A DNA stretch of 64,000 nt from an uncultured Nitrososphaeraceae archaeon (GCA_963765895.1 CAVXZB010000024.1:160001-224000); one strand, 5' to 3'; counted from the first letter of the stretch, positions 1-64,000 are shown. The notes: generated from the sequence alone by a model not told the origin. Program-made: numbers and translations.

Positions 1-198
1 CTAATTACTTAAAGGATATTTTCGAAACAATCTACGGGCTCATGAACAAGATCTCATTTAACTCGAGAATGATGACTCGTATCTAAAGAACGGTCTTTCG
101 CAATCGTTAAAGGCATTTATCATGTACTAATAATTTTCTAAAAATAGATGAGAATGAACGAATGCTCTTTGATTTAACAAAGGCAAAATGCAAGGCGG

Positions 199-432
199 CT
201 ATTTCCTTTTGCTCTTTGCTTTTGTCTTAGTAGCCTTTCTTACTGGTTTCTTGCTTGCAGTCTTTACCTTTGCGGCCACTTTGGAGTTTCCGCCACCTAT
301 TTTGAACATTTTTGTCCCACACGTTGTACAGATACCGCTGACGGCTTGTCGTCCGTTCTTCATCGTTATCTGCTTGTCATCTTTCATGTCTCGTTTGGAT
401 TTACATTTTACGCAATAAGCCTGTATTACCAA
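199..432 (-). CDS. DUF5679-type small Zn-ribbon protein with Lys/Ala-rich basic tail
   Basis: YCVKCK...KNGRQAVSGICTTCGTKMFKIG motif followed by KVAAKVKTASKKPVRKATKTKAKSKRK; probable TTG start at 432 within ORF 199..483. Confidence 0.75.
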   Translation of the reverse strand: MVIQAYCVKCKSKRDMKDDKQITMKNGRQAVSGICTTCGTKMFKIGGGNSKVAAKVKTASKKPVRKATKTKAKSKRK

Positions 433-1054
433 TTGTAATAATCTCTCCTGCTTAAATATAAGAATAGCTATGAGTGGGACCAATTTTGTTCCCTAATTTA
501 CTCTAAGCTCAGCAAAGTTGTAAATATTGCAAAAGTCTCTTATTTCGTGCCGCCTTAGACTATTAAATAACTATATTTCACCAGTATTTCAAACATATTT
601 TTAACAAATCCGACGACTGCCATATGTCGAATTGCCCTGCATCATTGAAGATACACTGCTAAACCCGAAATGTGCATCCGATATGTATAACCGATTACGA
701 AATATAATGAATTTCATATTATACGGGCTAGTCACTTATCCTTCCTTCTAAGGAACATCAGGAAAACAAACAAATCCAATTTACCGCTACTATCAAATTG
801 AATAAAGGAAGGAACCATCACACTCGATCGAACTTTTGAATGAAATTCTAGAAAGCCTTTCAAATATGGAACCTAGTTCGCTTAATTTATCAAATTCAAC
901 AATACTTGCATGAACTGCAGCATCTAGTACCATAAAGAGAAGCGGAATTAATAAATTATAATTCATCTCATTGGATAAGCACATACAACTTGTATCTATG
1001 GATCGACTCAATTGCTAATCTTTATATAGACAACAGCTTTCCTGATTCTGAAGA

Positions 1055-1516
1055 ATGGCGACAACTTCGATCGCAGAAGTGATGACTCAAAAACTAGAAA
1101 CTATTAAGTCATCTGCATCGGCACAGGACGCTGCAAAAAGAATGAGTGATAAAAGAATTAGTTCGTTAGTAGTAACCGATGAGACTGACATAGCAATCGG
1201 AATAGTAACTGAACGAGATTTGGTTCGGAGAATATGCGTTCACGACGCCAGCAGTAAACACACAATTGTCGAACAAATAATGTCTTCTGCATTAGTAACT
1301 ATCGATGCGGACTCGCAAATAGATGTAGCAGCCGATATAATGTTACAAAATAATGTCAGACACTTGCTAGTAATACAAGATAATGATACAAACAAACCTG
1401 TGGGTATAATAACTCCTAGCGATTTCGTGGGCTATCTTAAGGATAATTTGGACATTGATGATGTTAACGCAAGGATAATAGAGTCCCTGAAAGATGTCAA
1501 TAAAGACCACTCGTAA
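1055..1516 (+). CDS. CBS-domain pair protein
   Basis: Two CBS repeats (IAEVMT...GIVTERDL; VEQIMS...VGIITPSDF). Confidence 0.9.
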   Translation: MATTSIAEVMTQKLETIKSSASAQDAAKRMSDKRISSLVVTDETDIAIGIVTERDLVRRICVHDASSKHTIVEQIMSSALVTIDADSQIDVAADIMLQNNVRHLLVIQDNDTNKPVGIITPSDFVGYLKDNLDIDDVNARIIESLKDVNKDHS

Positions 1517-2332
1517 ATGGAGATTCGTGTAAAGACTGGAATGAGTACCGATTCATATAGTGTCATATTCTATGCCCGGAAGCTAAGTCTCGTACGCTAT
1601 ATAATAGAAGGTACTGCGGGGATGTCTTTTCTAATTACCATTTTAGGAACTATAGAATTATTTCTAATCGCTTATTCTGGTCCTACATCATATGTACAAA
1701 AATTATGAGCTAGGAACCTTATTTCTAATGCCGTAATGTATTTCTAATGACGGCAGTTTTTAGGGAAGGTCATAGAGAAGGGCTGTCGACCTTCGGTTTA
1801 GGATTTTGTATCAATTGGAATCGGTACATGAAATTGGAAACAAAATTAGAACTCGTATCGTGTTTATTTAAAAGGTCTACTTTTGACTATATTGTTGAAT
1901 CATTGATCTACAAAATTATTAAAATTGATTTTTGGTTAAGAAACTATGATCCTGAATGACCTCCGACCTTTAATCTAACTTGTTGTATCGCAGGGGCGTA
2001 GTTCATGATAAATTCTAATTTCAGGTGTATCGTTCAAGTATGTAAGATAAGGCCGGAAATCCATCATGCTAATGTGTTCGACAAAATCTGGAACAGAAAT
2101 AATGTATCCACAATAGAACAAACAATGAAATTAATAATATGCTTTATTTACTTATGCATCCAAATGTGGGATGTTTGGCATAATAAAAACAGCTGTACAC
2201 TTCTTCTTCTTTTCGGCAATCCTATATTCCTTCTAATAAAAGTGTAAAGTGATATCTCCCATGAGTGCTAATTCCCAAATCGTTGAAAATTCGTATAAGG
2301 TAAAGAAGTACTCCTAAATCCAAATAAAAGAG

Positions 2333-2406
2333 AGCCTTGGCCGGGATTTGGACCCGGGACCTTTGCCTTACCAAGGCAACGCTCTACCAGGCTGAGCTAC
2401 CAAGGC
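2333..2406 (-). tRNA. tRNA-Thr(GGT)
   Basis: Reverse complement GCCTTGGTAGCTCAGCCTGGTAGAGCG-TTGCC-TTGGTAA-GGCAA-AGGTCCCGGGTCCAAATCCCGGCCAAGGC folds as a cloverleaf with anticodon GGT. Confidence 0.95.
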
Positions 2407-2703
2407 GACAAGAATTCTACATGACATCAGGGTTTCATTAATGTTGTTATCCTCTAAAATGTTCAACATATAGGATCGTGATCCGAACCGTCTTCTGCAT
2501 CATAATTTATAATTAGTTTTGAGCACATTAGCAACTCATACTTTGTCAAAAGATACATAAGGGAATTAATATCACCAGACTAGCAGCCTTGGCGTTCGAA
2601 AACATAACAGATCACGTTGTTATTGTTAGTTTCCACAATGTTCTGCCTAACGATGAATAACTCAAGGTTTTAATTACGTAGATCTAAATAATTCGGATAC
2701 GAT

Positions 2704-2824
2704 GCGGGGGTTGTAGAGCCCGGCCAAATATGACTTGATGAATCGGAGACGCGGGACTTAAGATCTTAAGAAATGGGTTATCCCGTCCTTTAGCGGTTCG
2801 TGGGTTCGAATCCCACCCCCCGCA
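2704..2824 (+). tRNA. tRNA-Leu(TAA) with two introns (about 2731-2749 in the D-arm region; 2763-2779 at canonical 37/38)
   Basis: Acceptor GCGGGGG/CCCCCGC-A, T-arm GTGGGTTCGAATCCCAC, anticodon arm CGGGA-CTTAAG^A-TCCCG, long variable arm; removing 19+17 nt leaves an 85-nt Leu tRNA. Confidence 0.85.
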
Positions 2825-2857
2825 TTTCAGTTGATCATCAATATCAGATTATAAAAT

Positions 2858-3476
2858 CTAAACCTTTGAGATACCTTTTATAAATAATGTGTGTAACCTG
2901 TCATCGACTAATTCCGGATGAAACGAAGTGGCAACAATGTTGTTCTGCTTCACAGCAACGATCTTGTCATTAAACTTCGCTATGACGCCCACTCCTATGC
3001 CAATCTCAGTCACTATCGGAGCTCTTATGAAGATGGCCTTAATTTTGCTTTTACCAATTAAGGGTATATTCAAATAGGTTTCGAACGAATCATTTTGTCT
3101 ACCAAATGCATTCCTTTCCACAGTAATATCCAATGCAGATAAAAATTTCTGCTTTGTCTCTCCTATAACTCGGTCGTGGGCTTTTCTAGAGAGTAGTATC
3201 ATACCTGCACATATACCCATTACGGACATACCTTCTGAGATACGTCTCTTGATAGACTGAAAAACTTTTTCTTGGACGGAAATAAGTGAACTCATTACAG
3301 TGACTCTCACCGCCTGGAATGATCAAGCCGTCTAGATTTTCAATGTCTTCAGAGTAGCGAACAACTGTGATCTCTCCAACTCGTCTAGCTTTCTTCATGG
3401 CAGATCTGGTACAGGAAATATTCTCTTCGATGTCGCCCTGTATACCTAGAACTCCTATATTAACAGAATTCCTCAA
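2858..3476 (-). CDS. pdxT: Pyridoxal 5'-phosphate synthase glutaminase subunit, one frameshift near 3303
   Basis: [16 protein letters not shown](T), [27 protein letters not shown] motifs split over ORFs 3186..3476 and 2858..3310 by one extra base. Confidence 0.93.
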
Positions 3477-4417
3477 ATTGGTCCTCTTTCTTGCATTCTC
3501 AGGTCAAGATTTTTTGTATCCAGTCCAAGAATTGATTTCTTTTCATCAATCATACCTTGTGCCTTGGCAACTATCTCAGGATTGTCAAAGTGCGTAGTAG
3601 CGAGAACGATAGCTCTTGCCCTTTGAGATGCATCGTTGGCTTTAAAGATTCCGGATCCGACAAAGACCCCATCACAACCCAAATTCATAAGAAAGGCCGC
3701 ATCTGCTGGAGTTGAGATACCTCCGGCTGCGAAATTAACAACAGGCAATCTACCCAAATGAGAAATCTCTTCTACTAGGGGAAAGGGGGCTCTCAGTTCC
3801 CTTGCTATATTAAGTAATTCTTGCTTATCTCCATGGAGGGATCGGATCTTGCGAATTTCATAGTTAACCAGCTTAATATGTGAGACCGCTTCGGCAACAT
3901 TGCCTGTTCCAGGTTCTCCTTTGGTCCTAATCATCGCACACCCTTCTTCGATCCTTCGCAAAGCTTCGCCAAGATTCTTCGCACCATTAACGAAGGGTGT
4001 CGTGAAATCCCATTTCCATATATGTCGCTGTTCATCCGCTGGTGTCAATACCTCACTCTCATCTATCATATCGACACCAATTTCTTGGAGAAGATGAGCC
4101 TCAGAAACATGGCCAATCCTACATTTTGCCATGACTGGGATAGTGACCTTATCAATTATCTCCCTAATCACATTAACACTCGCAGTCCTCGCAACACCCC
4201 CCAATTTTCGTACGTCATATGGTAACTTGTCTAAAACCATAACAGCTACTGCACCGGCGTCTTCAGCTATCTGGGCCTGCTCAGAATTAGTTATGTCCAT
4301 AACGACACCATGTTTTTGCATTCGTGCAAAACCGCGCTTAACAAGTGTAGTACCCTCGAGCGATTCTTGACTTTGCGATCTCCTCAGATTTTGTTTTCCT
4401 TGTTTCCTGCTGGACAA
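3473..4417 (-). CDS. pdxS: Pyridoxal 5'-phosphate synthase lyase subunit
   Basis: [41 protein letters not shown] motifs; overlaps the pdxT start. Confidence 0.97.
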
Positions 4418-4597
4418 CAGATATTACCATAGAATGAATTCTTAGAACACTTATATAGATATTAATCTTTCAGACCATGACAAATTAAATAATTCGGGGC
4501 CGCAAAAAAAGATAAGTTGATGGATACGATTCGCTATTATACTGATCTTGTAAACTATATTAGCGGTAGCTGTACAACATAGTAGGATTGAACCCAT

Positions 4598-4744
4598 ATG
4601 AGTGAAAAAACATCCAGTAGCGACGGGACATTATGTGAATACTGTGGAAACTCGATGGAAGCTTGTATGTGCGCCTGCCCATACTGCGGAGAACTAGACA
4701 ACTGTGAATGCTGTTTGTATGATGCCGTTACTGGCGGGGGATAA
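4598..4744 (+). CDS. 48-aa Cys-rich peptide (9 Cys) ending in TGGG; absent from the ORF track
   Basis: Manual translation MSEKTSSSDGTLCEYCGNSMEACMCACPYCGELDNCECCLYDAVTGGG*; same strand as and 54 nt before the OFOR alpha gene. Confidence 0.75.
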   Translation: MSEKTSSSDGTLCEYCGNSMEACMCACPYCGELDNCECCLYDAVTGGG

Positions 4745-4798
4745 TCCAATACTCCAATACTAAAGCATTAAAAGCAAGAAAAATTCAAATTTATATGA

Positions 4799-7718
<2,920 letters not shown>

Positions 7719-8009
7719 AAGTGCTCTCTTTGTCGAGCTAGGAAAATTCAGCATATTTATTGATCGGCGTCATTATGTGACCTGAACTCCTAGGCCGTGG
7801 ATGATAAGGGATAAGGATTAATCGCAGTTGAATTGTAAGTTTGAATTAATATAAGGTTCAGATTAGCCTCTTCTTTGATGGTAAGCTGTGATTTACCGGT
7901 ATTTACTTGATATATCTACATGTATTGCACTATACATATACATATAGATGCATACATACATACAACGCAACTCTAGAATTTATTAGATTACAGCTCTGGA
8001 TAAAATTCT

Positions 8010-8032
8010 TCGAAAAATAAAAAAGGAAAATT
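8010..8032 (-). terminator. Oligo-T terminator after amoA
   Basis: T-rich tract on the minus strand (gaaaaataaaaaaggaaaa on +) just after the amoA stop. Confidence 0.5.
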
Positions 8033-8044
8033 AGATTGGAAGAC

Positions 8045-8697
8045 TTAGTCCCACTTACTCCACGCGGCCATCCACCTATATGTCCACGTGTTTAGTTTAG
8101 CACCCAAAGCCGCAATTGGTACGGATAGCACTGCCCCCGCGCCTGCTCCTAAGGCTACAGGACTATTGTAGAATTTACCTACCTGAGGTTCAATTGGAGT
8201 CATGTATGGCGGCAATGTCGGACGGGGATACTTGAAGGCTACCTCTAATGGATCTCTGATCAGTAAAAGGTTGATCATATTGAACATTGGAAGAGATAGT
8301 CCTACTAGCGTTCCGCCAATTATTATAGGCAGCATGCTTATTCCTCCTAGTCGCCCAATAAGTCAAGTCTAATAACATTGCCGAGGGTATCCAGATAGGG
8401 TCCTGTAACGAAGTCGTATGGGTAGCCTAATGCGAACCAGGCGCCTTTTGCAACCCATGTATATATCGTCATAATGGTTGCATAATAAGTAGCGGTACCC
8501 GGCACGCCTGTAAACAGCATATAGTATATTGCCCCCACCACAAGCATTGTCGATTGAGATATAGAGAATACGACGAATGACGTCCATGCCCAGTCGGTGT
8601 AGAAGATATAGTCTCCAGCATTAATAGTCAATAGTGTGCTATTTACAGCAACTACTACTATGAAGAGGTAGTGCGTTGTGCGTCGAAGCCAGACCAT
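8045..8697 (-). CDS. amoA: Archaeal ammonia monooxygenase subunit A, two +1 frameshifts (about 8399 and 8327)
   Basis: MVWLRRTTHYLFIVVVAVNSTLLTINAGDYIFYTDWAW ... YRWMAAWSKWD; span of 653 nt equals the canonical 651 nt plus 2 inserted bases; ORFs 8347..8697, 8190..8378 and 8045..8335 join into full AmoA. Confidence 0.97.
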
Positions 8698-8718
8698 TAG
8701 TAACGTACTCTGATAGGT

Positions 8719-8734
8719 AATATATAAAATTTAT
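8719..8734 (-). promoter_or_regulatory. TATA box of amoA (probably leaderless transcript)
   Basis: AAATTTTATATATT on the minus strand about 25 nt upstream of the ATG. Confidence 0.55.
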
Positions 8735-8883
8735 GAGCAATCAACTAGCTAGGTATCTTTTGATGGCAAATGTTTAGAACATCACTATCTTTTAAAAAAG
8801 TATCAAAACTTGGAAAAAGACTGAAAAAATACCCGATAAAAAAATGGCACTTATGCTGCCAGTCAAACTAGAAATTTAGAAGT

Positions 8884-9174
8884 CTAGTATGCATAACCAA
8901 GCTTTTCGCGAGTAATCTTCATTATGAAGAAGAATCCCAATCCTTCAATAACAGTCAAAACAGACAATGCATACACGCCACTAGGTAATGGATATGCCCA
9001 TGGATATACAGTAACACCCACATATACACCTCCAGCAGTAGCAACCCAACAAAGCACAAATCCTAGGACATAGATACCAGTCATGTTTTCGACTCTTCGT
9101 CCTATCATCTTCTCGATATCGTCTCTGTTCTCGCCTCTTCTTCCGCCTGTGCCCCATCCCTTCGGTAATGTCAT
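8884..9174 (-). CDS. amoX: AMO subunit X
   Basis: MTLPKG.G.GG...IEKMIGRRVENM, YPWAYP.PSG, two TM helices; directly upstream of amoA. Confidence 0.9.
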   Translation of the reverse strand: MTLPKGWGTGGRRGENRDDIEKMIGRRVENMTGIYVLGFVLCWVATAGGVYVGVTVYPWAYPLPSGVYALSVLTVIEGLGFFFIMKITREKLGYAY

Positions 9175-9417
9175 TTCATCTATTATTCAGACAATACCTT
9201 TTTAAATATTGCTATTCAGATTTTATAAGGAGTCTCCTATGCTAACGTGCTTATGGTATATCATTTTATAGTAACCCGTGTTAATATGTTCCCGAGCAGA
9301 TCCTATTGATCTTAAATATTGCCTAGATTATATGGTCAAATCAACATAGAAAGAGCCTGCGATTCATATAGAAAAATATATATCTATGAGTCTTCTGGTA
9401 TCGCTAGATACAAAGGC

Positions 9418-9975
9418 ATGATTAAGTGCAAGACGTATATAGTGACGTCTCTAGTTGCAGCAACAGTTTTGTCTACAATATTGGCATACTTTCCAATGGC
9501 ACATGGTCATGGAGTACAGGCTCAGCTACAAAGTCGATTTGTGAGAATCAGTGACGAATCATTTTCGACTCAAACTATGCATACTGGTGATACATTGACC
9601 GTGACTGGAACGCTTCAGAGTCTGGTTAACCGACCACTAAGGGCATGGCTGTCCCTATTCAGTGATTCGACAAATGCAGGGACAAGATGGGAATTCATTT
9701 CAAGAGATCCTCCAGGAAATATATTTGATATTCCCGCGGGAGCAAGCATTCCATACTCAATAACAGTAAGGGCATTGGAACCTGGCACTTACCACGTTCA
9801 TACACAGCTGAACGTTGAACACATAGGTCCAGGTCTTGGTCCGGGTCAAACAGTTCAAGTAACCGGCCCTGTAATACTTAAGCCTGTTCCATGGGGTAAT
9901 GTAGCCTATCAAGTGATCATTATTGGCGCTGGATTAGGTGTAACTTTCGCTACCCGACCCTGGCAAGTTATCTAA
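9418..9975 (+). CDS. amoB: Archaeal ammonia monooxygenase subunit B
   Basis: Signal peptide then HGVQAQLQSRFV, YHVHTQLN copper-site motif, GPGLGPG, C-terminal TM ending TRPWQVI; ATG at 9418 preferred over the ORF start at 9319. Confidence 0.96.
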   Translation: MIKCKTYIVTSLVAATVLSTILAYFPMAHGHGVQAQLQSRFVRISDESFSTQTMHTGDTLTVTGTLQSLVNRPLRAWLSLFSDSTNAGTRWEFISRDPPGNIFDIPAGASIPYSITVRALEPGTYHVHTQLNVEHIGPGLGPGQTVQVTGPVILKPVPWGNVAYQVIIIGAGLGVTFATRPWQVI

Positions 9976-10083
9976 CAACTACACTTTCCTAACTTTTTAT
10001 TTTCAGTTCTTAGCGCAGTTAGATTACTTTTACTAGAATTAGATAACTAGCACGATTTGTTGTATTTCGATGCCGACTAGAAC

Positions 10084-11352
10084 TTAAAGCTCAATTTCTT
10101 TACAATCATTCATATACTTTCTAAGGACCCAAGGGACTTCAATTGTCCCCCTGCTAGTTTGATAGTTCTCGAGTATAGCCACCATACAACGCTCTGTGGC
10201 GATTAGCGTGCTATTCAGTGTGTGGACGAGTCTTGTCTCTTCGTTGGGTTTGTCTCTGAATCGTATATGTAATCCTCTAGCTTGATAATCGATACAATTC
10301 GAACATGAGACTATTTCGCGATAGGCGTTTTGGCCCGGCATCCATGCCTCGAGGTCAAAAGTTTTGGCTGAGGTCTTACCTGTATCTCCAGAACACAGTA
10401 ACATCGTACGCGTAGGAATTCCCAAGCATTCGTAGAAATTCTCGGTGGTTGCTAACAAGATATCGTGCTGTTTTTCGGACTCTTCCGGGCGAGAGTAAAC
10501 AAATTGCTCGACCTTTTCAAATTGATGAACCCTGAATATACCTTTCATGTCTTTACCGTGAGCTCCGGCTTCCTTTCTAAAACAAGGGCTAATGGCCCCA
10601 TATTTTATCGGAAGCCTGCCGCCTTCAAGGATCTCATTCATATGCATTGAAGCCATCGCATGTTCAGATGTCGCTATCATAAAAAGATCTTCCTCTTCAA
10701 TCTTATAAATGACCTGCTCGAAATCTCCTAGCATCACTGCACCTTCCATAGCCTCTTTTCTAATCATATATGGAGGTTGCAAAAGTATGTATGAATTGTT
10801 TGCTAAGAAGTCCAAGGCCATTCGTATCAATGCTTGATTCAGTAGCACTAGATCATTCTTCAAGAAGTAAAACCTAGAACCAGCGATTTTGGCTGCTCTC
10901 TCGAAATCGACCAAGTCAAGGGAAGTGCTTAATTCGACATGGTCTTTGGGTTGAAAATCTATAGTCCTTAGGGTTCCGCTAGATCTCACGAATACGTTGT
11001 CTGATTCAGCGTACCCAGAGGGAACAGACGGTAATAATAAATTAGGTAGCATCATCATTAATTGTTTAAATTTTACGTCAAGTTCATATTTTTCTGCCTC
11101 AAGATTAGATAGATTGTTACTGATTTCCTTCATTAATTTTATCTCCTCTAGAGCAGCACTATCCATCTTCCTTTTAGTCGAGATCAGGTTGGCTAGGACA
11201 TTTTTCCTGTGTCTAATTTCATCAACCTTGATGATCAGGCCTTTCCTTCTCGAATCCAATTGTAGTAAATCTTCTAAAGGAAATTGCAAATTTCTCCTTT
11301 GAATCATGTCTTTTAATAAACTTGGATTCTTTAGGAGCTTAGCATCAAGCAT
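10084..11352 (-). CDS. serS: Seryl-tRNA synthetase
   Basis: IATSEH, FRKEAGAHG, FRVHQFEKVE, EIVSCSNC, HTLNST motifs. Confidence 0.97.
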   Translation of the reverse strand: MLDAKLLKNPSLLKDMIQRRNLQFPLEDLLQLDSRRKGLIIKVDEIRHRKNVLANLISTKRKMDSAALEEIKLMKEISNNLSNLEAEKYELDVKFKQLMMMLPNLLLPSVPSGYAESDNVFVRSSGTLRTIDFQPKDHVELSTSLDLVDFERAAKIAGSRFYFLKNDLVLLNQALIRMALDFLANNSYILLQPPYMIRKEAMEGAVMLGDFEQVIYKIEEEDLFMIATSEHAMASMHMNEILEGGRLPIKYGAISPCFRKEAGAHGKDMKGIFRVHQFEKVEQFVYSRPEESEKQHDILLATTENFYECLGIPTRTMLLCSGDTGKTSAKTFDLEAWMPGQNAYREIVSCSNCIDYQARGLHIRFRDKPNEETRLVHTLNSTLIATERCMVAILENYQTSRGTIEVPWVLRKYMNDCKEIEL

Positions 11353-11590
11353 TGGAAATTACCTGTTTTGCCATTGCAACGTGTCTTAGAATTTCGTCTA
11401 CTGTACTTATAATGACACTAATTTCTCTCTTGCACGAGATGTCAAATATTAGGCAATTATGCTTGTCATACATCTCTATTACCAATCCGTCAGGACAACC
11501 AATGTTATCTGGAATTAACGAATTCATAATTGCAAACAGTTCCGATTTTGTTTCGAATTTTAGTTCCAAACGTACGTGAGCACTCAACAC
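11345..11590 (-). CDS. pcc1: KEOPS complex subunit Pcc1
   Basis: 81 aa, SLIPDN motif, typical position between the DHH gene and serS. Confidence 0.75.
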   Translation of the reverse strand: MLSAHVRLELKFETKSELFAIMNSLIPDNIGCPDGLVIEMYDKHNCLIFDISCKREISVIISTVDEILRHVAMAKQVISNA

Positions 11591-13020
11591 TAATCTTCAA
11601 ATTCTGCATCCCTAATCTTTGTTCTAATGGATATCATAAAATCATCTAACTTCTTTAATGGAATCTCGCAGATAGCCGAATTTAGTCGACCCCACGCCGC
11701 ACCTCCTATTGGTTCAGAAGAGCTTTTCACTAGATCTTCGAGAATAAGTGGAAACTTCGATCTAAATCCTCTTGTTATACAAAATTTGTAATGCGAGTTG
11801 TCTTTAGTTATCGTTCTTACTAATAGAACCTTATTATTCAATGATAGGCATCCGACCAGAAACGAACATACTGAATCAATCATGGTTTCGTGTACAGCCC
11901 CCTCTCCAAAAACATATACGCAATTTCCATAGTCGTTAAAGCGCCATCTTTCTGAAAAAATTCTGGATATGTTCTCCTTTAGGGTCTCCTTATAGGCCAG
12001 AAATATTCTCTCTCCCTCATCTAAGATATCCCTCCTGTCACCCATACAAATTCCTATACCTATTCCACCCTTGTTTGCATATCCGCAGGCTTTTAGTAAT
12101 TCTACAAATTGCCTGGCATCTCTAATAGAGGTCTCTGGATCCTCTCTAAGGCTATAAATCGATCCGGTCAGATCTTCTGGTTGTGGCAGTTCTGTGTAAG
12201 CTGATGTAGCCATAAATTTTATAATCGCCTCAGTTAGAACTCCTCTTTCCTCTTGATCGAGGTCTGCAAGTATACGCCACTGTCCATTCTTATTCTTCAG
12301 TCTAAGTCCAGAATTTTTTGTCAGCAAGTATGAATTTTCATAATTCCAGGTTAAACCATCTATACAAGGAGACAAATTGGAAGCTATCGCTTCAGCAATT
12401 GGCATAGTTTCTCCAGTAATCAGCAAGCCGGGCTTAACTGAAAGAGCGCCAATTGATTGAGCTGTATTGACAAATTCAGAATTTATCCCTATAAGCGACC
12501 TTTTTTCACCTATATCTTGCTTTTCTGCTAACGCTGATACGACTGCAAGCTTAGAAAGATCCTTATTCTTATTACTCGCTTCAAGGGCAAGGAGATACGC
12601 AAGTCCTCCCGATGAGATTTCTTTTTCGCCATCAATTCCGCACTCTTTCAGATTAATAACGGTATCTGCAGTCAATCTTCCTTGAGCCTCATCTGTAATA
12701 TTTTGATGATCGATTAGAAGCCATCTAGCATCCAGTGAGTCTCGCAGCTTATTGACCGTTGTAGTGCCAAGATCAATAAATATGAATAGGTCATAGCCCG
12801 AGGCTTTCAGATCAGTTATCATCTCTGGTGTCAATTCCATAACGGTGCGGATAAAGCACCTGCCTCCAAGTCTAGATATGCATGTTGCGGCTATACTACC
12901 AGAACATAATCCGTCGGGATTTACAGATGCAACTATTGCGATGCTTTTCTCGTTTTCAACTGCAGACTCTATTCTTTCGTTAAATTGTCCTAACCTTTCA
13001 TAGAGTTCCTTTCTACCCAT
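11590..13020 (-). CDS. DHH/RecJ-like phosphoesterase family protein with degenerate motifs
   Basis: NPDGLCSG, IDLG, IDHQ, EISSGGLAY; conserved position after rps15. Confidence 0.8.
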   Translation of the reverse strand: MGRKELYERLGQFNERIESAVENEKSIAIVASVNPDGLCSGSIAATCISRLGGRCFIRTVMELTPEMITDLKASGYDLFIFIDLGTTTVNKLRDSLDARWLLIDHQNITDEAQGRLTADTVINLKECGIDGEKEISSGGLAYLLALEASNKNKDLSKLAVVSALAEKQDIGEKRSLIGINSEFVNTAQSIGALSVKPGLLITGETMPIAEAIASNLSPCIDGLTWNYENSYLLTKNSGLRLKNKNGQWRILADLDQEERGVLTEAIIKFMATSAYTELPQPEDLTGSIYSLREDPETSIRDARQFVELLKACGYANKGGIGIGICMGDRRDILDEGERIFLAYKETLKENISRIFSERWRFNDYGNCVYVFGEGAVHETMIDSVCSFLVGCLSLNNKVLLVRTITKDNSHYKFCITRGFRSKFPLILEDLVKSSSEPIGGAAWGRLNSAICEIPLKKLDDFMISIRTKIRDAEFED

Positions 13021-13029
13021 GCCAATTTA

Positions 13030-13479
13030 TTATTCTAGCTGCGCTATAACAGTCGCATATTTCCAATTTTTTTGAAGCTTTCCTTTTTCCTTGTAGTATC
13101 TTGAAAGCCTATGGATTTTGGACTCTATTAATTCCAACGAGCGAACATTCCTATGGTCGGTATTATGAGATCTCAAGTGTCTCTGAAGGCCTAAGGCTTT
13201 CTTCACTAGCTGATCTAAATCTTCAGGCATTTCACGAGAGATTCCACTTTCGCTAAGCACCTTTGTTACCGACTTGCCTATGATAGGTTTTGCCAATGGA
13301 ATACCGTGATGATCACGCAAACGAACACCGATTTCACTTGGCAACAGACCTTCTTTGGATAATTGAAGAATTAGAGATGACACCTGGCTATAATCTTGCG
13401 TTAGCCAATTAGGGACATTTATAGAAACTGGACGAACACTATGAGACTTTCCATGAGTGTGTGCATGCATTCTTGACAT
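13030..13479 (-). CDS. rps15: 30S ribosomal protein S15 (S13e)
   Basis: MSRMH...GKSHS.RP, PSEIGVRLRD.HGIP, LELIESKIHRLSRYYK. Confidence 0.97.
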   Translation of the reverse strand: MSRMHAHTHGKSHSVRPVSINVPNWLTQDYSQVSSLILQLSKEGLLPSEIGVRLRDHHGIPLAKPIIGKSVTKVLSESGISREMPEDLDQLVKKALGLQRHLRSHNTDHRNVRSLELIESKIHRLSRYYKEKGKLQKNWKYATVIAQLE

Positions 13480-13580
13480 AATTGTTCACGGCCAGCCGTT
13501 TCTCTTAAACGTTACTTAAGATTATCTATCTATTCATGTACACAAAAGTTAAATAATCGAATCATGTCGTAATATGTTAT

Positions 13581-13898
13581 ATGAACAAGCCTACTATAGC
13601 GGCTATTGCGGTTGCTGCAGCGCTGGCTATTTCTGTGTTTGCTTTGCCATCGATCGAGATAGCTAAAGCTCAGTACGGTTCACCAACAGGAGGCAATATT
13701 GAAGAACAGTTAAAATTAGCGAGGGAAAAAATAAATAATGCTAAAAGTGCTGGTGCTTATGGATCAGGTACCCCTATGCTCGGAACTAACGTCAATGAAA
13801 CCGTGATTTTCATTATTGTTATCGCAGTGATATTTGGTGGAGTTGCAGGAGCATTCTTCCTTATGGGTCGGAGCAAGAAGAGAGAAGTAGCAAAGTAA
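13581..13898 (+). CDS. amoZ: Probable AMO accessory subunit AmoZ (signal peptide, helical soluble part, C-terminal TM)
   Basis: Signal peptide ending AKA-QY, EEQLKLAREKI helix, GSGTP motif, TM with FGGVAGAFF; paired with an AmoY-like gene near amoAXB. Recognised from memory of the family. Confidence 0.65.
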   Translation: MNKPTIAAIAVAAALAISVFALPSIEIAKAQYGSPTGGNIEEQLKLAREKINNAKSAGAYGSGTPMLGTNVNETVIFIIVIAVIFGGVAGAFFLMGRSKKREVAK

Positions 13899-14224
13899 TC
13901 AAGGTAATTTTTTTATATCACGATTTACTTATTTTTAGAGATTTTTATACGGGAATTGATATTGTAAGTCTGCATATGGAACAGTCATATCAGCTCTTGA
14001 AGCCAGGAACTATCATTGTTTTATATTTCAAAAAAAGCAAAACAATCGCAAGATTATAGACTGTCAGAATTAATCTGAAGATATTTAGAATATGCTTTCG
14101 TAAAGTTATTAGTTTATTGTTACGAATGAAGTATATAGTTAATAAGTAAAAGTAAATGCCAGATCCATAATAGTCTATAATAGTGTGTGGGGTGGACGAC
14201 TTGGCAATCTTGAATTTAACCAAA

Positions 14225-14540
14225 ATGTATATATCGAAGACCTTATTTGCTCTATATGATAATGAGCGCTATCCTAGGCATTGTGGCAATGGTAAGTTAT
14301 GGATTCGAAAACCTGATGAAGCAGATTGGACCTGCGTATGACCCACTATTCTACGATGTAATGGTCTACATCTTCGGAACAATGCTGTTCGCAGTATTCT
14401 TGCTGAGCGTTATTGCATTTTGGTTGAGAAGAAAGGGTCTTGGTGGTGGTGCTGCAAAGGAAAAATGGACTCAAGAACTCGAAAGGTATTTTGAACGTGA
14501 ACAGATTGGTTTAATCCCAGATGAGAAACACCATTGGTAA
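14225..14540 (+). CDS. amoY: Probable AMO accessory subunit AmoY (two TM helices), one frameshift near 14245
   Basis: MYISKT-LLYMIMSAILG...PAYDPLFY...FWLRRKGLGG...; ATG at 14225 joins ORF 14247..14540 if one T is removed. Confidence 0.65.
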
Positions 14541-14838
14541 AGTATAGAACAATATCTGTCGCCTAAATTTCTTTTTCTCTACACCGTTAATTAATCAAAT
14601 TTATAGCAGACATATATCTTGCTGTAAAGGTATTTGTGAAGGCTTGTTAATGCAGACTTCTGTGCCCACAATAAAGCGATGGTCAAGACTCCTGACGCAT
14701 GCTTTTGTTATAATAATACCCCAACAATCTGCGATAATGCTTTGGTGACTAATCCATATTGGAGTTAGATTCGTGGTGTTGCTACTAGTAGAAATTTTAT
14801 AAATGAATACCTAAGGGGCTAAACTCAGATTTGCGACA

Positions 14839-15720
14839 TTAAAATCGTCTTATATTCTTATCTCTTAGCCTTTCCGGATGATGTTTCAATTCATTAATTA
14901 AAGCTAATAGCCTATCCCTATCTTGTGGGATAGTGCCGCCAATGGAATAGATGTTTGAAGCATGATTTGCTCGAAACAACATCGGATCTATCGGGGTCAG
15001 TTCTCTAATAAGAGATTCCAATTCCTGCAATACATCCAAATCGTCTAATGGATCAAATATATCAGAATACTTGGTCATGAACTCATCGTAAACGCCAGTC
15101 TCTAACCGTAAAGTCAACGCAGCCAAATAATGAGGAGAAATCTTGCTGACTATTCTTGCAGTATCTATTATGTGTTGACGAGAATATTTCTTGCCACCAA
15201 TCCCTAAAATTATCATGCATGACAGAGTGAATCCATGCTCCTTTGCTTTCTTACAACTTTGAACTATGCCATTTTGACTGGCACCCTTAGTTATCTTCCT
15301 CAAGACAACGTCATTCCCACTTTCAATACCAACATAGAGCATTGTCAAGCCGGCTTCTCTAAGCAAATGCAAGTCGGTATCCTTTTTCTGTATCAGATTC
15401 TTAGGCATCGCGTAACATGAAACCCTTTCAAGGTTTTTGAATTTCAAATATAGATACTCTAAAATTTGTTGCAAGATGTTTGTTCGAAGGTTGAGGGCAT
15501 CTCCGTCTGCCAAAAAAATTCGCCTAGTCGATGGCAACTCGGCTGCAATAAGATCTATTTCCTTTTTTAATTCATCTAACGGTCGTTCCGCATATTGCTT
15601 TGTCCTATACATATTGCAGAAGGAGCACTTGTTATACGAACAACCAATTGTAACTTGAAATATCACTGAGTTAGATTCAGACGGGGGCCTGTACAAGGGA
15701 TAATCATAAACAATTTGCAT
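14839..15720 (-). CDS. Radical SAM protein
   Basis: YRPPSE, CSYNKCSFC (CxxxCxxC), FLADGDAL, GIESG, FRANHASN. Confidence 0.9.
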   Translation of the reverse strand: MQIVYDYPLYRPPSESNSVIFQVTIGCSYNKCSFCNMYRTKQYAERPLDELKKEIDLIAAELPSTRRIFLADGDALNLRTNILQQILEYLYLKFKNLERVSCYAMPKNLIQKKDTDLHLLREAGLTMLYVGIESGNDVVLRKITKGASQNGIVQSCKKAKEHGFTLSCMIILGIGGKKYSRQHIIDTARIVSKISPHYLAALTLRLETGVYDEFMTKYSDIFDPLDDLDVLQELESLIRELTPIDPMLFRANHASNIYSIGGTIPQDRDRLLALINELKHHPERLRDKNIRRF

Positions 15721-16555
15721 ACAAAATATAATTATCATCGACTTTATATTAAAATATGTTTAAGACTATGAATTGGTCTTCTGTGTTTCACATGTTCAGG
15801 ATTAGAGGAGGAGAACCTCCTGGTCAATATTTTCTTAAAGGAAAACAAACACGTAAAGATTCTTGTCAACAATTTAGTTCTGTACCTAAAAAAGGTCGGT
15901 TCGTCGCGAGGTCTTCATAGTTTTAAACTCAGATTGGAGCAGCGAATATTACCTCATCCCCTTACAATTAGCCTAATTACGATATATAGACGTATCGAGA
16001 GTTCCTAAATCCGTACAAAGTTGGCATGTGCGACCTAATCTAGATACATTATCACAACATATAACGTTTGGTCGGACTATGGCAAAATAATTAATTTATC
16101 AATGTTATTTTCATAGCATACAGGACAGAGCCAGAACAACAGAACTTGGTACAACTTTCAATTCGTCGGCGGTGAATGACAATGTTCCGCTGCATTTCTT
16201 TCTTCTGCAGGCTATTGTTACTGCCAATGGCTGGATCACGGCACGAATTTCTATTTGTCTTACTTTATCTACAATATGTTCAATGAATTGAATTCTACTT
16301 AATGATATTTAGCCATTCCCTAATACATTATGCCTAAGAGCTACAAAACGTTAGCCAGCTATACAAGCCTAGCCCAAATGTGTTGGACAAGTATTATAAA
16401 ACCATAAGCGGCTAAAGGAAATAATATTGTATAGTTATTTTTAGACCGAGGTTTATCCCATAAATCGCTTGGAGTGTTGCATTATTGCCACGCGGAGGTC
16501 GCTGTATGATGATCAAGCCTATATATCTTTTCGGCATATCACCATTGAATCAATT

Positions 16556-16936
16556 TTGAATAAGAAGGCAATCGTATTTGCCTCCATAAGCGCGGCAATT
16601 GCTGTAATTTCAGTAATGCTGCTAATATCTATATTCTCCCCTGCAACGAAGAATTTTGGTCTTGACGTAGATCCGATTAAAGATAATCAGAATCTCTTTA
16701 ATACGGCTAGGGTAACAGTTACAAATACTGGAAAATTAACTCTGGATAACGTTACGGTAATATACGATAATAAATCAACAGAGAGAATAAATTCACTTCC
16801 TCCAGGACAGAAGATAATGCTTTCGCCTCCAGATAACTCATCTTTAATGTCAGTGACTGTCATTGCCGATCATGGATTGAAGGTAACCCGAGCATATAGG
16901 ACCCCAATGAAAATACCGGGAATGATGGGCTCTTGA
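16556..16936 (+). CDS. Membrane-anchored Ig-like (CARDB-like) protein
   Basis: N-terminal TM helix, VTNTGKLTLDNVTV beta-sandwich signature. Confidence 0.65.
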   Translation: MNKKAIVFASISAAIAVISVMLLISIFSPATKNFGLDVDPIKDNQNLFNTARVTVTNTGKLTLDNVTVIYDNKSTERINSLPPGQKIMLSPPDNSSLMSVTVIADHGLKVTRAYRTPMKIPGMMGS

Positions 16937-17486
16937 TTGACATTATATTAAGATATTATTGAGCCTAGTTTCAATATGTTGATAGGCATATGATAAGTGG
17001 ATTAGACATTATTACTTAATGAGTCAGGTTAAAATAGGAACGAGTTGAATTCAATTCCATTCTTTTGACATATGAATAGTATGACATCAAGTCAAACGTA
17101 GCTGTTGAATTTAACAGAGTAAGATGCTACTTCGCCATAAGTAGAGAGAATCGACAATTAAGATTAAGAATGCTCAATATTAACAGACCTAAAATTGCTA
17201 TACGGAATAAGATCCTGTAGAAATCAATCGTCGATATTCTGCTCATTTAAGAGGTCTAGAGTAATCGATGGAAAATTACCACAGGATTCTATTGCTACGG
17301 AAAGGATTGAGATTTTGATATATATATATATTATTATCGAATATGTGAGTAGATAATCTTCCAAACCTGTCGGAAAAGTCTCATATGGCAAAAGAGTGAC
17401 CCGGAGCGAAAACCAAAGCTGAACCATATACGTATGGGATATATTCTTAAATTTTGAAGTCTATACAATAAGATGTGGTAGCTAGA

Positions 17487-17863
17487 ATGCTAGTTGAGCA
17501 CATAAAACATACACATTCAGCCGAAATGAACCTTCAACCTCCCAATGAGAAAAAGACTTTATAGGACTTATCCCCAAATGCTCTAATCGTCTGAATGATT
17601 GTAATTGTCTAGCATTTCCTCTTACGATTAAATGGTTCAGATGGTATGTAGAAATTAGGAATTCGTCTAGGTGCATAGTAGGCGAAGCTTATGGATATTC
17701 TTCATCATATTTGAACACATGCACGGAATGCAGCAGGATATGTGTCAGATTTATTAATTTTTTTATGACTCATTCATACTCTGGGTTAGAAAGAAACGCC
17801 AGCTTATTTGTAAAACATTGGAATGAAAGACATTTGCATGCAGGAAGACATAAATTATTTTAG
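17487..17863 (+). CDS. Cys/His-containing hypothetical protein, frameshift near 17560; absent from the ORF track
   Basis: About 105 open codons ...RCIVGEAYGYSSSYLNTCTECSRIC...FVKHWNERH; joins ATG 17487 with one indel. Confidence 0.55.
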
Positions 17864-18839
17864 ATTCATCAATTCTCTCTGTATGCGTTGGTGCGCACAA
17901 AGAATTCGACTAATTTAGACAGATTGTATGTCGTAAAGTATAAGGTCTCTGAGTTAGACCATAATCAGTTAATCGGCATTAGTATTTTGAGCCGTTTTAA
18001 TTGGTAGCTTTCGCTACCCTCATGATATAATTGTGCAGATCATGTTCGTCACATTTTTGCATATTGTCTTGCGGTTTGAGCTCAAGTCGATCTATTTCCA
18101 AACAGAGCAGTGTGATCGAAGCGCTTACAATAGGGTTATTCTTTGTGAAAATTGCCCCGAGAGGATTTTACCCTAGATAGTTAGAATACTTAACACAAGA
18201 GGTCATCGATACTGCTCAGTTTGATGAGTTCCTGAGATCATTTCATCCAATTAATCGTAATGACACTCATCTCAATTGGGAATGCCTAAATGAATCAAGA
18301 AGGTTTTCTTTTTATTGTTCCAATCTAAAAACAAATCCACATTGAACAATTCACCATGATTAAATTTAGAATAGGATTAAAGTAATTTAGGTCAAGTTTG
18401 TCCATATGGTTTGACAAATTGCATTATATAGACGAATTTTCTTGATATTGCATTCTATTATAGTTTACTAACAGGCGTAAGCTTATTTCAAAATTTCCCA
18501 TTTGAGAAAAGTTCGTATCTTGTTAATACTACAATATAGCATACAAAGCTTCACAGCGCTTTGATAAGTCTGTCCCCAAGAAGATGTTCTTTCCACCTAA
18601 ACTTTGTGTGGTCGATAACATATTTTTAATGAAAGATTATGTTTGTATGAAAGCTGTAACTAAAACTTGAACTGCAAATCTGGTAAACGAGATTGGAACA
18701 TTATCTTTCATCCATAACTTGAGCCTTTCTTATACGCCGTCAGAAGGAGTTCGCGTTCTCAATCTCGATGCGGGACATCTAGACAGGAGACATGCATCAG
18801 TGATAAATTCAGTAATGCATTGATTAATTACCAAATAAC

Positions 18840-21421
18840 TTAGACTATGGCAAAAAAAGTTTCCTTGTAGTAACCAATACTTTCATGCCGAGTTACGGTT
18901 TGTCTTTGAAATATCCTAATTATTAGCGACCGTATCCTGCTTACACCCGGAATAGAAAAGCTTTTCGCAATAATCGTTGGGCAATTAAGCTTATCCAGCA
19001 TTGAAATAAAATGTTGATTACTAAAAAGATCGTATTTCCCAATGCTAGCACCCGTTACTAATAAATCAGCTTGAGAGGCGTTTATCGCAGAAAGTAGCAG
19101 TCTCGCGAACTGTTGGCTATTACTATCCGTCCTTTTCGACAAATAGATTTCGTTAAATTCTACTCCAATCTGTTCGAGATACTGTCTATGCTGATCTCGT
19201 TCTGTCAAAATATTTTCTATCTCATCTTTTCTGAATTCTGGTCCCTCTCGAATTCCATTGTATCGTTCTTCAAAATTACTATTCCTCGTACTGCTGTTCT
19301 TGTCGTTACTATGACTCTCTCCTTCCTCCCGTTTTTCTACAGATAACACGCTCACTTTGAACTTGCCAGAATGCTCAAGCCAACTAGCTGTCTTCAATAC
19401 TATATCGGAGTGGTTTTCGCTATCATACAAGACTACCAAATTTTTCTTGGTGGCCTGGGAAGCGACCACACTTTGCTGGTCTTCCTTCTCACGTGATCCC
19501 GGTTGCCTTGCCCCTAATTGCGGCTCAATGAAACGAGGCTCCTCAAGTACAAGGTCTTCATCACTAGTCCCGCCAGTCAGGATAGCCAATACATTGCAGG
19601 TTACTAGTGTTTGAAGGGCTTTATTGTTACGGTAGGTTTCAAAGTCCGTGATCATGAGATCGATCCCTTGCTCCTCGATTGTTGCTAATATCGCTTCCGT
19701 AGTGTCATGTGATATCCTTACAAGATAATGATTTAGAATGTTCTCTCTTTCTATCATAGTTTCCAACGGTTCGAAGGCTCTTCTTGCGGACTCTGTGAAC
19801 GCAACTCCTGCTGAAAGTGGCGTCTGGTGCGGAACTGTAATAATCCGCAAAATATTGATTTCACCCTCGTTCTCCTTCGCAACTCTTATTGCATATTTTA
19901 TCAGTCTATCTGGATTCTCAGGGGTGTAAGGGATCAAAATCCGAAAATCTTTCCTAGTAAGGTCACCCTCACTTGTAATTAACGGCGCATAGTGATCTAT
20001 CTCTCTCCTAAAAGTGTATATCCTATATAAGAAAAAGCCTACAGCAATCCACAATAGACTGATGACCCAGCTCATAGGCTGCGTAATTAACAGATAAATA
20101 GCAAGGCCTAGCTTTAAAAAAACCCCGATAATTGGAATAATGGGAAAGAATGGAGTCTTGAATCCATAATCTAACTTATCTCCATACATTTTTCTGATCG
20201 TGATAACTGAAATGTTTACTTGGGTAAAAAGCAGTAAAAAAATCACCCCTGATGCAATTGCAATTTGTGTAAGTGGAAGAGAATATGCCATAATGGCCAT
20301 TATTACTCCTGAAATTACTGTGGCGATATAAGGCGTTTTGAACTTGCTATGTATAGTGCTAAGCTGATGTGGGAGATTGTAATGCCTACCCATTGCAAAC
20401 GCAACCCTAGAAGAAGAGTATGTAGTGGCATTCAACGCAGCCAGACTTGATACAATGCCGCCTGCTAGAATAATGAAAGAGCCATAGGGTAAGAATAGTT
20501 GTGAGCCCTCATGATTCCTAGATCCCCATTTTCACCTATGAATTGCCATGGAGTATTGGCGGTTCCAATATTCTTGTGAAATATAGCTCCGACAGAGACA
20601 AACGCAACCAAACAATAAAGCAATACTACAAGTGTCAGAGAAATGAAAACTGCTCTAGGAATATTTTTTTTAGGATTTTTCACTTCTTCTCCTGTCTGAA
20701 CGATAATTTCATATCCTTCAAACGCAATAAATGTCAGACCCATTGCGGCTACTATGCCTCCTATGCCGTTAGCGGCGAAATTGGATGTAAAATTTGTATA
20801 CCAATCCGGATTGCCTTGCATAGTTAGTATACCAGCACCTATTAGGGCAAAAATAGTTCCGAGTTGAATAATCGTAATAATTATTCCTGCCTTTCCTGCC
20901 TCAGAAACGCCTTTGACATTAATATAAGTGAACGCAGCAATAGATAAAACAGCAATAAGTTTATCTATGGGAATTATGCCAAAAAGCGGATCATTACCTA
21001 CTACGCCTAACATCTTTAATAAGCTGTACTGAAATGAACCATATCCTACTGCATATAAGCTGCCAGCGACGATATGGGCAAACCATGCCATCCATCCGCT
21101 TATAAAGGCGTTAGGTCTGGGCAAACCTTCTCTAACCCACAGATATCCTCCCCCTGCTTCCGGCATAGCTGAACCCAACTCCGCATAGCCCATTGCCGTA
21201 AAAAGGGTGATAATTCCATTGATTACGAACGCTATAATTACTGCGCTTCCTGCCAGGCCTATAGCCGGGCCAACTAACACAAAAATTGCTCCACCAATCA
21301 TCCCCGCTATGCCGATCATAATAACATCCACCAAACCCAATGTACGGACCAAATGATGTTGTTGTGGATTTTCAGACGTCGAGGATCTATCGCCATCGCC
21401 GGTATAATGACGGAAAGCCAA
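18840..21421 (-). CDS. APC-family amino acid permease fused to C-terminal Usp-like domains, frameshift near 20503
   Basis: GMIGGAIF, YAELGSAMPEAGGGY, FEGYE, EEVKNPKKNIP; restoring one base gives GIMRAAQLFLPYG...LNATTYSSSRVAFAMGR joining both ORFs; tail with EAILATIEEQGIDLM (Usp-like). Confidence 0.9.
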
Positions 21422-21617
21422 TAGTACAGTTACTCATTTTGGTTGTAATCTATTAAAGGTTTGTATTTGTAATCAAGATGAATAAGTCTAAATAATTTTA
21501 TAAATAGACAGAACATAATAATAGCCTTTATACCAAGATAATTTGGGTGCTACGATCACTACGATATAAAACATTCTTATAACAAGCATTGAATACACTA
21601 TTAATTCTGGGAGATCA

Positions 21618-21836
21618 TTGTCAAGTGTCACTACAAGGATCACTTATGAAACTATAAGTGAAGGTTTATTGATCAGATGTTTAGATTGCGGTAAAGTGAT
21701 ATGCACATCCGAGACTAACCGCACAGAACTATGTGACGTATGTGCAGGTATACGAAAACGTACTTTCTGGGCCTCCTTTATGATGCTGATGAGAAATAAG
21801 TCTAACGGTTCTGGCAATAATGAAGGAGATAAGTAG
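21618..21836 (+). CDS. Small Zn-finger protein
   Basis: CLDC-x14-CDVC in a 72-aa ORF. Confidence 0.45.
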   Translation: MSSVTTRITYETISEGLLIRCLDCGKVICTSETNRTELCDVCAGIRKRTFWASFMMLMRNKSNGSGNNEGDK

Positions 21837-22308
21837 AGCAATTTGGATTCTTTATTATATCAGCCGATGTTAGATCGGGTCGAAAAAAGTTGTGTAAATG
21901 CGTTGTTATGCACACAAAACTTAAACTAACGGAGTCGTTACATATTCAAGTTTCATATTTCTGAAGTTTTCCGATGAATAGTCACCAATTCATCGACTAC
22001 AAATTAAGATACCTATTATAATCCCTCTATAGCGATGTTACAATCCAAGGTTAGTCAATTTTCAACTATTATATCATAATATGGTTTCGATAGGTAAATA
22101 TTCATCACCGACCAACTGTTGTCAACATAGATCGTATTTTTTCGGAGGTCGATATAAAGACCCCATATCATGATCACTTGACAAATAAGGCATATGTTCC
22201 TACGCAGAAGTATCATCTATCTTCTGCCATTATTCAATTTATATCAGGAAATCGGCCAGTCAGAGTCTGTTTTCAATAACATGATTCTATAAGGAATCTA
22301 TTCTGTTG

Positions 22309-23581
22309 CTATTCCCATATTTTCTCATGAAAGGTGAGTTTCTTGTTCAGCAAGAAATTATTAGCTGATGCAAGAGCAACTGCAAAAATCAATGAGAGCC
22401 CGAATTGGAGGTCAGATTGTACAAACATGTAGAGTAGTCCCAATTGAAGGGCTGCACCGAAAGGTACTAATTAGAACAAATAAGCCATATTGATGTATAG
22501 TCGATCTAATTGGAAACTTCTTATCTTCGAATGTCCAAATTTTATTAAAAATAAAGTTGGTCGTTACCGAACATGCAATTCCTATAATGGTCGCATGGAT
22601 ATACCACATGTTGGCTATAGTGTTTGAAAGAATATAGGATATCAAGAAATTTAATGCCAGACCGCTTGCACCAACGGTGTAGAATCGACCGATTTTAGAT
22701 AAGAATCGAACCGAACTGCGCTTTTCAGCTTCTGTTTTCCGTTTGTTCCGAGTTTTTTGGCCATAACGATACAATCGCCAAACTGACCGTATGTAATCAA
22801 GTACAACAGTAATGTCAAGTTTACTTGTTCCAGATTTTCTATTGACAAAGGTATAGGGGATTTCCTTAACCTTCATTCCCTTGACTTTTACCAGTATTTC
22901 TAATAGAATTTTATAACCCGCGCTATCTATGTTAACGTTCTCAATAACATTGCGAGAGATTGCAAAGAAGCCAGAAATAGGATCGTTAATATTCTGTACC
23001 CTCAAGCTATGCTGGGCAATTTTTACAGCACTACTACTTAGAAGGCGTCTTTTGTACGGCCAGCCCCTGATTGAGCTTCCAAGAACATATCGTGAAGCAA
23101 CTACTATCGAATCTGGATCTATAATTAGTTCATGAATTAATATCGGGATAGTTTCCGGAGGATGTGAAAAATCTGCATCCATAATCAAAACGTATTTTCC
23201 TGCTGATAATGCTATTCCGTTAAGAATGGCTGGTATAAGTCCGAATTTGTTTTTTCTATGTATTATCTTAATTTGAAATGTAGTACTTTTTAAATCATTT
23301 ACATTATTACCCACAAATTTAACAGGGGTATTCAGTTGCAAGCCATTTAATGATGTAGAATTTTCAAGAGTCCGAATATAATCCTCGACAATTATACCAG
23401 TACCATCAGGTGAATTATCATCGACGATGATGATTTCCGTAACGATATTGTCTGGAAGGTTAGCTTTTATCGCATTAATTAATTTCAAAATATTTTCTGA
23501 TTCATTATACGTAGGAATAATGATGGATACATCAATTTCTCTGAGCTTTGAGATTAATTCTCCTCCATGAAACAATTGCAA
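22309..23581 (-). CDS. GT2 polyprenol-phosphate mannosyltransferase (DPM1-like) with C-terminal GtrA domain, frameshift near 22461
   Basis: IIIPTYNE, VDDNSPDGT, MDADFSHPPE, DPISGFF, GYKILLE; GtrA part NFIFNKIWTF and, after the shift, NFLLNKKLTF. Confidence 0.9.
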
Positions 23582-24639
23582 TGAATTGGGATAGATACCA
23601 AAGCTTCCATTTATTAATATTTGTAAGTAAATATCGACTAAAGGTCCACTTCAAACGTCGTAGATAGAGATAGTTAAATTATTTTGTAATCTCAAATATT
23701 AAGATGCGTGAAATATCTGTTGTTCTAAGAAATGACAATCCAGAAGCAGGCATTGCCAGTATATGTTTCAAGAATTTTTCAGTTCTTATCTTTTACTGAG
23801 GATTACGATAATCGAATATTAAAACAGGAAACTCGTTAGATAATGTAGGGTTGCTGTAAAATAATGGACTGACACATGAACCTTTGATGGATCAGCGTAT
23901 TACTTATCAAAATTACGAATATATGAGATCATCAAAGGGATAAAATAAGCTAATAGCAGTTGATAGTTGATAGTATTAGTACCTACAGATGATCAACATT
24001 TAACGTACATCCTGATATGCCATATCACTAGATTAGTATCAATGATTCATTAAAAATCAAACAAAAATTGATAAATAGTGAGTTCATACCCACTTCTATC
24101 GAATGTATTTCTTAAGAGTGGCAGCTTCAATTGTATTTTTATGTAACAATCCCCAAACTGGGTGCGACTGTTTTTGGCTAAAAATATATGCTGCTATTAA
24201 TGATAAATCGTATTAAAAATCAAAGTAATCACGTGAGCTGGATATCTCGATCCAGACTGGTTGCTTCCTGCATAAACGTTTCCGCATATTTCTATCATAT
24301 ATAGAATAATATGTGTCTTGCCAACTTCTATATCGACTCGATGCTAGATTAGTTGATTAATATAGAGATGTACGATAGAGCAATAGGAGGACGGTATAGG
24401 TCATTAATCATATTGCGCAATTAGTTATTCTCGTTTCCATGATCTAGAAACATATAAGCATTTTATGGAAGCACTATGGAAATAGTAGTGCATATTTAAT
24501 TTATCATCTTATGAATCATACTCAGTTTTAGTCTGTACACCAGTTCTAAGTTAGTCACAATATTGTAAAATTGGTCAGCATATTTTAACGATAGAAGATG
24601 CATCTTCGTGGCCTATATTACCATAAGCTTATGTAATTA

Positions 24640-25083
24640 TTATTCTGCACCTAGTAACCCCAATAGATCGAATTCCTCTGAGGGTTTTGACTTAATTTCA
24701 GCAATTGAAATCAAATGTCCATCAGGATCTTTGACTATCGCATGTTTACCGAATGATTCATTTTTAGGATTTTTGAAAAATTCAACCTTATTTTCTTTTA
24801 ATATTTTTGCGGTTGCATCTAGATCGCTAACCATGAAACCTACTAAAGTAGCCATCCCAGTCTTGATTTCTTTATGAGCGGACTCACTACTGCCCTTTTT
24901 TATAGGATGAAGAGCCAATGTTGTTTCCCTGTTAAAGAATTCTACCCAATCCGCAGACTTGGTCTTGATTGGAAGGCCAAGGACTTCTTCGTAGAACTTT
25001 ATAGACCTATCAATATCCGACACTAATAAAATTACTGTACCTACCTTTGTGAATAGCAAGTTACTACGAGTTCTCTCGCTCAT
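24640..25083 (-). CDS. VOC/glyoxalase family protein
   Basis: LLVSDIDRSIKFYEEVLGL, FMVSDLD, KDPDGHLISI. Confidence 0.9.
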   Translation of the reverse strand: MSERTRSNLLFTKVGTVILLVSDIDRSIKFYEEVLGLPIKTKSADWVEFFNRETTLALHPIKKGSSESAHKEIKTGMATLVGFMVSDLDATAKILKENKVEFFKNPKNESFGKHAIVKDPDGHLISIAEIKSKPSEEFDLLGLLGAE

Positions 25084-25374
25084 TCTCCCTTACACGACCA
25101 CTATGTGGGTTGTAAGTGGCCCAAGTTAAGAATGTTCCTATTGTGATGTAATGATGGTCTAACTGGTAGAGAACAAAATAGCTCTGGGTTTTCGATCAGT
25201 AGATAGCTTGAATACCGTATAGACTGTAGTATTAAAACAAGAAGCAGCGATCGATGAGAAAGGTCTACGATGTTATGTTCTAAGGAGAGTCCGAGTATAC
25301 CTGCAGTTGCGAAGGCTTACAATATTATCTAACACAAAAGCTGCTTTATATCTGAGAATGATTAGAACCCTGCA

Positions 25375-26832
25375 TTAAGTTTGAAAGAATTTCTTTGTTT
25401 CTCCCAGAGCTAATAGTTCTAGTGTTGCTACCCTTACGACAACCGGGAGATCACACATCGCTTTGCCAATTGCTAAGCAGCAACGTTGAGGTAGTGTCTT
25501 AACTATAGATCTAATTGTGTCTCTGTCTGCAAGTGACACCTTTGATATTTTGTCCAAATCGGTATCGTTAGTAAAATTAAACAGGAAGATATTATCAACT
25601 TGCCTATAAATTCCGTCATTGATAGCATCTGGTTGGTTAGTAATAAAAGTTGCATAGATGCCAAAATGCCTCATTCTTGTGATAATATCTTCCCAATACG
25701 TGTCTCTCACATACATGTGTGCCTCTTCTGCAAATAGAAAGACAGGAGGAATTTGAGCTCTTTCCAGAAGCTCCACTAGTTTGCTTAATATTAGCTCTAC
25801 TAGCATTAACCTTACAATTGGGCGGACTTTGGCCATGCTGACTATAAAAGCAGCTCCGGTAGCCATTCTTGAAATTATTTCCTCAAATCTGAAACTATCT
25901 CTGCTCCCATCCTCCGAAAATAATTTAGATGTCTGAACAGTGTGAAATCTGGAAATAAGGGCCTCTCGCACATATTCATTGATGTTCCATGTGTTAATTG
26001 CCTTCTCAATGCTTGTTAAATTCAATGATTTTTTGCTTTCGAGATGATCCCATATGCGCATGAATTCGCGCAACGAAGCTGCTGGCATTTCAAGCGCATT
26101 TTTCAACATATTAGATATGCCAGTCTTTCCACAATAATCCAAAGAGAAACTTAAGGCATCGCCTATCTCTAGTCTAATGACCCGATTAGAGATATTTGAT
26201 GGTGATTTATCTCTATTATACGCCAATCCCTGATATTCATTATTTAAGTCAAACACGAAGATATAGCCCCCATGCTCCAATAAAGTCTTGACCAGCATTT
26301 TGGAAAGATGTGACTTACCAGATTCTTTCCTTCCCGTAATGATATTTAATTTACCATCGAGATCTTCTGCGTAAATCGCTATGTTTTCATTCGCCATACC
26401 TGCTTTGCCAAGAGGAATAAGAAATTTTCCTGTTCTACCGAGAAAAGAGTGAAGCTCAGAAATTTTGAGAAGACTTACCTTAGAACATACCCTTGAGGGA
26501 AGTCCACTAATTTCAGTCGTTAGCATTCCGCTACCGTCTACAGAAGCCCTTATCTTTGTGTGATAAATTCGCGCATCTCTCAATAAATTAGAAATCCTGC
26601 TTATATTTAGGGGATCATGAATACGTTCGACACTTGAGGCTGCTGCTATTTCATCTCTGATCATATCATCTATGAGTGGTTGGGAAGATAGATATTCTTC
26701 ATCGAAAACTTGGACTATTAATCTTCTGCCCAAATTCTCATCTTGAATTAGGAGATACTCACCTTTAGATACAATTTCTGTTTTCATAGCCAACATCAAA
26801 AATCCGTCGCTATTCTTAGATAGAATTCTCAT
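25375..26832 (-). CDS. herA: HerA-family ATPase/helicase
   Basis: Walker A GRKESGKS, FDLNNEY, Walker B FAEEAH, RMRHFG arginine motif, ITNQP. Confidence 0.85.
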   Translation of the reverse strand: MRILSKNSDGFLMLAMKTEIVSKGEYLLIQDENLGRRLIVQVFDEEYLSSQPLIDDMIRDEIAAASSVERIHDPLNISRISNLLRDARIYHTKIRASVDGSGMLTTEISGLPSRVCSKVSLLKISELHSFLGRTGKFLIPLGKAGMANENIAIYAEDLDGKLNIITGRKESGKSHLSKMLVKTLLEHGGYIFVFDLNNEYQGLAYNRDKSPSNISNRVIRLEIGDALSFSLDYCGKTGISNMLKNALEMPAASLREFMRIWDHLESKKSLNLTSIEKAINTWNINEYVREALISRFHTVQTSKLFSEDGSRDSFRFEEIISRMATGAAFIVSMAKVRPIVRLMLVELILSKLVELLERAQIPPVFLFAEEAHMYVRDTYWEDIITRMRHFGIYATFITNQPDAINDGIYRQVDNIFLFNFTNDTDLDKISKVSLADRDTIRSIVKTLPQRCCLAIGKAMCDLPVVVRVATLELLALGETKKFFQT

Positions 26833-27869
26833 ATTGACATTGATCCTAATAATGTGCTTCGAATATCATCATGCGGAACTACCTGTAGTCTATACTTGCT
26901 TAGAAGATGTCCCTTAAGACACTCAATTTCTGTTGGGTTGAATGTCGAAATATGATGAGCCAGTCTCAATGACTCAGGATACCCAAGACCTAGAGAATCG
27001 TTTCCAAGTAATTTTCCGAATGCAATATCTATTGTTTTTTCTGGATCAACTATGTCTACACGTAGTATTGGACTGTCATTCTCTCCAAATTTGGCGAGCG
27101 TATTGTTGCCAATTGGATCCCTAATCAAGCCCTTCATATATAGATTTAAATCTACATACGCTGGTGACTTGCATCCTATTAGAAATGAATAGACGCTTTC
27201 AAGAATACTTAGGTTTGTTTTTTTGGTGATGGCTATTAGAGAATTTCCGTTAGTGCGACAGTATTCAACAATATTTTTTATATTTTCCTGCGTAGATTCT
27301 AAAGGCGAAGCTTTGAGGGATCCATCAATAAGTATTATTGAATTGTTAATTATCTTGGACAACCCATATTGAATCGATCTTTCAGTCCTTACCCGTATAA
27401 GCCTCTTGACTGATTCATGATCAGCTAAGCTAATATTGGCAAGCTGGTGATCCAGTGCTGATTCTCTTAGGGTGTCATCGTTCAAGTAGAAAATTATGGG
27501 CCCAATTTTATAATGGTGTACCGCATCACTATTTGATGCTATCGCAATGCCGCATTTTACAGCATATATATTCCCGTCATCTGTTTCACCGAGCCTCACA
27601 CTACTTGAGTCAATAGCAAAAATACGAGTCTTTGTTCGTATAGGCTTAATTGTTATTGGTGTTGCACAATAAGAATTATATCTGCTAGATTGCCTATTTA
27701 AATATTGGATGCCATTACCGTCAACGTCAAACAATACTCTCTGGCCTGTACGTAGGTTGCTTATACCTAAGGGGAAGCAATGTTCAATAGTATTTTTAAT
27801 GACGACGTCTAAATCAAATTCGCAACATGATTGGTTTGGACATATATTATTGTTCATGATGGTCAACAT
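26829..27869 (-). CDS. nurA: NurA-family nuclease
   Basis: FAIDSSS, LIDGSL, ITK, GYPESLRLAHH motifs; overlaps the herA start. Confidence 0.8.
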   Translation of the reverse strand: MLTIMNNNICPNQSCCEFDLDVVIKNTIEHCFPLGISNLRTGQRVLFDVDGNGIQYLNRQSSRYNSYCATPITIKPIRTKTRIFAIDSSSVRLGETDDGNIYAVKCGIAIASNSDAVHHYKIGPIIFYLNDDTLRESALDHQLANISLADHESVKRLIRVRTERSIQYGLSKIINNSIILIDGSLKASPLESTQENIKNIVEYCRTNGNSLIAITKKTNLSILESVYSFLIGCKSPAYVDLNLYMKGLIRDPIGNNTLAKFGENDSPILRVDIVDPEKTIDIAFGKLLGNDSLGLGYPESLRLAHHISTFNPTEIECLKGHLLSKYRLQVVPHDDIRSTLLGSMSI

Positions 27870-27977
27870 TATTCTGTGGTGGTTATTAATTAATATTGCT
27901 CAACATGGTCAACAAGTTTGAAAAATAATAATTGCCTATATGAGTCACCCTTTCAATAATAACTAGGATTTTATGGA

Positions 27978-28523
27978 ATGATAGATTATGCTCCTACGCC
28001 ATCGCAAACACAACAAGGTGACGTCAAGGTTAGACTAAAGCGCGGAGATTGGGACATAGAGATAACATGTAACAATGATAAGGTCAAAGCCGTGATAGAA
28101 GACGTCCTTTTTGGAATCGATATCTCGACTGAACCGAAGAATGAGCTCGCTACCCAAGTAGAAGAACTAAGAGCTGAAATCGCCTCTATAAATTCTCGAG
28201 TAATGGTAATTCCTGAAACATATGGCCCGGGACCAGATAACCTAGTACAACTAAAGCCCATGATCTCAACTGGAGCTACGTGCAGGGGACTAATTGAGAT
28301 ATTATGTCATGAGGGATATTTCGAATTAGAAAAAACTCTGGGGCAAGTACATGAAGAGTTGGCTAGGCGTGGATACAATTACGACAGAACGGCCGTATCT
28401 CATTCTCTAACAGATCTGGTACGAGAAGGAAGTCTGACACGGATTGGAACAATTAGAAATTATCGGTATCTGCAAAAAGGTAAATCGACCTATGCAGCAG
28501 AGAATCCACACGCAACTACTTGA
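27978..28523 (+). CDS. Hypothetical protein with C-terminal winged-helix domain
   Basis: EGYFELEKTLGQVHEELARRGYNYDRTAVSHSLTDLVREGSLTRIG is wHTH-like. Confidence 0.7.
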   Translation: MIDYAPTPSQTQQGDVKVRLKRGDWDIEITCNNDKVKAVIEDVLFGIDISTEPKNELATQVEELRAEIASINSRVMVIPETYGPGPDNLVQLKPMISTGATCRGLIEILCHEGYFELEKTLGQVHEELARRGYNYDRTAVSHSLTDLVREGSLTRIGTIRNYRYLQKGKSTYAAENPHATT

Positions 28524-28984
28524 TTTATTGTTGTATTTAATCCTGCAATAGTATGTGGTCACACCAAGTGTTCTGTATGGTATTCTGTGATCATAGGCAG
28601 ATTTAAAGAAACACAATGTACATCCATCTTTTACTTAGTCTTGGGAACAAATGAAAAATAAGTACCTTCTCGACAGAGTGATTTACTACTATATCTAAAC
28701 CGCCCACCTTAAAAATAACGACATTGTTTGAGAATAATATTAATGCCTTTTCCCTCTTGAAAGCAGCAAACATAGTGTATTAAATTGGTAGGAATTCAAA
28801 TATAATGGTTAAATTTACTTAAAACTTTTTAAGCATTAGGAAAAGATTACTGCCACAAAGTAGTTTTCTCGTAATTTTTAAATTATATTTTCCATCATTT
28901 TAAGCATCGATTCATTGCATTGTTTAACGGGAGACTTACAATAGTTAATATTTAGATATAGTTACTACCTTTTGGTATAGCTGA

Positions 28985-30370
28985 ATGTGCGAGTCCGAAT
29001 TATTGCATATAGGAATAGATGATACTGACTCATTAGATGGAAGGTGTACTACACACCTGACATACAATATTGTACGTCATATTTTAAAGAACAGACTAGG
29101 TGATTTTATAGATTATCCCCTGCTAATTAGATTGAACCCAAATGTACCATGGAAAACAAGGGGAAATGGTGCCGTTTGCCTGAGATTGAGAACCCATGAT
29201 CCCAGAAAAATAGTTGAGCATGTGACAAAGTACGTCGAGAAAGAATCTGCGATAGACTCTGGGGCAAATCCCGGTGTAGTAATTTTAGCTAGTAGAACCG
29301 TCCCGGACATGGTACAAGAATTTGGGAGAAGGGCCATGTATGATATTCTTAGTCTGGAAAAGGCTAAAAATATTGCAAGAAAATACGACAGCATAGATCA
29401 TTTTCTATATGGAAATGGCCAGGGGTTAATAGGTTCATTAGCTGCTGTTGGTACTCAATTATGGGGAGACTACACATTTGAAGCAATTGCTTATAGAAGA
29501 TTAGAAAATTGCAAGACTGCTCGAAGAATCAATCCCTTAAAGGTAATAAAATGTAGTGAAGAAACGTTTCCTAATACTTTTAATAACTACGACTTTACTC
29601 ATCATCGAGTTCTTATTGCTCCGCATGGACCAGATCCTGTATTTTGTGGGGTCAGGGGAGAGACTCCTGATATTGTAATATCAGCTTTAGAAATGATGAA
29701 GCCTGAGGAGAAGTTGGATGGATATATGGTTTTTAGATCTAACCAGGGAACCAATATGCATCTTCTAAATGAGTTGGAATTTAGAGATATCAAGCCTTAC
29801 ATGTCGGGTTTCTCGGTTTGCAGGGTAAGTAAAAATCCGAATATCATACATGGCGGACATGTCGTATTTGAAGTTAAAGATGATTGTGGTAACAGCATAG
29901 CTGCGGCTGTATATGAGCCCACAGATCTCACAAATATTGCCGCAAGATTGAAAATAGGAGATCTTATAGAAATAGGTTTTGGGGTAAGAGAAGTGACACC
30001 TAAGCATCAAGAAGTCCTAAATGTAGAATACCTTTCCATAGTTCAGCTCTCACGGGTATCTCGAGTATATAATCCATTCTGCGAGGACTGTGGTAAGAGA
30101 ATGAAATCAGAGGGAAAAAATAAAGGTTTTCAGTGTGAAAAATGTGGATCTCGGAAGGGTACAACGCAAAAGATCCATGTTAGCCAAGAGCGAGATCTAA
30201 AGACTGGACTTTATATTCCATCTCCAAGAAGTCATAGGCATTTAACAAAACCTTCTCATAGATATAATCTAGTGAAGTCTTTTCTCACGTTCGATTCAAC
30301 ATCGAAATTAATTAGATCTTGGGTTTCCTCCATACCACTAGATCATACGACCTATGAAGATAGATTTTAG
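28985..30370 (+). CDS. tiaS: tRNA(Ile2) agmatinylcytidine synthase
   Basis: IGIDDTDS..GRCTT, LIRLNPNVPWKTRGNGA, PHGPDPVFCGVRG, SNQGT, Zn ribbon, RHLTKP. Confidence 0.95.
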   Translation: MCESELLHIGIDDTDSLDGRCTTHLTYNIVRHILKNRLGDFIDYPLLIRLNPNVPWKTRGNGAVCLRLRTHDPRKIVEHVTKYVEKESAIDSGANPGVVILASRTVPDMVQEFGRRAMYDILSLEKAKNIARKYDSIDHFLYGNGQGLIGSLAAVGTQLWGDYTFEAIAYRRLENCKTARRINPLKVIKCSEETFPNTFNNYDFTHHRVLIAPHGPDPVFCGVRGETPDIVISALEMMKPEEKLDGYMVFRSNQGTNMHLLNELEFRDIKPYMSGFSVCRVSKNPNIIHGGHVVFEVKDDCGNSIAAAVYEPTDLTNIAARLKIGDLIEIGFGVREVTPKHQEVLNVEYLSIVQLSRVSRVYNPFCEDCGKRMKSEGKNKGFQCEKCGSRKGTTQKIHVSQERDLKTGLYIPSPRSHRHLTKPSHRYNLVKSFLTFDSTSKLIRSWVSSIPLDHTTYEDRF

Positions 30371-31058
30371 AAAGGCTGTATTAAAATATTAGATCAGATA
30401 AAGTATGATTAGGCAGTCCCTCATGTCATGTTGGGGTATTCAATCATTTACCATTGTATAGTAACGCAGATCATTAGTGGGTAAAGCCCATTCTATTTGT
30501 AAGGCTTATTTCGTAATGCAACTTTAATAATGTATTTTATTGTGTTAGAAGGAAATTGACTGAGGCAAGTGCTCTATTGAAAATCGATGTTAATATATTA
30601 CATCTTCAATATTATATATAATGCGACAGGCTCTAACTCGATCATGAGTTGATGTTATTTCATGATAAGAAACTGTTTGCGCCTGTTGTACTTCCTCTAC
30701 CATTTATAATGCCACATCACCGGTAATAAAAGAGTGCTACTATTGATTCTCATAGAAGACGATTCGATATCAGACAAATGCAAGACCACCCCTTCCACGT
30801 TAAGTTATTTACATGGTTTGGGATTTTATCAGATGAGTCTAACTGTTTTAGTGCTAGCTCACAAGTCCTGTTTTGTGAACCACTATTACCAGCAATGTCG
30901 CAGGAAATATTGTAATTAAATATCTTGGCCCAAGGTCAACAGTCTAATTCAATCTTTTGAACGGATATTTTGGGAATGCAAATACACAGGGAATATAAAC
31001 AAATTGTTTGCCAATGGGTTTCTAATTAGAGAAAACAATAGAAAATCGTATTCTTTTC

Positions 31059-33128
31059 TCAGGCTTTTGCATAGAAACCAGCTTTGCGTTCATAAATTTG
31101 ACCATTTTGCATTGCTTTCTTTATGTATGTCCTTGCCTCATCTTCAGTAAATTTGGTCGTTCTAATCAATTCCTCGATAAAGTTCCGTTCACTAACTTCG
31201 TTTCGATCTTGTCCAGAGAGAGCATTAAATATTTCTATAAATATCTTCAATTTGGAAACCTCACTATGCGGTTTTCCATGAAGCACGCCCAAATCTACCC
31301 TTCCAGTGTTAACATCAATTCCAGCTGTTTCTAACATTCGTTGAACAAGATAAATTGCCCGTTCCGCATCCTCGACTTCTACTCTGTTTCTTAGTAACAA
31401 CCTAGCACGGGCTGTAGAAAGCCTAACCAGTCCTTCTAGCTGTCGAGGTGTGACGGTTATCATACCTTCTGATTCCACGTTTCGCATTTTCATGTAGTAA
31501 TTCCGAATCATATCAATTGCCCCTGTAGTTAAGGAAGGCTCTATTTGCTTAGAATAGGAAAGATATTTACTGAAAAGATCGATATCGATTGCTGATTGGG
31601 CTGCGCGCTCCGAGTCACGATGAATTTCAAGTATGTGACTAGCAATGCGACTATCTTTCTCTTGTTCTGGGTTGTCCCTCACCACATAAATAAGGTCAAA
31701 TCTTGTCAATAGAGGAATCGGTAAATTAACATTTTCAGTGATGTTTTTGAAGGGATCATATTTGCCATACATTGGATTGGCCGCAGATAGAATTGAAGTC
31801 CTTGCGTTGAGTGTGGCTACAATACCTCCTTTAGCCACAGAACAAGTCTGCTGTTCCATGACTTCATGCAAGGCGGATCGGTCCTCTGGCCGTATCTTAT
31901 CGAATTCATCGATGCACACCAATCCTTGATCTGCTAATACTACTGCTCCTGCTTCAAGCATCATAATGCCAGATTTATCTCGAATAACCGCTGCGGTCAA
32001 CCCGGCTGCGGTTGAGCCTCTCCCTGAAGTGTAAAGTCCTCTTGGTCCAATTTTCGCAGCAAATTTCAACATCTCGGATTTTGCTGTCCCAGGATCACCT
32101 ACTAAAAATATATTTATATCACCTCTTCTTGCCGATCCATCGGTAAGTTTCTTTGTCACAGATCCAACAATTAGTAACAGGATTGCTTCCTTGATTACTT
32201 CGTGACCATACACATGAGGAGCAAATGAAGCTATCAGTTTGTCATATGCATCTGGTTTACTAGCAATAGACAGAATTTGTTTCTCATCTGCACTACTGAT
32301 AGCCATCCGTTCTATGCTTCTTGTTTCCTTGTTGCCTGCTCTGCCACCCAGATATTCAATATTATTTCCCTCCATCCTTAGCCGAAATAGATTCGTTTTC
32401 AGCTGTGGTGAAACCTGTTCTTGCTCTATTCTCACTATACCTGTCAACATAATTCGATCACCGGGACGACATTGATCTACTAAATCGCCCATCACGGTTA
32501 CCTCAATGTAATGCGGTAGCTGACCCGCAGGTAAATCTTCGGGTAGTTCTTGAAGGCGAACCATTTGAAAATCAGTAAAAACGCTATTTTCTGGATCCAT
32601 ATCCAACTCTTTTTCGTCACAGTTACTGCATTTTGTTGGTTTCTTCAAAAGAAGGCCTTTTAATATGGCTTCGTTAATAGCATTACAGCTCATGCAACGA
32701 TAGCCAATTTTCCTCGCAAGAGGTTTTACTTCTGATGATCTCACCACCATGCCCGATACGCCGATTAGCTTGTCGATCACATCGGCGCTGATTTCCCTTA
32801 ATCCCTTCTGGACTGTATAATTGCCAATTCTAACTCTGAGCTTATCACGGATTTCCGTTGCGTAATCTATGTGAATTTCGCTTAGGATTGATAAAACTGC
32901 CTGGTTGAATCCCACAAATATTTCATCAGGGTTGTGTGTAATCTGCTTCGCAAAATCTGGATTAAAGATGTCGAAATCAATGTAGTCTACTATTATCGAT
33001 GTCGAATTTAGCGACATCATATTATTAATTTTATCAAAATACTTGTAGCTACCCTCTCTATTTTTAAATGATCGTAAAAACCTTTCTAGCTCATTTGCCA
33101 GTGCAGAAGCAGTCTGCTGTTCAGCCAT
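31059..33128 (-). CDS. mcm: Replicative helicase MCM
   Basis: GDPGTAKS, IDEFDK, HEVMEQQ, AANP, TPRQLEG; N-terminal Zn finger. Confidence 0.98.
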   Translation of the reverse strand: MAEQQTASALANELERFLRSFKNREGSYKYFDKINNMMSLNSTSIIVDYIDFDIFNPDFAKQITHNPDEIFVGFNQAVLSILSEIHIDYATEIRDKLRVRIGNYTVQKGLREISADVIDKLIGVSGMVVRSSEVKPLARKIGYRCMSCNAINEAILKGLLLKKPTKCSNCDEKELDMDPENSVFTDFQMVRLQELPEDLPAGQLPHYIEVTVMGDLVDQCRPGDRIMLTGIVRIEQEQVSPQLKTNLFRLRMEGNNIEYLGGRAGNKETRSIERMAISSADEKQILSIASKPDAYDKLIASFAPHVYGHEVIKEAILLLIVGSVTKKLTDGSARRGDINIFLVGDPGTAKSEMLKFAAKIGPRGLYTSGRGSTAAGLTAAVIRDKSGIMMLEAGAVVLADQGLVCIDEFDKIRPEDRSALHEVMEQQTCSVAKGGIVATLNARTSILSAANPMYGKYDPFKNITENVNLPIPLLTRFDLIYVVRDNPEQEKDSRIASHILEIHRDSERAAQSAIDIDLFSKYLSYSKQIEPSLTTGAIDMIRNYYMKMRNVESEGMITVTPRQLEGLVRLSTARARLLLRNRVEVEDAERAIYLVQRMLETAGIDVNTGRVDLGVLHGKPHSEVSKLKIFIEIFNALSGQDRNEVSERNFIEELIRTTKFTEDEARTYIKKAMQNGQIYERKAGFYAKA

Positions 33129-33666
33129 ACTTATTTAACACTGTTTGTTTAAATAAGTCTGTAATACGGTGCATCATAAGATAAAGCTCATATTCTTCAG
33201 CGGATAATTTTTCTTTGACTTCAGGGGATAGTGGAGAAGCTGCTGCAAGTTTTGCGATTTTTTCCAACCGAGAAGCAATAAAAGAATTGAGTGAAACTGA
33301 CAACCTTTCACGGTCATCTTCACTAGAAGCTTCTAGATGATCTTTTAGCCTTATATAAAAGTCAGGATCAATACCCGATAAGTCATGAGGTCTTGCAATT
33401 CGCTCACGATTCAACGATCTCGAAACATAAGAAGATACGTCAATATCTTGGATATCAAGGACACCATTTCGATTCAGCACTTTTGCGAGCCATCGAGGAA
33501 TCATCGAGATATCCCCATCCTTTGCATCAATAAATACTCCGCCCAGATCTAAGTTAAGATCGTGTCTAAACGTGACTCGAATATCCTCCAACATAAATTG
33601 AATAAAATATATTAGTTGAATAGGGATCGCATTTGTCATGGTTAGAGCATGATAGTCATTTTGCAC
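33121..33666 (-). CDS. GINS subunit (Gins23-like)
   Basis: IPRWLAKVL, FYIRL, RLEKI, LSAEEYELY; overlaps the mcm start; true start may be ATG 33594. Confidence 0.85.
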   Translation of the reverse strand: MQNDYHALTMTNAIPIQLIYFIQFMLEDIRVTFRHDLNLDLGGVFIDAKDGDISMIPRWLAKVLNRNGVLDIQDIDVSSYVSRSLNRERIARPHDLSGIDPDFYIRLKDHLEASSEDDRERLSVSLNSFIASRLEKIAKLAAASPLSPEVKEKLSAEEYELYLMMHRITDLFKQTVLNKYG

Positions 33667-33951
33667 AGCTTTGATAATGGCTGCTTCCGTTATATCCTTT
33701 ATTGTATTTTAGTTGACTGCCAATCTATTAGTTTCATTGGATTTTCCAAAAGACAGACATCAATTCTAAAACAACGATTACCGATTTCTATCCCGAAGAC
33801 TGACAATAATGTCTGCTCGTTTTTAATAGCTGTATATTATTATCCTTAATATTCTCCTACATACAACGCCAGGCCGACTATATAATTTGAATGATTCCCA
33901 GGTTCGCAATCCTAATATGCGGTCTGATTTAATTCACTGGGTCAGACACCA

Positions 33952-34947
33952 ATGTCGACAACAAATAATACCTTTCAAAACTTGATGTGGGTTGAGAAAT
34001 ACCGACCACAAGACCTGGAGCAAATTGTTAATCAGAGCGAGGTAATTGGCGGGATTTCCAATCTTATCAAGGATCCTGAAGCTATTCCGCATCTACTTTT
34101 TGCCGGACCGCCAGGCGTAGGAAAAACTACAGCTGCCTTATGCATAGCTAAACACCTGCTCGGGGTAGATTGGCGAAAAGATACCCTAGAGTTAAACGCT
34201 TCCGATGAGAGGGGCATAAAAATGGTTAGAGAAAGGGTAAAATCATTCGCAGCTGTCTTCAAATTAGTTACAGATTCAAATAGCGAACAAAAGATGTATC
34301 GATTAATTGTACTAGATGAGGCCGATGAAATGACTCCAGAGGCGCAGACAGCATTAAGAAGAATTATTGAGGATAGTTCCAAAACGACGAGATTTATAAT
34401 TATATGTAATTATTTGTCGCAAATCATAGACCCACTTCAGAGTAGGTGTGTAATCTTTAGATTTACAAGATTGGCAGAAAAATATGTGGTAGACCATATG
34501 AAGATGATATGCAAAAAAGAAGGGATAAATTTTGAGGAGAAGGCGTTATCAAAAATATATGAAATTACCTCTGGCGATCTTCGTCTATCTATAAATATTC
34601 TTCAAGCCTCCGCAGCAACAAAACATGTGTCAATCTCGAATGTGCTGTCGACTATGGGGTTATCTGGTAGAGCAAAAGTAGCAGATGTTATCAGATTAGC
34701 CATTTCAGGGAAATTTAATGAATCGAGAATCAAGCTAATGGAATTGACGACGGTTTATGGCATGTCCCATAGTGACTTTTTAAAATATGCAAATCAAGAA
34801 ATCTATTCTATGAAGCTACCTAATCCAAACAAAATAGCTGTCCTGATGGCGGAATATGACTTTCGCTTGGCGACAGGAGCTCATCCTGATCTCCAGCTAA
34901 CTGCTTTTTTGGCGCAGCTGGCACACCATGGATCCGACCAATTGTAG
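33952..34947 (+). CDS. rfcS: Replication factor C small subunit
   Basis: WVEKYRP, GPPGVGKTT, ELNASDERG, LDEADEM, LQSRC, GDLR. Confidence 0.97.
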   Translation: MSTTNNTFQNLMWVEKYRPQDLEQIVNQSEVIGGISNLIKDPEAIPHLLFAGPPGVGKTTAALCIAKHLLGVDWRKDTLELNASDERGIKMVRERVKSFAAVFKLVTDSNSEQKMYRLIVLDEADEMTPEAQTALRRIIEDSSKTTRFIIICNYLSQIIDPLQSRCVIFRFTRLAEKYVVDHMKMICKKEGINFEEKALSKIYEITSGDLRLSINILQASAATKHVSISNVLSTMGLSGRAKVADVIRLAISGKFNESRIKLMELTTVYGMSHSDFLKYANQEIYSMKLPNPNKIAVLMAEYDFRLATGAHPDLQLTAFLAQLAHHGSDQL

Positions 34948-35716
34948 ATATTTCATGTTAGTTGATCCTTATTCTAAATATATCGACTGCTAAAGGATTT
35001 CACAATATCTATTTATGCTTAAAGTTAATTTTGCGAGGCGACTTAGTTAGCACAAATATTTACAGAAGACGAATCCGGGCTCATGTATCATCCTGATTTG
35101 GCAGAGAATTATAAACAGTATTGCTATTCAAAGGTATGAGATTCATTTGTACAACGTTAAAGAGGAGATAGTCAGGGATAGGTACCAGCTAACGGTACAT
35201 CCTGCTAGCACAATGTCTAATTCAAGACTTCAATTGTACTCCAGACTTTATCCTTTCCAAGCCTAGCGATAACATTGCTTAGAAATGCAAATGGCGCTAT
35301 CATACCATCATGCACAGGAGTGACAAACAGTGATGTCATCAACCACACTTGCGATCGTAAAGCAGAGGTATTTGAATTCAATGAAACAATGTACAGGAGA
35401 GGTCTAGACAAAATATGTCTTTTATATGACTATAGGCGTAGTATACTAGCCTTAATAGGATCCTCGAGACTGAGGTCGATTAGATAGCGTCTATAGAATC
35501 AAACAGGTTTGACAGCCCACCCAGGCTAGATGACATTTAAATGCTCACGTAGAATGTACCAGTATCCAAATAAAACAAAGTCACGTCAGCCTAACAGCTT
35601 CTACCACACTCAGCAGCATTGAAATATCTATACATGACTTGCTACTTATAGACATGAATGTAAGGCAGAGATATTAATTGAAAACCTTATATCGGAATCT
35701 CTTTTTATAGCACACC

Positions 35717-36065
35717 ATGAAACGTATAGAAGCAATTATCCCGCATGAGAAGACAACGGAGTTAAATGAAGCATTGAAAGAAGCCGGGGTAGGAGGTTGT
35801 ACTATTCTGGAAGCGAAAGGCCGAGGAAAGGGTGAAAAAGCAGTGGTTGAATCTGGAAGAGGAACAGCTCGGTTTGTATCAGAATTCTCAGTGAGATCAA
35901 ATTTTGTCATAATTGTTGGTGACTCAGAAGTCGACAAAGTAGTTACAACGATTTTAGGTACAGTCAGGTACTGGTTCGACAGGTGATGGCAAGATCTTTA
36001 TCTCTCCAGTGAATGATGCTATCGATATAGGCACAAGGAAAAAAGGAGAAACTGCGGTTGTATAG
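35717..36065 (+). CDS. glnB: P-II nitrogen regulatory protein, frameshift near 35967
   Basis: MKRIEAII, GRGKG T-loop; after removing one G: STGSTGDGKIFISPVNDAIDIGTRKKGETAVV*. Confidence 0.92.
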
Positions 36066-36393
36066 TACCTAAGGATTGAATGTCAGTTGCAAATTTAGTT
36101 GACATGTTGGTTTACGTTGAATCTTGCATTAACTTACGAGTAAACCAGAGAAGTATACAAAATCCCCAGTTATAGCCGGAGAATATGTTAGAGTGGAACG
36201 TCAAATTACAATGGGATCGCCTAATGAAGGAAGCTTAATGTTGAGAAGAAAAATAAACTATTAATCACTGGATCTTGAATCTGATTTGCTTCTAATATGT
36301 TTCTAAGTTTATTATATGAACATGCAAAAATACTATACCAATTCGGTTTTAAGAATCCAACCAAATTTTATTATAATTTTACTAGGAGTAAAA

Positions 36394-36468
36394 CGGGCCC
36401 GGAGGGCTTCGATCCCTCGCCCTGCGGTTCCGAAGACCGCCACGATGTCCTGACTACGCTACGAGCCC
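36394..36468 (-). tRNA. tRNA-Arg(TCG)
   Basis: GGGCTCG acceptor / CGGGCCC-G, anticodon arm GCGGT-CTTCGGA-ACCGC, T-arm GAGGGATCGAAGCCCTC. Confidence 0.93.
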
Positions 36469-36881
36469 GACAATGTTTGATTAAATGGTAGTCTTAAATC
36501 TATTCTTCTGGAAAACAGTGCAAAGACTAATCAGTCTTTTGTAAAAAACTGAGGTCGAAGTCAATTATACAGTATGAAATCTTCAGATCAGCTATCCATA
36601 ACCTTCTAGTCCTATGGAGCGAGGGTGTAAATATAATAATGAACTTGGGTATTATTATCTGCATTTGTTCTAAAAGGTTGGTGAAGATAGTGCAGCAGCA
36701 GTATCTTGTAGAAATAAAAGGAGTATCTCTGTTACAAATATTCTTACCATGCCAACTCATTGACATCATGGATTCTCTTTTGTAAATGGTGCATATTACA
36801 TTTGAGATAACGTCGGATTAGTTCCAGGATTATTATACATAACCATTTATCTCTGGTCTATTCCTTTCATCTACTACCTAA

Positions 36882-38066
36882 TTGAAAGTTTCAGAAAGAA
36901 CAAGTGGTGTAGAATATGCAATTCGTGATATCATCCTACATGCCAAAAGTTATGAGGAATCCGGAAAGGAAATAATATACCTTAACATCGGAGATCCCGT
37001 TAGGTTTGATTTCAAAACTCCAGATCACATCAAAAGAGCACTAATAGATGCTGTAAATAATGAAGAAAATTACTATGCTGAATCAGAAGGCCTTCCAGAA
37101 CTCAAAAGGGCAGTTGTTGAAAAAGAAAATGAAAAGGGGTTAGCAGTAGTAGAAGACGATGTCATTATCTCTAATGGTGTTTCTGAGGGGCTAGATATGG
37201 TAATGGCATCAGTCATAGATCCCAATAGTGAAGTGCTTATGCCAGGACCATATTATCCCCCCTACGCATCTTATGTCAAGTTCTATGGAGGAAGACCTAT
37301 CGAATTTGAGTTGCATCAAAATGGGGGGATTGATGTTGAAGACATAGTCTCAAAAATTACACCGAAGTCGAGGGCAATATGTATTATCAATCCGAATAAT
37401 CCTACTGGCGAAGTCTTTGACAGGAAGAATTTGCAAAAGGTAATTGATCTAGCGGCCGAATATGATCTTTACTTAATATGCGATGAAATTTATGATAAAA
37501 TAATATTCGACGAACAATTTGTGGGTATTGGGAGAGTCTCAAAAGATGCTCCGGTAATTTTATTGAATGGCTTTTCGAAGTCTTACCTAATGACTGGATG
37601 GCGTTGTGGTTATATTTGCTTGAACAGTGATTCAAAACGCCTTGAATTATTACGAACAAATATCCCCAAATTGGCTAGAGTTCGGATAGCTTCTAACCTG
37701 CCTGTTCAAGTTGCAGCGGTGCAGGCTTTGCGTGGGCCGCAAGATCATATAAACATCATGGTCGAGAAGCTCAAACGAAGGCGAGATTATATAGTCAGAC
37801 GCTTGAACTCTATTAATGGAATAAGTTGCATTAGTCCTCGTGGTGCATTTTACGTATTCCCAGAGATCGATTTAGGACATAATTGGAAAAATGACAAGGA
37901 ATTTGTCTTAGACTTTTTTGATAATACCGGAGTTCTTACAGTAAATGGGTCAGGATTCGGTAGTAAATATGGGTCCAGTCATTTTAGAGCAGTTTATTTA
38001 CCTTCTGAAGATATTCTTGAAAAAGCCATGAATAAATTGGAATTATTTATGAAATCAACTGTCTAG
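36882..38066 (+). CDS. Class I/II PLP-dependent aminotransferase (Ala/Asp aminotransferase-like)
   Basis: LNIGDP, NPNNPTG, DEIY, GFSKSYLMTGWRCG. Confidence 0.93.
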   Translation: MKVSERTSGVEYAIRDIILHAKSYEESGKEIIYLNIGDPVRFDFKTPDHIKRALIDAVNNEENYYAESEGLPELKRAVVEKENEKGLAVVEDDVIISNGVSEGLDMVMASVIDPNSEVLMPGPYYPPYASYVKFYGGRPIEFELHQNGGIDVEDIVSKITPKSRAICIINPNNPTGEVFDRKNLQKVIDLAAEYDLYLICDEIYDKIIFDEQFVGIGRVSKDAPVILLNGFSKSYLMTGWRCGYICLNSDSKRLELLRTNIPKLARVRIASNLPVQVAAVQALRGPQDHINIMVEKLKRRRDYIVRRLNSINGISCISPRGAFYVFPEIDLGHNWKNDKEFVLDFFDNTGVLTVNGSGFGSKYGSSHFRAVYLPSEDILEKAMNKLELFMKSTV

Positions 38067-38292
38067 AGAATTTGATGCCATAATGTGTTTTCCTAAAATT
38101 GTATACCTCCTGGCCGATTGGTCAGATATACGTGCTGGCTTGAAATGCCAGATTTTGAAAGAGATACGCTAGAAAAGATTGATTGTCAGATAATAGCAAA
38201 CGGTTCTAATCAAATTAGCTCAATATGTCTGGATGAGATCTCTATTATACTAAGCCCTACCAAAAACAGTATATCAACAAGATCATCTAGGA

Positions 38293-39558
38293 TTATATCT
38301 CAATAACTTCTCCTGTTTCGGGCGCCCTTGCATCAAAACCGTATTTTTCATTAATTTCTTCTGCAAATCGTATACAGGAGATACCATCCCCGTGTACTGT
38401 CAATACTTTAGGAGTGCCTTCAATACGATCGAGGATCTCAAATAGTTCTGTTCTGCTATTGTGAGCAGAAAATTCAAACCGTTTTACGTCTGCTAGGCAT
38501 CTTTTTTCTTTACCATTAAACATAGTCACTCTTTTTTCCAGTAGTATTCTACCGGGTGTATTGTTTGCCTGGTAGGACACCAGCGCGACCCCGTTCCGCT
38601 CATCCTTTGCTATTTCCTGTAGGTAAAAAATTGCTGATCCTCCTACTAGCATACCTGCAGGAGATATGATAACACAAGGCTCTTTCACGACTTTTTTCCT
38701 TCTATTCCAGCCTCTCACCCATTCTGCTTCACCTATTGCCTGCTTGAACATATCAGGATTCCTTAGGAATGACGGATGTCTCAGCATAATTTCGTTAGCT
38801 TTGAGGGCCATCCCATCCATAACAATCTTATGATTAAAGTTATAGTTTTTTAAGACGATTGAAATCTCCTGAGCACGTTCAACAGAGAACGCAGGGATAA
38901 ACAATGTCCCGCGTCTTTCAATTACTTCGTTTGCAAATTCCACCAGATCCCTTTCGGATTGTTCTCGAGGAGTCTGTTCTGATTGCGAATATGTACTCTC
39001 TATAATTAATAGATCAATTTTTCCTATATCTAAATCGGCAGGTCTAAGCAGGTTTGTGCCTCTCGTGTTAATATCACCTGTATAAAAAATACGCTTAGCG
39101 TCAGATTCGGCTAGGATAGTTGCTCCTCCAAGTATATGGCCAGATTCATGCAGAGTTATCTTGAGATCGTTGTTTATAGAAATCGGTTCACGATATTGTA
39201 AAACCTTGGAATGGTCCATCATAGTCATTATATCAACGTACTCAAAAGGTAGATAGAATCCGGATATTTTTATCATATCTTCCAAAAGAAGTCTCGATAG
39301 TTCGAAAGTGGGAAGAGTCCCAATAGCCTGCAGACTAGTATTTTTTGATAAGAATAAAGATGGCACAAATCCTGAATGATCCAAATGGGCGTGTGAAATT
39401 ACGACCGCATCTATGTCTCTCGGCCTGACATGTACAGGAAAATTTGGTTCTCTCTTTAAAAGAACGCCATAGTCTAAGAGAACATTTGTATTATTAGTAG
39501 TAATGAGAAACGCAGAGCGGCCCACTTCCTTTGCTGCCCCTAGTACAGATACTTTCAT
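38293..39558 (-). CDS. Metallo-beta-lactamase beta-CASP ribonuclease (aCPSF-type)
   Basis: GAAKEVGRS, SHAHLDHSG, GHILG, YTGD, ESTY, FSAH, VHGD. Confidence 0.93.
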   Translation of the reverse strand: MKVSVLGAAKEVGRSAFLITTNNTNVLLDYGVLLKREPNFPVHVRPRDIDAVVISHAHLDHSGFVPSLFLSKNTSLQAIGTLPTFELSRLLLEDMIKISGFYLPFEYVDIMTMMDHSKVLQYREPISINNDLKITLHESGHILGGATILAESDAKRIFYTGDINTRGTNLLRPADLDIGKIDLLIIESTYSQSEQTPREQSERDLVEFANEVIERRGTLFIPAFSVERAQEISIVLKNYNFNHKIVMDGMALKANEIMLRHPSFLRNPDMFKQAIGEAEWVRGWNRRKKVVKEPCVIISPAGMLVGGSAIFYLQEIAKDERNGVALVSYQANNTPGRILLEKRVTMFNGKEKRCLADVKRFEFSAHNSRTELFEILDRIEGTPKVLTVHGDGISCIRFAEEINEKYGFDARAPETGEVIEI

Positions 39559-39652
39559 TATTTTGCACTACCGAGGTTCTGTAGATTATGCCATACCCTG
39601 GCGGTACAGATAATAGAGATTAGAGAACAAGTGTATGCTTAGGTAAGGCAAA

Positions 39653-40549
39653 TTAGCTATTGTCAAAATAAATCTCCCAGAGACGTTCTCCGCAAGAAGT
39701 AGGATCACCCGTTCTCTCTAGATATCTAAACCCGCATTCGTCTAGCACGTCCTCAAAGTCATATCGGTTGCTCAACAATTTACATTCTTCGTTAATACTT
39801 CGTTTTAGTGCCTTCACTATAACCTCAGACTTTTTCTCGTTGCTGCAATATATATACCATAGATTATGGGCTCTTCGCATACTTGAAAGCTTGAGATGCG
39901 TTTCCAACGGAATCTTCGTATAATAACGATTCATTATTTCATAATTGACGTCGTCCCACGATGGAGTACGCCAGTACGCAATCCTTTTGTAGCCATGACC
40001 ATCATATTCTGCGGCAAGACTGAGTCCTTGGTCTAATGTTGTAATCACGATCTCAGACCTAAGCTTGACTGCATCTCTAAAATCCACCCCAGGATCCATC
40101 CAGCCAACAAAAATGACATCGAAGTCTTGTTCGATACTCCACTGTGCGTCTGCAATCTTAATGAAATTAGGTTTTTTAATCTCGCACTCATAAAAAATTT
40201 CTGAATTTTTTTCTATGCCAATTGCGTTTGGAATATACTGTCTTATCCTCTTTAAGAAGTCTCCGTAACCACATCCCACGTCCAAATATGATGGATCGTT
40301 TGAAATCGAATATGCTATTGAAACTACACGCAAGACATCAATTTTTCTATATGAAAAATAAGTCCCGCACAGAAAGGGAAAACTATAGCGTTCGTGATGC
40401 CTTGATATTGAATGCGTTCTATAAAGCTTTAGGGAATTTATTCCTTCCTTTAATGCGTGACAGCTATACGACATTATACATATGTTCTCCAAACATCCTA
40501 AGAACCATATTAATCTACAGCAGTCAGATGTTATTTTATTATGAAGCAT
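39653..40549 (-). CDS. Class I SAM-dependent methyltransferase-like protein
   Basis: YLDVGCGYG motif I, IGIE, IADA; real start probably downstream (MSYSCH). Confidence 0.75.
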   Translation of the reverse strand: MLHNKITSDCCRLIWFLGCLENICIMSYSCHALKEGINSLKLYRTHSISRHHERYSFPFLCGTYFSYRKIDVLRVVSIAYSISNDPSYLDVGCGYGDFLKRIRQYIPNAIGIEKNSEIFYECEIKKPNFIKIADAQWSIEQDFDVIFVGWMDPGVDFRDAVKLRSEIVITTLDQGLSLAAEYDGHGYKRIAYWRTPSWDDVNYEIMNRYYTKIPLETHLKLSSMRRAHNLWYIYCSNEKKSEVIVKALKRSINEECKLLSNRYDFEDVLDECGFRYLERTGDPTSCGERLWEIYFDNS

Positions 40550-40786
40550 ACCATTTGAAAATGGCTTATAGCCGCATTACTCAGCATACGATAGTACTTC
40601 CTCTGTTGCAATACAGTTTGCGAATATCACAGGATGTATACTTATCTAGCTCACCAGATCTACTCCAACTTTGGGACAATGGATGTATGGCGGTTTAGAA
40701 CACCTTCGCCTTCTGGTTTAATTCCAATTAGTATGGTAATAAACCGGATAGAATTTAATAGGCACAATTTCTTGCCGTTCCTATAG

Positions 40787-41833
40787 ATGGATATTCAAGA
40801 GCGCATAGATTTGATTACGAGGTCTCCAACTGAGGAGGTCGTTAGGACGGAAGAACTTGAAGATTTATTTGAAGTCACTTCCTCTCCCAGACATTATATT
40901 GGACTAGAAATTTCTGGTAAACTGCATCTTGGAAGTTTAGTATTAACTGGTTTCAAGATTAATGATTTTATTAAGGCTAAAGTTAAGGCGATGGTGTTTC
41001 TTGCCGACTGGCACAGCTACATAAATAATAAGCTTGGCGGAAATTGGGAAAAAATTGAGATAATGGGGAAATACTACGCTGACGCATTTAATTTTTTTTG
41101 TCCAGGTGTTCAGATCGTAACAGGCAGTGAGCTTTACTCGAAATGCGGAGTCGATTATTGTCTAGACCTCATTAGATTCAGCAAACACTTGACTTTGGCA
41201 CGGGCAACTCGATCACTAACAATCATGGGAAGGACCGAGAAAGATGCCCTCGATCTATCTCAGTTACTGTATCCCCCTATGCAGTCAGCTGATATCAAAG
41301 CCCTTGATATAGATATAGTTCATGCTGGAATGGATCAAAGGAAAATCCATATGCTTGTAAGGGAAGTCTTCCCTAAACTTAATTGGAAAGTGCCAGTCAT
41401 GGTACACCATCATCTGTTACCAGGTCTATCCGAGCCAGCCATGCTTGGACAAACTGATTCATTAGAGGAAAGATATATTTGCAGTAAAATGAGCAAGAGC
41501 AATCCATCTAGCGGGATCGCAATTCACGACGATGAAAAGACAATTCATGAAAAAATTCGTAAGGCATATTGTCCTATTGACACTAGTGAAGACAATCCGG
41601 TTCTCGAATTGGTTAATTATGTAATCTTCCATGAATTTTCGCACTTTACTATCGAACGTTCATCAAAACATGGTGGAAATATCACTTATTATAACCAGAA
41701 CGATGTCACAAAAGACTTTCTGATGAAAAAAATTCATCCTATGGATTTGAAGAACGCAGTAGCTGTGCACATTAATAGAATAGTTGAGCCGATAAGAAAC
41801 CATTTTGAAGGTAGGGAACCTGAATTTAGCTAG
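40787..41833 (+). CDS. tyrS: Tyrosyl-tRNA synthetase
   Basis: YIGLEISGKLHLGS, LYPPMQSADI, AGMDQRKIH, KMSKS, IHPMDLK. Confidence 0.96.
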   Translation: MDIQERIDLITRSPTEEVVRTEELEDLFEVTSSPRHYIGLEISGKLHLGSLVLTGFKINDFIKAKVKAMVFLADWHSYINNKLGGNWEKIEIMGKYYADAFNFFCPGVQIVTGSELYSKCGVDYCLDLIRFSKHLTLARATRSLTIMGRTEKDALDLSQLLYPPMQSADIKALDIDIVHAGMDQRKIHMLVREVFPKLNWKVPVMVHHHLLPGLSEPAMLGQTDSLEERYICSKMSKSNPSSGIAIHDDEKTIHEKIRKAYCPIDTSEDNPVLELVNYVIFHEFSHFTIERSSKHGGNITYYNQNDVTKDFLMKKIHPMDLKNAVAVHINRIVEPIRNHFEGREPEFS

Positions 41834-42233
41834 TTAATAAGTAAAATTTTGCCTATTCTAGATAGAAACTTGTTAGTCTGAATGATATCAGAGATTTCAT
41901 ACCTTTCTCTGTATTTTTAGATGTCGTTGGTTGCAATGGTCGCTTGTTATGGTTTGATTTAAGACGTATGGAGTGGTGTGCCATCATAAGGAGATCCCGC
42001 CTAATAGATATAGGTCAAATAGTACATATCAAGCTCTTGCAGAACCTATCCTGGAGTAAATCAAATCTTCAACATCTCCGCGATTTCGCTATATTTTTTT
42101 TACGTACCCGGAAAGCAGTTTTATTATTGAAAGATTGAGGATTACGGACATGGAACTTGTATATGAAAGAATGTTTCATACCTTTCAGCTAGGAAAGTAT
42201 ACATTATAAATCATGATATATATTTATTTAATA

Positions 42234-43780
42234 ATGAAAGAGCTACTGAATCTAGGTGTTAGGAAATCACTTTAGAACGTCAAGTAGTAAAACAAGTAGA
42301 ATTAGATAGAAAAAGATGGTTAGTACGATATCTATTATTGGGTTCAGTTGCGATTGTACTTGCACTTAAAGTGTACTTGTTGTTATTTGTGATGGATTTT
42401 ACATTAGGTATCTATAGTTTCTTTTCGAGCTTCGTTCTCTTTAATATCTTGCTTTTTGCCTACACTAGATATAAAGATCCATACATCGATGCTGCGAATA
42501 TTCCTATAAATTCCTCGAATTTGAATAGTCTTCCGTTTTTTTCAATTGTAGTTCCGGTTAAAAATGAGGAGGAGAACATTAGAAACTGCGTACAATCTTG
42601 TATAAACCAATCATATCCAAAGAAGGAAATTATCATAGTCAATGATGGTAGCACGGATCGAACTGCGGAGGTACTTGACGACATGAGACGGGAAGAGAAA
42701 GCGAAAAATCATGATAACCAACAATTGCGCATTCTTCACTTATCAAGGAGTGTTGGAAAGAAAAAGGCTATAGAATTCGCCAGTCAAATATCCAAAGGTG
42801 AAATTTATGCTTTTATGGATAGCGATTGTGACATGGCGTATGACGCAGTAGAAAAGGCCGCGAAGATCTTTATTTCTGATAAACAACTCGGGGCACTGAC
42901 CTCACATGGTAGGGTCAGGGGCGCGCACTCTGGTAACATATTGGAAAAATTTCAGGACGTATATATTGACGGCTCATGCAGAGCGATAAAAGCAGAAGAA
43001 AGCTCATTTTCTTCAGTTACCTGCTGCTCAGGGTCTCTCAGCTTCTATAAGAGAGAAGCCGTTCAACATTTTATCCACGAATGGGCGCATGACACATTTC
43101 TCGGAATGGATTTTAAATTCTGTACTGACCGACGTATGACGGCATATGTCCTTGGGACAAGGCCTAGAATGCATGAGAACAATACTGATGCAACATTAGC
43201 TACGAGAACGACTGACGACGTGGATCATGGACGAAGTGCTCAGGCTGATATTCCGATTCTAGCTGTAGGAAACGATGCAATAGAGTTATTGGAAAAGACT
43301 ACAGACCCAGATCGGGATTATGATAAACGTTCTTCTCCTCCGCGTTGGAACGTCAAGTATAGCTATAGTATAAAGGTAAACGTAGGAGTACCCAACAGAG
43401 TCTCAGATCTCATAAAACAGCAAATTAGATGGAAAAAGAGTTTTATTCGAAGCCTGTCCTCTACCGGAGGAATGTACTGGAGTCGCCCATTTTATGTTGC
43501 TATGCTTTATTATATACAAACAGCTATGAAATTTATTCGCCCCTACATAGTGCTACATGCATTACTAGTTCTGCCCTTCGAAGGAGATTTTAGATCTACG
43601 ATTTTATGGGTAATGGGTATAATGTATACCGGCATGATTTATGCTGTAGATTTCAGGCTACGTAACCCAGGCGACAGGCTTTGGTTATATCGGCCAGTAT
43701 TCACTTTTCTCACTACTTTCGTCTACACATGGTTGCTTCCAGTAGCTGCTATGACACTAAGAAATAAATCATGGCGATAG
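42234..43780 (+). CDS. Processive GT2 synthase (hyaluronan synthase/NodC-like)
   Basis: N-terminal TMs, VNDGS, GKKKA, DSD, CCSGSLS, TDRRMT, QQIRWKKS, C-terminal TMs ending SWR; ATG 42234 joins ORF 42338..43780 with one indel near 42271. Confidence 0.85.
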
Positions 43781-43970
43781 ATAAACTACACGTTCGCTAT
43801 ACCCTAGACTTCATATGTAAAATGGATAAGTAAAATAGGATAACGAAATATGGCAATTGCACTTGGGAACTAATGTGGCTTACCCATCAACTGAATAACA
43901 TTTTTCTACAAGAGCCTGGTATAATTAGCGTCTCGTCTTAGGAGGACAATCTAAATACTTATAATCCATA

Positions 43971-44450
43971 TTGGTCTGTATTTCTGTGATGTTATGCAAA
44001 TCTAGCCTGATAAAGCTAACACTAGGGTTTTTTGTAGTATCTATATTGTCATTCCTTTTCGTCTCTCATCCACCGACAGCATATGGACAGAGTGCTGCAC
44101 TTGTGAAGCCTACGACTGGTGGTAGTCTGAAGGTTAAGATCGAGCCTACTCCAATAATCATCAAGGTAAATACGCCAACAAAATTTAAAGTAACATTCTC
44201 CAAATCAGCAGGAAATGCTCAGCCACATATTGATTATGATTTTCTTATTACAAAGAACGGCAAAGGTGTTTTCTCAGCATCTTCTTCAACGGGTCAAACG
44301 GGGGTCCCGCTACACACTGCTGAGGGTATTGTAACTATACCTTATGTATTTCATTCATCAGGTAATTACCTATTAACAGTAAAGGTGTTCGGTATACTTT
44401 TTAATCCTATTAGACCGGAATCTGCGGATTTTCCGATCAAGGTAACCTAG
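43971..44450 (+). CDS. Secreted Ig-like protein
   Basis: Signal peptide ending AYG-Q; QPHIDYD, LHTAEG, GILFNPI motifs typical of thaumarchaeal exported proteins. Confidence 0.7.
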   Translation: MVCISVMLCKSSLIKLTLGFFVVSILSFLFVSHPPTAYGQSAALVKPTTGGSLKVKIEPTPIIIKVNTPTKFKVTFSKSAGNAQPHIDYDFLITKNGKGVFSASSSTGQTGVPLHTAEGIVTIPYVFHSSGNYLLTVKVFGILFNPIRPESADFPIKVT

Positions 44451-44600
44451 TATACCAACGGTCTCGTGTCGAGTACACGATCACTGAAATAGGAGCCAAC
44501 ATTCTGCATTAACTAACCCTGTCTCGAAATCGAAAATGATACAATGAGGATATGAAGAGAAAAGACGAAGACGGAAAATGGATATTTTAATCAAAGATTA

Positions 44601-45080
44601 TTACATATTAGACAAGAATTGTCTGTGTTGTTGTTCTGCGGATGAAAAGAAGGAATTCCAGGCTTTCATAACATTATTATTGTACTCTGTGACAGTATCG
44701 ATTGTCCTATTGCAGACCTTTAAGTTCTCTCTAAAGGTATCAAGACTATTAATCAGGAGTTGATTGTTAACGTCAACTGCCCTGATCGTGCCATTAGTAA
44801 TCTGATTAGACTGATTTACCAATTGCTCCGCGTATGGACCAGAGGAGTGGATTGACCAATTGTTTCCTAGAAGCTGTTTTTGAGCAGATACTGTAGTTTG
44901 AATAATATTTTTTGCGGTCTGGATATAATCAAGCTGAAGATTAGAAACAGACTGATAATATTGAGGTTGAGCCTTCGCCATTTCGTCTACTGTTCTCAGT
45001 AAATTTTCCTTGACAGAATCGTAAATATTCAGACCTTTAGAGGTGATTGTATTTTCCTCTGTTGGTTTATAATCTACCAT
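44601..45080 (-). CDS. Gln/Asn-rich helical protein (phasin-like)
   Basis: Amphipathic helical pattern PQYYQSVSNLQLDY...YNNNVMKAWNSFF. Confidence 0.6.
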   Translation of the reverse strand: MVDYKPTEENTITSKGLNIYDSVKENLLRTVDEMAKAQPQYYQSVSNLQLDYIQTAKNIIQTTVSAQKQLLGNNWSIHSSGPYAEQLVNQSNQITNGTIRAVDVNNQLLINSLDTFRENLKVCNRTIDTVTEYNNNVMKAWNSFFSSAEQQHRQFLSNM

Positions 45081-45773
45081 AGAACTATTTAGCTGTAGTT
45101 CTATATAAATATTGGTAATCAATACCATTGTTTACCGAATAAAACCGTAGGATTATCTATAGCATACCCTCTAAATTGCATATTTTTAAGGACATCTACT
45201 TTATGAGAATATCTATATGTGGTAACACGGGGAGTTAATATACACGAATCTTTGATCAGAGGCAGGAAGATTTTCTAGCCAACTGGGTTTGATTAACTTG
45301 AGAAGATATAATTCTAGCTATTGCAATATTTGCTTAATCTTTCAGTACGATTTAGAATTCCACAATCTAAGGATTAGCAATCTTTCACAAAAATAGCATT
45401 GTCTAGAATTAGAACCCATGCCAAAAATAGATAGACATCTAGCTTGTGAGGGTTTTGCTCATAAGTGCGGCTTATGATAAAGTCAAATATCTTCCAATTG
45501 TCAAAAGAATCTCTGATGCGTTATGGAATGAGGCCAGGTTGTTGATACTTCCATCAGAAAAACCAAATAATTCCATAGGACGTCCAGCAGCAGTATGATG
45601 GCTAAAGTAGGAATTCAATAGAGAGGCAACCACTTGATAGTAGTAGTATTCGGTAAAGGCATCTCTAGGCAGAAATGACTGATTGGACCTAATCCTACAG
45701 ACAAATGTAAGTTAGTTAGGAACAAAATGTCCTCCTGTATTAATAACCGATGGACAAGGTATTTCCATTATCT

Positions 45774-45808
45774 GTTATTGTTATTATTATTGTTATTATT
45801 ATTATTAT
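45774..45808. repeat. (TTA/TTG)n microsatellite inside the IS remnant
   Basis: gttattgttattattattgttattattattattat. Confidence 0.85.
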
Positions 45809-45929
45809 AACTGGGGCTAATACGCATAATGATATGAAAGGCAGCAATAAACACGCTGGAAAATAATACCGTAGTTAAAAGACCATCGTCTAGGACATAT
45901 AAAGAAAAACAGAATCTTTATCTATCTTG

Positions 45930-46022
45930 ATAAAGGATATGACTTTCAAACGATCGTAGTATACGAACCAATAAAGGATATGACTTTCAAACGATCGTAG
46001 TATACGAACCAATAAAGGATAT
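45930..46022. repeat. 41-bp perfect tandem duplication (about 2.3 copies)
   Basis: ATAAAGGATATGACTTTCAAACGATCGTAGTATACGAACCA at 45930 and 45971, plus ATAAAGGATAT at 46012. Confidence 0.95.
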
Positions 46023-46315
46023 CTATCACATATTTGACATAGAGGAGAACAATCAGTTATAAAGATTAATGGTTGTAATAATCATCGTCATCATACTAAA
46101 AGAAGATGGGTTGTAGAAACAACTAACTCTTGGCATAACAGGTTCAGAAAACTTTTAGTTGGGTATGAGAAGAAGTTAGGAGGCTATTTTGCCTTAGTAG
46201 TAGTATATTTAGGCTCTATTATTATCTATAGGAGGATAATTTTAGGATAGGCTCTTAGATATACATGAGCCACTGACGACAACATACTACATCTACTGGT
46301 TTCAAGCATATTCGC

Positions 46316-46771
46316 CTAGCTTCTTTTCATTCGAGAATCTTCTTTTATAGTCCGTATAAACTCTTCCAATTTCTTTAGACTTTCAGGATGCAGGTGATGC
46401 TCAATTCCCTCCGCATCCCGATTGGCTATATCAACAGTTACACCGATCATTTTGAAGAATTCTGCAAGAAGGCCATGTCGTTCCCTAATGCTCTCTGCAA
46501 CTTTTATACCCTCGTTAGTTAGGCTTATGCCTCTATATTTTTCATATTTTAGGTGCCCACTCTCCCCTAGCCTTTGTACCATTTTTGTAACGCTTGGAGA
46601 GCTTACGTTAAGGTATTTGGATATTTCAATAGTTGTTGCATATCCTTTTTGCTGAATTAGCTCAAATATTACTTCTAGATAATCTTCCATTCTATCTGTT
46701 CTATCTTCTTTTTTTGAGTTATTAGCGTCACGAATTGATTCTAATCTAGTTCCTTTAGTCGTAGGCTCCAT
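46316..46771 (-). CDS. mntR: DtxR/MntR-family metal-dependent transcriptional regulator
   Basis: EDYLEVI, LNVSSPSVTKMVQRL, YEKYRGISLT, RHGLLAEFF, DAEGIEHHL. Confidence 0.92.
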   Translation of the reverse strand: MEPTTKGTRLESIRDANNSKKEDRTDRMEDYLEVIFELIQQKGYATTIEISKYLNVSSPSVTKMVQRLGESGHLKYEKYRGISLTNEGIKVAESIRERHGLLAEFFKMIGVTVDIANRDAEGIEHHLHPESLKKLEEFIRTIKEDSRMKRS

Positions 46772-47237
46772 GCATATCCCAGTGATACATCATACAATAG
46801 GTACATTCCTAATTATGCTTTTACTAAGCCGTGTTAAACGATAATTATACAATGATTTTGCTCGACCCGCTCCATTTGTAATTTATATGCTTTTTTTATA
46901 TTCTATAACACCGATATCAGGAGTGGATCCACTGCTTCTTATTCTCAGAGATAGTTCATGTCATTTAGCACAGAAAGAATTTCATATAATCAATATAACG
47001 CCCGATATTTGTACCAGTGATAAGATATGATTTGGGAGAAGTGATAATTAACTGATCTGCTGATGTGAATTATTAGAGTAGGGCCACACCAGAAGCTTTG
47101 TATACCGACTATATTTTATAAGCTTGAGATTAAATGAAATATACCAATTCTGGAGGTTAATTATTTAGTAACGCTTTCTGGCCTAGAACAATAAACCCCA
47201 TTCAACTATGCTTTGCCAGAGATGATATGGTTGTCGG

Positions 47238-48221
47238 TTAGTTCCCGCAACTATCTTGTTTAATATGACCTATGAAGGATTCAAGATCTGCTGTTGCAAG
47301 GCAACATACTTTATCTCCTGCGCCGTAGTAAACAAACAACCGTCCGTCCAACACACATCCACCGGTGGGAAATACCACATTGTTAACATCTCCGTATAAT
47401 TCATACGATTCCATTGGTTGCAATATTGGTCTCCTAGTCCTAGCAAGTATCTTGTTTGGTCTATTCAAATCCAGAAGCGCGGCACCGGCTCTATAAACTT
47501 TATCATTACTTACTCCATGATAGATAACTAACCAACCATATCTCGTTTTGATCGGTGGTGGCCCTGCTCCGACCTTTAATTCCTCCCAGTCTGACTTAGG
47601 ACTTATAAGGAGAGTGTATTTGCTACGGGCCATCAAAGAGTTCCCTTCCCCAAGCCAGATACTCGGTCTATCTACTCCATAATCCTTTCCAACCCATCGA
47701 CTTGGTCTATGTAACGAAAAATACTTATTTGTTCCTTTTCCACTTATTGAATGTGCATCAAATTTATGTGGGAAGAAAACAACATCTTTGTCGTCATCGG
47801 TTTGTTTTGTTATGGTACCTAATCTGGTAAAAACACGATAATCACTCGTCGTAGCTAATGCTGTTAAAGTCTCTGGACCTTCGCGTACATACTTGGAAGG
47901 AACTACATAAACAAGGTAATCCCTCTGACCAATCTTTACTAAACGAGGATCTTCTATACCGAATCTCTCGTATTGGACATTAGGAGAAATAGCAACCTCA
48001 TTACGTCTAACAAACGTATAGCCATCAGTGCTGGAAGCATATCCTACTCTTGAAATATAGTCTTCATATTCGCCAATAGCACGATACAACATATGAATTC
48101 TAATCCCGTCATATAATACTCCGCAGTTAAAAACTGCCTTGGATTCCCACCAGTTATTATTATCAGGACTCAAAATCGGATTTTTACTATACCTCTTTAG
48201 GACCATCTCGTTTGCAGACAA
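47238..48221 (-). CDS. GH130 glycoside hydrolase/phosphorylase (DUF377)
   Basis: NPIL, VFNCG, MLYRA, GIEDPR, DKD, GAGPPPI, YHGV, VVFPTG, YYGAGD. Confidence 0.92.
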   Translation of the reverse strand: MSANEMVLKRYSKNPILSPDNNNWWESKAVFNCGVLYDGIRIHMLYRAIGEYEDYISRVGYASSTDGYTFVRRNEVAISPNVQYERFGIEDPRLVKIGQRDYLVYVVPSKYVREGPETLTALATTSDYRVFTRLGTITKQTDDDKDVVFFPHKFDAHSISGKGTNKYFSLHRPSRWVGKDYGVDRPSIWLGEGNSLMARSKYTLLISPKSDWEELKVGAGPPPIKTRYGWLVIYHGVSNDKVYRAGAALLDLNRPNKILARTRRPILQPMESYELYGDVNNVVFPTGGCVLDGRLFVYYGAGDKVCCLATADLESFIGHIKQDSCGN

Positions 48222-48649
48222 GACAAATCCATAAGTAAATCTCTGGTTTTATTAACCTACGCACTTTAGATGGTATAGAATAAGACTCTTCAAAACCATT
48301 ATCCGAGGTACTATCTACCCTAAACAAAAAGTGCCCTGAAATTGAGCTGAAGTTACATCTACTGAACTGAAGTGATTTAGGTTGCCTTACTTATGTCATT
48401 GACATTGCTAGTGCTATCGTATAATAGTGATATCATCTAACAGCTGCAATGTATATACAGTTCTTCGACAATTTGCATCGATTCATGCCAAGGTACTAAA
48501 AACAACATCTTTAGTTGATTGTCCTACTGTATATATGCTCCGAAAAATCTGTTGTGAATGACGACAAAAATGGGGGGAGAGTAATGTGGTTATCGTATGC
48601 CATTCAGTGCCGATTCAACCTAATTTAATCATCCGAGCCTTATCGACCT

Positions 48650-48859
48650 TTATGATTGGTGATGGTGGTGATGGTGGTGATGGTGGTGATGGTGGTGATG
48701 GTGGTGATGGTGGTGATGGTGGTGATGGTGGTGATGGTGGTGTCCGTCTGCATAAGCCAAGTGTTCAGTCACGATTGGAGCCGTTGCCATCAGTGCTATC
48801 GCGGCCATCAAAGTAATAGTTGCCATCAGTGCTATTTTCCTATCACTATTTTTATTCAT
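48650..48859 (-). CDS. Secreted poly-histidine peptide (signal peptide + DG + His28 + QS)
   Basis: Basic n-region, hydrophobic h-region, AYA-D cleavage site, then 28 His; TTTATAAG about 35 nt upstream and a T-run downstream. Confidence 0.7.
   Translation of the reverse strand: MNKNSDRKIALMATITLMAAIALMATAPIVTEHLAYADGHHHHHHHHHHHHHHHHHHHHHHHHHHHHQS
48657..48742. repeat. 9-bp tandem repeat (GATGGTGGT)n encoding the His tract
   Basis: About 9 perfect units. Confidence 0.95.
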
Positions 48860-49059
48860 ATTTCTGCTAGATACTCTTTTTATTTACAATCTTATAAACA
48901 AAGTATACAAATACCTGCATTGGAACCCAGAGATGGAATTTGCCCTGCACTAGTCGAATATAAAATCTCGCTCAACCTACTCCGTCATTAAATCAAAATG
49001 TTGTTTAGCAATGAGGTGTGTCATCATTAACGAGTAAAATAACAAGCCATAAAAATGAA

Positions 49060-49500
49060 CATGAAACGGTCCCTCTTGGTCCTAGGAACGATGGTGGTGT
49101 TTACCAGGGATACTCGCATATCAGGCAAGTAAGCGAGTAAAAGTGATTGTATTGAACATCGTAAAGTTGGACAATAAAACAGTAATAGCTAAGGAGTTTG
49201 GTAGTCAAAGGATTTGATAAAGCTAGCAAACGATACCGTCTCACTCACATCTTCAGGATCACCCAACAAATCTGGCTATGTTCCATCCATGGGTAATGCT
49301 ATCGAGATAATTAATACTGGAAGTAGCAAAAGTAAAAACTTTACCGCGATGTACTCTAAATGTTGAAGGTACACAAGGAAAAATGGTCAACAATCTCTAA
49401 AGCCTCGTCTCAGCAGCTACTTTACACCATCTAACACAACCAACTCAGGTAACTGGTTAATTTACATGAAACTTGGCTACCCATATTGAGAACGTCCTAA
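49060..49500 (+). pseudogene. Remnant of a thaumarchaeal exported-protein gene
   Basis: Fragments VPLGPRNDGGVYQG, LAYQASKRVKVIVLN in shifting frames. Confidence 0.35.
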
Positions 49501-50152
49501 TAACCGAATTGTGCTAGATTAAAGCCGCAATTTAATGACATTTTTTGTTTGTATTTAAAAATATAGAAGACTATTTTGACCGTTGCTTAGACTTACCATA
49601 GTTACTGGTTATTATTTGTGCCTCGAGTCTTTTTTACAAAATCTCGAGTGAGTGTGATAGGTTCAATTTTAAGAATTTATAATAGAAATGAGTTTCTACC
49701 GGCCTGAATATTATACTAGAGGTGTTTCATTAGAAGAAATTTCACATCTGGCCAATCCACACTTTTCCGTTTCCATTAAGTTTATTGAGAGTCTGTTAAT
49801 TGCATTTTCGACAGAATAGCCAAATTGATTAGATTGTTCGCAATAAATCCCATTTCTAACAATGCGAATCATAGGGGCCTATTCTAAACGTTACTTATGT
49901 TATCAATAGTAAAGTTTTTGACATATCATCTTATTGGTAATAAGATCATTTTTCGCAGTAGGCCCATCTGACTTATAGTACAAACATTAACCAGTTCATA
50001 TCATATCAGATCTACTGACCGACTCATTTACCAAATTTCCGGTAGTACTTTCTATATATCTATTTTGCTAATGAAAATACTAACTAACCAAACAGTTAGT
50101 TGATATATAATACTAACTTATATGTCAGAAAAAATGCTATATTATTTATTAA

Positions 50153-51598
50153 TTGGACAATACCGTTACTGCAATACGTAAAGAAAAACTAGTAAGAATC
50201 AATGGTGAACGTGATGATATTATTTTCGAAAGAAAAATGGACGATATTACTTCGGGCTTGCAACCGGAATATTCTAGGTTACTACATGATATATCAGAAG
50301 AAAACGCACTCACAATAGGAAATTACATTCAAGCATTAAGAATGGAGGTCAATCCCTCTGATCATTACAGAGGCGATGTAATTAAACTACTATGTACGTT
50401 CTCTAAATTTAATAATAATCATCCTTTTAGCGCTATAAGTAGGGATGATATAATTTCATATCTAGAAAGTTACCGCAAACCAGAGACATTAGATCCCATG
50501 CATAGATGGATTGAAACTTACAATATATACCGAATGCATTTGATTAGATTTTTAAGATGGTTATATTATCCTGACATTGAACCAAGGAAACGACCAAAAC
50601 CAGAAGTGATTCAGAATGTATTACAGCTCAAGCGAAAAGAACAATCAATTTACAAGCCTACAGATCTTTGGACAGTTGAGGATGATCTGCTATTCCTAAA
50701 GTATTGCCCTTCTAAAAGAATAAGATGCTATCATGCTATGTCTCGTGACACAGGCTGTAGGCCACACGAATTATTGAAGTTAAGGATAAAAGACGTCGTA
50801 TTCAAAGCCACCAGAAATAGACAATATGCAGAAGTTTTGGTCAACGGAAAAACAGGAAGCAGATTTATCCCTTTAATAGACTCGATTCCATATATCAAAG
50901 ATTATTTAAATTATGAACATCCGCAGTCAGCAAATCCAAACACGATATTTCTATGTGGAACACGTAAGAGCTTAGGTAGGATTCTGAATATATCATCACT
51001 ATCACGGATTTATGGTATATATAAGCATGAATTATTTCCAAAGTTATTAAACGATCCAAATGTTCCATCGGAAGATAAGATGATGATTGAAGAATTACTG
51101 AAGAAACCATGGAACCCGTACGTACGAAGACATAGTGCGTTGACAGATAAATCCAAAATACTCAAAGAACATACTTTACGTCAATTTGCAGGTTGGAGCA
51201 CGAATTCCAACATGCCTCAGAAATATCTTCACTATTTTGGAAATGAAGCAAGTGAAAGCTTGTTAGAAGCATATGGTATAGTTACAAAAGACCAGAAATT
51301 ATCAGATGTACTAAGACCAAAGCAATGTCCTAATTGCAATGAACCTAACAAACCTGATAGCAAGTTCTGCGCGCATTGCAGGATGGTTTTGACATATGAT
51401 GCCTATAACGAAAGGTTAGATGAGCAGAAGAAGAAGGAAGATAAACTGGCAGTTATAGAAGACCGATTCAATACTATGCAGTCTCAGATGTGTACGCTAA
51501 TTACAGCTCTTGGAAATATGGATGGCAATAATAAAGTCCAATTTGCAAAGCAGTTGTATCACAGCGGAATATATGAAGTAGATAGTGTCACTATCTAA
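50153..51598 (+). CDS. Tyrosine recombinase/integrase with C-terminal Zn ribbon
   Basis: DTGCRPHEL (Arg), GKTG (Lys), PYVRRHS, FAGW, KYLHY (Tyr), CPNC...CAHC. Confidence 0.92.
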   Translation: MDNTVTAIRKEKLVRINGERDDIIFERKMDDITSGLQPEYSRLLHDISEENALTIGNYIQALRMEVNPSDHYRGDVIKLLCTFSKFNNNHPFSAISRDDIISYLESYRKPETLDPMHRWIETYNIYRMHLIRFLRWLYYPDIEPRKRPKPEVIQNVLQLKRKEQSIYKPTDLWTVEDDLLFLKYCPSKRIRCYHAMSRDTGCRPHELLKLRIKDVVFKATRNRQYAEVLVNGKTGSRFIPLIDSIPYIKDYLNYEHPQSANPNTIFLCGTRKSLGRILNISSLSRIYGIYKHELFPKLLNDPNVPSEDKMMIEELLKKPWNPYVRRHSALTDKSKILKEHTLRQFAGWSTNSNMPQKYLHYFGNEASESLLEAYGIVTKDQKLSDVLRPKQCPNCNEPNKPDSKFCAHCRMVLTYDAYNERLDEQKKKEDKLAVIEDRFNTMQSQMCTLITALGNMDGNNKVQFAKQLYHSGIYEVDSVTI

Positions 51599-52268
51599 TC
51601 ATCAGTTTGAGGTATGTGGGATTCATATCTAGCACATTTCGTGCATTCGTAATATTTTCCTAGCTTATAGAGTAACGTCTCCTTCCATTTATGCCCACAA
51701 TTATTACGATATCTATCTTTATCTAAATAAAAGACTTCGAAATATGATAAATAATCATCTTCTATGACTTTATGGACTTCAGGATAGATTTTGGCAAAGC
51801 TACTAGATAATTTGTTGTAACTTGCCTCTTTTAACTCAATGCCTTTGGTAATATCTTTGGTGTATTCCTTAGGAAGGATAGTCAAAAATGTTCCAAATAA
51901 CTCTGGTAATGAGAATGCATTGTTAATGAAATCAAGACCTGCTTTTGTTCTCATATTACAGTTAGTAATCTTTCCTGTTGGGCTCATTGCCTCTATCAAC
52001 ATGTAAACAATGAATGCGCCGATTCGATTCACGATTTGAAATAATGCATATTCTATATCATCCCTAAACAGCTCTGGATTTCGAAACCTTATCGAATCCA
52101 ATTCTAAATCTGGGATAAATCGCATAATTAACAAGTAAACTTTAGATATCCTGCAAATTCTAATTTGCCATCGTCAAGTACATCATCTTTAACGAAGTAT
52201 TTATTCCCATGCTTAACGATTTTATTTTCCATGATTAATTTGTTTACTAAAGAGGTAACGGTTTGCAT
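51595..52268 (-). CDS. Hypothetical protein, possible N-terminal wHTH and C-terminal Zn site, frameshift near 52138
   Basis: ORF 51595..52134 extends upstream as MQTVTSLVNKLIMENKIVKHGNKYFV; C-terminus CGHKW...YECTKC. Confidence 0.5.
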
Positions 52269-52322
52269 AAAAGCGTAAAGGAATTTCCGGAATTTATATT
52301 ATATATAACCTCAATATTCTGC

Positions 52323-52478
52323 ATGTCATCAAAATACAAGAATATTGTGGTATCAGAGACCAACTACAATATTCTAAAACGGCTAGGAGAAGCAGGAGAG
52401 AGCTTTAATGATGTCATCACGGACATTTTGACTAGGACTTCAACAGTCTCATTAAATGGTGAATTTAATGATGGATAG
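52323..52478 (+). CDS. Ribbon-helix-helix / antitoxin-like DNA-binding protein
   Basis: KNIVVSETNYNILKRLGEAGESFNDVITDIL. Confidence 0.75.
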   Translation: MSSKYKNIVVSETNYNILKRLGEAGESFNDVITDILTRTSTVSLNGEFNDG

Positions 52479-52674
52479 TTTCGTCGCAATTGATACAGTA
52501 GCAGAATGCTTGACTGAAAAGTGTTCTGACTGTACAGGATTTTACATCAACAGATTATTTCAGCATCACTTACAGTGCATGCATGTCATAAAAAGGCCAT
52601 GATGTTAGAACAGGTTGGGCACCCCGAATCTAACATCAATTTGCGGACACCCTCTTCAGTCAAAGGTGAAGAAA

Positions 52675-53202
52675 ATGAGCGCTGATGATAGATTCTCTAA
52701 AGATATAGATAAACATTTTCATCGAATGAAATCTAGCCCTGATGATGGGTCCATAGCACATTCGAATTCAGACATATTAAAGACAACAGACATCACACAG
52801 AGAACAGGAACAAAAGCATACTCGATCAAATACGCCACAAAAAACAAGTGCTATAGTATTCATATTGAACAACGACAGCTTGAGGTCGATCAGGTGGGAT
52901 TTTCCGGTCTAATTGATGACCTATACAAGCAGCTAGGTGACAAGTGGATACAAGATAGCACGGAGCATTCATGGGTAAACAAGTATACAGAGCGAGCCCA
53001 AGTGTGTTTGTTGGATATATATGAAGTCGGCCGCGCGGAATTCATTATAGATCCATCTGATTTGGATGATAAAACCAAATCCTTACTCTCTGAATTAGAT
53101 GAGGACTCTGAAGAGTATATAATCAGGGAAGTTATCAGTAGGATATTTGCTAGCATAGGTGTCCCGCACTTTAAGTTGACACAGAAATATTGTGTGTTAT
53201 AG
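52675..53202 (+). CDS. Hypothetical protein
   Basis: 175-aa ORF with GGTGA SD-like motif before ATG 52675, in the operon leading to the primase. Confidence 0.6.
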   Translation: MSADDRFSKDIDKHFHRMKSSPDDGSIAHSNSDILKTTDITQRTGTKAYSIKYATKNKCYSIHIEQRQLEVDQVGFSGLIDDLYKQLGDKWIQDSTEHSWVNKYTERAQVCLLDIYEVGRAEFIIDPSDLDDKTKSLLSELDEDSEEYIIREVISRIFASIGVPHFKLTQKYCVL

Positions 53203-53219
53203 CACAGGTGCGTCTTGAG

Positions 53220-53630
53220 ATGGTTGGACTCATTACTGTTGAAGAGAAAATCAGAGTAGTAAAGGAAACCTGGTCGACCGGAAGGCTTATTGATGAACTA
53301 TTCTTGGAGCTCGACAATGCAAAGGAAATAGATGAAAAAGGTGGCATATCCAAAAGGAAGTATAGTAACGATACTAATTCCATTACAAAGTATGGGGCAT
53401 TACATACCATTTTTAATCTATACAAATTGGATAGAATACCAAATCAAGGGATCGTTATTGTCTATCATGGTACGAGGCCAGCCAATGATCTGGGCTTTAT
53501 TCAGAAATATGAAACATATGATTACTCAGAAAATGAAGCTAAAAAAATTCATCAGCATAAATTCGATTCTGAGTTAATAAACCGACAAGTCGATTCTATT
53601 CTCGGTCAAAAACTGGGGTTTGCACATTGA
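53220..53630 (+). CDS. Hypothetical protein, possibly eRF1 domain-1-like
   Basis: Stop overlaps the primase start (TTGA); weak resemblance to the aRF1 N-domain by eye. Confidence 0.55.
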   Translation: MVGLITVEEKIRVVKETWSTGRLIDELFLELDNAKEIDEKGGISKRKYSNDTNSITKYGALHTIFNLYKLDRIPNQGIVIVYHGTRPANDLGFIQKYETYDYSENEAKKIHQHKFDSELINRQVDSILGQKLGFAH

Positions 53631-55984
53631 GTATGGATAATGTGCTAGCTATGATTGCTAAGTATGGTCCGGATCCTGAATCCTCCTCTTTTGCTTCTCG
53701 TCACGATGCGATAGCATATCATAATATTTGGGCCGATTTTTGGCGTTACAATATAGGAGTCAACGTCATACCATCTGATACTAAAAATAAGAAACCAGTA
53801 GTTCCATGGTTTGGATGGCAAAGCAAAGCAATACCAGAGTCATTGCATCGCCAATGGAAAACAGAAGGCCTATTTTCAAATGGGATTGCTGTTATATTGG
53901 GGAAAGTCTGGCACAGACAAGATCTGGCTCATTATTACCTGGTTGGAGTGGACGCGGATAACAAGAAAGCTATTGACGAAATTTGTAATTATAATGGAGA
54001 GGAATTTGCTGCGAAAACCTTAGTTGAACAGCATAGAGATAATCCCGCTAAAGCTCATTTTTATTTTTATGCTACAAGACCGATTAAAGGTAAGAGTAGC
54101 GATAATGCTCTACTAGCCCACAGGCTTTCGACCAACGAAATACCTGCAATAGAGATCAAAAGCCTTGGCAGCCATGGGATTCTGTATTGCTCCGGCTCTT
54201 TTCATAAAGATGGATACAATTATGAAATTATAGGATCACGTAAACCAGCAATATTAAATGAATTACAAACCGCAGAGCTAGAAAACCACTTTAACAATAT
54301 TTTTAACAAATATATGATAAGTTATCTCTCCGTAGGTAGCGCAGATAATTCAGCAAGTGCAAAAACAAAGTTACCAATAGAAGAGCTTTTCAAGCCAGTC
54401 TATAAAGTGCTGGAGGGCCATAATCGACATGAGGCATTGTTACGGGTGATAGAATCACTTACTTCGCGACCGTAATATTTTCTCACTGGAGGAAATAAAA
54501 CAGTTATCGAAGAACTGGAACAACACTCATTGTATGCCGCCACTTGATGATAGAGAGTTGGAAGGACAATGGAAATGTGCCCTAGAATTTATTGCGCCAA
54601 AACAAAGGCAATCATCATGGCAAAACGATATTGGGTCCCAAGATCACAATCAAAGCATTACTGCTGAAGAAAGACAACAGGAACAAAATTCGCATCCAGT
54701 TAGTGAACTAGCCGAGAAAATAATGTCTCGGTATATCTTTAAAACACTAGCAGACACTGAAGAGATGCTGTATTACAGAGACGGAATTTATCATTCAGGT
54801 GGAGAACAAATAATCAAGACAGAGCTGGAAAAAATTGCCGGTTATTCGATTAAAATTAATCAGCGAAATGAGATTATAGCTCATATAAAGTACCGGACAA
54901 TTGTAAACAGGGAAGAATTTGACAAGAATGAGTCAGTTATTAATGTGAAAAATGGTTTATTAGATATAACGACTGGAGAAATTAGGCCACACAAGCATGA
55001 TTATTTGTCGATCATCCAGTCGCCAGTGACGTACGATCCTCGCGCTACCTGTCCCCGAGTAATCAAGTTCCTAACTGGAGTAAAACAAGAGATGGGATTT
55101 CAACTCTTGTAAGATTATTTGGGTATTGTCTATACAGGAGCCCGCGTTACGAGAAAGCAATTATGTTAGTTGGTCCAGGCAGAAATGGCAAAAGCGTTCT
55201 CATCAAACTAATTGAAGCTTTAGTAGGAAAGCATAATGTAAGTCATGCAAGCCTACAGGAATTGTTAGGAGATAGGTTCGCAAGTGCAGATCTCAATTGT
55301 AAACTTGTTAACGTTTTCGCTGACCTTGAAGCGGATAAACTAGTAAATACTGGTAGGTTCAAAGCCCTTGTTTCTGGTGATAGTATCCGGGCACAACGGA
55401 AACACCAGCAAGTCTTTAGTTTTAGAAACTATGCCAAACTGATTTTTAGTACGAATAAGATACCTGAATCTATGGATAACAGTTATGCCTATTATCGTAG
55501 ATGGGTGATACTGCCTTTCGATAGAATTTTTGAAGGTGAAGAAGAAGATACGGATTTGATAAGTAAACTAACCACCGAAGAAGAATTGTCAGGTCTTCTG
55601 AACCTGGCACAAAGGGGCTTGACTAAACTCATTAAGGAAGGTGGTTTCAAAGAGACACCGGTAGAAAAAATAAAGCAACAGTATGAGCATAATGCCAGTA
55701 TAGTAAAGCAGTTTATTGAGGAGCAATGCGTTATTGATCTAAATAAACCGGACATCTGCATTATGGCAACCACTTTGCGGGATTCATTTCAAGAATTTTG
55801 TCGGACAAGGCATACTAAAGTGTTAGAAGAAAACATATTAGGAAAAGAGTTGGCACAACAAGGCATACTAAAGGATCGTATAATGAAGAACAAGAAACGG
55901 GAATATTACTATGTAGGAATCACAACAAAACAGGCATTAAGAGGTGAAAATGAGACGTTGATCTCTACCTCTACTACCTTCTAG
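53627..55984 (+). CDS. Prim-pol primase / PriCT / D5-like SF3 helicase fusion, frameshifts near 54463 and 55085
   Basis: GVNVIP..NKKP, GVDAD, HFYF (prim-pol); WNNTHCMPPLDDREL (PriCT); VINVKNGLLD (D5_N); GPGRNGKS, FKALVSGD, IFSTN, YRRW (SF3). Confidence 0.9.
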
Positions 55985-56454
55985 TGTAATATTTTGGGCT
56001 CATAATAGGACTTTAGATATTCTCTCCTGATCGCATTTCAAGCAGAGCCATTTTTCGTCAGTTGTAGGATATTGCCCTAGTTGCCTTAGATGCTGTTAAC
56101 TTATTGTCAATTCAATAGAATGTACTATGACAAGATACTATTACAATTAAGAAGAAAGTAAGAGAATAAGTTGCAACTTACTAGGGGAGCCAGGGCAATA
56201 ACGCCATACTCCACAAATGCAAAAGCCATGCATGAATTCACAAGGCGAATTAGGAGGAACACGATCTATTGTGTTAACCAACGACGGCGCGTTCAACCTA
56301 TCTAATGTATAGAAAATCAACTCTGACGGATTAATTTACATATAATTTTCTTATGATAACACTTATATCGCTTAGCGATATTAGGAGAAAACTTGACGGT
56401 CAAGGTTAACTGTATAATCAACTACTTTTATGATGATTCAGCAATATCATAACC

Positions 56455-56646
56455 CCACTTCCCAAACATGATTTAGACCGTAGTCCATGTTATCCAATAA
56501 TATCTCTAAAACAAGGAGGATATTATTGTAAATTACATCCTGAAATAAAGAATGTAGATTTGGATTCGATAGAGCATCATATCCAATACAAACGTCCTGT
56601 GGCGCGTAAATCAGATTTATTAAAAATGCCCCGAAATTACTTATAA
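56455..56646 (+). pseudogene. Small Cys/His protein fragment
   Basis: PLPKHDLDRSPCYPII...YYCKLHPEIKNVDLDSIEHHIQYK; no in-frame start. Confidence 0.4.
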
Positions 56647-57554
56647 ATGGATTATTCTATAAATAGGTAACATTGTCAGAACTTGAAGTAAACTTATTTA
56701 GTCACGAACAAAATTGTCGACTCTACAATTTGATGATATCTATAGATAGTAGCAATTAGTGAATGTAAAAATAAAGCATTTAGTTCATATGGCAAGTTCT
56801 AACATGCCCGACAATATTTGATTAAAGTCAGGTTAGTTATATAGGATAACTGTTATAAGATGGTTCGTAGCTTGACACCTTAAGAATATTTCCGAAATTG
56901 AAGCGTGCTAAGTTTAGACGAACTGTTCAGTGTACATAGACATTGATCAGAATGGTTCGTTAGTAGATAAGCCATGGGTGCATGCTATGTCCTCTCTGCC
57001 TTTCATCAGATTATGTTGGAATCTTACTATCAGATAATTTTATTTTAATCTCTTGTCCTGTACTGGGTTTTAGAGTCGTTTGATTGTTATTATGACTACT
57101 GTATCTCTTCTTCGATTTTCTTCGTCCAATATCATTGCATATATTGCTGCATTGCTTCTACCTCTGCCAAATTCTCTTCTACAATTCGCATGTTGAACTT
57201 TTCCTGGTCTACAGACTTTTGCTTCTTCTGAATTGCTTTGTATATCATATCTTTAACCTCCTTTACCGTTAGTTCCTTCTCTTTAGTTTTGGGCAATTGT
57301 TACGTCCTGTAGATAGGTAGTGATTTCTATAGACTGAAGAACTGCAAGTAGAGGGAGTGTCCTTATCATGACAACATTTCCAGTAGAGCAGTCTAAAAAA
57401 GTGTATTGGAAGTTTATGAACGGCTAACCTGCATTAATATTACATGTCAGAAACTGCCCTGCTCCCTATGGTACCAGTTGCTTGTAGTGAGCCAGGGTGG
57501 CTCTAACATCTTGGCGTGAATTCGTATAGATATATGTAGTAGCAGGACTTATTT

Positions 57555-58223
57555 TTACCAACCTTCCTTTAACTTGTTGGCGATCAAGTTTGGCCTTGCT
57601 TGGTGTTTCTAGCCCAAGTGACCCCGTCTTGACTTCTCCTGAGCGCTCGTAATTGGCGATTATAACTCCGCTTGGTGAAATCCCGCTTTCAAGAAAGTTT
57701 GAACCCAGCTGAATCTAAACCTTCTGCAAACAAGCGCTTGCCAGTGCCAAGAGTAATAGGAAATATTTTTAGCCAAAGCTCCTGACCAAATCATACTTTA
57801 AGAGTGTCTGAACAAGATTGCTGGTTGCCATGAACTTGTATTTCTGGCCCATCCTGCTCCTTTATCCTTTTAATTCCCTCTGGAACATCACCATTTATCA
57901 GTTCTGAATTATTCCAATCCAGTTTTGTCAGGGTCTTTGAAGCTACGTATTTCTTGGCATTATTGAGTTTGGCCGGCGAATGGGTTTTGATTTGCGTTCA
58001 CGTATGGCCAGTATGCTCCGGAATATTTCTGTACGTTTTTCTGCCAAGCAACAAATCGAAAGGTTTACTCGTCTGCTTGATCACCACATTAAGAAGAAAG
58101 TCGTCAGAGTATCCAGCTACCCAGCCTTCGTGTTCAAACCCTCCAGTAGGATTCTTCAGGCCCACCTGGAGCCTGCATCACGTTGTCAAGGGATATGAAA
58201 GACAGGACAATTGTCTTTCTCAT
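57555..58223 (-). pseudogene. Dihydrofolate reductase / RibD C-terminal family gene with multiple frameshifts
   Basis: MRKTIVLSFISLDNVMQAPGGPEE, LLLGRKTY, KYVASKTL, EIQVHG, FPITLGTGKRLF, SGVIIANYER spread over several frames. Confidence 0.85.
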
Positions 58224-58360
58224 TTATTTCCCCTCTCCTAAAATTTCCCTCGCTATATATCTGATAATCTTTTTAAGTTCATATGTGATTGGCTTATCCA
58301 AAGGAAATCGGACAGGCCCTTTTTCTTATATATGGTGCCAGTTCTTTTTTGACCGGTTCA
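58224..58360 (-). pseudogene. DUF1801/YdhG-like C-terminal fragment
   Basis: KKELAPY, VRFPLDKPITYEL; directly upstream of the DHFR-family gene. Confidence 0.55.
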
Positions 58361-59126
58361 ATGCCATGGTGGTTTTGAATTTTCCTCCGACGCACATATC
58401 ATTTTCGGTAGCCAACGCTTCCCAGTTCGAAGCAAACGCCAGCCGATGATAGACATTCCAAATGACATTAACCGGATCATAAGAAAGCAAGACATTATTA
58501 TTAATATAGCTGCACGCGCTTAAGGTCTGCAAATATAGTAAGATATTCAGACCATTATCTTCAAGAACAGCAGCAACATCTGCATTATTGATGCGATCGT
58601 TTACAAGGAGATAATTTTTCTTTCACCCCCTTCACAGAAAGAAATTTTCCCCCTAGTAGTCAGAAAGTAAATGAAGTAGAGCATAACCTAAGCTTTATCC
58701 TATCACACCAGAATTCGGCAGTTTCCGATAACTCATTGATCCACACAGAACCGAAGGTCCTCTAACCTTCAGACACTATAACCTTACCAACAGATATCTA
58801 TTGGTATGGGAATTACATTGTCCCACACTATCAAACACTGTTCCACATTATAGTTACAGGTCTTGACGACGAAATGGCACTTCGTTTCTAATCAACTGCA
58901 ATTAGAATCTTCTTCTATAAATATTAAGCAGAATGTTCAATAACATCTATCACTACAATTGTGACATGTGGAGTAAGGCCAAATCAATTATCGTAATGCC
59001 AACAGTCATGATGGCAATAGTGCTAAATTCTGTGATTGTAGAGTTAAGAAATTCTGGATATAAGGTCGTAACGGGTTTCGTGGAGGAATCAAAGAAGGGT
59101 TTACCACCAAGGGCTGAAAGTAAATA

Positions 59127-59958
59127 ATGAATAAATTTATTATTTTATTTTTGATTGTTGGCTTGGCAGCTTGTATGGTTTCGGTGGGTGGTTTTAGTGT
59201 GAGTCTGGTCGAGGCTAAGGATTCAGATAGTGGCGGCGACGATAGTAGTGATTCAGGAACCAGTGATAATGGTGACAATGGCGGTAGCGACAGCGGTTCA
59301 AGCGATAATGGTGACAATGGCGGTAGCGACAGCGGAAGTAACGATAATAGTGATTCAGGTGGCAGTAGCACTAGCGGTGTAGATGATAGCGATAATGCTG
59401 TCACTGGTGATAATAGTGCTCCTACCGATGATACACCAGCCCCAACACAAGACGACACCCAAACGGCAAACAGTGACACGGCACAAGTTACGCCAATAGC
59501 ACCGGCAACGACAACGACAACAACGCCAACAGTGCCTCAAGAAGACGCTGCTAAACTTCCAGATTGCCATGGCAAGTCTAAAGACTGTGTGACAATGCGG
59601 CGATGTCTGTCTAAAAGGCTCACGTGCGCATGAATGCGAATGCGATGGTAAACATGACCCTAATTGTCAAAAGCACAGTCCTATATGTGATAGTATCCGG
59701 GGCTGTGAAGGTTTAGGAAACTTTTGCCATTCCCATAAGGATGCAGGTGTATGTAAGCCATTTAACCCGTCACACCCTGACCATGGTACTAAGGTCATAG
59801 TCATACACAAAACCAAGACAATTCATAAGAAAGACTTTACTAGTATACCAACCGTGTTCGTTCCAAATGTCGGTCTAGTTCAACCGTTGAATTGTAAATT
59901 AAATCAAGATAATGGAAAAATCGGATGCGAGTTCGTCGTAATAAAGGTGATTAACTAA
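59127..59958 (+). CDS. Secreted protein: acidic S/G/D repeats, T/P linker, Cys/His-rich domain; frameshift near 59596
   Basis: Signal peptide; after the shift GDVCLKGSRAHECECDGKHDPNCQKHSPICDSIRGCEGLGNFCHSHKDAGVCK...NCKLNQDNGKIGCEFVVIKVIN*. Confidence 0.7.
59265..59335. repeat. Intragenic 32-bp direct repeat with 39-bp period
   Basis: GATAATGGTGACAATGGCGGTAGCGACAGCGG at 59265 and 59304. Confidence 0.9.
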
Positions 59959-60006
59959 CCACATCTTTACTTTGCGAATTGACAACTCTTTTGTCTAAGG
60001 TCAGAT

Positions 60007-60216
60007 TTACCTTAAATACTGTCTTCCAACATCAATATCCGAAGGAGCCGTTTCAACGAATTTTCTGGCAAACTCTTTGCTATTCCACTCTTCAAATGGA
60101 TCAAGATACAACTTTCTTAATTGACTTAACGTGAGACAGAAAATCTGATTGAATGACTTGACCTCGACTTTTGTTTTTGGGTATATACAATCCAAGTCTA
60201 GAAATGATTCTCTCAT
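60007..60216 (-). CDS. Small hypothetical protein
   Basis: 69-aa ORF with TATA-like TTTAATA upstream. Confidence 0.4.
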   Translation of the reverse strand: MRESFLDLDCIYPKTKVEVKSFNQIFCLTLSQLRKLYLDPFEEWNSKEFARKFVETAPSDIDVGRQYLR

Positions 60217-60425
60217 CTTATAACAGATATGATATTGCGTGATGAGAGTATTAAAGAAGTAGTTTGTAATTAGTTAGCGCCATCTATCTTTCATCATTCT
60301 GGCTATGGTCGTTACTGATGGGTATTACTGTTCACACCTAGTAGTAATAAAATAGTCTTTGACACCAGCAACAAGTCGAAGTATATAAAACCTAGTACCA
60401 ATCATATTTGCATAGATAAAAAGAT

Positions 60426-60557
60426 ATGTTGTGTTTGGATATTTCTCCAATAATAGAAACCCGCTTCAGGGCGGTAATGGGCCGGCATCTAGGAAATAGA
60501 CGTGGTAACTTAACATTAGCGACGGAACAAGCAATTTGGTTATGGGGAGTATTGTGA
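60426..60557 (+). CDS. Small ribbon-helix-helix protein; absent from the ORF track
   Basis: MLCLDISPIIETRFRAVMGRHLGNRRGNLTLATEQAIWLWGVL*; pattern like archaeal RHH proteins; TATA (gtatataaaa) upstream. Confidence 0.5.
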   Translation: MLCLDISPIIETRFRAVMGRHLGNRRGNLTLATEQAIWLWGVL

Positions 60558-60862
60558 GCAATACCAGGTATAGTTCCATAAACACTCGATGGTAGAGAGC
60601 ACAGATGGATCTTTTGGGCATAGGATTCTTTCTAATACTGCTTTCCCTTGAGGTGTGATGGCGCGATGGTCTGGTGTAACTAAAGTCTCGCAAGGTTGTG
60701 ATATATAAGAACGAACGAGGGAGTTATTGCATATACCCCACCAATCTATGCCTTCATAATAGACTCCAGAAGGTTCTTTAGTGAATGAATCTGGTTTGGA
60801 TCAGGTTGTTGCATTGAAACTTCGGCTATGGACATTGACTTGTTCGCCTGATCAATAGAAGT

Positions 60863-61111
60863 TTAGTTTACATCATATCCATCATCTGGCGTCATGCCAT
60901 AACACTGTGCCTCAGTTAAATACTGTGGGCAAATCGTATAACCTTCGTCATCTTCCGCCTCTGATCGGTCTACACCAAAAAATGGTATTCTTATTTGCTC
61001 TATAGTAGGCCCTTGATTGTTTGTCGATCCAAAGTTATCACAAAGTGTAACGTTTGGATAGATCAGGCGTTGAATACAGGAATGGAATGATGCATTGACT
61101 AAATTTAACAT
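60863..61111 (-). CDS. Small hypothetical Cys-containing protein
   Basis: 82-aa ORF downstream of the hairpin array. Confidence 0.35.
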   Translation of the reverse strand: MLNLVNASFHSCIQRLIYPNVTLCDNFGSTNNQGPTIEQIRIPFFGVDRSEAEDDEGYTICPQYLTEAQCYGMTPDDGYDVN

Positions 61112-61221
61112 AAGAGAGCATTAACGTGTTGAAACCTCGCATACCCAAAACTTGAAGTGCCAAAGCTGAATAACTGAATATTAATAGATCGTCACCACAG
61201 CCTATGGAAGCAGATGCAGAA

Positions 61222-61515
61222 TTGAACGAAGTCCATCAAGTCCACTTGATTCGTTCATTTTAATAATACCATCACATCCAGTGGGCCCCGCGAGCAGACC
61301 TAATCCTCTGATAATCCACCCTATCTGTAGCGCACGAACAAGGTCAAGTTAATTTATGAATGACAACGGCAACTTATTTAACGTTTTTTTATCCTTAGGA
61401 ACACAAGGGAGCGCTGGTACCCCGTCGCTACTACACATATGAACATGGACTCAACTCCAATGGTATCGTCCGTAGTAGCCAGTTGAACGAAGTCGATAGG
61501 GTACCACACCCCGCC
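61222..61515 (-). ncRNA. Candidate structured RNA (three hairpins)
   Basis: Stems TGGTACCC/GGGTACCA, GCTACTAC/GTAGTAGC, TGAACGA/TCGTTCA, ATCAAG/CTTGAT; some extensions pair as G-U only on the minus strand. Confidence 0.4.
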
Positions 61516-62008
61516 ACTATATCTTTAAGTCATCAGTTAGTCATGACAGTCAGATTGGAGTGGCATATTAGAAATACGCAATCGAGTATATAGTATTGCT
61601 AATTGTTAGTTCTAGGTTAATTTTCTATATGTCGGATATGGTAGAATCAAATAGATATCAAAAATATCTAGTCCTACGTGTAGATTGACGTCCCTCGATG
61701 ATAAAATTTATGTATGCTGTCTGTGAATAGGCGCGCCAAATAATTCGTAATGAGCCTGAACCACAACACTATAAAACCAAACAAGTCCTTTCGATTTCAG
61801 GTTAGTCGTGCTCTGAGGCCATAGCGGGTAATGTAGGATTTGGTGCATCGTATCCATCATGAAATCGTTTGTCATATTCTCCGAACATATTCTTTGGAGC
61901 CATTCTTGGCAAGTCTTGCCCATGTACGAATATGTTTTTGTTATTATAAAACAATTTTGTAGAATATTAGAACATTTAATATGACTTTATCAATGTGGAG
62001 AATTCTTT

Positions 62009-62089
62009 ATGAGGTTAGACTTTTGTTAACATGGGTAGGCGCAAAACCTTGGGCCTTTTGCTGAAATGCAGAGGCTAAGCAAGGTTCAT
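62009..62089 (+). ncRNA. Candidate GEMM-I (c-di-GMP-I)-like structured RNA
   Basis: GGCGCAAAACCTTGGGCCT...AGGCTAAGCAAGGTT two-stem junction closed by ATGA/TCAT; TATA about 27 nt upstream. Confidence 0.35.
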
Positions 62090-62885
62090 GTGCAGTTTGC
62101 TATTGATGGATGATTTCAATGGTGAGTTATAAGTGACTGATAAAGAAAATGAGAAAATCATGCCTCCATTAAAGATAATGAAAAAGAATGAGGTAATGAA
62201 TGATTTGCTTAAACTACTTGATCTGGTTCAGAAACATGCTGATAAAGAAGGGTGTGAACATTGTCTTGACATACTGGAATCTGTCTTTACGTAGTGAAAA
62301 AGCTCAGTAGATAAAACGCCCCAATTCTTAGATTTTATAGGTAGTCGTGCCTAAGCCTGACACGCACTCAAACCATCGATTCAACTACGATACGATAGAA
62401 TCCATCTTTGAAATATTCAGTATGTTTCTATGCATGTACGCTTGCGTTGCCTGCCCGGCTATCCTAACTCTAATACTAATGCCAATATTGTTGCCATCAG
62501 GACTATTGCCATTACGATAATTGTTCTGGTCTTAATCTATTATATGCATAATAGATGCATAATATTGAATATTCTACTCATTCATTCTAAATGAAGGCGC
62601 TAATAATGATATCTATAGTTAGTATCAGCTACTTAGATGCGAATCAATATACCACAGTACAGTCTGGTTTAGCATCTCTGGTAGTCAGGTATAAAAGATA
62701 ACAATAGCATGAAAATATCAATAACCTATTGAAGTAGTGGAATGCTGTAACGTTCATTAGGGTTCTATGAGCTCATCACGGACGTTGCCTGTAAAACTCT
62801 ATTGTAAGTTCTCTTACTCTAGATTATGGCTTCTGTTTCAAGACCTCTTCTATGACCGGTTCTAGATATTCACTACTGGTAGCAA

Positions 62886-63027
62886 ATTGACAAACAGAAA
62901 ACTAAGCGATGATAAGTTGCAAAAGGTCATTGATTTGTATAAGCAAGGTAACCTATAAGGCAGATATTTAACGAGACTGGTATTGCTCGTACTACAATAT
63001 TGAGACAAATCCACCTTCATAGTTAGT
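62886..63027 (+). pseudogene. Small HTH (resolvase/Hin-like) protein, frameshifted
   Basis: RKLSDDKLQKVIDLYKQG / PIRQIFNETGIARTTILRQI. Confidence 0.5.
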
Positions 63028-63149
63028 TTAGTCTATTGGAATAATTCAATGTGGATTGTCGAGCCACTTGACCTCCCATTTTCACAAGGTCATATGAGAC
63101 GATAGCAGGTTTTTATAGACAGGTAGTCTGGAATTTCTTAGTGTATCCT

Positions 63150-63395
63150 CTAGACATTACAAGCACTATTTACACCTGTCACACAAATCCCCATTTGTGT
63201 ACCGCCAGTCGGCCTACCACCCATATCGTCATTAGATGTATGTGCATTTATCATTATTGTCGGTACAGATAATGAAAGTAGGCTTATTCCAATGACTAAA
63301 ACTAAAAACACAAACATGGCATTCAATGATAAAATCGTAGCAAAAACTGCAATTGCACACTTTGGTTTTGTATATTCGTTTTTATTCGTTTTCAT
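63150..63395 (-). CDS. Small membrane/secreted protein with C-terminal Cys pair
   Basis: Long hydrophobic segment, then MGICVTGVNSACNV. Confidence 0.55.
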   Translation of the reverse strand: MKTNKNEYTKPKCAIAVFATILSLNAMFVFLVLVIGISLLSLSVPTIMINAHTSNDDMGGRPTGGTQMGICVTGVNSACNV

Positions 63396-63627
63396 TCCTA
63401 ATTCTTGCTCTCATAAATGCATTTCAGCATAAGAATACTTAAGTAGTATGAGTTTTTTGCAACTAAATATTGATTTTTTATGTATATTTAGGTAATTTAA
63501 CATAATAGTTACAAGGTAAGCAAGTAATTGCGTCGCAACTAAATTATATATAAAATAATACATAATAAATTGGTTTGAAGTTATTTATTTAACCATGCTA
63601 TACCAAATTTGATGTGCTATAACTAAC

Positions 63628-64000
63628 TTAATAGAAGAAAAAGAGATAAACCATCATCATCAGCATCAAAGTAAAAGTATCACCTTTAATTAGACAATAT
63701 TATTTTAGATAAACTGCATCGTGAAGCAGAACAAAAGGATACCAGTGTCAATACATTAGTAAGTCATATAATGAGAATGCACGTTGATTGGTATTCTAAT
63801 GCAGCAAAAGCTGGATTTGTAAGTGTAAGGAGAGGATTGCTAAGTAACCTCATAAATAGACTTCCAGAGAAAGAGATATCTTCCATTGCAGAAAATATAG
63901 CAAAGAATGAAACCAAAGACTTTGTATCCTTCTAAGAAATGAATACAATATTGAATCGAGCTTTAGATGTGATTGAAACTTGGATCAAAATTTCAGGTCA
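63628..64000 (+). CDS. RHH-domain regulatory protein, frameshifted and truncated by the window end
   Basis: SKSITF-LDNIILDKLHREAEQKDTSVNTLVSHIM...AAKAGFVSV...ALDVIETWIKISG. Confidence 0.6.

Follow-up and report, generated by a model that had tools for sequence, protein, structure and literature searches.

A candidate exported poly-histidine peptide gene with a tract of variable length in an uncultured Nitrososphaeraceae archaeon

The stretch of DNA analyzed here (64,000 nucleotides from an uncultured Nitrososphaeraceae archaeon, hereafter "the window") carries on its minus strand a 69-aa ORF that consists of a signal-like N-terminus, Asp-Gly, an uninterrupted run of 28 histidines, Gln-Ser and a stop codon. 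This is the sole run of four or more histidines in all six frames of the 64 kb, and the ORF encodes 29 histidines in total, including one in the signal region. An initial annotation had proposed exactly this layout (AYA-D, then DG-H28-QS) and had presented the product as a secreted candidate metallophore of an ammonia oxidizer. The sequence reads just so, and AmoA and AmoB matches in the window confirm the host as an ammonia-oxidizing archaeon (AOA). The features at the locus are as follows, with L001 to L018 denoting related archaeal loci described below:

46316..46771, minus strand: DtxR-family, MntR-like regulator gene (NCBIfam, 137 bits vs. a cut-off of 138)
47238..48221, minus strand: GH130 glycoside phosphorylase gene (Pfam, 4.2e-57; NCBIfam below cut-off)
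48566..48649, minus strand: conserved 3' region of ~75 nt, kept in the window, L001, L003 and L004
48640..48657, minus strand: out-of-phase tail N-H-K-G-R-stop, in the next frame, where the TTI reading of the repeat ends
48650..48859, minus strand: poly-His ORF (69 aa: signal-like N-terminus, DG, His28, QS, stop)
48650-48658, minus strand: QS and stop, the C-terminal end of the ORF
48659..48742, minus strand: His28 tract, (CAC CAC CAT)n, a perfect 9-bp tandem repeat
48743-48748, minus strand: DG (Asp-Gly), between the signal part and His28
48749..48859, minus strand: part coding for a putative signal peptide or signal anchor (37 codons, A-Y-A at its end)
48786..48835, minus strand: 18-bp periodic repeat in the signal region (2.8 copies, 65% matches)
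48884..48898, minus strand: archaeal-type promoter, with TTTATAA at 48892-48898 and the conserved block ATAAGATTGTAA at 48884-48895
48964..49400, plus strand (divergent): pseudogene of a ~210-aa secreted protein of unknown family (tblastx)

Most of the ORF is repetitive, which would make it an example of a young gene built largely from two tandem repeats. Tandem Repeats Finder placed the His tract at 48657-48742 (period 9, 9.6 copies, 100% matches) with a score of 172, the second highest among its 27 rows for the window, in agreement with the 9-bp repeat to which the His run had been attributed. The repeated sequence previously reported at 48783 and 48819 is equally real: it forms a 17-nt exact pair (48783-48799 and 48819-48835) that belongs to the 18-bp period of the signal region, and this period encodes a hexapeptide periodicity. 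Because the unit of the His tract is 9 bp long, slippage would keep the frame at each step and alter the size of the product, rather than act as an on/off switch. Compared with close relatives, the tail in the window is shifted by 1 nt relative to the His tract, and QS-stop replaces NHKGR-stop.

The ORF also has its own TATA box and T-run, as claimed at the outset. The center of the TTTATAA element lies 36 nt 5' of the ATG, and a T5 run (48566-48570), located 79 nt 3' of the stop codon at the end of the conserved 3' region, is likely an archaeal terminator. The block ATAAGATTGTAA is kept in the alignment of the window, L001 and L003, and occurs only once in the 64-kb window without mismatches; allowing at most one mismatch yielded four matches (vs. 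1.06 expected), and no metal genes were found at the other three. At the RNA level, the 3' region lacked a strong consensus structure (-3.68 kcal/mol) and the whole transcript showed no unusual folding (z = +1.25), an ordinary fold which makes RNA-level readings of the locus unlikely, while an Rfam scan of the window returned two tRNAs only and nothing at the peptide gene. A scan for bacterial-type sigma-70 promoters and intrinsic terminators was uninformative, the host being an archaeon.

The GH130 and DtxR/MntR genes sit close to the ORF on the same strand, as first described, both within 2.4 kb of it. GH130, the downstream gene, which we used as a synteny anchor (42 related loci), probably has no functional link to the peptide gene. 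The regulator gene was seen in the window, L001, L002, L003, L004 and L018, and its adjacency is probably incidental, because regulator and GH130 stay paired in L018 without the peptide gene. On the divergent side, tblastx matches to the ~210-aa secreted protein are scattered over three frames in the window and interrupted there by in-frame stops, but remain in a single frame in L003 and L018, where the gene is intact as an ORF; no Pfam or PDB relative of this protein was found. The presence of a pseudogene in the window suggests that the region is decaying. The right end of a mobile element was not found within the 64-kb window.

Homologues of the peptide were retrieved through both protein and genome searches. 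A word-based search with residues 1-40 yielded four protein clusters among five candidates, and all four (P0001-P0004) have the same signal followed by D-G and an in-frame His run: five histidines and KDR in P0001 and P0002, seven histidines and NHKGR in P0003 (a cluster of 29 member sequences), and five histidines and EDR in P0004, which corresponds to L001. The initial annotation had reasoned that relatives without a His-tract homologue would speak against its reading; P0001-P0004 and L004 carry one. Among the 42 loci recovered by the GH130 anchor search of genome contigs, the 18 archaeal ones (L001-L018) were examined, and the peptide gene was found upstream of GH130 in three of these, L001, L003 and L004 (GH130 98, 78, and 78% identical to that of the window, respectively). 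L002 is uninformative on this point since its sequence ends 73 nt upstream of GH130. The remaining 14 archaeal loci, four of which have an upstream flank shorter than 610 nt, displayed no His run at that position and no tblastn match to the signal. One of the loci without the gene, L018, retains GH130, the regulator and a full 10-kb flank, and the peptide gene is absent from its syntenic site. Judging from these loci, the gene is lineage-restricted and young.

Wider searches added little to this distribution. A five-sequence profile compared to 1.84 billion representative proteins recovered only P0003 and P0005, and a search with P0005 as query returned P0005 itself only; moreover, P0005 is not independent of L003, as both come from the same contig. 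No longer fused form of the peptide was identified (0 of 16 candidates scored), no Pfam family matched, recognition in the ESM Atlas was low with no usable match, and NCBIfam gave two sub-threshold compositional matches only.

Two relatives depart from this pattern at the N-terminus or in the frame. In L003 (the source of P0005), one G fewer in a G-run means that translation from the signal continues through the tract as I/T. The possibility that the repeat is read in another frame relative to the signal, raised in the initial annotation, is thus realized in this one locus (the TTI frame); the window and P0001-P0004 keep the His frame. L001 has two 1-nt deletions, spaced by 15 nt, which give it an N-terminus unlike that of the window; across ~8 kb of alignment between the two, 16 other gaps are all intergenic and a 17th falls at the tract/tail junction. 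That the N-terminus of this gene was hit when these other gaps are intergenic suggests a relaxed constraint.

Several lines of evidence nonetheless point to a real and selected gene. The promoter block, the ORF, the ~75 nt 3' of the stop codon and the T-run are shared by both sub-clades in the alignment, whereas the other 400-600 nt of spacer to GH130 could not be aligned with L003 or L004. Nucleotide identity to L003 is similar in the signal region and in GH130 (77 vs. 78%). Over the 34 codons of the signal region compared between the window and L003, 16 were identical, eight differed only synonymously (including two TTG-to-CTA double changes) and ten differed non-synonymously, all of them conservatively. 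The corresponding dN/dS for these 34 codons is 0.19 (dN 0.147, dS 0.770), which indicates that the N-terminus is under purifying selection. Of the six frames, moreover, the sense frame alone is free of stops in the two sequences, and synonymous changes outweigh non-synonymous ones least unfavorably there (8:10, vs. 16:74 for the other five frames pooled, Fisher p = 0.026). Finally, the tracts of the window, L001, L003 and L004 contain no codons other than CAC and CAT, as seen in their DNA and, for L004, in a computed codon set, and the short tracts differ at the third position of the His frame alone, a pattern that supports His as the selected reading. Taken together, the conservation, the dN/dS, the frame test and the restriction to CAC and CAT suggest that the ORF is very probably a real protein-coding gene of a Nitrososphaeraceae sub-clade, encoding a signal followed by poly-His.

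The length of the His tract varies widely between these genomes: five histidines in P0001 and P0002 as well as in P0004 (L001), seven in P0003, 28 in the window and 43 in L004, whose contig starts 12 nt before the tract and in which a stop directly follows the last His codon. This amounts to a ~nine-fold range among relatives, and the DNA of L001 is 96% identical to the window here, yet encodes five histidines vs. 28, a nearly six-fold difference. GH130 identity separates the loci into two groups, {window, L001, L002} and {L003, L004}, and as a long and a short form occur side by side in each of them, tract length must have changed independently at least twice. The suggestion that binding capacity could vary by repeat slippage is thus borne out as far as tract length is concerned (5, 5, 7, 28, and 43 histidines). 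The exact values call for some caution: the amoA gene of the window (8045-8697) is spread over three frames and pdxT over two, which would reflect either indel errors in the assembly or genes that are broken. In either case, the repeat count and the tail of the ORF should not be considered exact.

By inspection, the N-terminus of the ORF fits the three regions of a Sec signal. Its first eight residues include K3, R7, and K8 vs. D6, a net-positive n-region; the hydrophobic core spans 22 residues (Kyte-Doolittle 19-residue maximum of 2.16), and the c-region T-E-H-L-A-Y-A, followed by D-G, is polar with residues at -3 and -1 that are small and uncharged. In relatives, three larger secreted proteins encoded nearby have leaders built alike, which terminate in AYA before QG, AFA before QG and AFA before HH. 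The charged n-region is missing from the L001/P0004 form. Export of the poly-His product therefore seems likely from its sequence features. Cleavage after AYA would probably give a mature form of ~32 residues, nearly all histidine, and disorder is to be expected of a peptide with this composition. However, a hydrophobic core of ~22 residues is also long enough to be an uncleaved membrane anchor.

On the metal side, the best reading of these features is an exported or surface metal-binding peptide whose capacity would vary by slippage, and we consider a physiological role in metal binding to have slightly under an even chance. Chemically, poly-His is a binder of Cu(II), Ni(II) and Zn(II). The label "metallophore" was not supported: the term implies release and re-uptake, and the window contains no transporter, biosynthetic or uptake partner. 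A Pfam scan of 46 window ORFs (at least 90 aa, with the peptide ORF included in the count) detected no metal transporter, chaperone or maturation gene, so that the dedicated re-uptake transporter of a strict metallophore was not found within the 64 kb. Membership in an MntR/DtxR regulon is not supported either, as the peptide promoter (48860-48930) has no operator palindrome (inverted repeat) and regulator and GH130 are syntenic in L018 without the peptide gene; one weak palindrome was found upstream of the regulator gene. A promoter motif associated with Cu limitation has been published for N. viennensis (PMC7785015); it is absent from the peptide promoter, and its three matches in the window (vs. 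2.97 expected) are not near the peptide gene. Nothing in the context within the window points to Cu rather than Ni or Zn.

As regards the N-terminus of a cleaved product, the ATCUN rule as worded in PMC9472272 requires a free N-terminal amine and a His at position 3. After the putative AYA cut, all four close forms (window, P0001, P0003, and P0004) would start with Asp-Gly-His. In the sub-clade of L003 and L004, the corresponding residues are G-G-D/N-His, which would place His at position 4.

The explanation that accounts best for these observations, which we hold tentatively and put a little below an even chance, is a real exported His-array peptide that binds metal. Transcription would start at the gene's own TATA promoter and end at its own T-run, and the product would carry an N-terminal Sec-type signal with a positive n-region, a long hydrophobic core and A-Y-A. 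This signal would move the C-terminal part across the membrane, where signal peptidase would cut after AYA and release a ~32-residue peptide of nearly pure histidine. Its imidazole array could bind divalent transition metals (Cu, Ni, Zn) between the membrane and the S-layer, or outside, so that the peptide might serve as a buffer, a sponge or a hand-over station rather than as a true metallophore. A cut between AYA and DG would give an Asp-Gly-His N-terminus that complies with the rule for an ATCUN Cu(II)/Ni(II) site. Slippage by 9 bp would change the number of binding residues fast while keeping the frame, and tract length may in this way carry some fitness value.

The most substantial alternative, although unlikely in our estimation, is a weakly constrained orphan gene: the long His tract would be a microsatellite expansion, neutral or slightly harmful, in a C-terminal tail that tolerates it, without any adaptive role in metal handling, and several lineages would be losing the gene. 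Such a scenario would account for the frameshift before the tract in L003, the two N-terminal deletions of L001 next to flanking genes without indels, the variable tails (KDR, EDR, NHKGR, QS, or none), the absence of the gene in L018 and outside one sub-clade, the adjacent pseudogene, and the 100% perfect repeat, which implies a very recent expansion. It fits poorly with a dN/dS of 0.19 in the signal region, with the retention of promoter, ORF and terminator where the flanking spacer is unalignable, with the CAC/CAT-only tract of at least five His found in every copy, and with long tracts having arisen or persisted in two sub-clades. We regard as rather improbable an uncleaved signal anchor, i.e., an N-in/C-out helix that would present the His tract as a surface-tethered metal sponge or a membrane-protein partner. 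The 22-residue core and its Kyte-Doolittle maximum of 2.16, the restriction of positive residues to the N-terminal side and a weak compositional likeness to the helix and His-loop of RcnA (17 bits) are all consistent with an anchor, but the 7-residue polar c-region, the upstream Pro and A-Y-A form a classical signal-peptidase pattern, the larger secreted neighbors share this type of leader, and the RcnA score of 17 bits compares with a cut-off of 195.

The three other alternatives bear on whether the tract, the ORF or its product are what they seem. An assembly artifact affecting the length or frame of the tract, which would truly be short or in another phase as in close relatives, is quite improbable to us: amoA and pdxT do read in three and two frames, the tail is offset by 1 nt from the phase seen in relatives and the near-identical L001 has only five histidines, but an independent contig from another genome (L004) shows both flanks of a tract in which the 9-bp unit spells out 43 His codons, the 8 kb compared between the window and L001 show no indels within large genes, and 1-nt indel errors cannot make nine perfect 9-bp units. 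That the ORF merely arose by chance over an intergenic microsatellite, with no gene at all, appears very improbable. The lack of a Pfam family, the low recognition and lack of a usable match in the ESM Atlas, and the very short, repeat-built ORF would be expected in that case; however, the signal region has a dN/dS of 0.19 in the sole stop-free frame of six, promoter and terminator are conserved, and four clusters from other assemblies share the same start, signal and in-frame His. We give hardly any credence to a His-codon leader peptide that would sense charged tRNA-His and control downstream transcription like the bacterial hisL. The short forms do bear a superficial resemblance to hisL, with five to seven His codons toward the end of a small ORF and a T-run after it. 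A leader peptide could, however, do without the hydrophobic signal of 37 residues, which is conserved and under purifying selection; what lies downstream is GH130 and not a his gene, at a distance of 430-600 nt of unconserved spacer; no conserved alternative hairpin was found; and tracts of 28-43 codons are unfit for a sensor.

If the exported His-array peptide is the correct explanation, the locus would bear on how AOA handle metals. AOA are heavily dependent on copper, and its acquisition in soil AOA is so far modeled from CopC/D, multicopper oxidases and ZIP permeases only, with no chelating peptide known (PMC7785015). A His-array peptide that is exported would offer a simple candidate for the handling of metals outside the cell. 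A bolder version, to which we assign a low probability, is that soil AOA of this sub-clade export a ribosomal ATCUN poly-His peptide which captures extracellular Cu(II)/Ni(II) for copper-dependent metabolism, with a capacity tuned by in-frame 9-bp slippage (five to 43 or more His), the gene then being a contingency locus of variable size. If true, no peptide-based means of acquiring metals would have been described in AOA before, and no longer His run would be known from a natural secreted product. The locus would also represent a rare archaeal case of repeat-driven variation in capacity, and should the tract be no more than a tolerated microsatellite, the locus would still provide a clean marker of strain-level variation. 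For annotation and assembly it serves as a warning, since one relative's contig starts 12 nt before the tract.

No poly-His peptide of this kind has been described in AOA in the literature searched, which omits most subscription journals, and the peptide belongs to none of the known families tested. Among very His-rich, low-complexity metal stores or buffers are Hpn and Hpn-like of Helicobacter and the tails of UreE, HypB, and SlyD. Hpn, Hpn-like and the Ni chaperones are cytoplasmic, bacterial and without a signal peptide, and mix His with Cys and Gln, whereas the peptide described here has an N-terminal signal; its placement in the Hpn/Hpn-like family was rejected, with no Pfam match and sub-threshold NCBIfam matches only. 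The Ni/Co efflux protein RcnA gave an NCBIfam match of 17.2 bits, far under the cut-off of 195, and was rejected as well: the weak match over a transmembrane helix and a His-rich stretch is compositional only, and RcnA is a polytopic transporter. Methanobactin is a ribosomal chalkophore peptide of methanotrophs, which are also organisms with a copper-dependent monooxygenase. However, it needs modification by MbnB/C and an uptake system, and binds Cu via oxazolone-thioamide groups. As these genes are absent from the window (no MbnB/C-like or uptake gene), and the N-terminus resembles a Sec signal rather than a RiPP leader, a RiPP chalkophore was discarded.

The tract itself recalls the simple-sequence contingency loci, with a perfect tandem repeat inside the ORF whose copy number differs among close relatives, although with a unit of 9 bp the variation here concerns product size instead of an on/off state. 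No contingency loci of this type were found for AOA in the literature searched. For the peptide, a nearer parallel is offered by the viper pHpG, natural secreted poly-His peptides with 6-12 His that bind both Cu(II) and Zn(II), have a proposed role as metal buffers and in some cases start with ATCUN (PMC9472272). Like them, the product described here would be a ribosomal, secreted short peptide with an unbroken His run after an acidic N-terminus, and the 6-12 His of pHpG compare with 28-43 His in some of the genomes studied here. Yet pHpG come from animals and are excised from a larger precursor, with a poly-Gly tail and a proposed role in the inhibition of venom metalloproteinases, and there is no homology; membership was rejected, since no poly-Gly occurs here and the tract is followed by zero to five residues and a stop. 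The likeness to ATCUN peptides such as the N-terminus of albumin and the histatins lies in the Asp-Gly-His start which would result if the putative AYA cut occurs, but ATCUN is a motif and not a family, and its spacing is not kept in the sub-clade of L003 and L004. Functionally, the closest analogues would appear to be the secreted His-array metal binders, i.e., pHpG and ATCUN peptides.

Immediately downstream of the peptide gene (48650-48859, minus strand), some 75 nt 3' of the stop codon are conserved in both of the sub-clades distinguished by GH130 identity (the window with L001, and L003 with L004), and these include a common CGGCAATGA-like block. The conserved 3' region lies at the following positions, and yielded neither a supported RNA structure nor a conserved ORF:

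48571-48649, minus strand: window
2353-2440: L001
2255-2345: L003
145-235: L004

On the other side of the gene, 306 bp (48913-49218) separate the peptide promoter from the next conserved block. Because this stretch is missing in L001 but present in part in both L003 and L018 (the latter a related locus with GH130 and regulator genes that lacks the peptide gene), the sequence comparison points to a deletion in L001. Also beside the peptide gene is a pseudogene (48964-49400, plus strand) of a ~210-aa secreted protein of unknown family. The pseudogene has lost the part for the N-terminus, and what is left is spread over three frames and interrupted by in-frame stops. The corresponding gene is intact in L003 (997-1632, minus strand) and L018 (6500-7129, minus strand), and the protein has no relative in Pfam or PDB.

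Where the peptide gene is absent, L018 encodes a 156-aa secreted protein (8227-8697, minus strand) that has His-His immediately after a leader ending in AFA, and for which no match was found in Pfam. The GH130 gene of the same locus (L018 9995-10973) has an ORF that stops after 228 aa, with 11 stops in a straight-through translation of the matched stretch, which reflects either a frameshifted gene or indel errors in the L018 MAG.

Several genes of the window itself are split between reading frames or ORFs, namely amoA (8045-8697, minus strand; reading spread over three frames), pdxT (a SNO glutamine amidotransferase, 2858-3476, minus strand; two overlapping ORFs in differing frames) and, apparently, an amino-acid permease (18840-21421, minus strand; two ORFs):

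8347-8697, minus strand: amoA ORF, Pfam AmoA profile positions 1-86
8328-8420, minus strand: amoA, third frame, profile positions 84-108
8045-8335, minus strand: amoA ORF, profile positions 109-183
3186-3476, minus strand: pdxT, profile positions 1-45
2858-3310, minus strand: pdxT, profile positions 45-186
20465-21421, minus strand: permease, AA_permease_2 positions 1-260
18840-20435, minus strand: permease, AA_permease_C and Usp domain

For amoA, the three frames represent either indel errors in the assembly or a broken gene copy, and the permease may contain a further frameshift or stop.

Synteny between the window and L001 ends at 50105, and a probable integrated mobile element extends from about 50106 to at least 56000, with no tRNA close by and no right end found within the 64-kb window. 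It includes:

50153-51598: tyrosine-integrase-like protein with zinc ribbons
53627-54475: prim-pol
54534-55112: D5_N
55163-55984: DUF5906

Two further tandem repeats were observed in the window. One, of 39 bp (59265-59353; 2.3 copies, 88% matches), falls within two overlapping ORFs (59006-59479, minus strand, and 59127-59633, plus strand), neither of which has a Pfam match. The other, ~300 bp downstream of the MntR-like regulator gene, is a perfect 41-bp repeat (45930-46022; 2.3 copies, 100% matches by TRF), and its TRF score of 186 is the highest for the window.
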